Shown here: positions 1-64,000 of the stretch, one piece after another | Numbering within the stretch: position 1 is the stretch's first letter | Layout of the letters: each line of letters opens with the position of its first letter | Assembly (NCBI GenBank): GCA_050950765.1 | Contig: JBMNIF010000003.1 | Location: forward strand, 608,001-672,000 | DNA length: 64,000 nucleotides | Source of the DNA: Bdellovibrionota bacterium | GTDB taxonomy: Bacteria > Bdellovibrionota_C > UBA2361 > JAAYZI01 | Direction of reading: 5' to 3' | The notes under the pieces: generated by a model | The model's database searches: none | What the model saw: the letters and a program-made list of their open reading frames with translations, nothing else | What the model was told of the DNA's origin: nothing | Made by a program: the position numbers and the translations under genes

Positions 1-1499
1 GCCAAGACCTCATCAAAGCTGCTTGACCATGAATCCACTCTCCAAGCAGGTTGTTTACCAGTTCTTATCAAGGTAAACATCGGTCTAACTTGGATAACAC
101 CTTCAACGAAATGCCCGACTTCTATAATTTCACCGACACGAGGCTTACCTGAACCTTTTTCACGGAAAAGCCAAACCACCAAATCAACTGCTAGCGCGAT
201 CTGTTGTCTAATAATATCGATAGAAACTGATTGCTGCGCACGACCTAAAAGTCCTTCAAGTCGTACTAAGGTTTCACGCGCATTACGCGCATGAATCGTT
301 GACATACCAACGTGTCCAGTCTGTGCAGATTCCAAGAAAGCCTCTGCTGATGGTGGAGTACGCATCTCTCCTAATAAAACTCTGGTAGGAGTCATACGCA
401 AAGTAGTTTTAATATGCTCCTGCAAAGTTACTTCACCGATACCTTCAAGGTTTGCAGTTCTTGAAACTAGAGAACGGAAAAAGGGGTGTTGTAAATTTAA
501 CTCGGGTGTATCTTCAACAGCCACGATAGATTCATCTGGACCAAACTGAGTTGCTAATGCACGCATTAACGTTGTTTTTCCTGTTCCTGTTTCTCCTGAA
601 AGCATTATCGTCGCCAACCCGCTCCTTGTAATACTACCGAGATAATCAACGATTAAGGCAGGAGCAGTTTGATAACTTACCACACCTTCAAGTGTAGCAG
701 TTACAACACGTGGAATACGAATAGATAAGAGTGGACCTCTCTGCCCGCAAACAGATTCATGTACGGCACAGATACGGATACCGTTAGAGTATGAACAGTC
801 AATGGTGTGTTGTTGTGTTGAAAGTGACTTACCAACTCGCATCAAAAGCCGATCAATAAAGGCTGTATAAGCCTGATTATTCGGCCAATGAATACCCGTC
901 AACTCACTGACTTTTCCACGTTGCAAAACAACAGTCTGATAGTCATAAACATGAATATCAGTTACATCACGGTTATCTATTAAAGGTTGTAAAACACCCC
1001 ATCCTAAGAGGTCTTTTTGTAGGTGGATAATTATATTAGCACGCTCAATATCATCCAGCGTCTCTTCACGTCTCTTTAAGACTTTGTCGACAGCCTTGAC
1101 AATAGTTTCCTCTTTGATGATTTTATGCTCACCATCTTGACGCATCTGAGCATCACTACCGAGCTCTCGTCTAGCCTCCCTAAGGATCGTACTTCCTAAA
1201 GCAGATAATCCACCCGTACGCGCAGGTTTTTCTTGCCCCGCTGAAGCAGGGTTTTGCGGAGATGTTGGAGATCCAAAGATCGATGTAGCTGCGGTTCCTC
1301 CCGCAGGTGAAGCTAAAGTACCTTCTTGTCGTTGAGAAACCATTCCTGATGTCTTCGGTCTAGTAGATTGCAAACTTCCTTGTGACCTTACAGGCAACAT
1401 GGAATCTTTTGAGGACTCTGTACCTCCACTTGTTGTAGTGCCTGGACCCCTCGTCGAAAACAATCCTAAAAGTGCATCACGATCGTTATTCTTTGCCAT
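1..1499 (-). CDS. cpaF: Tad/Flp pilus assembly ATPase CpaF/TadA (3' end runs off the window)
   Basis: Not in the ORF track; translated by hand from ATG at 1499 (MAKNNDRDALLGLF...). Contains GWGVLQPLIDNRDVTDIHV, Walker A SGETGTGKTT, VAVEDTPEL, LRMTPTRVLLGEMR and TGHVGMSTIHA, all typical of CpaF/VirB11 ATPases. Lies next to cpaB/cpaE. Confidence 0.92.
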   Translation of the reverse strand, partial: MAKNNDRDALLGLFSTRGPGTTTSGGTESSKDSMLPVRSQGSLQSTRPKTSGMVSQRQEGTLASPAGGTAATSIFGSPTSPQNPASAGQEKPARTGGLSALGSTILREARRELGSDAQMRQDGEHKIIKEETIVKAVDKVLKRREETLDDIERANIIIHLQKDLLGWGVLQPLIDNRDVTDIHVYDYQTVVLQRGKVSELTGIHWPNNQAYTAFIDRLLMRVGKSLSTQQHTIDCSYSNGIRICAVHESVCGQRGPLLSIRIPRVVTATLEGVVSYQTAPALIVDYLGSITRSGLATIMLSGETGTGKTTLMRALATQFGPDESIVAVEDTPELNLQHPFFRSLVSRTANLEGIGEVTLQEHIKTTLRMTPTRVLLGEMRTPPSAEAFLESAQTGHVGMSTIHARNARETLVRLEGLLGRAQQSVSIDIIRQQIALAVDLVVWLFREKGSGKPRVGEIIEVGHFVEGVIQVRPMFTLIRTGKQPAWRVDSWSSSFDEVL

Positions 1500-1561
1500 A
1501 TCAACAACCTATAAATAACAAACCTTTTGTTAAAACAAACATTCCTTTAATATATCAAAAG

Positions 1562-2440
1562 CTATTCTCCTAAAGGCATCATCCTACCATCCATGCCAAC
1601 GATCCACTTTTGATTATCTATAATAACAAACCCAGCAGAATTCGGTGGTCGTTGAGCCGGTCTCTTAGATCCTCCGCCCAGATCTCCGGTTGAGATGCCG
1701 GAACTAACTTTACTCGTCTTAGGATCTGAATCACCTCTCAAAGATAAACTCAATGTACCTTGACAGGTTTCAGCAAGAAGTATCTTTTGAGCATCACTAG
1801 CAGAGACAAGTAAGGTAATTGTACTCGGCACAGGTGCGTTTGGAGTTGCATTAGTAGAGATCTGTCTCTCTGCAGAAAGAACTTTGGCGTTCTGTACAAT
1901 TGTCTTCAAAGTAGACTGATTATTTATCATCAGAATCCAGTGCACATCGACCTTTGAACCAGGTTTGGCCCAACCTTCAACACTAGAAGTTGCATTCACT
2001 CTAATAGTCACCGCTCTAAATCCTGGTGGAATCTTTACTGAAACTGAACTAGTCGGACGTATGTTCGTTATATGATCCTCAAGTAGTGGAGAACCTGCAA
2101 TCAGAACCGTTCTTGAAAACATATTTGTGATCGCTTTGAAATCTTTAACAGTCCTTTCATCAACACTCATCGCCAACCTTGATTGCTGATCAAACATTGA
2201 TGGTTGCAACTGAATTCCCGCTGCAATCTCTTTAAGAGGCACAAGAACCTTAACCATCTCCTGTTGTACATACTCAGGCTTGGCAGTAGGAGCCGAAGCA
2301 ACACTTTCTGTTTGCTTGTCACCAGCACCTTTTAAATAGATAATACCGATAATCGCCACAGAAATTAGCAGAAGTAAAACTACCAATATAAGCGTTTTAT
2401 CTTGTCCGCCGGATCTTCCACCGAAAGAATGCCTTGCCAT
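1562..2440 (-). CDS. cpaB: Flp pilus assembly protein CpaB/RcpC (copy 2)
   Basis: N-terminal TM, SAF-like segment, IPPGFRAVTIRV...VEGWAKPGSKVDV, KTIVQNAKVLS, LSLSLRG. Confidence 0.9.
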   Translation of the reverse strand: MARHSFGGRSGGQDKTLILVVLLLLISVAIIGIIYLKGAGDKQTESVASAPTAKPEYVQQEMVKVLVPLKEIAAGIQLQPSMFDQQSRLAMSVDERTVKDFKAITNMFSRTVLIAGSPLLEDHITNIRPTSSVSVKIPPGFRAVTIRVNATSSVEGWAKPGSKVDVHWILMINNQSTLKTIVQNAKVLSAERQISTNATPNAPVPSTITLLVSASDAQKILLAETCQGTLSLSLRGDSDPKTSKVSSGISTGDLGGGSKRPAQRPPNSAGFVIIDNQKWIVGMDGRMMPLGE

Positions 2441-3521
2441 ATCTTATTCACTCCAAAAAAACGCCATCTGATAAAAAATAAAAACAACTAAAAAACATTC
2501 GCAAATTGCTTTCGACAAAACTTCTTATCTATTTTAAAGATCTATGTTTAAGCCACATTAGATCAGCAATTTAAAGATTGTTCTTGTCCTCTCTCCTTAA
2601 AAAACTTTAAGCACTACTATTCTGCCGGTGACAACCTACCATCAGCCCCAACAATAAACACCACTCCATCAACTATAACGGTTCCGATAGTACTAGGCGC
2701 TTGCTGAGATGTGTTAGAGCCACCACCTATTACATCTGTAATCGAGATATCAGAGCCACCACCATCTGCCTTTCCTGGATCGGTATCACCCCGTAGAGAC
2801 ATACTTAAGATGCCGTGACTGTTTTCAGCTAGTAACACCTTTTCAGCATCACTTTGGGAAACAAGTAATGTAATTGTGCTTGGCACAGGCGCACCTGGGG
2901 CAGCATTACTTGAAACCTGTCTCTCTGCCGAAAGAACCATAACGTTCTGCACGATCGTTTTTAAAGTGCACCTATTATTTTGAGTTGAAGTCCAATATAC
3001 ATCAACTTTTGAACCTGGTTTAGCCCAACCTTCAACACTAGAAGTTGCATTTACCTTGATTGCAACAGCTCTGTATCCTGGTGGAATCTCCGGAGAAACT
3101 AAATTTGACGGTTTTTGGCTTGTTATGTGATCCTCAAGTAAAGGAGAACCAGCTATCAGAACAGCTCTTGAATACATATTCATAATAGCTTCAAAATCTC
3201 TAACCGTTCTCTCATCAACACTCATCGCCAACCTTGATTGCTGCTCAAACATTGATGGCTGCAACTGAGTACCAACAGGAATCTCTTTAAGAGGAACAAG
3301 CACTTTCACCATTTCTCGCGTTGGCTCAACCCTTGCGGTAGGAGTCGGTGCATTAACACTGTTCGTCTTACTACCGCTACTTGCTAAATAAATAATACCG
3401 ATAATCGCTACGCAAATGAAGAGAAGCAAAACTACAACTATAAGCGTTTTATCTTGTCCGCCGGATCTTCCACCGAAAGAATGCCTTGCCATATCTTATT
3501 CACTCCAAAAAAACGCCATCT
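2387..3521. repeat. 83-bp perfect direct repeat (2387-2469 and 3439-3521) covering the 5' UTR and first 18 codons of both cpaB copies
   Basis: TATAAGCGTTTTATCTTGTCC...CTCCAAAAAAACGCCATCT present twice, offset 1052 bp. Confidence 0.9.
2617..3492 (-). CDS. cpaB: Flp pilus assembly protein CpaB/RcpC (copy 1)
   Basis: IPPGYRAVAIKV...VEGWAKPGSKVDV, LSMSLRG; paralog of 1562..2440. Confidence 0.9.
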   Translation of the reverse strand: MARHSFGGRSGGQDKTLIVVVLLLFICVAIIGIIYLASSGSKTNSVNAPTPTARVEPTREMVKVLVPLKEIPVGTQLQPSMFEQQSRLAMSVDERTVRDFEAIMNMYSRAVLIAGSPLLEDHITSQKPSNLVSPEIPPGYRAVAIKVNATSSVEGWAKPGSKVDVYWTSTQNNRCTLKTIVQNVMVLSAERQVSSNAAPGAPVPSTITLLVSQSDAEKVLLAENSHGILSMSLRGDTDPGKADGGGSDISITDVIGGGSNTSQQAPSTIGTVIVDGVVFIVGADGRLSPAE

Positions 3522-3567
3522 AATAAAAAACATCCAAAACTACATTTAAAAAAATAAGTGCCGCTAC

Positions 3568-4818
3568 TTAAACCTCCGCTTCTTTCCGTCCAAACATCCG
3601 TTTAAACCAACTGCCCCCACCATCACCTCCTACGGATTGATAATCCTGCGCACCAGTGTCATCTATCAGGTTCAACTCGCGTGCTATCGTTTCTAAAGTA
3701 CTTCTAGTCAGCTTCTGTCCCATACTATACAAAGTTCGACCACTTCCCGGCCACAAAGCCGCTCTCGGATCATTTGGAATAGGAGGAAGTCTCCAAGCTT
3801 CATCACCGAGATGGTGTGCTGGTTCTAACTCTTTCGCTATTTCAGATACCCCCAATAACGCCCCCGAATACGGATTTACTACGAACACTATTCCATCCGT
3901 ACCACCAACTAATGTTTTGACAAAGCTTAAGTAGAGATCAACAGCCGTTAGCCCAAGGATAGTATCATCCATCACGACTAAGACTACATCAGCAGCTCTT
4001 AAAATTGCACCCGTTGCAGGACCCATTCGTCCAGCAGTATCGACAATGATTACATCGAAAAGAACTCTTGATAATTCGGCAACACGTTGTACGATCGTCA
4101 TGCCATCTGTATGACACATCAGATCCATTGATTCTGCCATTCGATCTGGCGGCATCAGCACTGAAACATCACTACTAATAGGAATTAATGCATCGTTTAA
4201 AGATTGTCTCGAGATATCACGACTACCATTAACCCATGCACTAACAACTTTAGCCTCAGTACCATTCACCGTTAAAGAACGGCTTAAATCTCTGGTCTCA
4301 ACATCCAAATCCCACAACATGGTACGGCGATGAAATACACTACAAACTTCCGCTAAAGCAGCAGCGATAGAAGTTGCTCCAACACCACCCTTAGCGTGCG
4401 TTACGGCTATTAAACGACCTTCCTTCGTTCTGCCTTCTCTACGAAACTCCGCATGAATAGCTACTAACTCTTGAAGGAAATCAAGAGGGCTAGCACTATC
4501 GGGAAAAACTTTTCTTACACCACAAGCGTGTGCAGAACGGAAGGCACCGCCGCCATATACATCATCACGAACAAACATAATAATATGCAGCCACGGCACC
4601 TGTGACATCGCCTGTCTAGCGATAGAAGTTGATCTATCTCCTATCCCTGAACCGATTACAAGAACATCAGCCTCTTCCAACTTATCTGCGTAATCCTGTT
4701 CAGAAACGAGATGCACCTGCAAATCTAACATTTCAAGATCGCTCTGATTAAAGGATTCTATACGCTTGGCACAATAAGCCTGCGCTTCAGTTGTTTGATC
4801 TAAAATTAGCAGTTTCAT
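3568..4818 (-). CDS. cpaE: CpaE/TadZ: pseudo-receiver domain plus MinD/ParA-like ATPase
   Basis: Deviant Walker A AKGGVGATS, LWDLD, DVIIVDT; N-terminal receiver-like region; C-terminal amphipathic WFKRMF; Tad context. Confidence 0.82.
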   Translation of the reverse strand: MKLLILDQTTEAQAYCAKRIESFNQSDLEMLDLQVHLVSEQDYADKLEEADVLVIGSGIGDRSTSIARQAMSQVPWLHIIMFVRDDVYGGGAFRSAHACGVRKVFPDSASPLDFLQELVAIHAEFRREGRTKEGRLIAVTHAKGGVGATSIAAALAEVCSVFHRRTMLWDLDVETRDLSRSLTVNGTEAKVVSAWVNGSRDISRQSLNDALIPISSDVSVLMPPDRMAESMDLMCHTDGMTIVQRVAELSRVLFDVIIVDTAGRMGPATGAILRAADVVLVVMDDTILGLTAVDLYLSFVKTLVGGTDGIVFVVNPYSGALLGVSEIAKELEPAHHLGDEAWRLPPIPNDPRAALWPGSGRTLYSMGQKLTRSTLETIARELNLIDDTGAQDYQSVGGDGGGSWFKRMFGRKEAEV

Positions 4819-4953
4819 CCCTCAAAACCCCAAAAAAAACAAAATGAAAGAAGCTTTCATATATCTGCGTCGACACATCTTCAAAAAACGTTGAGCATTT
4901 ATCACTTAAACACTTAAATAATTGCTCCTTTACCCCCCGTTATTTAAAAATCT

Positions 4954-6522
4954 CTACGAAATTTCCACACTCTTTTCCGTTTCCATTCTCTCCATGTCCC
5001 CCTGATATCTACCAAGAATTATCCATAAACAGAACGCCAACGCCCCAATACTTATCACCACTCCCAAAACAACCAACATTATTTTCAACCAAAGTGAATT
5101 GCTGTTATTAGCCAAAGCACGGTGTCTTTCTGCAAAGCGAGAGAGGTCACCACTACTATGCCGTCGTTCAGTATCCTCAAAGAATATGGAACTCTTAATA
5201 ATTTCAGGTTCATCAGAAAAAGACGAGAAATCTTGTAACTGCTTCTCATCCTTCCAATTAGCAACATTCAACACACTCGAAGTCACTGTGTCGTTATTTA
5301 AGTAATATTGAGAAGCGATCTCCACCACCTCTTGTGTCGCTACAACATCCTCCTCCTGCCTTAAGATCGGATCAGTTTTAAACTCAACATTAGCTTGAGT
5401 TTCATATCCTGCGATATCGCTAACATTACAACTGCTACACATCTCCGGAAATGGGTTCTCCAGCATGGATGAAGCATTTTCTCTTGAATCCAACCAATCA
5501 CCATACAAGCCATCTTGCTCATGTCTAACAGGAACTACTATTGTTTCTTCAAGTTTATCATCAAGATCTTCACCATACTCATCAAATCCCACAAATGGCG
5601 CGTCTTTCTCAACCACTTTTTTTGTAGGAAGCACTGAAAGGTCCGGTTTTTTTTCATCGGGTTGAGTATCATTAACGGTGTAGGAGATCTCAATATTATG
5701 AAAAGCTTCATACATCTCTCGAGCTGATTGAAAACGTTTTTCGGGATCCCGCGCCATAGCGCGTAAAATAATCTTCTCCAACTCTGGAGGACAATCAGAA
5801 CGATATTTTGAGATAGGATCAGGATCTGACTTTAACCGTTTTGTCATCGTTGCATAAACGCTGTCACCCCTAAAAGGAGCTTGTCCTGCTATCATCTCAT
5901 AACCGAGAATGCCGATAGCATAGATATCAGAACGCCAATCCACTTGAGAATTTAACATATATTCAGGGCTGACATAATCAATTGTACCTACAACACCACC
6001 GTGCTCGGTAAGTTTCGGACCGTGCCCTAATCTGGCGATTCCAAAATCAGCTATTTTAACACAGCCATCTTTGGTGAGCATAATGTTTTCTGGTTTTAAA
6101 TCTCTATGGATAATTTTTGCGTCATGAATCGCCTGCACCCCCAAGCACATCTGGCTTAAAATACTAAGTACTTCATGAATAGACATCTTATCTTGTTTTG
6201 CTAAACGGCTTGCTAAGTCTCCTCCCCCGACATACTCCATGGTATAGGCTACGATATCGCCATCACGTATAAATTCATACGCTCTAACAACATTAGGATG
6301 CGATACATCATAAGCTGCAAAGACTTCATTACGGAAACGTTGCGCTGCAACTTTATCTTGCGCAACTTCTGGGAAAAGAACTTTTGCCGCTATAATTCTT
6401 CCAGCTAACTCACGATCTCGACAAGCATAGACCAACCCCATGCTGCCTGCTCCAAGGCACTTTATCACCTCATAGCGACCAGCAATTAAAGTTCCTGATT
6501 GTAAAAATCGTTCCTCTGCCAT
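4954..6522 (-). CDS. Hanks-type Ser/Thr protein kinase with C-terminal TM segment
   Basis: LGAGSMGLVY, AAKVL, HRDLKPEN, DFG, GTIDYVSPE, SDIYAIG; acidic linker; TM LWLKIMLVVLGVVISIGALAFCLWII. Confidence 0.95.
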   Translation of the reverse strand: MAEERFLQSGTLIAGRYEVIKCLGAGSMGLVYACRDRELAGRIIAAKVLFPEVAQDKVAAQRFRNEVFAAYDVSHPNVVRAYEFIRDGDIVAYTMEYVGGGDLASRLAKQDKMSIHEVLSILSQMCLGVQAIHDAKIIHRDLKPENIMLTKDGCVKIADFGIARLGHGPKLTEHGGVVGTIDYVSPEYMLNSQVDWRSDIYAIGILGYEMIAGQAPFRGDSVYATMTKRLKSDPDPISKYRSDCPPELEKIILRAMARDPEKRFQSAREMYEAFHNIEISYTVNDTQPDEKKPDLSVLPTKKVVEKDAPFVGFDEYGEDLDDKLEETIVVPVRHEQDGLYGDWLDSRENASSMLENPFPEMCSSCNVSDIAGYETQANVEFKTDPILRQEEDVVATQEVVEIASQYYLNNDTVTSSVLNVANWKDEKQLQDFSSFSDEPEIIKSSIFFEDTERRHSSGDLSRFAERHRALANNSNSLWLKIMLVVLGVVISIGALAFCLWIILGRYQGDMERMETEKSVEIS

Positions 6523-6533
6523 TCAATCAATAA

Positions 6534-7586
6534 TTATTCAGTTAATAAGCAAACAGTAAATTTTCTCTCTCCAAAAGCAACTTTATCTCCATGTTTTAAG
6601 ACCCCTTTTTCTCCAATAAGCTCCTCTTTTTCTCCGCTATCTGCATGCCAAATTTTAGTTGCGCATTCAGATAGTTGATCAAGAACTTGGATCGGAGTCC
6701 CTTTAGTTACTCGTAAAATAGCGTGCATCGGAGAAACAGTTTGATCGTTTAAGTAAAGATAATTTTTATGCCCTGCTACTTCGGAAGTAACGATCAAACG
6801 TCCAACTCTTAATTCAAAAACTTCTCCATTCGGATCGTGATCATAGGAGACAAGAATTCCGACCAGCGGCGTTTTCTCTTCGGAAACTAAAAGATCTTTT
6901 TCAGGTGTTTCAATATGCCGTCCCGTCTGAACCTGTCGCACAGGAGCGTGTTGTGGTGCGGGTGTTGGAGAGGTTGTTCTTTCCGGTAATTTTTCAAACG
7001 GTTGTAGTCTCTGATAAGCCGGAGGTACTTCATCATAAGGGTGCAACGGTGGTCTCGCCTGTGGAGCATTTCCAAACGGCGCAACCTCACCTCTTCCTTG
7101 TTGATCAAACGGATGATGCAACGGTTTATTCTGCATACCGTAATCTTGAATAGGATCCGGAGTTCTACCTCTTGTAAAATTTGGTTGCGGCGTAACAACG
7201 GATGTCATCATTACACTACCGTCATTTAATGGTGGTCGCGGTGCCGTTTGTGCAACATTAAAGGAGCGATCTTGTGGAGATTCTAACGGCGTAATGGGGA
7301 TTTCATTAGGAACTCTCCCTAAATCAACTTCATTCCCATCAAGTGCAGATTGAAAAGGCGGACGTGAATTCCCAACGGGCTGCCCTGTATTTGGATCTCC
7401 AAGTTTTTGTGTAGATGTAATTTTTGAAGCTTCCAACTTATCACGTGAAATACGTGCACGCATCTCTCCCGTAATCTCTGGGGTTAACATTACTGTTCGA
7501 TTTCTGGCACGAAAAGTACGCCCGCTCTTGCCCTTAACTCCAGCACTAGCTTTATTCTCAGAATCTCTGTTATTAAAATCATCCAT
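6534..7586 (-). CDS. Protein with a Pro/Gln-rich disordered N-terminus and a degenerate C-terminal FHA domain
   Basis: LVGILVSYD...GEVFELRVG...DQTVSPMHAIL...DQLS...LKHGDKVAFG; located between the kinase and the phosphatase. Confidence 0.75.
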   Translation of the reverse strand: MDDFNNRDSENKASAGVKGKSGRTFRARNRTVMLTPEITGEMRARISRDKLEASKITSTQKLGDPNTGQPVGNSRPPFQSALDGNEVDLGRVPNEIPITPLESPQDRSFNVAQTAPRPPLNDGSVMMTSVVTPQPNFTRGRTPDPIQDYGMQNKPLHHPFDQQGRGEVAPFGNAPQARPPLHPYDEVPPAYQRLQPFEKLPERTTSPTPAPQHAPVRQVQTGRHIETPEKDLLVSEEKTPLVGILVSYDHDPNGEVFELRVGRLIVTSEVAGHKNYLYLNDQTVSPMHAILRVTKGTPIQVLDQLSECATKIWHADSGEKEELIGEKGVLKHGDKVAFGERKFTVCLLTE

Positions 7587-7608
7587 CTGAACAACCCCAA
7601 TTATTAAA

Positions 7609-8592
7609 TTAACGACTTACAAAAAATATCACTGCTATCACTACGATCATTGCAGCAAAAACAGATAGCAAAAAAGCTCCGAGAAGTGTTTTACCCCAAC
7701 CGCCCTTACTATTTTTATTTTTTACCGTCTTCTGTCTACGCATCCTGATAGCTGCCATCTCATCATATCCGGCAGGAGGCTCTTGCCTAACCTGTCCACC
7801 AACAGGAATAATTGCTACGGTAATATTATCAAAGCCACCCCGTTCTTTTGCTAAATCCACCAATTTGACGCAGGCGTGTTGCGGAGTTTCGTTATTAACG
7901 ATCTCTGCTAATTCATCATCTGTAACTTCACTGTAAAGCCCGTCACTACACAGCACTACGATATCATTAGGAGCTCCCTCTACTGTTTCCCAGAGCCAAT
8001 ATTTTTGAACATCAACTTTTAAGCCAGGCTCTGCACCGATACATCTAGTTAAAATATGTGCATCAGGGTGTGAGAGAGCATCTTCTTGCATAATTTTACC
8101 TTCATCGACCAACTGCTGCACATAAGTGTGATCTTTTGTCAGAAGCTCTATCTCACCATCTCTAATAAGATACGCTCTAGAATCACCAACCCAACCGATC
8201 GCCAATTCAATTCCGCTGAAAGTTACAGCAACCGCCGTGGTGCCCATCTGCGAAAAAGCTTGATTCTGCCGCCGCAGCACGATGACCCTGTTCGCCTCCA
8301 TAAACGCACTTCTTGTAGCTGTGACTAAAGGTCGTGCCGAAAAGCCCTCCAGATCACGTTTAATAGCGTCCACTGCCAACTGTGCAGCCAACTCTCCTCC
8401 TGCCACTCCACCCATGCCGTCGCAGACCAACCACATCAAACCGGATGGTGATTCAATCACAGCATAACGATCTTCGTTTAGATCCCTCTCACAACCCGTA
8501 TCCGTGATTGCAGCAGGGATATTTTTATCTGCAGCATTAGCACCTTCCACAGAAGATCTATCACCAATACCTTCATTCGATTTTGTCAGCAT
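7609..8592 (-). CDS. PP2C/PPM (Stp1/PrpC-type) Ser/Thr phosphatase with C-terminal TM
   Basis: TDTGCERDLNED, VCDGMGG, MGTT, VGDSRAY, LCSDGL, GGFDNIT. Confidence 0.95.
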   Translation of the reverse strand: MLTKSNEGIGDRSSVEGANAADKNIPAAITDTGCERDLNEDRYAVIESPSGLMWLVCDGMGGVAGGELAAQLAVDAIKRDLEGFSARPLVTATRSAFMEANRVIVLRRQNQAFSQMGTTAVAVTFSGIELAIGWVGDSRAYLIRDGEIELLTKDHTYVQQLVDEGKIMQEDALSHPDAHILTRCIGAEPGLKVDVQKYWLWETVEGAPNDIVVLCSDGLYSEVTDDELAEIVNNETPQHACVKLVDLAKERGGFDNITVAIIPVGGQVRQEPPAGYDEMAAIRMRRQKTVKNKNSKGGWGKTLLGAFLLSVFAAMIVVIAVIFFVSR

Positions 8593-9031
8593 GAGAAGCC
8601 CTCAAAATTTACCATTTTTACACATCCGCTATACTGCATTTAACCACTTTACTTTTTTCAACACTTCGACCTTGCACTCCAAGCAAATGCAAAATATCCC
8701 CGACCTTACAGATGCTTAGATTCATAATCCCTCACGAAAATAAGTATGCGCGGTTATTCTTTAACTACGTATTTGATTACCTAAGTTGCTATAAAGATCC
8801 TTTTTTATTAAGACCCTTAAAAAACACTCTCCCCGCCTTGCTTGACATCGTCTATTTTCATGAATAACTAAAGATCGCCCGTCAGGATAAAGAAATAACG
8901 AGCAATATATAACCACGTTCTATTTTAATAAGTGAAGTACGTCTCTCTCACTTCTCTCTTTTAGCAATAAACATCTCTCTTATTATCTCTTATTACTATT
9001 CCACAAAAAGAAAAAGATGGTGCCCTCTTCT

Positions 9032-9048
9032 TTGGCATACCTCTTGCT
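9032..9048 (+). promoter_or_regulatory. Sigma-54 (-24/-12) promoter
   Basis: TTGGCATACCTCTTGCT matches YTGGCACGNNNNTTGCW with exact GG-N10-GC spacing, about 50 bp upstream of ORF 9095. Confidence 0.6.
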
Positions 9049-9094
9049 CTTACAACTCTGTACGTATTGATAGACAAAGAAATGTCGATGGAGA

Positions 9095-9958
9095 TTGCCT
9101 AGGATGGTAAGTATACGAAACACAGAAAATATTGAAAGATCTAGCACTATTAGGAGCTACTCCAATACTGCCTCAAGTAGTACGAGCGGTTCTGATTTCA
9201 GTGCTCAACTGGAGCAATTATTGACCAATAGCGGTAAGGACTATTTTACCGAAAAGGAAATTTTTTCCGCTATTGCAGAACGGGAGATCTCTTCTAATCC
9301 TGAAGCCCTAGAAGTTTTTCGGAATGCCTACAACGAATCGTTGCAAAGTTACGGTGCCGACAAGAAGAGAGCCGTTCTTTACGCCACTAATAGAGCGATA
9401 AAAGCAACCCGCGTGGCGGGATATCTATCTCGTCAGGAAGCACATCAACTCCGTGCTCGTGCCCTTGGAGCTGCGCAGATGGATAACAACCCCTACCGAC
9501 TGGGAACAGCTAGTCTTTCTGAAGGGGATCAAAAATATGCACTAAAAGATATCTTATCATCTGCCACTCAAAAGATGAATAATTATAATGACGGTACGGA
9601 AGTCGCCATTCTTCGTCGAGACTGCCGCAGAATCTTAAAAGAGTTAAAATACGGCTCTGCCAACGTAGCAGATTCAACAGACGGTAAGATTAGAACTACT
9701 TATACTTCTGAAATAGATACCTCTAAAAACAACTGTGAAACTAAAGAGGTATTAACAGATAAAGACGACTCAGATCTTGTTTCTTTATCTTCTCTCTATT
9801 TATCAGCAGGATACTTCTCAAACTACTCCGATCTGTTAACAGCTGCCCTTTTAGGAGACGATAAAGTTTCAGATGAAGAAACTTCTAAAGAATCTCACAC
9901 AAAAAAAGAAAGTGAAGATCTCTCGGATAATGCTTTGAAAGATACAGACACGCCTTAA
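9095..9958 (+). CDS. Hypothetical protein (Ser-rich N-terminus, acidic C-terminus); start may be ATG 9104
   Basis: 287-aa ORF filling the gap, GGAG upstream; no family recognised. Confidence 0.75.
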   Translation: MPRMVSIRNTENIERSSTIRSYSNTASSSTSGSDFSAQLEQLLTNSGKDYFTEKEIFSAIAEREISSNPEALEVFRNAYNESLQSYGADKKRAVLYATNRAIKATRVAGYLSRQEAHQLRARALGAAQMDNNPYRLGTASLSEGDQKYALKDILSSATQKMNNYNDGTEVAILRRDCRRILKELKYGSANVADSTDGKIRTTYTSEIDTSKNNCETKEVLTDKDDSDLVSLSSLYLSAGYFSNYSDLLTAALLGDDKVSDEETSKESHTKKESEDLSDNALKDTDTP

Positions 9959-9963
9959 GAAGA

Positions 9964-11322
9964 TTAATTTACATACCCTAGTGTCTTCAATCTATTCAAC
10001 ATCTCTTCATCTAAATTGACGTTGACCTCTTTATGTAGAGCTTCATATTTCTTATCCTCTAAAGCTTTAAGCTTTCCCCTTAATCTTGCCGTTACCTCAC
10101 GATCTTCAGTGACGATATTCTTCTTTTCATTAAAATCAGTTTTTAGATTAAAAAGCTCCTCTTTTTTAACACCTTGATAAACACTTTCTATAAAATGAAG
10201 ATCATCAGAGATAACAGACCTGAAAGTAGTGTGTGTTTCCTGCATCTCAGGTCGTCTTAATAACTCCGAAAAGATAGCGCGCTCCCTTAACGGATCCTTA
10301 AAAATAGCGGGAACTAAAGTATATCCCATCCACTCTTTTTCCTGCTTAAAACCGCACAGATCAGCAAGCGTCGGTAAAACATCGATTAAACTCACCGTTT
10401 GTGCAACACGGTGCGGCGTAATATCAGGGTGATATATCATTAACGGTACATGCAAAACTTCCCTGTAAAGACTTTTCCCGTGTGTATAATTTCCGTGTTC
10501 AAAAAACTCTTCTCCGTGATCTGCAACAACGATCACAGTTGCATTTTCTAACCAAGAATACAGATCAAACATCTCCGCTATATGTTTATCGAAATACGAG
10601 ATCTCACTATCATAAGCATTTATCTTCTTCTGCAATCTATCAGAAGTTTCTTCATACCACGGCTTTCTTTGATGGTACGGCAGATGCGGATCCATATAGT
10701 GTAGATAAAGGAAGTACTTTCCATTATTATCTAGATCGCTTTTCCAACTTTTTAAAACGGAATTGATTTTTTCAGCTCCGGCATAGTTAAAAGTCTCAAA
10801 CTTATCAAAGCCCTGATCATATCCCATCTCTCTTGAGATATTCATATTATCAGCCAGAGAATAAGTTTTATAACCTGCCTGCTTGAAAACTTCTCCTAAC
10901 GTCACGAAATCAGCAGGAATAGCATTTAAAACGATACCTTTGTCTTGATATTTTTTTGCCAACCGTTTTGTGGCGATATAACCCGTAATTACTCCGTGTT
11001 GACTCGGATATAACGAGGTAAAGATTGAAGCCGTTGATGGTGCCGTAGTTGAGGAAGTTGAAAAAGCTCTTTCAAAAATCACACTCTTTTCAGCAAGGCT
11101 ACTTAAAAACGGAGCTGTATCTTTATGATAACCATAAAACGGCAGATGATCTGCCCGCAGTGTATCAATTAAAAGTAAAACTACATTATCAGTTTTTCTT
11201 AGAACCTTTTGAGGTGTCGTTTTTTTCCCACCACTTTGACAAGCTGTCATAAAAAAACAGACTAGAAGCAACAGTACATAGATAAACTTATTTTTCATCG
11301 TTCCTTTTTCTGTCACACTCAC
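9964..11322 (-). CDS. Sulfatase-like (AlkP superfamily) lipoprotein; likely start ATG 11298
   Basis: Lipobox MTA-C; LLLIDTLRADHL, TAPSTASIFTSLYPSQHG, YLHYMDPHLPY, ADHGEEF.EHG; C-terminal RLKTLGYVN. Confidence 0.88.
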   Translation of the reverse strand: MSVTEKGTMKNKFIYVLLLLVCFFMTACQSGGKKTTPQKVLRKTDNVVLLLIDTLRADHLPFYGYHKDTAPFLSSLAEKSVIFERAFSTSSTTAPSTASIFTSLYPSQHGVITGYIATKRLAKKYQDKGIVLNAIPADFVTLGEVFKQAGYKTYSLADNMNISREMGYDQGFDKFETFNYAGAEKINSVLKSWKSDLDNNGKYFLYLHYMDPHLPYHQRKPWYEETSDRLQKKINAYDSEISYFDKHIAEMFDLYSWLENATVIVVADHGEEFFEHGNYTHGKSLYREVLHVPLMIYHPDITPHRVAQTVSLIDVLPTLADLCGFKQEKEWMGYTLVPAIFKDPLRERAIFSELLRRPEMQETHTTFRSVISDDLHFIESVYQGVKKEELFNLKTDFNEKKNIVTEDREVTARLRGKLKALEDKKYEALHKEVNVNLDEEMLNRLKTLGYVN

Positions 11323-11396
11323 TACTCAAAAAGACACAAACTAAAAGCTATGCTGGCAGAAGCTGTTCCATCCTGCCTAAGGTTTAAAAAAACATC

Positions 11397-12230
11397 TTAT
11401 TTAAAACGTCCTTCAATAAAGGGGACTTCAAAAACTTTTTCATGCAAAATCGGTCCATGCCCGAAGAAGCCATCTTCACCAAAGAGCTCTCCGTGATCTG
11501 CCGTAACCATGACATAAGTGTTTTGTGGCACAACCTCATAAAGTTTTTCAAAGAGTCCATCAAGGTACTCGACATTTTTGCGCTGCTTATCTTTAAGCGC
11601 ATTCATTCTGTCACCTGTAAAAAGGTTCTGAAACTTCTCAGAAACTGCGTCATCGTTATCATCATCCATGTGCTTAAAAACACCGTGCACGCCGTGTAAA
11701 ATAGGTAGATCTTCTGCCGTTTCACCCGGTATTGTATATGGATAATGTGTCTCTCCAACGTTCATCAGATAAAACGAGGGAGCTTCCTGATCAAACTTTA
11801 AAGTATTGATCATCGCTTCAAAATCATTATGACGATCCATCAATTCATAACGATCAAAGTGACGATTTAAATTTGTAGCTTGATTTAAAACAGGTAACGA
11901 CACTAACGCATTCGTTTTATAACCGTGCTGCTTTAAGAACGCCGCTAATGAAAGTTGCGGCACGAAACCACGAAACGAGATATCAGGAATACCGAGTCTA
12001 ATAGACCATTTTTGGAAATCTTTTTTGTATACTTCAGAAGCATAAACATACTTCGGCGAAGTATGCGGGCTAACCCCCATCATATAAACAGCATGCGCCG
12101 GTAACGTCCAGCTAGCATAAGAGTACCGTCTCTCCAACTCTCCTATCTTACTAATATTAGGAGTAGCTGCTGCTTTAAAGGTATCAAATCTACAACTATC
12201 AAAAACTATCCACAAAAAATTATTTTTCAT
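11397..12230 (-). CDS. Short sulfatase-like/AlkP-superfamily metalloenzyme, no signal peptide
   Basis: IVFDSCRFD, ASWTLPAH, ETHYPY, TADHGELFGEDGFFGHG. Confidence 0.82.
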   Translation of the reverse strand: MKNNFLWIVFDSCRFDTFKAAATPNISKIGELERRYSYASWTLPAHAVYMMGVSPHTSPKYVYASEVYKKDFQKWSIRLGIPDISFRGFVPQLSLAAFLKQHGYKTNALVSLPVLNQATNLNRHFDRYELMDRHNDFEAMINTLKFDQEAPSFYLMNVGETHYPYTIPGETAEDLPILHGVHGVFKHMDDDNDDAVSEKFQNLFTGDRMNALKDKQRKNVEYLDGLFEKLYEVVPQNTYVMVTADHGELFGEDGFFGHGPILHEKVFEVPFIEGRFK

Positions 12231-12256
12231 ATTAAAAAATCCAATAAATACGCCTT

Positions 12257-13075
12257 TTAAACTGCAATTCCGAAAACTTTACTTGCTAGCAACCCACTTA
12301 AAACCGAAACAACAAAAAACAACACCAGCCAATGCCACTTAATGCCGCAAAACTTATAACTTACACTCGGATATTCAATAACGATTTCAGAGATGGGAGA
12401 CTCCGCTGGGATAAGCGCCTGACCAGGATAAAGCACAGCCACATAGGGGCTTTTCAACTGTTTTGCAGGGATCTTCGCCTCCGTAGCATTATCAACCGTC
12501 ACACTTTGCGGATAAGTGTTCTTTCCATCACTAACCTCAAGCGCTATCGAGTTTTGATCTTGCGGAGTAATACGCCAAATCACCTCGTTATCTTCCAACA
12601 CCCTTAAACGGGGTGTGATATCAACGTTTTCAGAGGTTGTTAAAGATATCGTATCAAGATAAGCCTCATTATCCACCTTCACCCTTACTAAAGCAGGCTC
12701 TCCTACCTTTAGACCGTCAGTTTCATAACGTAGATTAAACTGCGCTAACATCAGGAGACACGGTATCATCAAAACGATAATAGGTGGCACAGCATAGGCA
12801 AAATAAACAGCTGCACCTACCAACATACGCAACTGAGCTGCTAAACATATCCGCAGATCGTGTCTATACAAAACAGACTCGAAGAGAGCCGCTACGATCT
12901 TTCGTTTAATATTTCTAATCCCGTTCTGATTTGAAATCACCCCGTAGCAGAGGAGTAATAAAACGCCGCTCACAACAGAAAGGAACAGCAACCCCCACAA
13001 CTTGGGCACCCCTCGAAACGGATACAGAGAGAGGTCTGTAATTGAGGTTAAAATATTATTAAAAGAATCAATCAT
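12257..13075 (-). CDS. Membrane protein with DUF106/EMC3/TMCO1-like layout and a soluble beta-rich insert
   Basis: TM1, basic helical hairpin, TM2 (PPIIVLMIP), ~130-aa soluble domain, TM3 (WHWLVLFFVVSVLSGLLASKVFG). Family call is by eye. Confidence 0.5.
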   Translation of the reverse strand: MIDSFNNILTSITDLSLYPFRGVPKLWGLLFLSVVSGVLLLLCYGVISNQNGIRNIKRKIVAALFESVLYRHDLRICLAAQLRMLVGAAVYFAYAVPPIIVLMIPCLLMLAQFNLRYETDGLKVGEPALVRVKVDNEAYLDTISLTTSENVDITPRLRVLEDNEVIWRITPQDQNSIALEVSDGKNTYPQSVTVDNATEAKIPAKQLKSPYVAVLYPGQALIPAESPISEIVIEYPSVSYKFCGIKWHWLVLFFVVSVLSGLLASKVFGIAV

Positions 13076-13132
13076 TATGCAGCCGCTATCGTTTAAAGAT
13101 TATCAAGAGAGGTGCTTTTTAAAGAATAGGCT

Positions 13133-13354
13133 CTACTCTAAATATCCCAACCCTTTTAACTTGTTAGCGATATCCTCTATCTCTGCCGCACTCATCTCAG
13201 GCGCAGCACCAGAGGCAAGTACCTTATCTGCTTCAATCTCTAAGATTCCCGCCACATACTCATCAACAGAGCTGCATCCCTGCATAGCACAAACCTTTTC
13301 AAGTTTAGAATAAAGCTCACTATTTATCTTTACTTTTTTATTACCACCAAACAT
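13133..13354 (-). CDS. Small CopG/ribbon-helix-helix-like protein with C-terminal KLKGLGYLE tail
   Basis: KVKINSELYSKLE...G.SSVDEYVAGIL pattern; GGAG RBS upstream. Confidence 0.7.
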   Translation of the reverse strand: MFGGNKKVKINSELYSKLEKVCAMQGCSSVDEYVAGILEIEADKVLASGAAPEMSAAEIEDIANKLKGLGYLE

Positions 13355-13430
13355 TTACAATTCTCCACTGATACCAAAGCATTAACTTTTCGAGAGATCT
13401 CTCTATTTATAACAGAGAGTAGACATCCTA

Positions 13431-15515
13431 CTACAAGATTATTTTTCCTTCCATATAAGGAGGAACCGGCACGGCAAAGAGATTTAAAACCGTAGGAGCG
13501 ATATCTATAATTGCTGGATTTTGCCCAACAATCTTCCAATTGGAAAATATTACCCCTGGAACCAATTCCGGATCTACGCAGTGATCTCCACTCCAAGCTT
13601 TCATATTATTTTCAAACACTTCAGGTCTTAATTTACCCGTCACTGATTCCCACGAGATCCTGTATCCACGTTTAAAGCCGACCACTATATCATAAGCATC
13701 ATTACGATATACCCCTTTATACTCTTTCGCCGTATCATAAAGTTTTCTAACGACACGCTCTCCCGTTTCAGGATCTTCAAGTGTAGATAACTTCTCCATA
13801 ATCTCCTGCTTTAAAGCAGGCAGATCTTCATCCGTTACGATACCGTTAAACTCACGCCCTTTCCGATTAATAAAGATCCCCGCTAGACCGATTGAAAAAG
13901 CTCTCGTTTTACTCCAATCAACATCTAATAGATAGTCCGTATCTGAAATTTTATCATTTTTCAGGGCAAGATAACCGTTTTTATACAACCACGTATTAAT
14001 ATTAACGCAACGCCTAAAAGATCCGAAGCCGTGATCACTTAAGACGATTAAAACATCTTGTGGCTTAATCTTAGCTCTAACTCGTCCCAATAAATCATCC
14101 ATCTTTTGATACATATCGGGAATGGCACTCTCAAAAGCCTTATTATCTTCCCTCGGAGAAGGGTGTTTATCATCGACATAACGCCAGAACATATGTTGAA
14201 TACGGTCACTGGCATCAAAGACACAGGTACAAAACCCCTCTTTAGTTCTATCAAGAGCATCGAAAAACATCTTCTCCCTCTCTTCATGGAAGATGTAAGT
14301 CTGTTCAAGAAAACGCTCATCGTCGATAGCTTTTTCATTACGCCCCCAAGTGTCTTCCATCAATCCGAGTGTGCCGTAAAGTCCCTGTTTTTTTGCCAAA
14401 TACGTGGAGAAAAAAGGTGGATAAGAGATCGGCAAAGACGGTTTCTCCGGATTGATATTCATCGCCGTCATATAGATAGTAACTTCCGGCTCTAACGATC
14501 TAAGGCAAAAACGGCTAATCCCACAAACTTCACCACGCAAACCGAACTTAAACTTTAAATTTATCCACGGGGAATATTCCCCCTCTTTTAATGAGATCTT
14601 GTCCTTACCTATCTCCAGCACACCCCCTGCACCGTTTGGTGTAAACTTAAACTTCACCTTTAACGGAGTCGGATCTTTATGATACGGATGTAACGGGCCC
14701 TCAATTATGCCATAAAAAGACTCCCCCTTACGTGTCAACTGACAGAACCTTCCGCCGGTGTGGTTTTCATTTTTTGTTAGATCTTCAGTTGTAAAAAAGG
14801 TAAAACTTCCCTGCGTCCCGAGGAGATCGGGCACACACATCGCAGAAAGGATATTCCCTGCAAATTTTTCAGGCGGATAAGAGATCGGCACCCTTAAAAC
14901 TGTTGAAAAAACCCCGTATTTACCGAGCACCTTCCAAAAAGGTTGAGATTTTCTAAGGATGGAGATCTTAGCTTTCCCCAAAGGATAGATAAATTTCCCG
15001 AGATGCAAAAACTTTTTCGGTGGTTCCGTTTTCGTTGACGAGAGGTTCGGCATACAGAAACGTTTATCACGCGTTAAAAAGTCGAAGATATTATGCGCAC
15101 CAGGGTTCACCCCCGTTTGATACGTTGACCACGCTACGGGTGAAACCGGCGGCAAAGTAGAACCTAACTTACTGTAACCGCCCTCCTGCTTCAGTGCTGA
15201 AAAATTCGGCAACATCCCTTCTTGCATATACCGTTCAACTAAAGACGGCTCCAAACCGTCCAACCCTACTATCACCACTCTACGTGTACGCGCCTTTTTA
15301 CTAATCTTTTTTCCACGTAACTTACGCCACACCCACTGCAAGGGCCAAAAAGCGAGCGTAAGAAATGCCATGCCGAAAGCTAAGATAAAAACAAAGGCAC
15401 TTCCAAGAAAGGCAAAGCCTGCACCTGGTCCAACATAAGCCCACGCTGCCTTAGGAGTTAGAGCTACGAACACGCAAAAGAGAAATTTATTAAAAGTAGA
15501 TCTATTTTTTTTCAC
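13431..15515 (-). CDS. Type I phosphodiesterase/nucleotide pyrophosphatase family protein with an N-terminal AYVGPGAG membrane anchor
   Basis: VIVGLDG, STLPPVSPVAWSTYQTGVNPGAHNIFDF, DRIQHMFW, LSDHGF, DWSKTRA, WSGDH. Confidence 0.88.
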   Translation of the reverse strand: MKKNRSTFNKFLFCVFVALTPKAAWAYVGPGAGFAFLGSAFVFILAFGMAFLTLAFWPLQWVWRKLRGKKISKKARTRRVVIVGLDGLEPSLVERYMQEGMLPNFSALKQEGGYSKLGSTLPPVSPVAWSTYQTGVNPGAHNIFDFLTRDKRFCMPNLSSTKTEPPKKFLHLGKFIYPLGKAKISILRKSQPFWKVLGKYGVFSTVLRVPISYPPEKFAGNILSAMCVPDLLGTQGSFTFFTTEDLTKNENHTGGRFCQLTRKGESFYGIIEGPLHPYHKDPTPLKVKFKFTPNGAGGVLEIGKDKISLKEGEYSPWINLKFKFGLRGEVCGISRFCLRSLEPEVTIYMTAMNINPEKPSLPISYPPFFSTYLAKKQGLYGTLGLMEDTWGRNEKAIDDERFLEQTYIFHEEREKMFFDALDRTKEGFCTCVFDASDRIQHMFWRYVDDKHPSPREDNKAFESAIPDMYQKMDDLLGRVRAKIKPQDVLIVLSDHGFGSFRRCVNINTWLYKNGYLALKNDKISDTDYLLDVDWSKTRAFSIGLAGIFINRKGREFNGIVTDEDLPALKQEIMEKLSTLEDPETGERVVRKLYDTAKEYKGVYRNDAYDIVVGFKRGYRISWESVTGKLRPEVFENNMKAWSGDHCVDPELVPGVIFSNWKIVGQNPAIIDIAPTVLNLFAVPVPPYMEGKIIL

Positions 15516-15853
15516 GTGCTGAAACTTAGCAGATTTTGCTCAATCCCTCCAGTAGCACCTAATAAACTAAGATCAATCGATTTTTAGGGAGAAAATCAGA
15601 AATTATTGCTATAATATAACATTGATTTTTACTACTCCGTTTATCCAGTAGGGGCATTCTTATCAAACTCTTGAATTTTCTCTATCTCTCTCAAGGGGAA
15701 TCTATTCAAAAATGGAAGGCACTATCTCCTTATCTACTTATTATCTTACTTCTTGTATCAACCATCTTAGATAATCCATCACCACTAGAGAATGAGTCGA
15801 CTCAACTATCCCCACCCTTTATACGTAAAATCTGAAAGTTTAGATCCTATACC

Positions 15854-16447
15854 TTATCTATTTTTCGGCACTCCCTGCATAGGAGTTCCATCAACACGTT
15901 TTATGTACCCTTTCGGCGGATGTGTAGAATGGATCTTCCCGTAAAAATGGTTTTTCTTCTTATCTTTTGAATGGAGGTATTGCCCACGTAACTCTACCAC
16001 ACACCCCTTGCGCAACTTTACCTTACCGAAAGTAACTTGATTTTCAACGAGGATATACTGACGGAAGCGTAACGCTGGTGATGTTATTAAAAAACGTTGG
16101 TGTATATACCTACCACGTCTATCATCATTACCTGAGATCTTTCTAAACTTATCGATAAACTTTCTTTTTATAAACTCTGCCAAGGTATCTGAAAAGATCT
16201 TCACAACTCTACCTTGTAAAGTGATATATTTACCGTCTGAATTAAACGGCTCATCTTTAAAATCAGTCGGTAAACCTGGAATAAGTTCTACTTTCTGCCT
16301 TCTGATTAGAGAGATAAAATACGGCAAGGCAACTAAGATCACTCCTGCGCTAACGATCTTTAAAACCAGCGGATCTGTTTTTTTTGAAAATAAAAGTATA
16401 AGGAAAATAATAACGAGAGAAAAAGGAGCTATCACGGATCTCTTCAC
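15854..16447 (-). CDS. Membrane-anchored DUF3465-like protein
   Basis: Two N-terminal TMs; HQRFLI...VELRGQY...GKIHSTH resembles DUF3465. Confidence 0.55.
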   Translation of the reverse strand: MKRSVIAPFSLVIIFLILLFSKKTDPLVLKIVSAGVILVALPYFISLIRRQKVELIPGLPTDFKDEPFNSDGKYITLQGRVVKIFSDTLAEFIKRKFIDKFRKISGNDDRRGRYIHQRFLITSPALRFRQYILVENQVTFGKVKLRKGCVVELRGQYLHSKDKKKNHFYGKIHSTHPPKGYIKRVDGTPMQGVPKNR

Positions 16448-16492
16448 TTCTTTCTTCCCCTTTAAATATTTAGCGTTACTTTATAACTATTT

Positions 16493-18034
16493 TTAAGCAC
16501 TCTGCCCTTCAAACAATCTACTTTCATTCTGCATAAGATAATCGTGCAACTCCTCATCACTTTTCACATCAAGGTATCCGCGCCCATACTGTAAAGCTAA
16601 TAAATTAGCATACTGCCACTCCGCAAGAGTTCCTGCAGCAGGAGATACTATTCTTGTTAGGCTCTGAACAATTCCATCACGATTGATGACACTCCCTGAT
16701 TTTTCAAAAGCACTACGTCCAGGCAGAACAACTTTTAATTGAGAAAGGAGGGGTGACTTTGCATTACAGAGAATAGCCACACTTAATTCTAACTTTGAGA
16801 CTGCTTCCAGTAAGGCATCATCAATATCTTTTGGTAAGATGGCACGATCTCCGATAAAGATCCCACGTTGATAAACTCCGTTTTCAAACTTCTTCAAAGT
16901 ATTGATATAGTGTTCTCTAGCATCGCCAGAAATAAGCCCGACTCGTTCAGCAGATCGAAGATTAGCAGCACCATCTTTAGCGATAAAATCCTGCAATACT
17001 CCCACACCTTTTGTACCTGTTCCTGCTATCGCCACAGCAGGAACGTACAATTTGGCGGCAGCATCAAGATATTTTTTCCAGAGATAATACTCTTCAAGTG
17101 TCAGGTCTGCAGAGAAAAACGCTACCAACGGTTTCGATCCGATCTCTTGTAACGCCGTAAGAGCATCTTCAAGAGCTAGCGCCTTTCCGTTTTTGTACGG
17201 TGCATGTAGCCTCTCCTTCGGTAAAAATCTATCAAAGCCGTAACGCCCCTCGTCACACAACCACTCATTGTTTTTTAACTCGTTAGACCTTCCTTTAACT
17301 TGCACGACTTCACCATCTCTAATTGAAACAGTGCAAGCACAGGTGCTGGAACAACCTAAGCAGATCGTATCAACTTCTTTAGCTAACCAAGACCTACTCT
17401 TGAAACGCCATTTCCTATGGGTTAAGGCACCAACAGGACAGAGATCAGCAACGCAACCTGAAAAGGGGTTATCCAGTTCTCGCCCCTCAGTTACAGCTAC
17501 ATAAGTAGCATCTCCCCTATTTAGCATACCAAGCTCTGCAGTTTGTGTGATCTCTCTACAAAATCTGATGCAGCGCGAACATTTTATGCACCGTTCTGCG
17601 TCATATATGATATTTTTCCCCAGCGGGAGAGCCTTTTGCTTACGCTCTTTTTCCTCGTTAAAACGGCTGTTTTTCTTACTGTATTTAAAATACATATCCT
17701 GTAATTTACACTGCCCAGCTTGATCACAGACCGTACAATCTAAAGGGTGATTTATCAGAAGGAATTCCAGAACTGCCGCTTGTGCATCACGTACAGCTTG
17801 GCTGCTATGGTGCGTATGCACCTCCATCCCTTCAGCGGCTAAGGTATGACAGGCGATCATCAATTTAGGAGCTTTCGCTACCTCTACTTGACACATCCGA
17901 CAATTACCAACGACTGACAAACACGGATGATAACAGAAATGCGGAATCTCTATGCCTATCGTTGCCGCAGCTTCAATCAAATTCGTCCCTTCCGGAACAA
18001 CCACAGCCTGTCCATCAATCGTTAAACTAACCAT
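16493..18034 (-). CDS. nuoG: NADH-quinone oxidoreductase subunit G-like Fe-S protein (short form)
   Basis: IPHFCYHP...GNCRMCQVE, NHPLDCTVCDQAGQC, RCIKCSRCIRFC, DLCPVGAL, CLGCSSTC...LCDEGRYG. Confidence 0.85.
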   Translation of the reverse strand: MVSLTIDGQAVVVPEGTNLIEAAATIGIEIPHFCYHPCLSVVGNCRMCQVEVAKAPKLMIACHTLAAEGMEVHTHHSSQAVRDAQAAVLEFLLINHPLDCTVCDQAGQCKLQDMYFKYSKKNSRFNEEKERKQKALPLGKNIIYDAERCIKCSRCIRFCREITQTAELGMLNRGDATYVAVTEGRELDNPFSGCVADLCPVGALTHRKWRFKSRSWLAKEVDTICLGCSSTCACTVSIRDGEVVQVKGRSNELKNNEWLCDEGRYGFDRFLPKERLHAPYKNGKALALEDALTALQEIGSKPLVAFFSADLTLEEYYLWKKYLDAAAKLYVPAVAIAGTGTKGVGVLQDFIAKDGAANLRSAERVGLISGDAREHYINTLKKFENGVYQRGIFIGDRAILPKDIDDALLEAVSKLELSVAILCNAKSPLLSQLKVVLPGRSAFEKSGSVINRDGIVQSLTRIVSPAAGTLAEWQYANLLALQYGRGYLDVKSDEELHDYLMQNESRLFEGQSA

Positions 18035-18250
18035 TGCACCCTACAAAAAAAGGAAAGAAGATATAACTTGACTTTAAACTATCAGAATAAAAAACAACAC
18101 CTGATCTTTTACCGTTTTTTAAAGCCGAAAAGCTCAACTTTAACACCTAACATTCCCCCTGTTATAACACGGCATTTTTTCAATATAAGTATCTGAAAAA
18201 GCTCTTAATCTCTTCCCCTGCTTTTATTTTTTAACGTAACTTACAGTTAA

Positions 18251-18940
18251 TTATTTAGCAACGCGCATTCGATACAGATAAGCTATACCAAAAGTTAGGG
18301 GCGTAACTTCTATATCTTTATATTCGCACCCTTTTAAAATTTTAACGAAGCTATCACCACAAGGAAACTCCCAAGAAGTCCGATGCAGATAGCGATACGC
18401 TTTTATATCACCGGAGATCACCCCTCCGATAAGAGGCAAAATATACCTTGAATAGAAACCAAATAGTAAAGCTACAAGTTTATTTTGCGGCTTCCCGAAC
18501 TCTAAAATATAAACGTTACCACCACCTTTTGTTATGCGTTTAATCTCCCTCAACCCCTTGTCTAAATCAGAAAGATTTCTCACTCCAAAGGCAACAGAAA
18601 CTGCATCTGCATAATTATCAGAAAGCGGCAGATTACAAACATCAGCAGTAAGTAGTTTATGGGAAGTAGGAATTTTCTTCCTCGCTTCTTGTAACATCTC
18701 ACCGCAAAAATCCACCCCCACACCATTTACAGCAGATCCTGCTCTACGCAAAATATCACCCGTCCCCGTACAAAGATCCACTAAAACACCAGCAAGAGGT
18801 AGCCGTTTTAAAACCTCCTTAACCAATCTGCGCTTCCATAAATGATGAATACCGAGACTTAAAAGGGTATTGTTAAGATCATAACGCTTAGCAATCTTTG
18901 AAAAAATTTTCTTTACTGAAGTCTTTGAATATTCACTCAT
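18251..18940 (-). CDS. ubiE: Ubiquinone/menaquinone biosynthesis C-methyltransferase UbiE/MenG
   Basis: FSKIAKRYDLNNTLLSLGIHHLWK, DLCTGTGD, AFGVRN, AYRYL. Confidence 0.92.
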   Translation of the reverse strand: MSEYSKTSVKKIFSKIAKRYDLNNTLLSLGIHHLWKRRLVKEVLKRLPLAGVLVDLCTGTGDILRRAGSAVNGVGVDFCGEMLQEARKKIPTSHKLLTADVCNLPLSDNYADAVSVAFGVRNLSDLDKGLREIKRITKGGGNVYILEFGKPQNKLVALLFGFYSRYILPLIGGVISGDIKAYRYLHRTSWEFPCGDSFVKILKGCEYKDIEVTPLTFGIAYLYRMRVAK

Positions 18941-19220
18941 AAAAACGCACTTAAAAATGTTTTCTTACATCATACGAGGAATTCGTAAGAAAATACCTTA
19001 TTAGCTACTATCTCAAAATAGAGTTTATTTATAAATTAAAACACCTCTTAATTAGTAGCACCAACGCAAAAGATCAATCTCAGAAAATTTCCTACCGTAT
19101 GTGCTTATTTTTTCCAAAAAATAAAGCGTCAAAATCTAATGCTTCCACGCAAAACAAACGAAACAGGTATCGTATGTTGCAAGTTCCTTACAAAAATAGA
19201 TCTGAAAAGGTTGTTGTGCA

Positions 19221-19691
19221 ATGAAGTATAGTTGTAACGAAAAAGGGTTTTCTTTGGTTGAGGTTTTGGCAGTACTGGGTCTAATCTCTGCCCTGTTTTC
19301 AATGGCTGTTTTTGATTTTCGTCATTTAGACGACGCTGGTAGAAACGGTGCAAAAGAGTTGAGCAGCTTTTTAAAAGAGGTGCGTGCAAGAGCGATGTCA
19401 TTAACTTTGGCGTACACCATCGAACCGATCTCACCAACTGAAGTTATCGCCCTATCTTCTAACAACTGCACAAGTACAGATCTAACGGAAGACCCCGAGT
19501 TGAAATTAGTACTACCAAAGGGTGCTTACCTCGTAACAACAGATTGGAGTATCTGTTACGGCACTCGCGGTATCGCTGACACAAGTTTAGATATTGAACT
19601 TTCTTCAAACAGGAATAGCCACAGATCAGAAACCGTCCAAGTAGTGCTTGGTGGTGGTGTACGAATAAAACCTCAGAATAACGGGGGCTAA
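19221..19691 (+). CDS. Type IV minor pilin (FimT/GspH-like)
   Basis: Prepilin cleavage site KG|FSLVEV with Glu+5. Confidence 0.85.
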   Translation: MKYSCNEKGFSLVEVLAVLGLISALFSMAVFDFRHLDDAGRNGAKELSSFLKEVRARAMSLTLAYTIEPISPTEVIALSSNNCTSTDLTEDPELKLVLPKGAYLVTTDWSICYGTRGIADTSLDIELSSNRNSHRSETVQVVLGGGVRIKPQNNGG

Positions 19692-19697
19692 ATTTTT

Positions 19698-20102
19698 ATG
19701 AAACTTAAATTTAAAAAACATACTACACAAAAAGGTTTTACACTTCTGGAGGTGTTGATTGCTCTTATTATTTCAAGCATAGCTGCCCTCTCCTTAGCAC
19801 ACGCTTTTACCACACACCTTGATTTCAACACTCTTAACGAAAGGCGTAGCACCGCCATTCTAGCAGCACAACACTTACTTGATGACATTAGAGGTTCTGA
19901 TATCACAACTTTGCCAAGCTCCGGCACTGAAATAAGAGAGGTTGAGATCTTTGGTAAAAAATTTAACGTGACCGTTAGTTACTGCAAAAATTCTACACAT
20001 TGCACAAGTAAAGATGTTCGGGAGATACACTGCGAAGTAAGACAACAAAAAGATGGAGAACTATTATATGAGGTTGATACAGTTTTTGTTAAACTGCGCT
20101 AA
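19698..20102 (+). CDS. Type IV minor pilin (PilV-like)
   Basis: QKG|FTLLEVLIAL. Confidence 0.85.
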   Translation: MKLKFKKHTTQKGFTLLEVLIALIISSIAALSLAHAFTTHLDFNTLNERRSTAILAAQHLLDDIRGSDITTLPSSGTEIREVEIFGKKFNVTVSYCKNSTHCTSKDVREIHCEVRQQKDGELLYEVDTVFVKLR

Positions 20103-21003
20103 TTTAAAGCACGATTTAGCACCATCAAAAAGGGGGACTGAAGACGGCTTTTCGCTGTTAGAGGTTCTCGTGGCAAGCTTCATCGGATTGATCGTTGCTA
20201 TGATGTGCAGCAATACAGCATTAGTACAAAGGCAGCTCTTTTCTAATGATTCCGTACGCACCTCTCTCAATCAGAACTTACGTGGTGCAGCAGATATCAT
20301 CGTTAGTGATGGACGTGTGGCGGGAGAGAACTTAGCGGCAGCCTTCCCTGCCATAGAAGTGGTTAGCGGAGAGGAGCTCTCTCAAGAGTTGATCTTACGT
20401 AGAAACTTACTCGATGCCATCCTTAATGTCTGTTCGAATATCCAAGCAGGTACCTCAAGGTCTAGGATCTATATCGCAAACTCTAACACCGTTTCAGGGT
20501 GCGTCAGAAGCGAAGAAGCTTCAAAATACAATACTTGGCAGAACTACCGTCTTGCACAAGAAGGTCAAACCGCAAAAGCGTATATCTATAACTCTGGCAC
20601 AAAAACAGGTGAGTTTTTTACTTATTCTGCGGAAGGTATCACCTCTCAAGATTACTGGATAAGTGCTGGAGATTCCGGAACGTGGTCAAGTAACTATCCC
20701 GCTAACACCTCTTGGATCATAATCTTGGAAGAGTGGCGTTACAGAAAAAACGGTGAGATGCTTCAGATTATAGAGAATGGTGATATAACACAACCTTTTA
20801 ATTTAGCTTTCGGAATTAAGAACTTTACCACTAAGGTCGTTTTACAAGACGGCTCCGAACAAACACTATTTTCAAATGAAAATAATTGGACTGAAATCAA
20901 ACGTATCGAAACTGTTTTAAGTGGAGAAGAGAGATCAGGAAAAAGTCTTATCAACAAAACCATAAACGCCTATTTTTTTCCAAGAAATGTACTTTCTCAT
21001 TAA
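20053..21003 (+). CDS. Type IV minor pilin (PilW-like); start uncertain
   Basis: DG|FSLLEVLVAS; C-terminal FFPRN. Confidence 0.82.
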   Translation: MENYYMRLIQFLLNCANLKHDLAPSKRGTEDGFSLLEVLVASFIGLIVAMMCSNTALVQRQLFSNDSVRTSLNQNLRGAADIIVSDGRVAGENLAAAFPAIEVVSGEELSQELILRRNLLDAILNVCSNIQAGTSRSRIYIANSNTVSGCVRSEEASKYNTWQNYRLAQEGQTAKAYIYNSGTKTGEFFTYSAEGITSQDYWISAGDSGTWSSNYPANTSWIIILEEWRYRKNGEMLQIIENGDITQPFNLAFGIKNFTTKVVLQDGSEQTLFSNENNWTEIKRIETVLSGEERSGKSLINKTINAYFFPRNVLSH

Positions 21004-21014
21004 CGGATTAGCGT

Positions 21015-22826
21015 ATGAAAAAAGAACTTAGAGATAGCGGCGTAGTATTAATATCAGTCATGATGCTTGTAGCGTTGCTACTCATCACGATTGCAGCTTA
21101 TTACAAACTAACGAGTCGTGAGACTTCAAACGTACGCCATTCTGCAAAATCAGCGACAGGTTTTTACAGCGCAGAGGCGGGCTTAAACTTACGTGCAGAA
21201 GAGATTCGTGCCATTTTCACCGGCTACAATCAGCCGCAAGGAGACTCTACTAATCCTGACAACGCTTGCACATCTGGCAATATGGGAAGTGGTGATTATC
21301 AATGTAAAACCTTCTCTTTCAATAAGCGTGATGTTGTTACCTATATGATAGAATCTGAAGATAACCCCATTAACACCACCATTCCACCAGGAGAACCTTA
21401 TCAAAACTTAACAACACAAGAATATAACTATACTACCGTTTCCGTATCAAAAGATTCAAAAGATCGCCCTGAAATGATGTTGGAGTTACAATTTAAAAGT
21501 AGGTTGGTGCCGTTATTTCAATTCGCTGTATTTTACGACAAAGATTTAGAGATCCTCCCAGGAGCGAATATGACTCTGGCAGGGCCGGTTTATACCAACG
21601 GCGATCTCTACTTAAATGCAAACGGCGCACTACTTACGATTCAAGGTCAGACTATGGCAGCCGGTAAGATCTATCGCGGAAGAAAAGACAACTCCTCTAC
21701 AAGTTGTAATAGCAACTCCGTTAAGATTTTCAATTCTGCTAATGTCGCAAAATATCTTATCCCTAGTTGCCCTTCACGTTATCAAGTTAAAAATTCCGAG
21801 ATAGCTAGTTGGAACGGCATGATTCAACAAGGTGTACAAAAAGTAACCGTTCCAGGTCCCGATATATTTGACCCCGTAGTCGGAGCAACCTATTTTGATA
21901 AAGCCGACCTACGCTTAATGATGGTTATCAATGATGACGATTCTCTGCGTGGTATCGAGGTAAGAACTCCGCAAAACGCACTTGATGCTAACGCCACTAA
22001 TATTATCAATAACGCCTCTACTTGCCCAGGGAATAGAGGCGGCAAGGTCTTTAAAGAATCTAATTTCTGGAACCTGCGTGAAGGTGGTGTGAATAGACTT
22101 CTTGATATTGATATGCAAGCCCTACTGAACTGTTTAAAAAATACGAGTTGGTTCGGTACCGGCAAAAGACTCGATGATGATAGTGAAGGTGGACTGGTTT
22201 TCCACTTTTCCGTAAGTGGTAAAAGGTCAGAATACGCTTCAAGTCTTTACGGTGTACGTCTCGGAAACGCAGCAACTCTGCAATCCTCTTCTGGCACCCC
22301 TAGAGTTAAGGGAGTAACCGTTGTCTCCGACCAAGCTATTTATACTTGGGGACACTATAATTCCGTAAATAAAATACCGGCGGCTATTATGGCTGATACG
22401 GTTGGTGTGCTCTCATCAAATTGGAAAGATACAAATTGCGGAACCTCGTACTATGCTTGTCGAGACATTAGTAAACGTAAAGCCGTTGCAACAACGGTAA
22501 ATGCAGCTCTACTAACTGCAACTGATACAACAGGTAATATTGAAGGCGCAGGAGGACAAGGTGGTAATTATAACGGTGGCTATGAAAACTCGATCCGTTT
22601 CCAAGAAGGTTGGTCAGGTGTCGCTTTAACCTACACCGGATCAATAGTAAGTTTAAATACACCACAACACTCTTCAGGGAGTTGGAGGATGGGAGAGATC
22701 TACTCGGCACCTATCAGAAACTGGACTTATGACACCTCTTTTAACAGCGCAGAGAACCTTCCACCCCTTACACCCAGATTCGTTTATTTACGACAAGAGC
22801 TTTTTGAAAGAGATTTTGAGCAATAA
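21015..22826 (+). CDS. PilX/GspK-like large pilin with extended C-terminal domain
   Basis: SG|VVLISVMM (no Glu+5, as in PilX), FYSAEAGL, PLFQFAVFY, C-terminal YSAPIRNWTYD...LPPLTP. Confidence 0.8.
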   Translation: MKKELRDSGVVLISVMMLVALLLITIAAYYKLTSRETSNVRHSAKSATGFYSAEAGLNLRAEEIRAIFTGYNQPQGDSTNPDNACTSGNMGSGDYQCKTFSFNKRDVVTYMIESEDNPINTTIPPGEPYQNLTTQEYNYTTVSVSKDSKDRPEMMLELQFKSRLVPLFQFAVFYDKDLEILPGANMTLAGPVYTNGDLYLNANGALLTIQGQTMAAGKIYRGRKDNSSTSCNSNSVKIFNSANVAKYLIPSCPSRYQVKNSEIASWNGMIQQGVQKVTVPGPDIFDPVVGATYFDKADLRLMMVINDDDSLRGIEVRTPQNALDANATNIINNASTCPGNRGGKVFKESNFWNLREGGVNRLLDIDMQALLNCLKNTSWFGTGKRLDDDSEGGLVFHFSVSGKRSEYASSLYGVRLGNAATLQSSSGTPRVKGVTVVSDQAIYTWGHYNSVNKIPAAIMADTVGVLSSNWKDTNCGTSYYACRDISKRKAVATTVNAALLTATDTTGNIEGAGGQGGNYNGGYENSIRFQEGWSGVALTYTGSIVSLNTPQHSSGSWRMGEIYSAPIRNWTYDTSFNSAENLPPLTPRFVYLRQELFERDFEQ

Positions 22827-22933
22827 TTATTCAACGTAGCCGCTTAGACAAAAAACTTTTCTAGTAAGCAACGCCATTACCTTGCTAAAAAATCGTTGAG
22901 ACAGTAGATTGCGCCATCAAGTGGGAGATCAAT

Positions 22934-24076
22934 ATGACAAAGGTAGATACCGTTATTGAATGGCCGAAATCAGTGACAGAACTACACGTCCACTTAGGGG
23001 GATCGGTGCCCCTCTATCGTTTATGGGAGATCGGTATTGACCGTGGCATTCGAGGGCTTGGAGACGGTTACGAGGAATTTATCAACCTAATCAAGATCAA
23101 AGACGATAAGATCGGCAGCCTTGATGAATATCTAAAAGTTTATGACCGCATTGAATTAATCCAATCAGGTCCCAGCGCCATTCGTGAAAGCATTATTATC
23201 GCCACTCACCGCGCTTACAGAACGGGCGGCATGGTAGAGGTCGGTCCAGGAGGAGAGGGCGGATCTCCTAAGCCCCTTTTTACAACGAAACGTTTAGAGC
23301 TACGTTGGAATCCGATGAAACGAACGGGTGCCGTCTTTCTAAAGGGTGCCCATGCAGGGCTATACGATGTCGACCGTGTTATAAAGGCGGCCTGCGAGGC
23401 TGCTCAAGATGCCGAGATCGGATTTCGCGGCAATATGCAGGTGGGGCTATTGTTCTGTTTTGGTCGTGATATGACGCGACAAGCCAATGAAACGTTAGCC
23501 AAAAAGATTAGAAAATGGCGTGATAAAACAGATAAGATTATAGGTATTGATTTAGCAGGGCCGGAGTCAGTCAATTCTCTCTCGGATCCGAGAAAGCTAG
23601 CTGAAATGAAAGCCATCTTCGATTTAGCAGGAGACGGGTTAGGGCGTACTGTACATGTTGGAGAAACTAATCACGTTGATGTTGATACTTTTATCGCCAC
23701 TATTGAAGCGTTAGCCCCCTCTCGTGTAGCACATCCGATTACTGCCATTAAAGCTTATACTAAGCACGATGACGATAGAGGGCTAAAATTATTACGCGAT
23801 AGAGATATCGTCTGTGAGTTGTGTGTGAAATCAAATATGTTAACAGGCGCTGTTCACGACATTATAGAGTATAAAGATCTCCTAAGAGCGCTTGATGAAT
23901 TTAACATTAGATATACCTTTTCAACTGATGCTCCCTCACTGCAAGGCACAAGTTTAGCTGAAGAGCTACTCCTACTATTAAATAACCAAGCCGCCACACC
24001 TGAGCAGATCTTGAAGGCTTTAAAAAATGCAGATGAAAACACCTTCCTTCCACCATTTACAGAGAGGAGGTATTAA
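22934..24076 (+). CDS. add: Adenosine deaminase family amidohydrolase
   Basis: ELHVHLGGS, GIDLAGPE, TVHVGE, RVAH, ELCVKSN, STDAP. Confidence 0.8.
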   Translation: MTKVDTVIEWPKSVTELHVHLGGSVPLYRLWEIGIDRGIRGLGDGYEEFINLIKIKDDKIGSLDEYLKVYDRIELIQSGPSAIRESIIIATHRAYRTGGMVEVGPGGEGGSPKPLFTTKRLELRWNPMKRTGAVFLKGAHAGLYDVDRVIKAACEAAQDAEIGFRGNMQVGLLFCFGRDMTRQANETLAKKIRKWRDKTDKIIGIDLAGPESVNSLSDPRKLAEMKAIFDLAGDGLGRTVHVGETNHVDVDTFIATIEALAPSRVAHPITAIKAYTKHDDDRGLKLLRDRDIVCELCVKSNMLTGAVHDIIEYKDLLRALDEFNIRYTFSTDAPSLQGTSLAEELLLLLNNQAATPEQILKALKNADENTFLPPFTERRY

Positions 24077-24268
24077 TAACCCGTCACAATTTTAAAATTA
24101 CCCATCTAAAAATAGAGGAAAATAGTATTTAGATCTTACCTAATTTGTTCAATTTACACCCTAACTATCTTAATAGACTATTGATATTACAACGTTTTAT
24201 TTTATTTTATTAGCGCGTATTATTAGGATATAATAGAGATTGTGTAGTTAAAAAGGAACCGTCCTAAG

Positions 24269-25504
24269 ATGAGTAGTTCATTTGTTGTTAATTCTGTTAA
24301 TTCCAGTGCCCAAAGCATTGCTGTCGATGGGGGAAAAGTCGGCGAAAATGGGTGACAGGTAAACCGTTCTGGTGGAAACGGTGTCGTTGTTAATAATGCA
24401 GAGATAAGTGACCTTTCAAAAAATAGCATTTCAATAGATACAGTTTCTGAATTAACTGAAAGTAAATTAACGCTTACCGTTGATAACGGTGGTAATGAAA
24501 CAGGGGCGATTTCAGTTAACCATTTAAAAGAGACGCAATCTATTACAGTAAAAAGTGATAGTGAAGAGTTTAATACCTTTGCTTTTAAATTTACCAACGA
24601 CTTCCTACAAAACTTAAACTTAGATCAATCAAATGGAAATTTTTCTGTTCAGGGCACCTCTGCTAACGGAGCCTTTGAATTTAATCTTAATCGAAAAGAA
24701 GGTCGACAAGAAGGTCCTGATGGTGAGCTTGCACTAAAATCTGTCGTAGTCTTAAAAGTAAAGGATAGATACGGTAATGAGTTAGTGGCGACCTTAACAC
24801 AAGAACAGGTGGAGCTATCAAAGATCTTAACTAACAACTTATCAAAAGGAGTTCCGAAAGAACAACTTGAGAAACTTACTGATTCTATAAAAGCTATCTC
24901 CGTTTTTAGTTCCTTAGATGAACTTAATCCAGAGCAGAAAGCTGCCTTAAAGGGGCAAATAGAATATGTTACTTCGGAGCTTCCACCGCAAGCAGCAGAA
25001 CGCTTCTTAGAAGTTCTCTCTAATTTTGCTACTGAACATAAAAAAGAGGCTCTAGGGGAGCTGGTTTTACAATGTAAAAATGAGTTTCTTCTAAAGCAAT
25101 TAAAGGAAGAGATCGGTGCTCTAGAAACAGATGCCGGAAAAGATATTGAAGAAGTTTTATCATCTGTAAATGAAAATAAAAGGGAAACCCCATCACAGCG
25201 GGGAGATTCTTCTAAGACCATCATTAGCGATGAAAAGTCAGACGAGCTAGGGGAGATAGTAAAAAAACTTTCAGAAACGTTAATGAAGCGCAAAGAGGAT
25301 CTAAAAGCCAAAAAGGAGCTAGTCCAAGTAGAGAGAGATATAATCCGAGCAAGAAAGATAGAAGACCTTATCGCAAAAATGAGAGCATTAAAATTTAGTG
25401 AAGAAGAAATCAGTGCAGCAAAATGGAACGCCCCTAAAATTGCTACTGAATTCGGAATAACACTTAACAATAATACGCGTCAGCACTACACCCACTCTGC
25501 ATAA
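24269..25504 (+). pseudogene. 411-codon reading frame interrupted by one in-frame TGA (24353-24355); the track reports only the C-terminal 24785..25504 part
   Basis: AAGGA RBS plus ATG at 24269 (MSSSFVVNSV...ENG*QVNRSGG...). The frame stays open after the TGA and is in phase with 24785. Confidence 0.6.
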
Positions 25505-25652
25505 AGGCGCACCCCACCTCTTTAAAAAATACCACCTTAAAATAACTATAAGGTCAACCTTGCATCAGAATACTTAATATCTTAAGCTGCGTAGCCTCTT
25601 ATTATAATAAAGGTATCGACGCTTACGCACTTTGCTTAAATATTAACTTGTC

Positions 25653-27104
25653 ATGGTCTTTAGTTCATTTTTATTTATCTTCTGTTTTTTACCGTTATGC
25701 TTGGCAAGTTATCTTTTAACTCCGAAGCGCTATAAGAACATTACGCTACTTATCTGGAGTTTATTATTCTACGCATGGGGCACATGGAGTTTCTTCCCTG
25801 TTTTTATAGGTGGTTGCGCCGTTGATTTCTTAATCGCCCACCTCATTACAAGATCTAAAACGGCACGCGCAAGACACCTCTGGGTAACCCTCTCCGTCGT
25901 TCTTAATCTTGGAATTCTTTTTTATTACAAGTATGCAAATTTTTTCATACATGAAGTAAATGCTCTACTCTCTTCTTTCGGGGTCGCACCGGCGGAGTGG
26001 CACGCCGTTATCCTCCCTATCGGCATCTCATTTATCACCTTTCAGAGGATTAGTTACGTCATTGATGTTTATCGAGACACCGTAGCACCGGCTCGCAATT
26101 TTTTTGATTACCTCCTATACATCGCATTTTTCCCGCAACTTATCGCAGGTCCTATCATACGTTACCATGATATCGCACAACAACTTATTAGTAGAGAGCA
26201 CTCTATTGAAAACGTCTGGCAAGGTCTAAGCCGTTTTTGCATTGGACTTGCTAAAAAAGTTCTCCTTGCTGATGTACTCGGTAACATCACAGCGAACGTC
26301 GATAAACTTGGCCCTGACACCATTACACTCGGTTATGCTTGGCTTGGTGTGATCTGTTATGGATTCCAACTCTACTTTGACTTCTCAGGCTATTCCGATA
26401 TGGCGATCGGATTGGGAAGAATTTTTGGATTTAAATTTTTAGAGAACTTTGACAGACCCTATACCTCTCAAACCTTTAGCGAGTTTTGGCGCAGATGGCA
26501 TATCTCCCTCTCACGCGTCATGCGTGACTACCTATATATCCCGCTGGGAGGTAACCGCGTTGGTCCCATCCGTTCTATTAGAAATCTCTGGATCGTTTTC
26601 TTACTCTCTGGGTTTTGGCATGGCGCAAATTGGACTTTTATCTTTTTCGGTGCTTACCACGGTCTATTTTTAACGTTAGATAAGTTTGGCTGGGGCAATT
26701 ACTCAAAACAGATCGCAACAAAGAGGTTTGGACGCACTTTTAATATCTTTCTAACGTTCTTTTTCGTCCAGATCGGTTGGGTCTTTTTTAAAAGTAAGAG
26801 CATCGCTGCTGCTTGGACATACTTAGGTTATATGTTCAATCCACGCTACCTCAAGGCTGAAGTTTTTACACTACCGAGTGATATTATACACAACGCAGGA
26901 ATGTTTGTTTTTATCCTGTCAGTAACTATCTTTCTTTTACAACTTTGCCCTGAATACGATAATTTCTTAGCAAAGGTAAAGTCTCTTTTCCGCATAGTTC
27001 CTCTGCCTTTGCTCCGTTTTATCAGTTGTGCTGTTACGATCATCCTTTGCGGCGTAGTTTTATCAGCAACACGCTTTACCCCATTTATTTATTTTCAATT
27101 TTAA
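25653..27104 (+). CDS. algI: MBOAT family O-acyltransferase (AlgI/PatA-like)
   Basis: LPIGISFITFQ, FFPQLIAGPI, DFSGYSDMAIG, FWRRWHISLS, YIPLGGNR, SGFWHGA, PFIYFQF. Confidence 0.93.
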   Translation: MVFSSFLFIFCFLPLCLASYLLTPKRYKNITLLIWSLLFYAWGTWSFFPVFIGGCAVDFLIAHLITRSKTARARHLWVTLSVVLNLGILFYYKYANFFIHEVNALLSSFGVAPAEWHAVILPIGISFITFQRISYVIDVYRDTVAPARNFFDYLLYIAFFPQLIAGPIIRYHDIAQQLISREHSIENVWQGLSRFCIGLAKKVLLADVLGNITANVDKLGPDTITLGYAWLGVICYGFQLYFDFSGYSDMAIGLGRIFGFKFLENFDRPYTSQTFSEFWRRWHISLSRVMRDYLYIPLGGNRVGPIRSIRNLWIVFLLSGFWHGANWTFIFFGAYHGLFLTLDKFGWGNYSKQIATKRFGRTFNIFLTFFFVQIGWVFFKSKSIAAAWTYLGYMFNPRYLKAEVFTLPSDIIHNAGMFVFILSVTIFLLQLCPEYDNFLAKVKSLFRIVPLPLLRFISCAVTIILCGVVLSATRFTPFIYFQF

Positions 27105-27107
27105 AGG

Positions 27108-28520
27108 GTGGAATATATGTCAAAAGAGAAACGATCTATTTCATCCGCAACGAAACGTAAAATTAACCTCCTCTTATTGGGGCTATTATACCTAATCTTA
27201 ATTATCCCCCTTTCTCAAACGAATTGGTACACGACCCTTTATGCTTTCAGTCCGAAGCTAACGACCTCTTTAGCAAACCTCTTCAAATCCGATCTAAATT
27301 GGAGCGTTGTGAAAAAGAATCCGCCACAAGGAGTTGCACCCGCTAAACAACCTTTACGCCTCAACAACAGAAATTTTAAAGACGGCTCCTTCCAAAGAAG
27401 TTTTGAGGACTATTTTATGCGTGGTAATCCCCTCTGGGGTTGGCTGGTACGAACGTGCAATCAGATCGCTTTTAGCGTCTTTAATCAAGTAACTTTCAAT
27501 TACGGCGCCCCTGCTTTTATCGGTAAAGATGGTCAACTGTTACAAGCTATGTATCTTAACGCTTTTAATCGTAGGAGATCTCTACCTGAAAAAGTTTACC
27601 TAAAAAAGGTAAGAAAGATTAAGCGCTTGCGAAAGCTGCTAGCAGAGCGCGGCATTACACTACTTATAACAGTCAGTCCGAATGCTGTTGAACTTTATCC
27701 TGAACTCCTTCCTTCTAGTTATATCGACCCCAGTAGGCTTTCAAGGAAAAACAGTTACGATATTATGCGCCCTGCTATTGAGGCAGAAGGGATAGATATC
27801 GTTGACTCTTATCAGATCTTACTAGGGATGCGAGATCATTTTCCTTTTAGATTTTTCGGAAAAGGGAGTGCTCATTGGAATAACGTTGCCTCCTGTATCG
27901 CAACAAACAACATCATCTCTAAGATCTCTACCTTAACAAAAAAAGAGCTTAAGAACTTCCCGTGCTCCCCCTTCACCTATCACGAACCGATAGGTGATGA
28001 TGATGACCTTTTAAAGATAGCCAATATCCTCTTTCCTAAGCGTTATACCGAAATGATGCCCTACGCCCCTAAGGCGGAACAGTTATATCAAACTCCACCT
28101 ATCAGACTTCTAATCGTCGGAACCAGTTTTAATTTTGCGCTACTCGATCATATCAATAAACGAAACCTTGCTGATACTAAGTTTTTCTTTTACTACAAAT
28201 CTGTTTATACAAAGCAGCTCCGCGGCTCTCCCTTAAACAAAGCAAAGATCGATTGGGAAAACGATATCTTTAAAAACGATGTGATTATCTTGGAAAGTAA
28301 TTACTCAGGACTCGGTGCAATCGGTTATGATTTTCTTGATGATGCTATCCGTAAGTTAAGATACGCTAAACTTACACCAGCCCAAAAAGAAGCTCTCAAA
28401 TTAAAAAAGCAAAAACAGGCAGAAAGACTAAGAAAAAAGCGCGCTCTCCAGCCAAAAGCTGAAACTCTCAAAAAAGATTCCACAGATTCTGAGTTTGACC
28501 CTTTTAAAGAACAGGGATAA
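27108..28520 (+). CDS. AlgJ/AlgX-like SGNH O-acetyltransferase partner
   Basis: N-terminal TM, IGKDGQL, HWN, VGTSF; immediately downstream of the MBOAT gene. Confidence 0.7.
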   Translation: MEYMSKEKRSISSATKRKINLLLLGLLYLILIIPLSQTNWYTTLYAFSPKLTTSLANLFKSDLNWSVVKKNPPQGVAPAKQPLRLNNRNFKDGSFQRSFEDYFMRGNPLWGWLVRTCNQIAFSVFNQVTFNYGAPAFIGKDGQLLQAMYLNAFNRRRSLPEKVYLKKVRKIKRLRKLLAERGITLLITVSPNAVELYPELLPSSYIDPSRLSRKNSYDIMRPAIEAEGIDIVDSYQILLGMRDHFPFRFFGKGSAHWNNVASCIATNNIISKISTLTKKELKNFPCSPFTYHEPIGDDDDLLKIANILFPKRYTEMMPYAPKAEQLYQTPPIRLLIVGTSFNFALLDHINKRNLADTKFFFYYKSVYTKQLRGSPLNKAKIDWENDIFKNDVIILESNYSGLGAIGYDFLDDAIRKLRYAKLTPAQKEALKLKKQKQAERLRKKRALQPKAETLKKDSTDSEFDPFKEQG

Positions 28521-28596
28521 AGTGTCTCACGTCGTTTTCAGGTATTACTATAAGTAAAGTTATGTTATAGCCACACAACAAAAGGTAATCGATCTT

Positions 28597-30189
28597 ATGT
28601 TCAAAAAAGCGCTATTACACCCCTTGAAAACACTCTCTTCCTATGATCTATATCTGAAACTTGCCTACACACTTTTAATTGCTTTTATCGTTTCAAGCAC
28701 TGTCTTAGCTGTATACCTTCCCCCTTTTCAAGGTCCTGACGAATGGGCACATTGGGAAAATGCCTTACGACTTAACGCAACAAAAGAGAGAAAATGCTCT
28801 TTCGCTGCCTCCTTATCAAGTTTCTTTAGAGCAAGTACGTTGCGTTTTAATCCCGAACAGAAAATTATCACTGGTCTCTATGCTCAACTGGATTCAATGG
28901 AAAAAAATTGCAACTATCTGGATGGCGTAAAGATAGATTACGCCACAGCTTGGACCTATCCCTCCGTAAAAATAGTTTCCAGCATTATCAAAGGAGAGCA
29001 CCGCAAGCCACGAAAAGCCTTACTCTTCTATCTTATGAGTCGCATCACCTCATCTCTGTTAATATCTATTACGTTGTTTAGGTTTATATACCTCTGCACA
29101 ACGTACCGCTCCCTTCCCGTTCCTGGAGTATTATCCATTTTAACGCTGTCAATCTCTCCGATATTTTTACAACAATCAGCCATCATAACTGCTGATCTCC
29201 CTCTAACGATTTTTTCATTAAGTCTATTAACTTTCTTCCTTTTTTGGGGGAAACTATCTTGGTTTGATGTTATTATCTTCTTCTGCTCTGCACTCGGTGC
29301 CGCATCAAAACCGACTATTTTACCTGTTGCCGTAACCCTCTTATTTATTAAGGTCGCTTTTTCTCCTCAAAACGGATTTAGCTTAAATCCGAAAAAATGG
29401 TGTTTCCCACGTTGGAATTCTCCAGAAGGTTGCGCCTTCCTTGTAGTATTTCTTCACTGTGTCTACGCCATTATAATTGTCTTACGCACATCAGCAGGAG
29501 CTCCCGCTTCCTCTCCTGAATGGGCAAACCCAACACAACAACTTGCATATGTTACCTCCAATCCATGGGGAGTTTTTAAAATTTTAAATAAATCTCTTTA
29601 CAATACTTTTGAACCTAACGAATTGGCAAACACTCTTGGCTGGGTGGATACGAAAATAACTTTCCCCAAATTATGGAGTAATTTATTTTACATCGCTTTA
29701 ATAATCGATCTTATTTTCGCTATTACCTTAGGCATAAAGCGCTACATAAAAACAAAAAATCTCTTTTGGGGAGGTAAATTATTTCATAGTATTCTAAAAA
29801 TCGATCCGATTTTTGCAATTACTTCAAGCATAAAACAATACATAAAAATAAGAAATCTCCCTGCTTATATAAGCCAAAACGTTCTGCTACTTTTAGCTGT
29901 CTACACCATGTTGATCTTATCTGCACTATCAATTTATATAACATGGAATCCACTTAGAGCTGATTTTGTTGCAGGATTTCAGCAACGTTATTTTTTACCA
30001 CCACTTTTAATAGGTATTATTGTTATCTTTGATCTTATCTCTCTCAATAGAACCGTTACAATAAAAGAAGGTAGGCTAAAGGCAAGTTGCTCCTCCGTGT
30101 GTTCGTGGATATTAGTTTCGAGCCTTACCATCTATCTCGTTTACCAGTCAGCATCACTCTTAATTGATTTAGCGAAGAGGTATTATTAA
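28597..30189 (+). CDS. DUF2142 family polytopic membrane protein (putative GT-C glycosyltransferase)
   Basis: PPFQGPDEWAH, LGWVDT, GFQQRYFLP. Confidence 0.8.
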   Translation: MFKKALLHPLKTLSSYDLYLKLAYTLLIAFIVSSTVLAVYLPPFQGPDEWAHWENALRLNATKERKCSFAASLSSFFRASTLRFNPEQKIITGLYAQLDSMEKNCNYLDGVKIDYATAWTYPSVKIVSSIIKGEHRKPRKALLFYLMSRITSSLLISITLFRFIYLCTTYRSLPVPGVLSILTLSISPIFLQQSAIITADLPLTIFSLSLLTFFLFWGKLSWFDVIIFFCSALGAASKPTILPVAVTLLFIKVAFSPQNGFSLNPKKWCFPRWNSPEGCAFLVVFLHCVYAIIIVLRTSAGAPASSPEWANPTQQLAYVTSNPWGVFKILNKSLYNTFEPNELANTLGWVDTKITFPKLWSNLFYIALIIDLIFAITLGIKRYIKTKNLFWGGKLFHSILKIDPIFAITSSIKQYIKIRNLPAYISQNVLLLLAVYTMLILSALSIYITWNPLRADFVAGFQQRYFLPPLLIGIIVIFDLISLNRTVTIKEGRLKASCSSVCSWILVSSLTIYLVYQSASLLIDLAKRYY

Positions 30190-30231
30190 CTCCGTTTAAA
30201 TTTAAAGAAGGAACCCTTTAAAGATTAAAGA

Positions 30232-31230
30232 TCACTTTAAGATCTTAACAAGTGGCTCCTCAGGAATGTTCTGCATATCAAACAACACGGCTGCTAAGAG
30301 TAGTTGAAAACCAAAGATCATCATGATCGCTGCCAACATCACTGTCCCCGTAGGAGAAGGAATACCTCTCGACATCCCTAAGCACCAATGATACAGCGCA
30401 TAAATAAACCCAAAACCGAAGAGGACACTGCCTAATATAATTTCAAGAGAGCAAACTCCGAAGCCGCGTAAAAAATAGGTATAAAAAATCCGTTTTATAA
30501 AGCATCTTAAATATTGCAACGGAAAAGTTACTAAACTTTGAAAGACATTAAGATTACTCGTTTCATCTTTATAAACGGCATCCATCGGCACCTCTCGCAC
30601 CACAGCTCTGATAGTGTTAAGACGGAACAAGAGATCGCTTTCAAAAAAGAATCGCTTATTGATTTTTTCCAACGGTAGAAATTTCAACACTGCCGCATCA
30701 ATAGCGATATAACCGTTTGTCGGATCCATTAGATTCCAATAACCACTCGCTGCTTTACTAATAAAGGAAAGCCCAGCATTACCGATCAATCTAACTAATG
30801 GCATCTCCTTTAGTGACTCAAGATGAAAAAAGCGGTTTCCTTTAACATAATCGGCGCTACCACTTAAAAGTGGTGCAATTAAAGTCGGAATTAGTTTAGG
30901 ATTCATCTGCCCATCACCATCCAGCTTTATAACAATATCTACCTCATCTTCTAAGGCTTTTTTAAAACCGGTAATAGTGGCTCCGCCGACACCACTGTTT
31001 TCAGGATTAAACAGAACCTCCACCCGTTTATCTTTACAATTTGCTTTAACGAACTCTCCTGATCTTTCAGGACAGGCATCATCAACTACATAAATTTTAG
31101 AAACTTCCTCTCCGATCTCTGAGATTACCGACAAAATACTCTTCTTCACTTTGTATGATGGGATAACAACAGCTACTTTTTTATTCATTAGATCTCCACA
31201 GAATAGACGTGGGAGAGAAAGCCCTCTCAA
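30232..31230 (-). CDS. GT2 polyprenol-phosphate glycosyltransferase with C-terminal TMs; likely start ATG 31188
   Basis: VVIPSYK, VVDDACPE, KLDGDGQM, DPTNGY, FFESDLLFRL. Confidence 0.9.
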   Translation of the reverse strand: MRGLSLPRLFCGDLMNKKVAVVIPSYKVKKSILSVISEIGEEVSKIYVVDDACPERSGEFVKANCKDKRVEVLFNPENSGVGGATITGFKKALEDEVDIVIKLDGDGQMNPKLIPTLIAPLLSGSADYVKGNRFFHLESLKEMPLVRLIGNAGLSFISKAASGYWNLMDPTNGYIAIDAAVLKFLPLEKINKRFFFESDLLFRLNTIRAVVREVPMDAVYKDETSNLNVFQSLVTFPLQYLRCFIKRIFYTYFLRGFGVCSLEIILGSVLFGFGFIYALYHWCLGMSRGIPSPTGTVMLAAIMMIFGFQLLLAAVLFDMQNIPEEPLVKILK

Positions 31231-31439
31231 ATAAATCGGGAATGACTATAATACAATCATAAAGATTCCTTCAAGAAAACATTTTTTAACTATGTTTTAA
31301 GATATGCAAAAATTCATTCTTAACGGTGAATTTAAGCCATCCTCTTCAAAATGGTTTTCCTTTGTTAAGGTATGTGATTTTTTTAGTAGTTATGCTATGA
31401 CTGCCATATTATTGAAAACACTACTATACAAAAGATAAA

Positions 31440-33287
31440 ATGAATATAAAAACACTATTAAAAAAGATAACTCTCCTGAATATAAAAAAGACTCTTCTAA
31501 CACTACGTTATGAAGGCGTTTGTATGACACTCTATAAGATCCAAGCCTACCTGAGCGGAAGAGATCTGTCATATATCAAACCTATTGCAGCAAATTATAA
31601 TACTTGGATTGAACAGAACGAGCCGACCCCTTCAGAGCTGGAAAAACAAAGAAAGGAAAGCTTTAAATACTCCCCCAAATTGAGCGTCGTTGTGCCGATG
31701 TACAATACTGATAAAAAGTTTCTTGACGCTTTAGTCACATCCCTTATCGAACAAACATATAGCAATTGGGAGTTATGCTTAGCAGATGGCAGCCCTCAAC
31801 AAAATCCTGCTTTGCAAGATGTTTATAAACAAGACCCTCGTATCAAATACCACTTTATCGGGGAGAATAAAGGCATCTCTGGCAATACCAACGAAGCGAT
31901 AAAGATGTCCACAGGTGATTTTATTGGACTCCTTGATCATGATGATACGTTACCACCATTTTCATTATATGAAGTAGTAAAATGTATTAACGAAAATCCG
32001 ACGGTGGAATTTATCTATTCTGATGAAGATAAGATAGATATAACAGGAGAAGAACGTTTTGGTCCTCACTTCAAACCTGATTTTTCACCTGATTTCTTAC
32101 GTGCAAATAATTATATCTGCCACTTTAGTGTCTTTAAGCGCAGCTTAATGGATAAATTAGGGGGCGAAAGAAGTAAGTATGACGGTGCTCAAGATTTTGA
32201 TTTGGTTATTAGAGCATCTGAAGAAACAACTAACATTGTTCATATTCCGAAGGTACTCTATCACTGGCGAGCACATCCAAACTCAACAGCACAAGCTAAA
32301 AATCCCGTTAAATCTTACGCCTTTGAGGCAGGTATCGCCGTTGTTCAAGACCACTTACAACGACTAGGTTGGGAGGGTACCGTTTCGCACGGACGCAGCT
32401 TAGGAACTTATAGAACAGTCTATAAAGTTATCGGAGAACCCACCGTCTCCATTATCATCCCCAATAAAGACGGTCTCAGATACTTGAAAAAATGTATTAC
32501 TTCAATCCTGCAGAAAACAACCTACAAAAATTATGAAATTCTTATTGTAGAAAACAACAGCACAGATCCCAAAACCTTCAATTACTATAAAAAACTAGAG
32601 AAGAACAAAAAGATAAAGGTTCTGCACTATCCTGAAAAAGGCTTTAACTATTCAAAGATTATAAATTTCGGAGTGCGACACAGTGAAGCCGAGTTTGTTG
32701 TGCAGCTAAATAACGATACTCAGATAAAAACCCCCTCATGGTTGGAGGAGATGTTGGGGTTTGCACAACGTGAAGATGTCGGTGCCGTCGGAGCTAAACT
32801 ACTCTACCCTTACGGTAGAATTCAACACGCTGGTATCGTTTTTGGTATCCATACCGTAGCAGGACACCTATTTAAAGGGCTTCCGACACGTTTTTTCGGA
32901 TATTTCAGACGTGAAGATACCATTCAGAACTTTAGTGCTGTAACGGGCGCTTGTTTGATGTCCAGAAAGTCTATTTATCCTGAAGTCGGATATATGGATG
33001 AGACATTCCCAGTTGCTTTTAATGATTTGGATTTCTGTCTTAAGATTAGAGAGTTGGGAAAGTTGATCGTTTACAATCCGTTTGTAGAGTTAATTCACGA
33101 CGAATCAAAAACGCGCGGCTATGAAGACTCTCCTGAAAAACAGAAACGCTTTAATGAAGATATCAAACGCTTTTTAAGTAAATGGTACACTATTTATGAG
33201 AAAGGAGATCCATATTACAATAAGAACTTCAGTTTGGATTCACTCTTTTATGAAATCCGTATTGATGACACACCTTCGGCGGAGTAG
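31440..33287 (+). CDS. Two-domain GT2 glycosyltransferase
   Basis: SVVVPMYNT, LLDHDD, YSDEDK, SIIIPNKD, LNNDT, AVTGACL, FNDLDFCLK. Confidence 0.92.
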   Translation: MNIKTLLKKITLLNIKKTLLTLRYEGVCMTLYKIQAYLSGRDLSYIKPIAANYNTWIEQNEPTPSELEKQRKESFKYSPKLSVVVPMYNTDKKFLDALVTSLIEQTYSNWELCLADGSPQQNPALQDVYKQDPRIKYHFIGENKGISGNTNEAIKMSTGDFIGLLDHDDTLPPFSLYEVVKCINENPTVEFIYSDEDKIDITGEERFGPHFKPDFSPDFLRANNYICHFSVFKRSLMDKLGGERSKYDGAQDFDLVIRASEETTNIVHIPKVLYHWRAHPNSTAQAKNPVKSYAFEAGIAVVQDHLQRLGWEGTVSHGRSLGTYRTVYKVIGEPTVSIIIPNKDGLRYLKKCITSILQKTTYKNYEILIVENNSTDPKTFNYYKKLEKNKKIKVLHYPEKGFNYSKIINFGVRHSEAEFVVQLNNDTQIKTPSWLEEMLGFAQREDVGAVGAKLLYPYGRIQHAGIVFGIHTVAGHLFKGLPTRFFGYFRREDTIQNFSAVTGACLMSRKSIYPEVGYMDETFPVAFNDLDFCLKIRELGKLIVYNPFVELIHDESKTRGYEDSPEKQKRFNEDIKRFLSKWYTIYEKGDPYYNKNFSLDSLFYEIRIDDTPSAE

Positions 33288-33315
33288 ATATAAAAATATC
33301 TCCCCTCGTATTTGG

Positions 33316-34677
33316 TTATAACAGATACCGCAAGATGTAGAAGTATGCGATACCGCAACCCAACATCCCCAAACAGGGGGGCAACAGGTAGCGGTAAACA
33401 TCAGAAAGTTTTGCTTGAAAGTATTCATTACTTAAAATTAAACAGAGATGAAGGGGTGAAATTAACGTTCCGATAAACCCGCTGACTAATGCTAAAATCA
33501 GATATGGCAAGATCTGAGTTTCTGGAAGAGTTGTCTGTAAAAGAGAGATTATAATCGGAAAGCTCGTTCCGACAAATCCGATCGTAATACCTGTAATTAA
33601 ACCTGTAATAAACGGAAGGATTATACAAACTAAGAACAGTGAGATATGCCAAGCATCCAACTCTCCCGCTATCTGCTGTACAGCTCCAGAGTGATCAAGA
33701 ACACCTTTAAAGATCATAATCGTAATAGCGGTATATCCCATCGTAAAGTTATGCTTATTAAAGATAATCTCTTTAATCAAAGAAATGCCGTGCGGTGTCG
33801 TAAACCAAACAAAACAGTTCGCTGCAATAATTGCCAACGCTAGCCCTATTTCACGAGAAACTACTAAATTAGGGAACAAAAAAGAGAAGATACCCCCTAA
33901 TAAAAAGCCTGGAATAATTGCGATCAAGATCGGGGTTAGCTCCTTCAAAAGCATTAAAAGTCCGCTATACTGGACGTTTTCCTCCTCCCTCTCCTCTTTT
34001 TCGACAACAAGGGTAGATCTTTTTTTAGGAAGGTAGAGCATACCGAACAGAACAGCAGGAATCATAAGTGGAAAAGACGTTAGTGAATAGACAGCAATGG
34101 GAGTATTCGAAAGAGAGGTTAAAAGTAAGATCCCTGGATATAACGGCCACCAATACTCCCAAATATGCCTAAACCAGTAATTAAAAAATGATAGTTGTGC
34201 CGGAGGACATTCAGATGACGCCAACTCTTTAACCATCGGTGCAGAGAAGATAGCTCCTCCCGGCATCGGCAAAAGACCGATTAATGCTGGAAAAAGGGTT
34301 ATTCTGAGGTGGTGATTTTTTACATTACTACGCACGCACGCCAAGATCCGTTGCAAGTTCCCACATTTTTGTAAGGAATTACTTAAAATTAATAATAAAA
34401 CTACTAAAGTTGTTAAGGTGAGAGCGTGCGGTGCAAGTGCTGACTGCGTAATAGTAGAAAAGAGATTATATACATACGATATCAGTAACGATAAGGCTGA
34501 AGTATCCGTTTCTCCCTTACCACTTAGTATGACCTCCAACTCTGCCGCCAGATCGTAGCCGGTAAACAATACGAAAAGCACCGCAGATCCACAAAGGAAG
34601 ATGTGCCCGACTAAGATCTTCCTTTGTAGCGCTATCACAATTAAAACAAATACAAGTGCAAGTTTTAATAATGCCAT
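33316..34677 (-). CDS. DUF401 family membrane protein
   Basis: PALIGLLPMPGGAIFSAPMV, NYWFRHIWEYWWPLYPG, SPLHLCL. Confidence 0.88.
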   Translation of the reverse strand: MALLKLALVFVLIVIALQRKILVGHIFLCGSAVLFVLFTGYDLAAELEVILSGKGETDTSALSLLISYVYNLFSTITQSALAPHALTLTTLVVLLLILSNSLQKCGNLQRILACVRSNVKNHHLRITLFPALIGLLPMPGGAIFSAPMVKELASSECPPAQLSFFNYWFRHIWEYWWPLYPGILLLTSLSNTPIAVYSLTSFPLMIPAVLFGMLYLPKKRSTLVVEKEEREEENVQYSGLLMLLKELTPILIAIIPGFLLGGIFSFLFPNLVVSREIGLALAIIAANCFVWFTTPHGISLIKEIIFNKHNFTMGYTAITIMIFKGVLDHSGAVQQIAGELDAWHISLFLVCIILPFITGLITGITIGFVGTSFPIIISLLQTTLPETQILPYLILALVSGFIGTLISPLHLCLILSNEYFQAKLSDVYRYLLPPCLGMLGCGIAYFYILRYLL

Positions 34678-34757
34678 TCTGTTATTTATAGACTCTTACG
34701 TTCAGATATAAAAACGTCTTTCCAGTTTTTCTGCAGAGAGGTGCATAAAGACCCTCA

Positions 34758-35699
34758 CTACTCTTTTTTTGCCAAGCGATCAATAAAGATTAAAAGAACG
34801 AAACCGAACACTGCTAAAGCCAGCGCATAATAGAACTCCGGACTTGAAAACGATGCTGGTAAAATATTACTTTCTCTAAGGACAATAAGTTCACCTTGCT
34901 CATTCGTCATAGTTTCCACGACCTCCTTCCAAGGCCAGATCTTACGTAAAGAACCGACCATAAAGCCGATTAAAGCTGCAACCGTAACAACATGATAATG
35001 TTTTAAAGTCCAACTTAGAACTCTTGAGAACCACATAATTCCCAACACAATACCCAAAGCCAGCGGGAGGATCGTTATAATATCGAACCTTGTTACAGCT
35101 CCCAAGACGTATTCATATTGTCCCAGCACCAATAAGATAAAAGAGCCCGAAATTCCTGGTAAGATCATCGCCATGACAGCAACTGCACCACTCCAAAAGA
35201 GATTAAAAGGAGTATGCGGCATCTCACTCGGAACAGCTCCAACGATTAAATATCCTGCAATAGTACCAAGCACTAAAGAGATAACGGCTGCAAAATTCCA
35301 CTTCAACGTACTACTAACAGTAACGATAGACGCTAAAACAAGACCGAAGAAGAAAGCAAAGAGTAAGGCAGGTTCATTTTCCAAAAGATACTTCATGGTG
35401 CTTGCCATACCAAAAATAGCAACACCGATACCACTTCCAAGCGCAATACAGAAACGCCACGGAATTAAGGAGAACGCCTCTTTTAATTTGAAAGTTAAAA
35501 GAGCACGGAAAAAATGAGCATTAACAGATTTAATAGCACTTAAAAGAGCATCATAAATCCCGAGAATAAAAGCGATCGTACCACCTGACACACCTGGGAT
35601 CAGATCAGCTATCCCCATAGCGGCACCTGTTAAAAAAAGTCGTAAGGAAGAAAATGGTTTATAAACATCCATCTCAGAGTTTGTTTCAGCATCATTCAT
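34758..35699 (-). CDS. DUF368 protein (PopT-type undecaprenyl-phosphate translocase)
   Basis: GAAMGIADLIPGVSGGTIAFILGIY, AMILPGISGSFILL, GSLRKIWPW. Confidence 0.92.
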   Translation of the reverse strand: MNDAETNSEMDVYKPFSSLRLFLTGAAMGIADLIPGVSGGTIAFILGIYDALLSAIKSVNAHFFRALLTFKLKEAFSLIPWRFCIALGSGIGVAIFGMASTMKYLLENEPALLFAFFFGLVLASIVTVSSTLKWNFAAVISLVLGTIAGYLIVGAVPSEMPHTPFNLFWSGAVAVMAMILPGISGSFILLVLGQYEYVLGAVTRFDIITILPLALGIVLGIMWFSRVLSWTLKHYHVVTVAALIGFMVGSLRKIWPWKEVVETMTNEQGELIVLRESNILPASFSSPEFYYALALAVFGFVLLIFIDRLAKKE

Positions 35700-35723
35700 A
35701 TTAAATAAATCCTTTTATAAACA

Positions 35724-37649
35724 TTAAACAACAGAAGCTTCTAACCACTTTCTAAACAATATATCTACTGACTCTTCTAAACTAAGTTCACCGGCATCAA
35801 TCGTTAGATATGGCGTAAGCGGAACCTCATACGGAGAAGAAATTCCTGTGAACTCCCTAATCTCTCCCGCTCGCGCCTTCTGATACAAACCGTGTGGATC
35901 ACGACTCTCACACACCTCAAGCGCTGTACTGATAAAAACTTCACAAAAATACTCAGATCCAACTATGGCACGAGCTGCATCACGGTCTTTTTGCATAGGC
36001 GAAATTAAAGAACAGATCACCGTAATCCCCGCTTGATTAAAGAGACGAGCAACTTCCGCCGTGCGTCTGATATTTTCAGCACGATCCTTCCTTGAAAAGC
36101 CCAAGTCTCTATTCAATCCATACCTCAAGTTATCTCCATCCAAGCGATAAACGGGAATATCATTTTCAAAAAGTTTCTTCTCCATCTCACGTGCGATAGA
36201 AGACTTTCCAGATCCTGAAAGCCCTGTTAACCACAACGTCATGGCGCGGTGTCCGATTTTTGCTTCACGTAGCTGTCTCGTCACTGCACTCTCTTCTGCG
36301 TGTATATTTTGAGATATCTGTGGAGTTTTAAGGCTCTGCTTCTTTGTCGCAAGAAACTCTTGCGGCAAACGTTCGATAATCATTCCGGCAGCTACTGTCC
36401 GATAGTTGTGTGGATTGACTAAAATAAAGCTACCCGTCGCACGATTTTTTTCATAAGGATCAATAAAAATTGGTGTCGTAACTGTAAAGGTTAAGCGTCC
36501 GATCTCATTTAAAGCTAATGGAGTCGCTTCCAGACGGCTTAAAGTATTGACATCAACTTTATACGAAACAGAATCAACAAAAGCTTTTGTTTCATTTGTA
36601 GTGTGCCGCAAGATATAAGCTTGCTTCAGATTCAACTCTTCTTCACTCATCCAAACTACCATCGCTTCAAAATTACTTTGAATCTTAGGCATATTGTTAG
36701 CACGTACGATCATGTCACCGCGCGAAATATCAAGCTCATCCGTTAAGGTTAGCGTTACGGAGTCGGGAGCAAAAGCAGAGTCCATTTTCCCTGAAAATGT
36801 ATCAATAGCTGCAATTTTGCTACGTTGCAGAGAGGGAAGCACAACGACCTCTTCTCCAACACCGATCACACCTGAAACAACCTGCCCTGTATATCCACGA
36901 TAATTTTGGTTAGGTCGGATTACGTACTGCACTGGAAAACGGAAATCAACCAAGTTGGTGTCGCCTGCAATATAAACATTTTCCAGATACTCCATAACGG
37001 TTTCACCGCGATACCAAGGCATATTTTTACTCGGTTCCACCACATTATCACCGAGTAGCGCCGACACAGGGATAAAGCGAATCTCTTTAAAGCCGAGCTT
37101 GGCAGAAAAATTTGTAAAATCGTCCTTAATCTTTTCAAAAACTTCCTCTGAAAAGTCTTTAAGATCCATCTTATTCACAGTAACTACGATACGCGGAATG
37201 CCCAATAAAGAAGCGATAAAGGCGTGTCTTTTAGATTGAGTTACAACGCCGTTTCTAGCATCAATTAACAAAATAGCGAGATTAGCAGTGGAAGCACCCG
37301 TTGCCATATTACGCGTATACTGCTCATGACCTGGTGTATCTGCTAAAATAAAATGACGCTTCGGTGTTGAAAAATAACGATACGCTACATCAATAGTGAT
37401 TCCCTGTTCACGCTCCGCCCGCAAGCCGTCTGTCAACAGTGCTAAATCTTTAGCGTGGTTCCCTGAAGCTTCTTCAGGTAAAGCTTGAAATTGATCTTCA
37501 TAGATATTTTTTGAATCATGCAGCAAGCGTCCGATCAAAGTTGACTTGCCATCATCAACGCTGCCGCATGTAGAAAAGCGTAACAATGATGTTTCTGCTG
37601 TCCTCTTCAAAAACTCCTCAATCGTTTCGGTTTTTGCTATCTGATTCAT
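35724..37649 (-). CDS. cysNC: Bifunctional sulfate adenylyltransferase subunit 1 / APS kinase CysNC
   Basis: TCGSVDDGKSTLIGRLL, DTPGHEQYTRNM; C-terminal WLTGLSGSGKS, LDGDNLR, FTGISSPYE. Confidence 0.96.
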   Translation of the reverse strand: MNQIAKTETIEEFLKRTAETSLLRFSTCGSVDDGKSTLIGRLLHDSKNIYEDQFQALPEEASGNHAKDLALLTDGLRAEREQGITIDVAYRYFSTPKRHFILADTPGHEQYTRNMATGASTANLAILLIDARNGVVTQSKRHAFIASLLGIPRIVVTVNKMDLKDFSEEVFEKIKDDFTNFSAKLGFKEIRFIPVSALLGDNVVEPSKNMPWYRGETVMEYLENVYIAGDTNLVDFRFPVQYVIRPNQNYRGYTGQVVSGVIGVGEEVVVLPSLQRSKIAAIDTFSGKMDSAFAPDSVTLTLTDELDISRGDMIVRANNMPKIQSNFEAMVVWMSEEELNLKQAYILRHTTNETKAFVDSVSYKVDVNTLSRLEATPLALNEIGRLTFTVTTPIFIDPYEKNRATGSFILVNPHNYRTVAAGMIIERLPQEFLATKKQSLKTPQISQNIHAEESAVTRQLREAKIGHRAMTLWLTGLSGSGKSSIAREMEKKLFENDIPVYRLDGDNLRYGLNRDLGFSRKDRAENIRRTAEVARLFNQAGITVICSLISPMQKDRDAARAIVGSEYFCEVFISTALEVCESRDPHGLYQKARAGEIREFTGISSPYEVPLTPYLTIDAGELSLEESVDILFRKWLEASVV

Positions 37650-37664
37650 ACCTAATACCTTAAA

Positions 37665-38576
37665 TTAGAAATACCCTTCCCGTTTTTTCGTTTCCATCGA
37701 TCCCTCCGCATCGTGATCGATAATCCTAGTGGCACGTTCTGAGGTACGTACTAAAAGCATCTCTTCAATAATCTTCGGGATGGTATCAGCTTCTGATCTG
37801 ATAGCGCCTGTGCAAGGTGAGCACCCCAACGTTCTAAAACGACACATCACTTCACTTGCTTTTTCACCCTCAAGCAACGCTTTTTTATCTTCGACCGGGA
37901 TAAGTAAACCTTCACGCTCAACCATTAAACGTTTTTTAGCGAAGTAAAGTGGCACAATCGGTATATTTTCAAGATAGATGTAGTGCCAAACATCAGTTTC
38001 CGTCCAATTTGAAAGTGGGAAAACTCGAATGGATTCACCTTTACTAATCTTACCGTTATAGATATTCCACAACTCCGGACGTTGATTTTTCGGATCCCAC
38101 TGTCCGAAACGATCGCGAAATGAAAAAACTCTCTCTTTTGCTCTGGATTTCTCCTCATCTCGTCTGGCACCACCGATAGCAGCATCATACTCACCTTCTC
38201 GCAAAGCATTAAGGAGTCCTTCCGTTTTTAAAAGTGCGCAGCACCGTTGTGTGCCTAGTTCAAACGGATTGGTATTTTGTTTAATGGCCTCTTCATGCTT
38301 TTTTACGATTAAATCAGCTCCGATCTCTTTAGTGTATGAATCTCTAAACTCATACATCTCACGAAATTTAAAACCTGTATCAACGTGCAAAAGGGGAAAA
38401 GGGATCTTAGCGGGGAAGAAAGCTTTCTGTGCCAAGCGCAACAAAACGGAGGAGTCCTTACCAACTGAATATAATAAGACAGGACGCTCAAATTGCGCAG
38501 CAACTTCCCTAAAAATATGAATACTTTCAGCCTCAAGTTGTTGTAGATAAGTGAGGTTATATTTAGTCGCAGACAT
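37665..38576 (-). CDS. cysD: Sulfate adenylyltransferase subunit 2 (start set at ATG 38576)
   Basis: [51 protein letters not shown]. Confidence 0.96.
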
Positions 38577-38814
38577 TAACACCTTCTCCAATGGACATAC
38601 TTTTTTCAGCTCTGTTCCTTTCACCTTACAACATAAGTGTTGCAGGTGCGTTAACTTTGCCTGTCCTAAGAAGAAAATGCAAGTTTTACGGGGAAAATAG
38701 AGTTTAAATCAAAAGGAAAAAAATCCACCCTATGGGAGGCTTCAACTCTTAATGAGGTCGGGATAGACAGTACAGAACTTAGTTTAAATTAAGAGGAAAA
38801 AAATCCCCCACGGG

Positions 38815-38869
38815 AGGCTTCTTTTTAACACTTTTTCTTGGGCGTTAAGAAGTATTAAAAAAGAAGCCT
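38815..38869. terminator. Long imperfect hairpin just downstream of the flagellin stop
   Basis: AGGCTTCTTTTTAACACTT ... AAGTATTAAAAAAGAAGCCT. Confidence 0.45.
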
Positions 38870-39447
38870 TTTTCGGTTAAATTGAGAGAATGCTTTTTAC
38901 CAATTCTGGCTGAGCATTAGCTTGACCAAGTACTGCTACATTGGCTTCTTGCAAGACCTGCAACCTAACCATTTCCGCTGCTTCTTGGGCTATATCACTA
39001 TCTCTGATGCGACTTTCCGCTTCAGCATAGTTAGTTTGAGAACTTGATAAATATGATATCGCTGTTGACAACCTGTTCTGCACAGCTCCTAACGAACCAC
39101 GTTGAGTGCTGATACTATTTATAGCAAGGCTAACATCTTCTAAGGCTGATCTAGCACCATCTTGTGATCCGACGGAGCTGCTAGCGATACCGAGCGTTGT
39201 TGTTGTTAAAGCACCTATAAAAAGGCTTAGCTCCGAATCTTTTGTGCCGTCAATTCCGATCTGAAAAGAGGTGGTTTCGTCAACGAAAAGGGTAGTTCCA
39301 TTAAACTTTCCTAAATTCCCGTTTTTTATGTAGTCCATATCAATAATTTAATTTCATATTTAGATTTTCTAATATTATATTTCCTCCAACATACTTATTT
39401 AATTAAGTTTTTTTATAAAAGTTTTTTTAATTTTTTTAAAAAAACTA

Positions 39448-39476
39448 TTGACATCTTTTGCTTTGTAGACTATACT
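39448..39476 (+). promoter_or_regulatory. Sigma-70 promoter of the transposase
   Basis: TTGACA-N17-TATACT. Confidence 0.75.
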
Positions 39477-39514
39477 TCCGTAGTCTACGAGACAGTAAAA
39501 AAATAGGAGACAAA

Positions 39515-41131
39515 ATGGCTTTAATAAATATTTCAATTCCAATTCCAGAAAAAAAGATTTCGTATAAAAAAGATAGCAAAGGAAACGTAAAATATGTGTA
39601 TCACGTACTTGGTCATCGTCGTAATAAAAACGGCACACCTACTTGTGATGAAGTGATTGTGGGAAAGATAGACCCTGATAGACAAGGAAGAATGATTCCT
39701 AATGAGAACTTTAGAAAATATTATCCAATGCCATCTGACGTTATTGATCTAGCTTCTTCTCGCTTTGTTTGGGACGCAGGTCACGTAGTCGCATTAAAGA
39801 TGAGAGCTGAGGCTATAGGGTTATTAAAATGCTTAAAAACAATCTTCCCCGATAAATACGAAGATATCTTTTATACTGCGTTATACATGGCTTACGAAGG
39901 CAATGTAATGATGAATATAGATAATTTTTCGCAAAATACTCTTACCCCTAAAAACATATCTCTATCTTCGCAAAAGACAAGTGAGCTTTTTTCATCGATT
40001 ACCAAACAAGATCAAATGAAGTTTTTTTCTGTGTGGAAAAACTATGCTATGAAAAACAATGAGACTGTAGCTTATGATGTTACGAGCCTTTCTACTTATG
40101 CAGACTTGCCACTTGCCGAGAATGGATACAATAGAGACAAAGAATATTTACCACAACTAAATGTCGGACTTTTATACGCTACCGACAGCAATTTACCAAT
40201 AAGTTTTTTTCTTTACAGTGGAAGTGTTGTTGATAAAGTTTTTCTTACAACAATGATGGAATACTCTAAAAGCTTAGGTATTGATGATATATTTTATGTT
40301 CTGGATAGAGGTTTTATTACAAAAGAAAATTTAGAATATATAAAAAAAGAGCAAATAGAATTTCTCGTAGCTGTTCCTAAATCTCAGAAAAATTACAACG
40401 ATACTATGAGGGAAGCATCTGTTACTCTTCGCTCTTCTAGGAATCACATATCTGGGACAAATTGTTATGGGGTAAGAAAAGATATTGTGATAAATGGAGA
40501 AAAATTTTCTCTCTACGTTTACTTAAATACAAAAAGTGCATCTGAGGAAGAGAGCACTCTTTACTCTCATATTGACAGATTAGAAGATGAACTAAAAGAA
40601 ATGAAAAAGCCTATGAGTATGAGTCGCTACTCTAAATACTACAAAATAAAAACTAAGAAAGAAGTGCAGTTAGAAAGTTTTGAAAGGGATCATGAAAAAA
40701 TTACCGATATCTTATCTATGCTAGGAGTTTTTGCTTTTTTGAGTAACCACTCAACAATGACACCACAAGAAGCACTTCATATCTATTCACGACGAGACTT
40801 TATTGAGAAAGCTTTCGATAATTTAAAAAATGAATTGGATAATGACCGTATGCTAACACATAATGAAAAAACTACTGACGGCAAAAGCTTCGTCTCCTTT
40901 CTTAGCTTAATTATGTGGTCAGACTTACAAAGAACTATAAATAATAATAACAAAAAAGTAGAAAAAACCATTCAGAGAGTTTTAGAAGCGCTTAAAATGA
41001 TAAGACGCATAGATAATGAAAATCTGAGCATGCTACTACAGCCATTAACAAAAAAACAAAAAGATATTTTAGAAGCATTAGAAATTGACCAGAAGATTTT
41101 TGTCGATAAAATATTAAATACTAAGGTGTAG
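39515..41131 (+). CDS. IS1634-family DDE transposase (start set at ATG 39515 after AGGAG)
   Basis: AYDVTSLS, GYNRD...LPQLN, YSGSVVD, VLDRGF, YSRRDFIEKAFDNLK, FVSFLSL. Confidence 0.9.
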   Translation: MALINISIPIPEKKISYKKDSKGNVKYVYHVLGHRRNKNGTPTCDEVIVGKIDPDRQGRMIPNENFRKYYPMPSDVIDLASSRFVWDAGHVVALKMRAEAIGLLKCLKTIFPDKYEDIFYTALYMAYEGNVMMNIDNFSQNTLTPKNISLSSQKTSELFSSITKQDQMKFFSVWKNYAMKNNETVAYDVTSLSTYADLPLAENGYNRDKEYLPQLNVGLLYATDSNLPISFFLYSGSVVDKVFLTTMMEYSKSLGIDDIFYVLDRGFITKENLEYIKKEQIEFLVAVPKSQKNYNDTMREASVTLRSSRNHISGTNCYGVRKDIVINGEKFSLYVYLNTKSASEEESTLYSHIDRLEDELKEMKKPMSMSRYSKYYKIKTKKEVQLESFERDHEKITDILSMLGVFAFLSNHSTMTPQEALHIYSRRDFIEKAFDNLKNELDNDRMLTHNEKTTDGKSFVSFLSLIMWSDLQRTINNNNKKVEKTIQRVLEALKMIRRIDNENLSMLLQPLTKKQKDILEALEIDQKIFVDKILNTKV

Positions 41132-41638
41132 ACTATAAAAAAAACGGGAATTTAGGAAACTTTGTAGTGTCAATCACTCTAGTCACTTCAGATCTTAACG
41201 TATCAAACTCAATCTGTAATACTGACCTTTGCGATAAAGAATAAACGCCGTTTGCGCTCTGTTCTGCTAGCTCTGCCATCCGTTCACAGATAACACCCAA
41301 AGTCTCTAAACTGCTATCTGCGATTGAGGTAATAGAGATAGCGTCATTTGCATTTCTGATAGCGATAGTAGCTAAGCGCGTGTCAGATTTTAAAGCATCT
41401 GCGATAGATATCTCTGCAGCACCGTCTGAAGCAGAATTAAGTCTGGAACCTGAAGAAAGCCTCTCATACGTTGTTGAAAGAGAGCTTGTAATACGGCTTA
41501 GTTTTGTTTGAGCCTTAAGCGATGGGATATTAGAATTAAACGACACCGACGTCATGTCATAAACTCCTTTTTATTTTATTACTCGATACCCTCATCAAGT
41601 AATAACAACTAACTCTCCATTCCTACGCTTGATATTTA

Positions 41639-41665
41639 TTAACGACACTATTTAAAAAATCATTA
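41639..41665 (-). promoter_or_regulatory. Possible sigma-28 (FliA) promoter of flagellin
   Basis: TAAT-N15-GTCGTTAA on the minus strand versus consensus TAAA-N15-GCCGATAA. Confidence 0.35.
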
Positions 41666-41764
41666 CAAACTGACGCTAAAAAATTATTTGATGCGATTTT
41701 TTTAGTAGATCTCACCCTATCAATTTTTAAATAAAAACTACTTAATCTGCATTAAAAAGATCAA

Positions 41765-42913
41765 TTATTTACAGGTGTTATCTTGAGGTGGTGACAGTTT
41801 TGGAAGCACTACCAAGAGTCTAGCGGGTCTATAAAGGTGCCCTGCGATTAACTCACTCTCTTCTCCGTATCCGATAAAGTAATCTGCTCTTTTTTCGCCT
41901 TTAATGGCGATGCCGGAATCTTGATTTAAAACAAAGCGAGTAAACGGTTTCCAACCACTAAAATCGCCCGCTTCATTGAAGGTGGGCTCTTCCGACTTTA
42001 AAAGAAGCAGGGCTCCTTTCGGGAAGATCTTTTGATCAAGCGCCACACTCCGTTTAGGTGTTAATGTCTCTCCCAAACTTCCGATAGGTCCGTTCTGCAC
42101 ACGTTGAAAAAAGATATAGCGGGGATTATAAGAAAAAACCGATCTCATACGTTGCGGATTCTCTTTTAAGTATTGTGTGATCGCCTGCATTGAGATCTTC
42201 CCAGATTTAATAGACTTCTCTTGCATCAATTTTTTTGCGATAGCTTTATAAGCGTGTCCGTTATTATCACCGTATTGAATATCTATAATTTCGCCATCAG
42301 GCATCTGAAGTTTTCCCGAGCCTTGAATATGCAAAAAAAAGAGCTTGATCGGATCATCTGTCCAAGCCAATTCAAGATCTTTACCCGCCAGAACTTTCTC
42401 AAAATCGATCGCTTCACGCGAATAATACCTCCCATTTTTAAGTTTTTTTTCTTTCAGATCAGGCGGCACCTTGTAGATCGGATATTTAAAACGTTCATCT
42501 TTTGTGAATGAACCGTTTAATTCAGCTTCAAAATATCCCGTTAAGCGGAGATCTCCCGAGACATCATGCAGATCATAATTATCTTTGATATGTTGATAAA
42601 AAGAGGGCGTTAAACCGAACTCAACTAGCTTCTCATGAATATCAGCGAGGCTCTGCTTCAGATCTCTTCTTCTGACATTACGTTTATCAAAAACAACGGC
42701 ATTTTTAGGCTCTTTCTCAAAAAATGCTAAACTGCTTTGGATGGCTGTTGCTAATGACTCTTTAGAAAGATCATCCTCAACACAGTAGTTGTTGACTATC
42801 TCTGCCGAAAGATCTGCAGGGAGTGCAGATAATATCAGAAGAGAAAAAAGAAGGGAGAGAAACCTCCTATTTTGTGTGCGCTTACAAACCTTCACCGTTT
42901 TGATCATTATCAT
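41765..42913 (-). CDS. mltA: Membrane-bound lytic murein transglycosylase A
   Basis: TGYFE, FFLHIQGSG, NGHAYKAI, NPRYIFF, QDSGIAIKG..RADYFIGYG. Confidence 0.9.
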   Translation of the reverse strand: MIMIKTVKVCKRTQNRRFLSLLFSLLILSALPADLSAEIVNNYCVEDDLSKESLATAIQSSLAFFEKEPKNAVVFDKRNVRRRDLKQSLADIHEKLVEFGLTPSFYQHIKDNYDLHDVSGDLRLTGYFEAELNGSFTKDERFKYPIYKVPPDLKEKKLKNGRYYSREAIDFEKVLAGKDLELAWTDDPIKLFFLHIQGSGKLQMPDGEIIDIQYGDNNGHAYKAIAKKLMQEKSIKSGKISMQAITQYLKENPQRMRSVFSYNPRYIFFQRVQNGPIGSLGETLTPKRSVALDQKIFPKGALLLLKSEEPTFNEAGDFSGWKPFTRFVLNQDSGIAIKGEKRADYFIGYGEESELIAGHLYRPARLLVVLPKLSPPQDNTCK

Positions 42914-43661
42914 TATTTAGATTTCGTTCCTTATAGGTAAATTTTACTATCACGATACTCAAAGCATACAATAGCAGAAGTGGACCCGCCATTAAAAGTT
43001 GTGTCAGAACATCCGGCGGAGTTAAGATAGCGGCTACAATAAAAATAACTACACACGACACACGAAACCAACGCAACAACATTAAATGATTTAAAAGCCC
43101 TGCACGTGCCAATAAGAACGCTAATACAGGCACTTCAAAAATAAAACCGAAGGCAAGTAAGATCATAATAACGAAAGAGAGTAGCTCGCTGATCCTAATC
43201 TGTGGAACGATATCGAGGGATCGATACTGTTCGTAAAAAAAATCAAAGGCAAATGGCAAAACAGAGTAGTAGCAGAAAAAAGCTCCGACTAAAAAAAGCA
43301 CGGTACTACTTAGCACGAAAGGGATAAGTAATTTTTTTTCAGAAGCGTATAAGCCTGGGGTAATAAACAACCACAAATGATAAAAGATAATCGGCAAACT
43401 TAATAAAATACCGGAAAAAATAGCCGTTTTTAATTTTAAAATAAACGCCTCCGCTGGCCCCGTTCCGATAATACTTTGCGGTGGAAAAACGGAGATAAAA
43501 GGTTTGGTCAAAATTGTCAGTAAAAGATCTGCAAAGCAAAACCCAACTATCGTAAATAGTGCCACCGTTACAACACAATAGATAAGCCGTCTTCTGAGCT
43601 CTCCTAAATGTTGCAAAAGCGGCATATCGCTGCGACTATTTGATAACATCGCCTGATTCAT
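42882..43661 (-). CDS. tatC: Twin-arginine translocase subunit TatC
   Basis: MPLLQHLGELRRRL, WLFITPGLYASEK, FGFIFEVP, AAILTPPD. Confidence 0.96.
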   Translation of the reverse strand: MNQAMLSNSRSDMPLLQHLGELRRRLIYCVVTVALFTIVGFCFADLLLTILTKPFISVFPPQSIIGTGPAEAFILKLKTAIFSGILLSLPIIFYHLWLFITPGLYASEKKLLIPFVLSSTVLFLVGAFFCYYSVLPFAFDFFYEQYRSLDIVPQIRISELLSFVIMILLAFGFIFEVPVLAFLLARAGLLNHLMLLRWFRVSCVVIFIVAAILTPPDVLTQLLMAGPLLLLYALSIVIVKFTYKERNLNNDNDQNGEGL

Positions 43662-43884
43662 CCTTATCCACTGTAATCAATTCCTGATCGTCGAAGGTGT
43701 TTTTTAGAGGCGCTTCAATTTCGATAGCTTTTTTTAATTCGTCTTTAATTTCGTTTGTTTTACGATTAAATTCCCTTAAAGCTTTCCCCATAGAGTTTGC
43801 TATCTGCGGCAACTTATCAGGACCGAATACGATCAAAATGATCAAAAAGATAACTATTAATTCAGAAAAGCTGATCCCAAACAT
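43636..43884 (-). CDS. tatB: Twin-arginine translocase subunit TatB/TatA
   Basis: MFGISFSELIVI...FGPDKLP; directly upstream of tatC. Confidence 0.88.
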   Translation of the reverse strand: MFGISFSELIVIFLIILIVFGPDKLPQIANSMGKALREFNRKTNEIKDELKKAIEIEAPLKNTFDDQELITVDKDESGDVIK

Positions 43885-43948
43885 CTGATAACGATCTTAA
43901 ATTTGACAAGAATTAGACCCGTTACAAACCGACCTTAGAAGAAAGGTG

Positions 43949-44025
43949 TGGTCGGGGTGAGAAGATTTGAACTTCCGACCTCACGGTCCCGAACCGTGCG
44001 CTCTACCAGACTGAGCTACACCCCG
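43949..44025 (-). tRNA. tRNA-Pro(CGG)
   Basis: Cloverleaf CGGGGTG...CACGG-TTCGGGA-CCGTG...GTTCAAATC...CACCCCGACCA; CCA encoded. Confidence 0.95.
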
Positions 44026-44217
44026 CACTGCGAGGTTGTTTTTTACGCTGTGCCTGTCATAAAGTCAAATTATTCTTAATAGTAATGGCTCGATAAGCGA
44101 GAAAAGGTACAAAAATAGAGATTAACTTGCGATGATGCTAATATCGTCGCTAAAGCATCTTCTAAGCTAACTATAATAACAATAGTTACAAATAGTTATT
44201 ACAAAGGAATTAGTCCC

Positions 44218-44964
44218 ATGTCGGAAATTATAGTTTTTGATTTTGATGGAGTATTACTCGATTCACGTAGAGAGATAATAGTAACGGGGTTTAATCTAAA
44301 CAGTGATAAGCCCGTAAAAAAATTGTCAGATGTAGAACCGTCTTTTCGATCTTTTATGGAGAAGAAGATAAGCTTTGCAAGAAACGGCGGTGAAACTTCT
44401 GCGCTAGCAAGTTTAGCGCATCAAAACCCTTTTTCAGAGATAACACGGAGTGAATTTGATCAATACGTTATTTCTCTACAAGAAAAGGGGGAATTACTAA
44501 AAATTCAAAAAGATTTCTTTGAAGCAAGACGTCGTTTTCTCAATTCTGATAAAGGTGCTTGGCTTGCATTAAATGAACCGCACCACCCCCTTTGGAAGGT
44601 TCTCTGCACAAAGATGCAGGGAGAGATTATTATTTTAACTTATAAAAATCACGATGCCGTCACTGAACTGTGCAACTATTTCGGTTTAAACGTTGGTAAA
44701 GTTTATTCTATACAAAGCGGAACTAGCAAAGCCAAAGCCCTAGCAGAGATCGGAGTAGAAAAAAACGCCTCTCGTATTCACTTTGTTGACGATGCCTATC
44801 GTAACCTTTCTGAAATCAAAGCGGAGCTGAACAAAGAAGATCTCAACCTGCTTTGGGCCGATTGGGGCTACGGCTTTGAAGAAAAGATGTTCAATCCGAA
44901 GGTAGCTGGCATCTTGCGAACCTCGCAAGATGAATTGATAAAACTAATATTATCAATATATTAG
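44218..44964 (+). CDS. HAD-superfamily hydrolase
   Basis: FDFDGVLLDS, FVDD, ADWGY. Confidence 0.85.
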   Translation: MSEIIVFDFDGVLLDSRREIIVTGFNLNSDKPVKKLSDVEPSFRSFMEKKISFARNGGETSALASLAHQNPFSEITRSEFDQYVISLQEKGELLKIQKDFFEARRRFLNSDKGAWLALNEPHHPLWKVLCTKMQGEIIILTYKNHDAVTELCNYFGLNVGKVYSIQSGTSKAKALAEIGVEKNASRIHFVDDAYRNLSEIKAELNKEDLNLLWADWGYGFEEKMFNPKVAGILRTSQDELIKLILSIY

Positions 44965-45013
44965 AAAATAGTACTTTTTAAAGTTTTTCCACGAAAAGTA
45001 GAATTTAGGCAAC

Positions 45014-45118
45014 AAAAAAACCGCAATAAAAGCGGCTACTTAACGGATAACTAGGCGTGACCTTATCTGAATCATCAACGTATACAATATATATAACCAA
45101 AAAATAACTATTTGTCAA
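45014..45118 (-). ncRNA. Candidate small RNA unit (promoter, ~70-nt transcript, intrinsic terminator)
   Basis: Minus-strand TTGACA-N17-TATATA at 45118-45090 and hairpin GCCGC-TTTTATT-GCGGT followed by a T run ending near 45014; no ORF between them. Confidence 0.35.
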
Positions 45119-45185
45119 TAGGTTTTTTAAGTAGCTGTTTTTTCATAAAAATATCAGGCTAATTTTAAAGTTACTTTTTTAATAT

Positions 45186-45319
45186 TGCTAAGGTAGAGCT
45201 ACCTTTCGTGACCTCCGAATTTTTTGAAGTTTTAGCTCTGAAATATAAGAAGTTTTTTTAAAAGCGTTGGTTAGAAGGTGAAAGGTTTTTTACTTAAATG
45301 CTAAGGTAGAGCTACCTTT
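45186..45319. repeat. Two identical 21-bp copies containing the palindrome AAGGTAG-AG-CTACCTT (45186-45206, 45299-45319)
   Basis: TGCTAAGGTAGAGCTACCTTT twice, 113 bp apart. Confidence 0.8.
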
Positions 45320-45494
45320 ATCTTTACAAAAAATTCCATATTTCTAGCGCAATATGTTATACTCGACCCGTTCTTTAATTTTATTAATTTTTGTTTGTAA
45401 TTAAAATATAAATTAAAATCTATTTTTCCTCTTCTAAAGGGTTCTCCTAAAAGGGGTAAAGAACAGGTCTCGTAGTTTTTAGTAGTAAAAAGAT

Positions 45495-46964
45495 ATGCTT
45501 TCAAACGGAAACGGACTCCCTACACGGCAGTCGTTTGTATCAGCTGCAGATTGTCAGATCTGTCCCAACAATTTTACACCTGAAACGGTACTTGTAACTA
45601 TTGCACAATCAGACTTAAAGGATTGGCTAAAAAAGAGTGGAATTAATCTTAGTAATGAAGGAATTAATATCATCTTAAGATCGCTCGTTCATAACGAACG
45701 TATTGAAGAAGATCAGATACGGCAATTGAAGGAATTTCAAACCGCTTTTAATTTCGGAGAGAATCGTATTTTTACCTTGAACTTAGGAGCCACTCGTGTT
45801 TCGGGAAAAGAGAACCGCTCTTTCTTTTTAACATCTCCTTCTAATGCTCCTATGATTTTTCTCTCACGAAGTGAAGATCACCGTGATAATGATAATAATA
45901 TAACTCTCAAGCTCTCTTTAAACTCCATAAACTCTACTGAAACATCGTGGAAGATGGCATCAAATTTAGCCTTCTTGAGTGGCATCTGGCACTTGGAGGC
46001 AGCCCTTGAATCTGATTACACTGTGCGCATTACGCAGTTAAGTAGGAACGGAGTGGAAGATATATATCGTGCTGATTTTGGAGATGAGTTATTTATAGAT
46101 TTTAAAAGCAACTCCCCTTCACTTCCCGATAGATCACACTTTTCTCTAAGCCCCCGAGCGCAAAAACTTATCTGGGTTCCGAGTAGTATTCAACTTAGAG
46201 GACTCTCCCCAGAGGAAGAGACCCGTATATTTTCTCTTTTTAAATCTGAAGATCTAAGCGCCATTACACGATCAGGACTTTTTGATCTTATGAAAGAAAA
46301 AGTTCTAGGACTAGGTGATATTAGATCATCCGATTTTGAGAACTTACGATCTCTAAAAGAGGATTACCTTATGAAGGTGGCGTGGGATAGAACAATTAAG
46401 TTTAAACCATCTGATCTATTTAAGAGACCAGATCGTGAGTATGGTGGTTTTTTTGAAGAACCTGATAATGAATTCGGTGAAGAGTCTCAATTTAATTTAT
46501 CGAAAAAAGATTTCTTGCAACTCTACGGAGCATGGGGCAGAAAGGAGCTTGATGAAGAGTCCTTTTTTAATCACCCCGAGACTGGGAGGGGTTCTCCACA
46601 AAGCAGGGTAGAGATTATTAACAATGGCTCTTCTCACTGTTTGGATGTAGAGTTTGGAGAGGTCGAATTGTTTGTTAGTAATAGCCATAAGGAGGGAGCT
46701 TCTCACGTTATCTATTTAAGTGGAGAATATGATCCCTCAGAAAAACCTATCTGGGGGCTCTCTTTCAATAGTGGTGTTAATCCAGAAAGTCTTTGGGATC
46801 GTACTAATAGAATTGCAGACCTGCTTGGCTCTAACGATTTTCGTTCTGAGATCAACTTAATTGCAGAAGCACCTACCTATCTTGGAGGAGAGGTTGATGT
46901 ACATATTGGTAGAGGAGAAGACTCCGCTGTGATTACTTGCAAAGCAACCTTCGAAAGCTGTTAG
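45495..46964 (+). CDS. Hypothetical protein (acidic, soluble)
   Basis: 489-aa ORF; no family recognised. Confidence 0.75.
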   Translation: MLSNGNGLPTRQSFVSAADCQICPNNFTPETVLVTIAQSDLKDWLKKSGINLSNEGINIILRSLVHNERIEEDQIRQLKEFQTAFNFGENRIFTLNLGATRVSGKENRSFFLTSPSNAPMIFLSRSEDHRDNDNNITLKLSLNSINSTETSWKMASNLAFLSGIWHLEAALESDYTVRITQLSRNGVEDIYRADFGDELFIDFKSNSPSLPDRSHFSLSPRAQKLIWVPSSIQLRGLSPEEETRIFSLFKSEDLSAITRSGLFDLMKEKVLGLGDIRSSDFENLRSLKEDYLMKVAWDRTIKFKPSDLFKRPDREYGGFFEEPDNEFGEESQFNLSKKDFLQLYGAWGRKELDEESFFNHPETGRGSPQSRVEIINNGSSHCLDVEFGEVELFVSNSHKEGASHVIYLSGEYDPSEKPIWGLSFNSGVNPESLWDRTNRIADLLGSNDFRSEINLIAEAPTYLGGEVDVHIGRGEDSAVITCKATFESC

Positions 46965-47142
46965 CACCCCTTTTAAAAGCGCTACACAACTTTAACCTCA
47001 CTACAACAGAGATGAAGACGGCGTAGGTCACCGTTTGATCCACTCTGCTCTATTCTTATTAAATCGTTAATTCCTGTTGGAGCGGAGAAGATTTAGACGC
47101 ATACCTCTTAATTAAAACATACCTCTTAATTAAAATAGTAGA

Positions 47143-49842
47143 CTAATCCAGCCCTGCTTTAAATTCCAACAACTTTTGTTGTGCTGCTGCATACTCTGCA
47201 CCTTTTTTACGTGTCTCTTCAACGACACTCTCTGGCGCTGAAGAGATAAAAGCTTCATTACTTAGCTGTTTAGCAGTTCCAGCGATAGCTTTATCCAGTT
47301 CTGCCAATTTTTTATTGATCTTCTCTCTTAAAGCTTCCAGATTTAGATCTTCCGGCAATTTAAAATAAGCGATACCGCCACTAAAACGAGCCGGTACATG
47401 GTGTGTTGGGATCTTGCCCTGCTCAGCCGTTGTAATAGGATCCAAAACCCCTATGGTTTGCGTGGCACCTTTACAAAGTTCAAAACGTGCGGCGGCAGCA
47501 CTATCCGTATAATTAATCTTCACAGCTAAAGGTTGCTTCGGAGGAAGTTGCAAGTAATGACGCAACTCTCGCGCCTCTTTTACTATTGAAAAGAGCATAT
47601 CTAACGTCGCTTCCGCCTCTTCATTACGCGGAAACTCTGAAGCTTGCGGCCACGTTGCTAAAGCTAAACACTCCGCTTTACCCTCAGGCTCAATCGCTCC
47701 CATAGACCTAAGGATCTGCCACAACTCTTCAGTTACAAACGGCACATAGAGGTGCAGAAGTTTTAAAAGATTAACTTGACAATAGAGCGCAACACGTAGA
47801 GCTTTTTCAGCCTCTGCCCCCTCTTGACGCAACCTCGCTTTAATCAACTCCAGATACCAGTCGCAATATTCATTTCTAAAGAAATTTACAACCACCTCAA
47901 AAGCATGGGTGTAATCGCTCTGATTTAACAACTCATCATGCGTTGTTACGGCATAGCCAAACCTTGAGATAATCCAAGCATCTTCAATAGAACAATCTGT
48001 CATCTGCGGTTTTTCAAACTTAATAGGAGTCTTTTGAAGTTGCAGCATGATTAAACGGTAGGCGTTCCAAATTTTCGTTACAAAGGCGCGCCCTTCCTGA
48101 AAAATACGATCAGTTAATTTAATATCCTGTCGTCCCATCGGGTAGTGTTGCGCTATTGAAGCACGAATGGCATCTGTGCCGTACTCATCAAAAAGAGTTA
48201 ACGGATCTGGTGAGTTCCCCAACGACTTCGAAAGTTTGCGATTATGCTCATCTCTAGCAATCCCGTGCAGTGATAAAGACCTGAAAGGAACATCTCCCGT
48301 CAACTCTAACCCTGCCATGATCATGCGAGCATCCCAGAAGAAGATAATATCACGTCCTGACATCAACCAAGTGTTAGGATACCAAAACTTAAATTCAGGC
48401 GTTTCATCAGGCCAACCCAAAGTCGAAAACGGCCAAAGTTGTGATGAAAACCACGTATCAAGCACGTCTTCATCTTGATGGATCTGCGTAGATCCGCATT
48501 TTGAACACTTTTGGGGCGCTTCCGCAGCCACCATAACCTCTTCACACTCATCACAATAATAAACCGGAATACGGTGTCCCCACCACAACTGCCGCGAGAT
48601 ACACCAATCTTGAATATTATCCATCCAATTAAAATAATCGTGTTTCTCTGAATCAGGTGTGATCGTAATTCTACCATCCAAAACAGCCTGTTTTGCCTTC
48701 TCAGCCAGTGATTTCATTTTAACAAACCACTGCTTACTGACGCGCGGCTCTATCGCCGTATTACACCGATAACAGGTACCAACGGAGTGAGAATACGGCT
48801 CGATCTTCTCTAAAAATCCGAGAGCCTCTAAGTCGGCAACGATCTTCTTTCTCGCTTCAAAACGATCCAGCCCAGCATAAACTCCCGTCTCCGCAGACAT
48901 CTTTCCATCATCATCAATAACGGAGATAAGCTCTAAGTTATGCGTCAGCCCCATCTGATAATCGTTAGGATCATGCGCTGGTGTAACCTTAACAAGCCCT
49001 GTTCCGAAAGCAGGATCAACAAATTCATCAGCAAAGATCGGGATCTCTCGATTCACCAACGGCAAAAGCACCTTCTTGCCGATAAGATCTTGATAGCGCT
49101 TGTCATCAGGATTAACCGCCACACCACTATCACCCAACATCGTTTCAGGACGAGTGGTTGCAATTATAATGTAATCATTGCCTGCCGCATCCGTAGCATC
49201 TATCAACGGATACCTTAAGTGCCACAAGTTGCTCTTCTGATCTTGATGTTCAACTTCGTCATTCGCCAACGCCGTACCACAACGTGGACACCAATTGATC
49301 ATTCGCTTACCACGATAGATCAACCCTCTTTCATAATAAGTTATAAACGCTTTTCGTACCGCACGACTTAACTGTTCATCCATCGTGAAGCGTTCTCGAG
49401 ACCAATCGCACGAGCAACCCAAGCGCTTTAATTGATTAATGATAATGCTGCCGTGATCCTCACGCCACTTCCAAACACGCTTAACGAACTCTTCTCTCCC
49501 CAAGTCATACTTGGTTAAACCCTCTTTTTTCAACTCTCTTTCAACAACATTCTGCGTGGCGATCCCAGCGTGATCCGTACCTGGAATCCAGACCGCAGCA
49601 AAACCACGCATCCTGTGCCAACGCGTCATAACATCTTGCGGCAAGTTATCGAGAACATGCCCCATGTGCAAAATACCTGTCACATTCGGCGGCGGAATAA
49701 CTACACAAAACGGTTTTTTTGAACTATCGGGAGTAGCACTAAAGACTTTTTTCTCTTCCCACATAGCATAGATTCGTTTTTCTGCTTCTGTATGCTCAAA
49801 TTGTTTTGCCAATTCTGATTGGCTTGGAAGTTCTGTTGTCAT
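47143..49842 (-). CDS. valS: Valine--tRNA ligase
   Basis: PPPNVTGILHMGH, DHAGIATQ, DWCISRQLWWGH, DVLDTWFSS, KLSKS, C-terminal coiled coil. Confidence 0.97.
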   Translation of the reverse strand: MTTELPSQSELAKQFEHTEAEKRIYAMWEEKKVFSATPDSSKKPFCVVIPPPNVTGILHMGHVLDNLPQDVMTRWHRMRGFAAVWIPGTDHAGIATQNVVERELKKEGLTKYDLGREEFVKRVWKWREDHGSIIINQLKRLGCSCDWSRERFTMDEQLSRAVRKAFITYYERGLIYRGKRMINWCPRCGTALANDEVEHQDQKSNLWHLRYPLIDATDAAGNDYIIIATTRPETMLGDSGVAVNPDDKRYQDLIGKKVLLPLVNREIPIFADEFVDPAFGTGLVKVTPAHDPNDYQMGLTHNLELISVIDDDGKMSAETGVYAGLDRFEARKKIVADLEALGFLEKIEPYSHSVGTCYRCNTAIEPRVSKQWFVKMKSLAEKAKQAVLDGRITITPDSEKHDYFNWMDNIQDWCISRQLWWGHRIPVYYCDECEEVMVAAEAPQKCSKCGSTQIHQDEDVLDTWFSSQLWPFSTLGWPDETPEFKFWYPNTWLMSGRDIIFFWDARMIMAGLELTGDVPFRSLSLHGIARDEHNRKLSKSLGNSPDPLTLFDEYGTDAIRASIAQHYPMGRQDIKLTDRIFQEGRAFVTKIWNAYRLIMLQLQKTPIKFEKPQMTDCSIEDAWIISRFGYAVTTHDELLNQSDYTHAFEVVVNFFRNEYCDWYLELIKARLRQEGAEAEKALRVALYCQVNLLKLLHLYVPFVTEELWQILRSMGAIEPEGKAECLALATWPQASEFPRNEEAEATLDMLFSIVKEARELRHYLQLPPKQPLAVKINYTDSAAAARFELCKGATQTIGVLDPITTAEQGKIPTHHVPARFSGGIAYFKLPEDLNLEALREKINKKLAELDKAIAGTAKQLSNEAFISSAPESVVEETRKKGAEYAAAQQKLLEFKAGLD

Positions 49843-49949
49843 TATTTATTACCTAATATTTTATATGAAAAGGATCCCTCTTCTAACCTAAGATTGCGGC
49901 AGTTATAACACAAAATAGCGTTGTGTCACATTATGGGATCTCCCCCGCA

Positions 49950-50906
49950 TCACCCCAGTTCAAGCATCCTCTTAAGTGGGATTAACGCCTGTTTACGTAA
50001 CTCCTCAGGGATAGTTACCTCAAAGACCTCTTCTTGCAAGGAGGTTAAAATTTTATCTAAAGAGCACTTGCGCATCTCAGCACAAACAGCACCGTCCGTC
50101 TCCCCTCCTGCAGGTAGGGCGATAAAAGTTTTTTCAGGTGAGCTCTTTCTCATCTGATGCAAAACACCTGCTTCAGTTACAACGATAAAAGACTCGCCAC
50201 GCTCTTTAGTAAATTTCAACATATCAGTAGTTGAACCAACAAAATCCGCCAGATCTAAAACACTCTTTTTACACTCCGGATGAACTAAGACTAAAGCTTG
50301 CGGATGTTGCTCTTTCAACTTCAATATGTGTGCACCATCAAAGCTATCGTGTAGATCACAACAACCATCCCAAAGCACCATTTTACGCCCTGTTTTTGCC
50401 ATTAAATATGCGCCTAAGTTTTTATCAGGTCCAAACAAGATCGGCTGTTCAGAGGGGATTGAATTTATAACTTTTAACGCATTGGCTGAGGTGCATAAGA
50501 TATCACTAAGCGCTTTAACCTCCACGCTGCAATTAACATAAGTAACTTTTACATGGTCTGGGTACCGCACTATAAAATCACTATAACGGTGCGCACTACA
50601 ACTATCTGCTAAAGAGCATCCAGCATCTAGATCAGGAATTAAAACTTTCTTCTGAGGGTTAAGGATCTTCGCCGTTTCCGCCATAAAACGCACACCGGCT
50701 AAAACTATGATCTCCGCCTCTGACCTCTCTCCACTCTGCGCTAACCCTAAACTATCACCAATATAATCAGCAACGTCCTGCACAACTCCATCTTGGTAAT
50801 AATGCGCCATTATAATACCGTTTTTTTGACGTTTTAATTTAAAAATTGCGTCACTTATCTCAAGAACATCAGATGCGGTATTTATACGGGATTTCATGGC
50901 GCGCAA
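49950..50906 (-). CDS. nadA: Quinolinate synthase
   Basis: AHYYQ, GDSLGLA, GVRFMAETAKILNP, AGCSLA, YVNCS, HPEC. Confidence 0.96.
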   Translation of the reverse strand: MRAMKSRINTASDVLEISDAIFKLKRQKNGIIMAHYYQDGVVQDVADYIGDSLGLAQSGERSEAEIIVLAGVRFMAETAKILNPQKKVLIPDLDAGCSLADSCSAHRYSDFIVRYPDHVKVTYVNCSVEVKALSDILCTSANALKVINSIPSEQPILFGPDKNLGAYLMAKTGRKMVLWDGCCDLHDSFDGAHILKLKEQHPQALVLVHPECKKSVLDLADFVGSTTDMLKFTKERGESFIVVTEAGVLHQMRKSSPEKTFIALPAGGETDGAVCAEMRKCSLDKILTSLQEEVFEVTIPEELRKQALIPLKRMLELG

Positions 50907-51043
50907 TATACTACGGGTTATTTAATTTAGCCAATTTCAATTTACCTTCACCACTATTACATTATTACAAGCCTCTTAAAACCATCTTGTAATAACCCCC
51001 ACTTAAAAACCTCGACATTACACCCACTAACGGTATTTTTTCG

Positions 51044-51156
51044 CCCCAAAAAAGGTTTTTACGATCCCTTGTTATTACCCTTTTCCCAGATTGAGAAGAA
51101 TTCAACAATCAATCCACCTTCACCCCAAAAAAAGGTTTTTACGATCCCTTGTTATT
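51044..51156. repeat. 33/34-bp direct repeat in the nadA-murA divergent intergenic region
   Basis: CCCCA(6-7)GGTTTTTACGATCCCTTGTTATT at 51044-51076 and 51123-51156. Confidence 0.8.
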
Positions 51157-51239
51157 GTCTTATCTACTTAAATGTATTAAGGATTACTTTCTACCTGCGC
51201 AATAGTTTTTGTGCAGCCTGAGGGGGAAGAAAAATTACG

Positions 51240-52535
51240 ATGTCTAAATTTCTTGAAATAACAGGAGGAACTCCACTTGCCGGACGTGTCAAAGTAAGTG
51301 GCGCTAAAAACGCCATCCTACCGATGTTGATAGCCTCACTCCTTACCTCAGAAGAGTGCGAATACACTAATGTGCCACGTTTGCAAGATATCAACTTTAC
51401 GATAGGGCTTTTGGAACACTTCGGCGCTGATGTGCAGTATTTTAACGGTCGAATCACCTCAAAAACTCCAAAGCTAATCGCAACGGAGGCGAGTTACAGT
51501 TTAGTAAAAGCGATGCGAGCTTCCTTTTGGGTTTTAGGTCCCCTACTTGCTCGAGGCGGTGCCGCCAGAGTTGCCATGCCTGGAGGTGATGTCATCGGAG
51601 CCAGACCTGTCGATATGCACCTTACCGGATTAATGCAGATGGGTGCTGATATTAAAATAAAGCACGGCGTTGTTTACGCCACAGCAGAACACGGCTTAAA
51701 AGCGGCCGAAATCAATCTGCGCTTCCCATCAGTCGGTGCCACTCATCAACTATTAATGGCTGCTGCTTTAACAAAAGGCACAACCGTTTTGCGTGGTGTT
51801 GCACGCGAACCTGAGGTCGTAGCATTAGCTGACTTTATCAACTCAATGGGGGGTGACGTTGAAGGAGCAGGTACTTCAGAGCTTATCATTAGAGGTAAAG
51901 ACGAACTGCACGGTGCAAAAGCAGATACTATCGGAGACCGTATCGAAGCAGGAACTTTTTTACTAGCAGCTGCTATCACCGGCGGCGAAGTTGAAGTGTG
52001 CGGCTTTAATTCGAAAGATCTCGGTGATTTTTTAACTATCCTTACAGATTTAGGGTTACAGATCGAAACTACACAAGATACCGTTAAGCTTCTACGTAGA
52101 GAACGCCCCCTCAAAGCCTCTCTAAGGCTCGCAACTGGTCCTTTTCCGGAGTTTGCTACGGATTTACAAGCTCCCCTAATGGCACTTCTAACGCAGGTAG
52201 AAGGAGAAAACAGACTTGAAGAGAACGTTTTTGAAGGTCGTTTCGGACACGTTTCTGAACTGTGCCGCATGGGTGCTAAGATCTTTGTTGAAGATAGGAT
52301 CGCTAAGATCTCCGGCGCTACTAAGTTAACGGGTGCGCCCGTTGAAGCATTCGATATTAGAGGTGCCGCTTGTCTCGTAATAGCAGCACTGGCAGCACAC
52401 GGCACCTCCCAGATTCAAGGCGCTTATCACCTTGAAAGAGGATACTCCGATTTAGAACAGAAATTACGATCACTTGGCGCAAAAGTCGGAATAAAGGTAG
52501 CCGATCCTGACGATTTCCTATTCACAGGCTGCTAA
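51240..52535 (+). CDS. murA: UDP-N-acetylglucosamine 1-carboxyvinyltransferase
   Basis: SGAKNAILP, MRASFWVLGPL, PGGDVIGARPVDMH, SVGAT, DRIEAGT, F.TDLQ, ERGY. Confidence 0.96.
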   Translation: MSKFLEITGGTPLAGRVKVSGAKNAILPMLIASLLTSEECEYTNVPRLQDINFTIGLLEHFGADVQYFNGRITSKTPKLIATEASYSLVKAMRASFWVLGPLLARGGAARVAMPGGDVIGARPVDMHLTGLMQMGADIKIKHGVVYATAEHGLKAAEINLRFPSVGATHQLLMAAALTKGTTVLRGVAREPEVVALADFINSMGGDVEGAGTSELIIRGKDELHGAKADTIGDRIEAGTFLLAAAITGGEVEVCGFNSKDLGDFLTILTDLGLQIETTQDTVKLLRRERPLKASLRLATGPFPEFATDLQAPLMALLTQVEGENRLEENVFEGRFGHVSELCRMGAKIFVEDRIAKISGATKLTGAPVEAFDIRGAACLVIAALAAHGTSQIQGAYHLERGYSDLEQKLRSLGAKVGIKVADPDDFLFTGC

Positions 52536-52654
52536 ACCCTTTTTTCCCTTACATTGCTAGTCTTAATTCCATACCTAATACTCACAAAATATAAAAAAAT
52601 CTTTTTTCCCATCCCCTGCATCCAATACCGTGTGAAGTTAAGGAACCTCTAAAA

Positions 52655-53881
52655 ATGAAAACTCAAGGCTACGCAAAAAGTGATATCGGTTTAGTTCGCC
52701 CTCATAATGAAGATTACTACATCTGTAACGATAAATTGGGGCTTTATATCGTATGTGACGGAGTCGGAGGAAATGCCGCAGGTGAGGTAGCTTCAAAAAC
52801 TGCCGCAGAAACCACACAAAGTTACATCTCACAACACATTAAAGACTTAGACGATATAAAAGAAAACAGAGAAGCCGCACTTATAAAACTGGTAGAAGAC
52901 GGTATTCAGGAAGCGTGCGCCACAGTTTATAAATTAGCTCAAGAAAATAAAACATTCTCCGGCATGGCGACGACCTTAACTCTACTCCTTATTAGAGACA
53001 GTAAGGCCGTTATGGGTCATGTTGGAGATAGTAGACTTTATCTAAAAAGAGGCGAGAGTGTTAACCAACTTAGTAATGACCACACCTTCGTCAATGAACT
53101 TTTTCAACAAGGTTGTATCTCTGAAGAAGCTTTGGAATCTAGTCCTTATGCCAACGTTATTACACGCTCTATCGGACACGAACCGTGTGTTCAGGTTGAT
53201 ACACTACTCTTCGACACCCTACCACAAGACCTCTTTTTACTTTGTAGTGATGGCTTTACAAAAGAGCTCTCTCCAAAAACGGAGCTACCATCACTTTTAA
53301 CTACGGAATCCCTTAAAGACCTCCCTGATAAATTAATCACGGTGGCAACAGAAAGAGGAGGACACGACAACTGCACCATCGTGATCATTGAAAACACTAT
53401 TATTGATGATTCGACAGAAAACAGATCTAAAGTTGAAGAACATACTAAAGAAGTTATGTTACGTTTGGGCACCCTCAAGCAACTTAACCTCTTCCAGAGC
53501 TTAACACTACGCGAACTCTTAACCGTAATGGAGATAATCTCCGTAGAACAGTGTCCAAAAGGAACAAAACTCATTACAGAAGGGGCAGAAGGAAGCTATC
53601 TTTACATTATCCTTGAGGGAGAGTTCTCAGTCAGTAAGTGCGGTCAACACCTTTCAACATTAGGTAGCGGAAAACATTTCGGCGAGATGGCACTCCTTAA
53701 CAACAATCCACGCACAGCGACCGTTACTGCCGAAACAGACGGACGTATGCTAGTTATTGAACACCAAAGTTTTCAACGGCTACTCACACAACACAGTGAT
53801 ATCGGCGTGAAACTTCTGTTCCGTTTAGCAAATGAACTTTGTAAGAGACTGGATGATGCTAACCTACACGCCATCAGTTAA
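52655..53881 (+). CDS. PP2C phosphatase fused to a C-terminal cyclic-nucleotide-binding domain
   Basis: VCDGVGG, HVGDSRLY, LCSDG, GGHDN; then EGAEGSYLYIILEG, FGEMALL, PRTATV. Confidence 0.92.
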   Translation: MKTQGYAKSDIGLVRPHNEDYYICNDKLGLYIVCDGVGGNAAGEVASKTAAETTQSYISQHIKDLDDIKENREAALIKLVEDGIQEACATVYKLAQENKTFSGMATTLTLLLIRDSKAVMGHVGDSRLYLKRGESVNQLSNDHTFVNELFQQGCISEEALESSPYANVITRSIGHEPCVQVDTLLFDTLPQDLFLLCSDGFTKELSPKTELPSLLTTESLKDLPDKLITVATERGGHDNCTIVIIENTIIDDSTENRSKVEEHTKEVMLRLGTLKQLNLFQSLTLRELLTVMEIISVEQCPKGTKLITEGAEGSYLYIILEGEFSVSKCGQHLSTLGSGKHFGEMALLNNNPRTATVTAETDGRMLVIEHQSFQRLLTQHSDIGVKLLFRLANELCKRLDDANLHAIS

Positions 53882-54052
53882 TATAACAAAAAACCTTTAA
53901 AAATCGTTATAGAATTTTAATCGTCATCAAAACGCTTACGACCGTTTTTCTCGGAGGGATTAAAAACCTATCTCTATCTGATCATCTTTAATAAAGAAAA
54001 AAACACCTTTCATAAAGATAATTTTGTAACCGTCCATACCTTTAAATAAAAT

Positions 54053-54856
54053 TTATTTATGCTCGTGTGTTTGTAAATGTTCCAGACAGTAACAAGCTTG
54101 CCCTTTACACTTACTACAATAACGGAATTCCTTTTCCGGATTACTCTTTTCAGTAGCACCGCACACTAAACAACAATGTACTGCACGCTCATCAACTACT
54201 TTATTCTGCAATTTACGGGCGATTTGTCTCTTCCCGTAACGGAGATCTTGATAGTGCGATTTCCCAAAAAATAGGGTATAATTAAAGATCGCCGCCACAG
54301 TCAGTAAACGGCTATTCCAATCTCCTAAAATTAACAGATAGAAGTAACCGACCCAAGTAAGCCAAGCCAGCCACTTAACTTTAATGGGCAAGATAAAGAA
54401 AAGCATGATCTGCAGATCTGGATTAAGTCGTGCAAACGCCAAGAAAACAGTTGTAGCAATAAAACCGTTAGAGATCGGTAGCATGGCATAAAACGGCGAA
54501 AAAAGAAGCGGGATTAGAAGAGCTGCCACAAGGGTAGCTAACCAGCCGACTAATAAAAATAGTGTGTACTTAAAATCACCCCAATAGTTCTCTAAACTTT
54601 TCCCGAAAACGTAAAATATATACCAAGCAAAAAACATCAAAATCGGATGAGAGAGTGGCGGAAAAAATAAAAATGTAAGTGCTCTCCAATACTCTCCTTG
54701 ATACAACGCTGCCGGAACAAGCACGATATTCTCTGCTAAAGATGCGTTTTGCTGCATCAAAAAATACACCACAACCTGCACAAGAATTAAGAGCGAAGTT
54801 AAATTCGGAATCGCTAAAAATCCGATCTTCTTTTCAAGTTTATCAACAAATCCCAT
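54053..54856 (-). CDS. Rhomboid/Derlin-like membrane protein with C-terminal Cys/His zinc finger (start set at ATG 54856)
   Basis: GEYWRALTF, LENYWGDFKY, FFILPIKVKWL; C-terminal CLVCG...YCSKC...YCLEHLQTH. Confidence 0.7.
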   Translation of the reverse strand: MGFVDKLEKKIGFLAIPNLTSLLILVQVVVYFLMQQNASLAENIVLVPAALYQGEYWRALTFLFFPPLSHPILMFFAWYIFYVFGKSLENYWGDFKYTLFLLVGWLATLVAALLIPLLFSPFYAMLPISNGFIATTVFLAFARLNPDLQIMLFFILPIKVKWLAWLTWVGYFYLLILGDWNSRLLTVAAIFNYTLFFGKSHYQDLRYGKRQIARKLQNKVVDERAVHCCLVCGATEKSNPEKEFRYCSKCKGQACYCLEHLQTHEHK

Positions 54857-55015
54857 ACGTCCTTTATGCTTTAACTCTCTAATAAAATAATCTAAAATAT
54901 CTACGTCTTTTTGATCAAAACATATCTTTAAATAATACCCTTTCAGTATATGCAAAGCTTAGCTTACAATCAAAGAAATGCAGCATAAACCCTATAATTA
55001 AAGAGGCTCTTACAG

Positions 55016-55999
55016 GTGAAATATTTAATAACAGGCGCAAACGGTTTTATCGGAAATTGTCTAACAAAAACACTACTCGAAAAGGGACACTCCGTGCGAT
55101 GTCTTATCAGAAAGGAGAGCGACTTAACCCAATTAAAAGATCTACCTCTCGAATACTATACAGGCTCTCTCCTTGAACCTTCTTCACTCTTACCTGCTTT
55201 AGACGGTGTAGATTACATCTTTAATTTTGCAGGTAAAACACGCGCCCTAAAAAACTCGGAATACTTTCAAACAAACGCACTCGGGGCAAAAAATCTCTTC
55301 CAAGCAGCACAAGAAGCCTGCCCTAAAATAAAACGTATCCTGCACGTCAGTAGCCTCGCTGCAGCAGGACCATCACAAACTACAAACCCGTTAACGGAAG
55401 AAGATCCGCCACACCCCGTTACGCCTTACGGAGAGAGTAAATTAGAGAGTGAAAAGATAGCGCACTCTTTTAGCGATCTCCTTCCTATCACCATCATTCG
55501 TCCCCCTGTTGTATATGGACCCTCTGATAAGAGCGGCTTCGCTCTCTTTAAAAGCGCAGCGAAAGGTTTAAATATCTCTATCGGAAACCGTAACCCACTC
55601 CTTATGCCCATCTATGTGCAAGATCTGGTAAACGCCGCCTACCACTTAGCGCACGCCCCCGCTGCCGTTGGAGAGACTTTCTTTGTTTGCGGTGCTGAAA
55701 TCACCTCACCTGCAGAGCTTTTTAAGATCTTAAGCTCCGCTGTAAACTTAAACTCTCCACCACGCACTATTCAGATCCCCCCTCTTTTAGCTGCATCGGC
55801 AGTTTTTTGTTTAGAGCTACGAGCGCAACTTGTGCGTCGTCCGAATCGATTAAACTCGGCGAAACTAACAGAATTAAAATACCCAGCTTGGCTAGCTAGT
55901 AGCAAAAAAGCCACGTCGCTAGGGGTTGAACATAAAACAACGCTCTCTCAAGGGCTGCTTCAGACACTTACTTGGTATCAAAATGCAGGTTGGTTATAA
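55016..55999 (+). CDS. NAD-dependent epimerase/dehydratase (extended SDR)
   Basis: TGANGFIG, SSLAAAG, YGESK, RPPVVYGP. Confidence 0.92.
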   Translation: MKYLITGANGFIGNCLTKTLLEKGHSVRCLIRKESDLTQLKDLPLEYYTGSLLEPSSLLPALDGVDYIFNFAGKTRALKNSEYFQTNALGAKNLFQAAQEACPKIKRILHVSSLAAAGPSQTTNPLTEEDPPHPVTPYGESKLESEKIAHSFSDLLPITIIRPPVVYGPSDKSGFALFKSAAKGLNISIGNRNPLLMPIYVQDLVNAAYHLAHAPAAVGETFFVCGAEITSPAELFKILSSAVNLNSPPRTIQIPPLLAASAVFCLELRAQLVRRPNRLNSAKLTELKYPAWLASSKKATSLGVEHKTTLSQGLLQTLTWYQNAGWL

Positions 56000-56122
56000 A
56001 AAGTGTTTTCACACGGTTTACAGAAACACCTAACAAGACTTACTCTCTAAGTCACAGGAAGTCTTAGACCTTGTCAAAGTGCCTGATCTTTTATAGAAGC
56101 CAAATATAAGAAAGAGACCCTT

Positions 56123-56605
56123 TTGGAGGAAGATATGTTCACACGCTCGTCACTTATCTGCTTGATTATGTTTTTAGTATCGTGCTCTTCTACTAAGCCC
56201 CTCCCCGAGCCGCAAACTATGACTCGCACTGAGTACATCGAGATCAATTACAAGATGCAGCCACATATCAAGAAAGCTAAAGAGTCCCTACCTTACGCTA
56301 AGGATAAGTATTTACGTGGTTTAAAGGACGGCGAAAAGATGTTTCTCACAGTTAAATTATACGACCACGACAAGAGTTTTGAACAACTTGAGGTCGCTGT
56401 GGTGGATTGGTATGAAAACAGTATACTCGGAAGGATCTCCAGTCAGGTCTTCGTTTTGCAAAATTATCATCAAGGTGACTTGATAAACTTTACAGATGAT
56501 AACGTTGTTGATTGGACGATAGTCAGATCCGATGGCACCTTTGAAGGCGGATATGTCAGAAAGTTCTTAAAAAGTTGTGGATCTAAAAAATTAGGGCACA
56601 GATAA
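56123..56605 (+). CDS. DUF2314/YegJ-like lipoprotein (likely start ATG 56135)
   Basis: Lipobox LVS-C; KAKESL, GDLINF...VVDW...GTFEGG. Confidence 0.6.
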   Translation: MEEDMFTRSSLICLIMFLVSCSSTKPLPEPQTMTRTEYIEINYKMQPHIKKAKESLPYAKDKYLRGLKDGEKMFLTVKLYDHDKSFEQLEVAVVDWYENSILGRISSQVFVLQNYHQGDLINFTDDNVVDWTIVRSDGTFEGGYVRKFLKSCGSKKLGHR

Positions 56606-56706
56606 CTCTTACCTTTAAAAAAGCACCCCCTTTAAGGTTATTACTTGTTGATAAAGTTAACGGGTTAAGAAAAAGAAAAGTTTTTAAGGAAGACTCTTTG
56701 GAGGTC

Positions 56707-56783
56707 TGGTCGGGTTGAGCAGATTTGAACTGCCGACCTCTCGCACCCCAAGCGAACGCGCTACCAGTCTGCGCCACAACCCG
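56707..56783 (-). tRNA. tRNA-Pro(GGG)
   Basis: CGGGTTG...TTCGC-TTGGGGT-GCGAG...GTTCAAATC...CAACCCGACCA. Confidence 0.95.
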
Positions 56784-56959
56784 ACGACACATCGCAATTC
56801 TATAAAACAATACCCTTTAAAATACAAGCTACACCAAGTTTTTTACGTAGTTCTTTCAATAAGATCTCGATGAGTGTATCTTTTTTTGTTCAAGAAGATT
56901 CCGAATCTTTACTTTTCAAATAATTCTTCTTAGAATCCCCTTCACTTCGGTACTGATGT

Positions 56960-57035
56960 GGGCCTATAGCTCAGCTGGGAGAGCGCTTGACTGGCAGTCA
57001 AGAGGTCAGCGGTTCGATCCCGCTTAGGTCCACCA
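56960..57035 (+). tRNA. tRNA-Ala(GGC)
   Basis: GGGCCTA...CTTGA-CTGGCAG-TCAAG...GTTCGATCC...TAGGTCCACCA; G3:U70 Ala identity pair. Confidence 0.95.
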
Positions 57036-57465
57036 ATTTTTTTTGCCACTTTTCCCCTCCCCGAGCCCCTTCCTTTCTACAATAAAATCATAATAAAAAG
57101 ATTAGGTTAGATATATTAAGGAGCATTTGATCAAGCTCCGTTGATTATATTAAAATACATCTAATAAAAGATATTTTTACTTGCGTTCTTTAAAAAAATT
57201 GCTGTGGTAGATCTGCGTTTAGAGGTCACTCCTCAACGATTACTGCTAAAAACTATCGTTAAATATATCACTATCAGAAACTTCCTATCACCCTCCTCTC
57301 TATAATATCACCTTAACAACTCTCGTTTTCCGTTAAACACAGTGATGGTTGGGAAGAAACAGCTCATACTAAGTATAAAGGTTGTTTTACAATGTTTTAT
57401 AAGAGTTTGTTTCTTATTCCCCCCCCTGCACACACGTAAGTAGTAAAGAAAGGAACGTACGCACC

Positions 57466-57789
57466 ATGTTACTACAACTTATCTGTGACTTTGCCATCAA
57501 GGTCATCCACCAGAGCCAAGCTAGAGTTGATGCACTTTGTCGTTTTTGCGGCGGTGAAGATGATATTCTACTTGGATTTAACGAACTGTACATTCAGACC
57601 GTTATGTTTTTCGCCTTAATTCAAGCAGTTGTGCTGACATCTGCTATTAGAAGCGAAAAGGGGATTTTCCGCACTGTGATGTTTACGATCTTTATCGCGT
57701 TGTTCGCGTTTTTTCCAAGCATCATAATTTACAGCATTCCCGTCACGGTAATATTCATCATTCTCACACGAAAAAGAATTGATGCTTAA
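57466..57789 (+). CDS. Small hypothetical membrane protein
   Basis: AAGGAA RBS; two to three hydrophobic segments. Confidence 0.5.
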   Translation: MLLQLICDFAIKVIHQSQARVDALCRFCGGEDDILLGFNELYIQTVMFFALIQAVVLTSAIRSEKGIFRTVMFTIFIALFAFFPSIIIYSIPVTVIFIILTRKRIDA

Positions 57790-57900
57790 CCGTCCTAAGG
57801 GAATGCTCGATTCGTCCTCATAATGAATACTGAATGCAAAAAAGGAGGGAGTACAAAAAGGCTTTTTTACTACGGTATGATGCTGTTACTCCCTACCATT

Positions 57901-58275
57901 TTTTCCCTTACATATAAAATTTAAAAACTATAACTATCGCTAAACCCTCTTCCGCTTCTTCTTTTTCCTTACATACAAAATTCTAAAAACAATACTTGCC
58001 GCTAAACTCCCTTCCGCTTCTTTTTCCTTACATACAAAATTTAAAAACTATAACTATCGCCAAACCCTCTTCCACTTCTTCTTTTTCCTTACATACAAAA
58101 TTCTAAAAACAATACTTGCCGCTAAACTCTCTACCGCTTCTTTTTCCTTACATACGAAATTTAAAAACTATAACTATCGCCAAACCCTCTTCCACTTCTT
58201 TTTTCCTTACATACAAAATTCTAAAAACAATACTTGCTACTAAACTCCCTACCGCTTCTTCTTTTTCCTTACATA
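57901..58275. repeat. Tandem array of six ~60-bp units alternating A/B (120-bp higher-order period) plus a partial seventh
   Basis: Each unit starts TTTTTCCTTACATA(C/T)AAAATT. A units continue TAAAAACTATAACTATCGC; B units continue CTAAAAACAATACTTGC. Confidence 0.9.
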
Positions 58276-58296
58276 AAAAATAAAGAGGATGCTTTT

Positions 58297-59106
58297 TTAA
58301 AAAGAGATAACTTGCGCTTTTCCACCATTAAAGACGGTGTAGCCTTTAAAACCCACCGCCTTAAGTTGTTCAAAGATTATCTCAAAAAAAGCTGCGATAT
58401 CTGCAGCACGGTGTGCATCGGATCCTACTGTAATCAACTCTCCACCCAACTCTTTATACCGTTTAATAATATCAAAATTAGGATGCGGAGTGTTTAAGCC
58501 GTAAAGAAAACCAGAAGTATTAATTTCAATCCCTTTACCACGCTCAATAAGAGCCGTTAAAACTTGATCTATCAGAGTAGCATACTTTGCGTATGAATAT
58601 CCCTCATTTTTATGCGGCGCATAACGCACAATGTAATCAAGGTGCCCGTAGACATTAAATCCGGAAAAGGCTTTAATATTTTCAACGATAGATTGAAAAT
58701 AACGCGTAATGACCTCTTCTTCACTTCTATCTCTCCAGAAAGATCTCTCATACGGATCCCGCATATCCAAAAGGTGTGAAGAGCCGATAATAAAATCAAA
58801 GTGATATGCGTTGATTAAATTGCTATACCGTTCTGCAAGGTGCGGCACTAACCCCAACTCAATTCCACGTAATATCTCGATCTTTGCACCATAGATACCC
58901 CTTAACCTATCAACTTCTGCAAAATACGCTTCTAGATCAGTTTCAAATATTACACCCTCATCTAACGGATAATCGTAATCAATATGCTCTGTAAAACAGA
59001 TCTGTTCTAAGCGTAGTTCAATAGCACGCTTAACCATATTTTCCATCGGTTCCGTACTATCCGCAGAAAAGTTGGTGTGCAGATGATAATCAACCTTTAT
59101 CGACAT
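58297..59106 (-). CDS. Histidinol-phosphatase, PHP/HisJ(HisK) family (start set at ATG 59106)
   Basis: DYHLHTNFSADS, FTEH, GIELG, IGSSH, GHLDY, EINTSG, GSDAH. Confidence 0.88.
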   Translation of the reverse strand: MSIKVDYHLHTNFSADSTEPMENMVKRAIELRLEQICFTEHIDYDYPLDEGVIFETDLEAYFAEVDRLRGIYGAKIEILRGIELGLVPHLAERYSNLINAYHFDFIIGSSHLLDMRDPYERSFWRDRSEEEVITRYFQSIVENIKAFSGFNVYGHLDYIVRYAPHKNEGYSYAKYATLIDQVLTALIERGKGIEINTSGFLYGLNTPHPNFDIIKRYKELGGELITVGSDAHRAADIAAFFEIIFEQLKAVGFKGYTVFNGGKAQVISF

Positions 59107-59144
59107 CTCGTTGTCTCTCCCCTTTACACATACCCACAAGGCAT

Positions 59145-59170
59145 AAAAAAACGCGGACTATGCCGCGTTT
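59145..59170 (-). terminator. Intrinsic terminator after the RRM-S18 gene
   Basis: Minus strand AAACGCGG-CATAGT-CCGCGTTT followed by a T run. Confidence 0.7.
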
Positions 59171-59211
59171 CTCCTACTTTCAAAATTAAAGAGCTTTATA
59201 GCTGCTCGCTA

Positions 59212-59760
59212 CTACGATCTAAAAGGCATCAGACCTACATTCTGCGCACGTTTAATCGCCTTAGCGATCTTCCTCTGATTATAAGCTGTTAATCCTGTTA
59301 AACGACGCGATAGAATCCTGCCTCTTTCACTAACGAAACGTGAAAGCACTGCTACATCTCTGTAATCTATGGTTTTGCTCTGATCCATTAAAAACGGATC
59401 CACCTTGCGATGACGTTTAAAAAGCTGCATCCTCTGAATAGGCGGCAGTGATTCTCTCTGACGACGCTCACCACCACTACCCGAAGAGGCTTTATTATCT
59501 TCCCAACTACTCGGCTTACCACGATCGAAGCAGACCTTCATCGGGCGACCGTTAATGACCTTACCATCTAACTCATCGATAGCCTTCTGAGCAGCTTCCT
59601 CGTTTGTCATCTCAACAAAAGCAAACCCCTTGGAGCGCTGGCTCTCTCTATCAGTCGCAATAACAACATTTACACAAGAACCAACCTTATCAAACATCTC
59701 TTTAAGAGTGTCATTGGTGACATCAAAATCTATATTACTAACAAATAATTTACTCTTCAT
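59212..59760 (-). CDS. rpsR: Fusion of an N-terminal RRM RNA-binding domain and 30S ribosomal protein bS18
   Basis: RNP2 LFVSNI, RNP1 KGFAFVEM; C-terminal [50 protein letters not shown]. Confidence 0.9.
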
Positions 59761-60128
59761 CGTGTTACTTAATAATAAACAAAAAATAGCGACAAAACGC
59801 CTACATAGAGCGTAATCATATATAAGAGTATTAAAATAAAGTCAAGACAGGGCAGCCATCAAAAGCGATGCTAAGAGGTTGATTTCTATTAAAACCCCCC
59901 TACTTTTTCAAAACACGATTTTGCAACATAGAACACGGCGAATAAAAAAAGTAATTTAAAGAGAAAAGTTTGTGTTTTTCAACACTTAATCACCAATTCG
60001 TGCAGATTCTATCTTGACCTTTCTTAGTTTAAACAGCTAAAAGCTGTCTTGTGCCGAAATTGTAGAGATTTCTTGCACCTATCGATTAACTTCCCGTCTT
60101 TACGTTTTTCAATAGAGAGAAGAAAAGT

Positions 60129-60455
60129 ATGAGTAATTCTTCAGCAGTTAATAGGTTTTCATCTGATCGTGAAGAAGATATTGATGCATCATCGCCCGTT
60201 AAACCAGAACGCAACCTCCTTGCCGCTGTATTAGCAAGAGCAATTTGCGATGCTTTCGGGACGGCGCATTGTGAGCGTCACGTCGTTCGCGGTGCCAGAC
60301 AGTGGTTGTTCGGCAAGCTTACCCCAAAAGAGCCCTTTAGTTTCGCTTGGGTCGCCTTGCATTTAGATTTAGATCCGATCTCATTGCAACAGAATTTACA
60401 CGGCTACGAAGCAAATCCTGAAGAGATTCAAGATCGCTTATCCCTCTTACGATAA
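60129..60455 (+). CDS. Small helical hypothetical protein
   Basis: PERNLLAAVLARAICD...ARQWLF...PFSFAWVALHLDLDP; purine-rich RBS; downstream hairpin. Confidence 0.7.
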   Translation: MSNSSAVNRFSSDREEDIDASSPVKPERNLLAAVLARAICDAFGTAHCERHVVRGARQWLFGKLTPKEPFSFAWVALHLDLDPISLQQNLHGYEANPEEIQDRLSLLR

Positions 60456-60505
60456 CTGTTAGCGAAAGTCACGTATTATCGTTAACTCTTTTAGGATTTA
60501 GAAGA

Positions 60506-60547
60506 TCCCTTCTCTCTCCTGTAAAAAAGGAGAAGAAGGACTTTTTT
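60506..60547 (+). terminator. Probable intrinsic terminator
   Basis: CCTTCTCTCTCCT...AGGAGAAGAAGG followed by a T run. Confidence 0.5.
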
Positions 60548-60703
60548 CCTTTAGGCAAACCGTGCGGAAAAAGAAAGCTGGGATTTTTTTCCTTCGTGTA
60601 AGCCGTATAAGGTAAAAAACTTTTGTCCCTCCATGCAAACTATGCGGAGAAAAAGAAAGCTAGAGCTGTTTTCCTTAATGCAAGCCGTATAAGGTAAAAA
60701 ACT
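60541..60703. repeat. Two degenerate ~80-bp repeats, each made of two ~40-bp hairpin-like subunits
   Basis: GCAAAC..TGCGGA..AAAAGAAAGCT and AAGCCGTATAAGGTAAAAAACT each occur twice, alternating. Confidence 0.7.
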
Positions 60704-61409
60704 AACGCAACTTTTTACGTAACCTTTCAAGGTCTTCAGGTGTACCGATATCTATAAAACACGCCTCTCCTTGATGCGCCGTTATAATACTTTGTGAATC
60801 TTTTAACGCCTCTTCATAAACTGGAAAGATTGAAAAATTGCCCTCAAAGTTTTGCATATATCGAAAAATTTTACTTGAGACACACTGCACACCCGTATAA
60901 GTTAACGGCTCTAACCCTGCTACAATAGGCGCACCTTCGCTCCACAGCCCTTTAAATTTATTATCACGATCTCTAAGAACACAACTCTTAGTCTGCTTAT
61001 CAATAACCGCTAAAGTAGCAATGGCGGAGCTCTCTTGATGATCTTTTATCAACTTTACGAGGTCGAACTCTTCATAGGTATCACCATTATGCACTATAAA
61101 ATCTCCGTCACCCTCAGATAAAAACTTCGCTGCGTTTTTTATCCCTCCGCCCGTTCCTAAGATCTCTTCTTCATAAAAAATCTGCACCTTTAATCCGTTA
61201 AAGACACCGTCGTTTTTAACGAAATCAGAAACCTGTTCAGCCAGATAGTGCGTATTAATGGCGAGATCGGTTACTCCCGCCTCTTTTAAGCGCTTAACAA
61301 CACGTCCTAAGATCGGCACACCCGCCACATCAATCAAACACTTCGGGGTATGCGCCGTTAACGCACCGAGACGAGTTCCAAAACCTGCCGCTAAGATCAT
61401 ACCTTTCAT
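60702..61409 (-). CDS. Sugar-phosphate nucleotidyltransferase (MurU-like)
   Basis: MILAAGFGTRL, PKCLI, INTHYL, LGTGGGI, NGD, DIGTPE. Confidence 0.85.
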   Translation of the reverse strand: MKGMILAAGFGTRLGALTAHTPKCLIDVAGVPILGRVVKRLKEAGVTDLAINTHYLAEQVSDFVKNDGVFNGLKVQIFYEEEILGTGGGIKNAAKFLSEGDGDFIVHNGDTYEEFDLVKLIKDHQESSAIATLAVIDKQTKSCVLRDRDNKFKGLWSEGAPIVAGLEPLTYTGVQCVSSKIFRYMQNFEGNFSIFPVYEEALKDSQSIITAHQGEACFIDIGTPEDLERLRKKLR

Positions 61410-61442
61410 AATAACACCTGAATATCTACAAAAACGTACTCA

Positions 61443-62108
61443 CTACTGATCTTTCTGCCAGATCCAAGAAATCGCTAAAGCATTGGCGTACTCGTTCCAT
61501 AACCAGCCGCTATGCGCTTTAATCCATTCCAACTTTACCTTAGGGTGTTGTTTCATCAACGTATAAGCCTCTTTAACCAGATCAAGGTTCTCTATTGCAC
61601 CTGTCTTCCTCTTCCAACCAAGTTTTTCCCACCCTTGCGCCCACTGCGTTAATGTATTCACACACAGATTACTATCTGAATATATCGTTTCTTCACTATC
61701 CTCCGGCAACAACTTAAAAGCCTCTATTAACGCCGTCAACTCCATCCTGTTATTCGTTGTTTCTAAATCGTTACCACTTTTTTCAGCAACGATCTCACCC
61801 CCCTGCACCCAAACTACCCCCCAGCCACCTCGCCCTGGATTCGGACGTGCACTTCCATCTGTAAAAATCCCACTACCAGGCCCAGCAGGAGCGATCTTTT
61901 GCAAAACCTCCTCAGGTTTCAGATCAATAGAAGATGTTATTGAAGTCGATGGATATTTTTTCTGAGTAGTAACGCCACCTGTTTTTACACCCTTTTTAGG
62001 TGAATGCTCTCTACAATATTTGGGTGTCCAATTAGGATACTTTGCTAAAACTTCATCAGGAATATTAAATGTTTTAGAACATACTGAACAAACAAAGTGT
62101 GCCATCAA
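61443..62108 (-). CDS. rnhA: Ribonuclease HI with N-terminal zinc-ribbon extension
   Basis: FTDGSARPNPGRGGWG, TTNNRMEL, YSDS, W..LGWK, N.DL, WIKAHSG..WNE; N-terminal CSVC...YCREH. Confidence 0.9.
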   Translation of the reverse strand: MMAHFVCSVCSKTFNIPDEVLAKYPNWTPKYCREHSPKKGVKTGGVTTQKKYPSTSITSSIDLKPEEVLQKIAPAGPGSGIFTDGSARPNPGRGGWGVVWVQGGEIVAEKSGNDLETTNNRMELTALIEAFKLLPEDSEETIYSDSNLCVNTLTQWAQGWEKLGWKRKTGAIENLDLVKEAYTLMKQHPKVKLEWIKAHSGWLWNEYANALAISWIWQKDQ

Positions 62109-62221
62109 AACCTCACCTAAAAAAATCGCACGCTTTTTTCCTTTACATTAGATCTTCAATATTATCTCAATAAGGGTAAAAAACTTGCTACTTCTTTTTT
62201 CCTTTACCTTTTTTCTCTCCA

Positions 62222-62989
62222 TCATTTCAACGAGAGGTCAAGACGTGAAACGATAAACGGATCATTAAACAAAGATTCTTTATTATACGTTAAAGGTTTA
62301 AACGTTACAGCAGAGACGACCTTTCCTCCTCCTTCATTAACGATACAGTGCCCCGCTGCTACATCCCACTCCATCGTCGGCGCAAAACGGGGATAAACAT
62401 CAACCTCACCCTCTGCAACTTTACATATTTTTAAGGCGGAACCGTAACTCCGTGTTTGCGTAATCTTGTTACGCTCACAAAACTGCACCGTTTCTTGAGA
62501 GGAGTGAAACCTACTTACAGCACAACGTAACGTAGTCTGCCCTAAAGCTGCCCTAATCGAAACCTCTCCCTCTGCCGATCTTTTATAAGCACCACCACCC
62601 TTTTCTGCAAAGTAAACAACCTTCTGCGGTGGGATAGCGATCACCCCTAGAACGGGCTCACCCGCTGCAATAAGCGCAATATTAACGGTAAAATCACCCG
62701 TCCGTTTAATAAAATCTTTTGTCCCATCGAGCGGATCAACTAACCAAAAATGTGACCAGTGACGACGCTCTTCATAATCAACGGGATCTTCTTCTGAAAG
62801 AACGGGGTAAGCACTGATTTTGCGTAAACGCTCCGTAATTAAGGAATGCGAAGCTAAGTCTGCTGCCGTTACGGGAGAGGAGTCCGCCTTTAATTTGACA
62901 TCAAAAGATCCACTCTCGTAATACTCCATAATCAGAGCGGCTGCTTCTGTCGCAATATGAACTACTTCTCTAACTTCAAGCGCACTCAT
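62222..62989 (-). CDS. cysQ: 3'(2'),5'-bisphosphate nucleotidase CysQ
   Basis: SPVTAAD, LSEE, WLVDPLDGTKDF, SRFH, GSALK, YPR..PTMEWDVAAG. Confidence 0.93.
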   Translation of the reverse strand: MSALEVREVVHIATEAAALIMEYYESGSFDVKLKADSSPVTAADLASHSLITERLRKISAYPVLSEEDPVDYEERRHWSHFWLVDPLDGTKDFIKRTGDFTVNIALIAAGEPVLGVIAIPPQKVVYFAEKGGGAYKRSAEGEVSIRAALGQTTLRCAVSRFHSSQETVQFCERNKITQTRSYGSALKICKVAEGEVDVYPRFAPTMEWDVAAGHCIVNEGGGKVVSAVTFKPLTYNKESLFNDPFIVSRLDLSLK

Positions 62990-64000
62990 AACGCCTCTTG
63001 TAGACGTTTTAAGGTATCCTCTTTCCCTAAGGCTACGATCGATTCAAAAAGGGGTGGAGTAACAGTTTTACCAGTTACTGCAATACGGATCACACCGAAA
63101 GCGGAGCCAAGATTCCACCCCTTCTCTTCAACAAGTTTTCTTAAACACGTTTCTACCGCCTCTACGGAAAAATCATCTAACTTACTTAACGCTTCAGCAA
63201 CATCGTGCAGAATTACCTTAGCCGTTGCCTCATCCATCCCTTTCTTGAACATAGCTTTTGTATCACGCTCAATAACATCCTTAAAAAGAAAGTCCACCCG
63301 CTCTACTACATCCGGCAACACTTTAGCACGCTCCTGAACGTGTGGCGCAATCATCTCCCACCGTTTCAGATCTACCTTTAAGCCACTTTTTTCAATATAC
63401 GGCAGAGCTCTCTTGGCGAACTCCTGCGGCGGCAAGGCACGGATATACATCCCGTTCATCCACAACAATTTTTCAACATCAAAAACACCACTAGCGGGAT
63501 TTAAACGTTCTAAGGAGAACGCTTCAATCAATTCATCCCGATTAAAGATCTCCCTCTCATCTCCTGGATTCCAACCTATTAGGGTAACGAAATTAAGCAC
63601 GGCCTCCGGCAAAAAACCTTTATCTCGAATAACATCGAGTGGCTCTGCACCGTGTCTCTTTGATAGCTTTTTACCATCAGGACCTAAAATTAAAGGAAGG
63701 TGACAAAAGTGCGGCGGATCCCAACCGCACGCTTTATAAAGTAAGAGGTGTAACGGCGTTGTTGAGATCCACTCCTGTCCACGCATAACGTGTGTAATCT
63801 CCATAGCGTGGTCATCCACAACAGAAGCCAAGTGATAGGTCGGCATGCCATCACTCTTTAACAACACAGGGTCTGCTAGTGGTGGTTCATCCCATGAAAT
63901 CTCACCTAATGCCAAGTCTTGCAACTTAATATGCAGGCTATCAGGAATTTTAAAGCGCACCACATGTTTACTCTCAGCAGAAACGTGCCGCTCTCTGCAA
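62986..64000 (-). CDS. gltX: Glutamate--tRNA ligase (5' part outside the window)
   Basis: KSDGMPTYHLASVVDDH, THVMRGQEW, KKLSKRHG, RIAVTG...PPLFE; frame open to the window edge. Confidence 0.95.
   Translation of the reverse strand, partial: CRERHVSAESKHVVRFKIPDSLHIKLQDLALGEISWDEPPLADPVLLKSDGMPTYHLASVVDDHAMEITHVMRGQEWISTTPLHLLLYKACGWDPPHFCHLPLILGPDGKKLSKRHGAEPLDVIRDKGFLPEAVLNFVTLIGWNPGDEREIFNRDELIEAFSLERLNPASGVFDVEKLLWMNGMYIRALPPQEFAKRALPYIEKSGLKVDLKRWEMIAPHVQERAKVLPDVVERVDFLFKDVIERDTKAMFKKGMDEATAKVILHDVAEALSKLDDFSVEAVETCLRKLVEEKGWNLGSAFGVIRIAVTGKTVTPPLFESIVALGKEDTLKRLQEAL

Follow-up and report, generated by a model that had tools for sequence, protein, structure and literature searches.

The ribosomal protein bS18 sits together with bS6 on the platform of the 30S subunit, and work of Yusupova in 2006 and Kaminishi in 2007 is said to have placed its basic N-terminus facing the Shine-Dalgarno (SD) helix. 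To our knowledge, bacterial core ribosomal proteins rarely gain whole foreign domains. The RRM is an RNA-binding domain type common in eukaryotes, and in RRMs generally the aromatic residues of the RNP1 and RNP2 motifs stack on RNA bases. According to passages of one study, bS18 contributes, along with uS2, bS21 and the 3' end of 16S rRNA, to the channel by which mRNA exits (PMC10123108), and passages of another describe contact of bS18 with the 16S 3' tail in Flavobacterium (PMC7797042); the passages of a third that were checked for the bS18 N-terminus concern bS1 only (PMC13000457). For an RRM carried by a small subunit of bacterial type, chloroplast cS22 (PSRP2) is the closest precedent, in passages of its structural description a separate two-RRM protein that lies at the foot of the subunit and compensates for rRNA deletions (PMC5737520). 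A full-text literature search found no paper on a fusion of an RRM to bS18, in agreement with the first-pass annotation, which was aware of no characterised example.

Such a fusion is encoded in the window, that is, the whole stretch of 64,000 nucleotides of DNA that was analysed (Table 1). Each ribosome of these uncultured organisms probably carries, by virtue of this gene, an extra RNA-binding arm near the mRNA exit, a function that we infer from the domains, the place of bS18 on the ribosome and the conservation of the gene. The open reading frame listing and the translation of the window give an uninterrupted frame of 182 aa, and family searches bear out the first-pass view that this single frame holds a complete RRM and a full bS18. 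RRM_1 (PF00076) scores 79.8 bits against a cut-off of 20.7, which makes the domain an RRM by HMM, and a genome-wide search found the RRM region at the same place. In the same chain, Ribosomal_S18 (PF01084) matches residues 129-178 (E 9.5e-24; 83.7 bits, cut-off 21) and the NCBIfam S18 equivalog TIGR00165 matches residues 115-180 (73.9 bits, cut-off 38.75), so the co-occurrence of both Pfam domains, left to a Pfam scan at first pass, is found with each above its cut-off. The RNP2 motif LFVSNI occupies residues 5-10 and the RNP1 motif KGFAFVEM residues 44-51. The bS18 part consists of an N-terminal extension (residues ~106-128), which includes a conserved peptide, and a core (129-182). Its lack of zinc-binding cysteines had been noticed correctly: residues 106-182 contain no Cys, and KVDPF stands at 119-123. 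We take it to be a 'C-minus' bS18, a type that Makarova et al. in 2001 reportedly defined as being without the metal-binding cysteines.

Table 1. Features of the RRM-bS18 locus, in positions of the window
Feature	Position	Strand	Basis or detail
RRM-bS18 coding sequence	59212..59760	minus	ATG start, 182 codons and stop at 59212-59214
RRM domain, residues 5-74	59539..59748	minus	Pfam RRM_1, E 1.4e-22
Linker, Gly/Ser/charged, residues ~81-105	59446..59520	minus	predicted disordered
Complete bS18, residues ~106-182	59215..59445	minus	Pfam S18, TIGR00165, structure match, pLDDT 90-96
Terminator-like stem-loop, 3' arm into U tract	59146-59173	minus	fold; 39 nt past the stop codon
Sigma-70-like promoter	59817..59845	minus	-35 TTGACT at 59845-59840; -10 TATATA/TATATG within 59824-59817
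108-aa protein of no known family	60129..60455	plus	conserved divergent neighbour of the fusion

Comparison with solved structures gives the same division. Residues 109-180 of the fusion align to residues 4-75 of the 81-residue bS18 chain 5myj_AR, and the bS18 part also matches many other ribosome structure entries; residues 4-77 match many solved RRMs, including those of PABP, nucleolin and chloroplast cS22. An AlphaFold2 model of the fusion, made with 39 homologues, has a mean pLDDT of 83.5 and a pTM of 0.43. Its RRM is predicted at a pLDDT of ~89 in the order beta-alpha-beta-beta-alpha-beta, with strands at residues 4-8, 29-36, 43-51 and 75-78 and helices at 16-26 and 54-64. The pLDDT of the bS18 part is given in Table 1, and that of linker residues 83-98 is below 50. 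Because of the pTM and of these linker values, the fusion is modelled as two independent domains joined by a flexible tether. RNA records yielded three runs, as contigs; one contig of 176 nt from a metatranscriptome library is 100% identical to 59520-59695, and, as it falls inside the RRM part only, it demonstrates neither transcription, nor a transcript end, nor the join of RRM to bS18.

The first-pass annotation had made the fusion depend on its recurrence in relatives, and in that respect it stands. In a first sample, the fusion was present in 38 of 40 relatives at 55-69% identity. A phylum-level search covered 124 genomes, including the source genome, all of them from one class. The S18 family model matched 116 of these, exactly once each, and two matches were found in none of the 124. 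The eight genomes without an S18 match are 55-90% complete (G001, G040, G071, G077, G078, G094, G114 and G115), and a second S18 model gave nothing over its cut-off in the five of them that were retested. RRM and S18 lie in one open frame in 113 of the 116 S18-bearing genomes, with the S18 domain in frames of at least 170 aa. In 108 of these, both domains fall within one alignment; the other five (G031, G058, G065, G066 and G072) give two alignments in one frame because the linker is longer. Three genomes are exceptions: in G046 the fusion is cut by a contig end, in G087, an assembly of 800 contigs, the RRM and S18 halves are in different frames, and in G049 a 110-aa open frame holds only the RRM end, the linker and bS18. 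G049 thus appears to be a relative without the RRM; in a DNA alignment of its locus with that of G051, made for an RRM deletion, the sequences were too diverged.

A search of 5.8 billion proteins returned 391 matches. Among the matches listed (120), all carry both Pfam domains, the named ones are plain '30S ribosomal protein S18', and the labels of the source MAGs are Bdellovibrionota, Bdellovibrionales, Oligoflexia, Deltaproteobacteria and SAR324. In a library of representatives at 50% identity, four of the best 150 matches are full-length fusions and the rest are multi-RRM proteins, a result that says little about fusions outside the lineage, the genome sampling having covered one class. Judged from gene sequences, the RRM-bS18 design is fixed across a whole class-level uncultured lineage.

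RRM and bS18 are both under strong purifying selection. From 248 close pairs among 46 unique coding sequences, dN/dS was estimated at 0.046 for the RRM, 0.112 for the linker, 0.043 for the bS18 extension and 0.035 for the bS18 core. The 46 unique relatives have linkers of 14 to 45 residues (median 22), in frame every time. An alignment of 39 sequences shows no variation at N9, G45, F46 and F48 and at least 90% conservation of F6, the RNP1 and RNP2 aromatics being among these positions. For a tree, 49 RRM domains were compared, namely 19 fused RRMs, 15 free RRMs from the same class (including that of the source genome) and 15 free RRMs from other phyla, two sequences (L076 and L153) having been dropped at the length and pattern filter. 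All of the fused RRMs fall to one side of one branch, apart from the free ones; this branch has support of 86/80 and recurs in 90% of 200 bootstrap trees, in a tree of 80 columns only, whose outgroup is free RRMs pulled in by pattern search. This placement is compatible with the RRM-bS18 fusion having arisen once. The free RRM protein of the source genome has 126 aa and an RGG tail, and is only 33% identical to the fused RRM.

The source genome (2.64 Mb in 5 contigs, 94% complete) contains exactly one S18 match in a profile search, and this is the fusion gene. The gap of 85 bp between the neighbouring genes rpsF (C3:14434-14700) and rplI (C3:14903-15043) holds neither rpsR nor any S18-like sequence. 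The fusion gene is 650 kb away, so that the typical rpsF-(ssb)-rpsR-rplI placement does not apply, and the first-pass annotation was right in setting the gene outside that operon. The frames upstream of rpsF-rplI look like rplY and pth, as judged by translation and not by a family-library scan. As the fusion is the only rpsR, and no second S18 match exists in the class, the RRM would sit on every ribosome.

The other components of the platform and exit region are ordinary. Whether another rpsR and an intact rpsA exist had been left open at first pass; no second rpsR is found in the 94%-complete genome, and six S1-domain matches fall within one open frame of 576 aa, which we read from these domains as bS1. 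Genes for bS6 and bS21 are present as well, and both 16S copies end in the canonical ...GGATCACCTCCTTT (anti-SD). The SD core (GGAG, GAGG or AGGA) occurs at -18..-4 in 36% of 1707 genes, compared with 11% and 8% at two control positions, as counted in a crude set of long open reading frames with the first ATG taken as start. A lineage-specific rRNA deletion for the RRM to offset was not found at the 16S 3' end. The fusion coexists with bS1, bS21, a canonical anti-SD and SD use. Since bS1 is present and intact, the RRM would add to bS1 and not replace it.

The fusion gene is monocistronic in appearance. The first-pass description of a gene standing alone is confirmed: the upstream neighbour lies on the other strand, making a divergent pair, and a terminator-like hairpin follows on the 3' side, where a PHP-domain protein is encoded downstream. 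The 81-nt stretch that contains this hairpin folds at -21 kcal/mol with a z-score of only -1.18. A rule-based consensus scan for promoters and terminators gave no more matches than shuffled sequence and flagged neither promoter nor hairpin; the promoter was picked out by alignment and the hairpin by folding. TTGAC is invariant in an alignment of the fusion gene and its two closest relatives (L123 and L124), and TTGACA-like boxes are also found upstream of the fusion gene in L007, L008, L040 and L051. The implied 5' UTR is ~50 nt and has no SD core. By eye, the regions upstream of the fusion in 21 relatives appear unrelated; what recurs in the two closest relatives is limited to the promoter and a short TTGTCGCTAT-like word. 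No conserved structure was found in the fusion-gene leaders, and Rfam at gathering thresholds, applied to the window and the rpsF locus, returned three tRNAs only and no r-protein leader.

Public gene calls include 'S18' proteins of 72-75 aa with 71-100% identity to the C-terminal part of the fusion, P0392 being at 100%. The internal Met111 is thus taken as the start by some pipelines. Of 65 unique relatives, 60 have an in-frame ATG exactly 20 codons ahead of the core; this Met lies within a peptide motif that is itself strongly conserved, which accounts for its conservation. The SD core is found at -18..-4 of the RRM start codon in 37 of the 65, whereas it precedes the conserved internal ATG in 0 of 60. 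Additionally, L109 (from G058) has no in-frame ATG, GTG or TTG at the internal-Met position, and L111 has TTG only. In 113 genomes no stop codon closes the RRM, so a ribosome that initiates at the RRM has to continue into bS18. On these sequence features, translation is read as starting at the RRM and the short calls as probable annotation artefacts. Because public annotation is inconsistent (182 aa in some entries, 72-75 aa in others), phylogenomic marker sets and proteome sets of these organisms may include a truncated bS18.

The divergent neighbour encodes a 108-aa protein whose orthologue is present in 53 of 59 fusion loci examined and, at 62-84% identity in relatives, is more conserved than the fusion itself. 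Both genes occur in 114 genomes of the class, within 3 kb of each other in 94 (median 1.1 kb), farther apart on the same contig in 4, and on different contigs in 16, in several cases at the end of a contig. Within the order to which the source genome belongs, the two genes are divergent; in four loci from other orders (G049, G051, G058 and G064), the small gene immediately precedes the fusion and has the same orientation. Among 22 sequences of the protein, 41 columns are invariant, including C40, C48 and H51. Two weaker paralogues without the C40 and C48 cysteines are encoded elsewhere in the genome. Pfam, NCBIfam and PHROGs gave nothing above chance for the protein and its two paralogues, a match to Imm5_like (E 0.097) being rejected as chance level, and the ESM Atlas returned unnamed clusters only. 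The predicted model is helical, with a mean pLDDT of 53.8, too poor for a fold search. A complex prediction with the fusion (score 0.00, mark 0.32) speaks neither for nor against binding. The linkage of the 108-aa protein to the fusion is a lead, not evidence of interaction.

As to what the RRM does, we tentatively favour, at close to even confidence, a constitutive tethered ssRNA binder at the platform/mRNA-exit region, with mRNA leaders as its presumed target. The bS18 part would join bS6 on the 30S platform as usual. The N-terminus of bS18 reportedly points to the cleft where the mRNA exit and the SD/anti-SD helix lie, so that the RRM would roam there: ~25 disordered residues together with the bS18 N-terminal tail would give it a range of a few nanometres about this cleft, and it would be present there on every ribosome. 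With its RNP1 and RNP2 aromatics intact, it would bind short stretches of ssRNA, most likely mRNA 5' leaders nearing or leaving the exit channel. Gripping such leaders would raise the local mRNA concentration in a 'standby' manner, beside bS1 and SD/anti-SD pairing and not in their stead. Of the first-pass interpretation, the fusion and its complete domains hold; an ssRNA binder tethered near the mRNA exit and the anti-SD is the most plausible reading, with a conjectural RNA target and placement, and as a bS1-like mRNA recruiter it would not replace bS1. If the G049 form is real, however, the RRM would be dispensable, and a second, RRM-less product from the internal ATG is possible; both count against the tethered ssRNA binder as the best explanation. 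Among k-mers at -45..-18 of 628 SD-bearing genes, only promoter-like TATA words were enriched. A bolder version is possible and rather doubtful: every ribosome would have a built-in second mRNA-capture arm, an exit-cleft RRM that grips leaders or toggles the anti-SD tail, maybe with the closely linked and lineage-specific 108-aa protein as part of a new platform-associated initiation module.

The RRM might instead act on rRNA, by binding the single-stranded, pyrimidine-rich 16S 3' tail (anti-SD) and tuning SD initiation, or by aiding in cis the assembly of the central-domain/platform RNA while S6:S18 binds. We consider this unlikely, if a serious contender: bS18 adjoins the 16S 3' tail, which is held by bS21, bS18 and bS6 in Bacteroidia according to two reports (PMC7797042; PMC13000457), the tether would keep the RRM within range of it, and the closest solved ribosome-borne RRM protein, cS22, which the fused RRM matches at E ~5e-16, contacts rRNA and not mRNA in the passages that describe it (PMC5737520). 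SD pairing is nevertheless clearly in use, as the excess of SD cores over both control positions indicates, so that the anti-SD is not sequestered all the time; in addition, the genome encodes bS21, and no lineage-specific rRNA deletion that the domain might offset was found at the 16S 3' end. A regulatory or extraribosomal role is distinctly less probable. Free RRM-bS18 would bind the short, U-rich leader of its own mRNA, which has no SD, or other mRNAs, and would feed back on its synthesis, replacing an S6:S18 control that was lost when rpsR left the rpsF operon. Such a role would suit a monocistronic gene with its own conserved promoter and a ~50-nt leader without an SD core, the departure of rpsR from rpsF-rplI, the lack of known r-protein leaders at the fusion and rpsF loci, and the annotation of free bacterial RRM proteins as regulators (NF058537 matches, 85.5 bits). 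However, the leaders are not conserved between families and are without a detectable conserved structure, an SD core precedes the start codon in more than half of the relatives, and regulation would not require the domain on every copy of an essential ribosomal protein.

It is also improbable that the gene makes two products, with initiation at Met (residue 111) giving an ordinary 72-aa bS18 and the long RRM form being minor or conditional. The conserved in-frame ATG, the short public calls (P0392 among them) and G049, which seems to survive on a product from the equivalent Met, all fit this, but SD cores favour the RRM start and are absent from the internal ATG, the surrounding motif explains the conserved Met, L109 and L111 are without an ATG there, and no stop follows the RRM in the 113 genomes. 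Two further readings are given next to no credence. The first-pass proposal of a specialised-ribosome paralogue beside an ordinary bS18 was rejected: no evidence for one was found, the source genome has a single S18 match, and a second is missing from all 124 genomes of the class. An artefact, be it an assembly or frameshift error that joined two genes or a decaying gene, would explain the different frames of the G087 halves, but it is contradicted by the conservation, with the join in frame in all but three of the S18-bearing genomes, linkers that vary in length yet always keep the frame, and dN/dS of 0.035-0.046 for the RRM and bS18 domains.

New here are the conserved linked 108-aa protein, the short public S18 calls and one relative that appears to be without the RRM. 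An RRM fixed on the only bS18 of a lineage would be a natural experiment, in which an mRNA- or rRNA-handling arm has been added where initiation is decided. A graft of the RRM and linker onto the bS18 of a model organism would be a construct for the effect of exit-channel RNA binders on start-site choice.

Compared with canonical bS18 (PF01084, TIGR00165), the protein contains a complete bS18 that is above both cut-offs and aligns end to end with solved chains, and it is likewise the sole copy in its genome. It differs in the N-terminal 80-residue RRM and the ~25-residue linker, in its position outside rpsF-(ssb)-rpsR-rplI and in a bS18 part without Cys. With free bacterial RRM proteins of the cyanobacterial Rbp type (NF058537), it shares one canonical RRM with intact RNP1 and RNP2 motifs, and the fused RRM is 40-50% identical to free RRM proteins of other phyla. 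However, its 85.5 bits fall below the cut-off of 100 for the NF058537 'RNA-binding regulator' family, to which it therefore does not belong; it is fused to a ribosomal protein where the free proteins have a Gly/Arg-rich tail, and it lies on a separate side of the tree branch.

Chloroplast cS22 shows that RRMs can be stable in a 70S-type small subunit, and the fused RRM matches the cS22 chains 5x8p_v (~5e-16) and 5mmj_v (1.5e-15). The likeness is confined to the RRM: cS22 is free-standing and has two RRMs, whereas the fusion has one, covalently tethered to bS18 on the platform, and is not a cS22. The proposed role, that of a flexible ssRNA binder at the mRNA exit beside bS18, would resemble that of bS1 as passages of PMC10123108 describe it, but bS1 is built of OB/S1 domains and not of an RRM, and is itself intact in this genome. 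Finally, the anti-SD sequestration of Bacteroidia involves the same platform proteins: in passages of PMC7797042, bS21, bS18 and bS6 handle the single-stranded 16S 3' tail. In contrast to Bacteroidia, which employ residues of proteins of ordinary length and in which SD use is abolished, SD use is kept here, and the extra part is a whole domain.

In 94 of the 114 class genomes that have both genes, the RRM-bS18 fusion lies within 3 kb of a gene whose 108-aa product belongs to no known family. The two are divergent in the window's order, and the 108-aa gene is upstream and co-directional in relatives of other orders. The 108-aa protein is 62-84% identical among relatives, above the conservation of the fusion itself, and its invariant residues include C40, C48, and H51. 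Two paralogues are encoded elsewhere in the source genome, both of which are without the C40/C48 cysteines. At gathering thresholds, Rfam returned no match in the whole window other than three tRNA genes. The RNase H domain protein in the same window has an N-terminal extension of approximately 80 residues with CxxC...C..H-like spacing.

Coordinates of features in the window and elsewhere in the source genome (G000; C2 and C3 are its contigs, L003 and L016 are extracted loci)
Feature	Location	Strand	Remark
RNase H domain protein	window 61443-62108	-	RNase H, residues 81-212
108-aa protein gene	window 60129-60455	+	no known family
Paralogues of the 108-aa protein	C2:415271-415606; C2:443689-444024		
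tRNA genes (three)	window 43952-44025; 56710-56783; 56960-57032	-; -; +	Rfam
Public gene call P0392, 72 aa	window 59215-59430	-	
rplY (bL25)-pth-rpsF-rplI	L016 (G000:C3:12934-16200)		gene identities by eye from ORF translations
Free RRM protein, 126 aa	L003 1342-1722 (G000:C3, about 118064-118348)	-	

G049 is the only relative whose bS18 appears to lack the RRM: at L106 (G049:C117:2500-5200, about 1415-1747), a 110-aa open frame immediately 3' of the 108-aa gene keeps the RRM end (..VAEER) together with the linker and bS18. Either the RRM was lost by a natural deletion or the locus is misassembled. In G087, a MAG in 800 contigs, the RRM and bS18 halves are in different frames (L108, G087:C754:4300-5900), with the break at the RRM end; this could stem from a frameshift or from an error in sequencing.

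In G040 (a single 2.3-Mb contig, 82% complete), neither S18, searched with two family models, nor a close orthologue of the 108-aa gene was found, and the two are jointly absent also from G071, G078, G094, G114, and G115. The region carrying the linked pair may be prone to failed assembly or binning.

P0392 starts at the conserved internal Met111 of the fusion, and comparable short 'S18' calls of 73-75 aa are present in public annotation of relatives; the fusion gene is therefore annotated inconsistently across databases. At the rpsF-rplI cluster of the source genome, the two genes are separated by 85 bp, with neither rpsR nor ssb in between, and no Rfam leader was found at this locus. The same genome encodes a second RRM protein, free-standing and bearing a Gly/Arg-rich (RGG) tail, whose identity to the fused RRM is only 33%.
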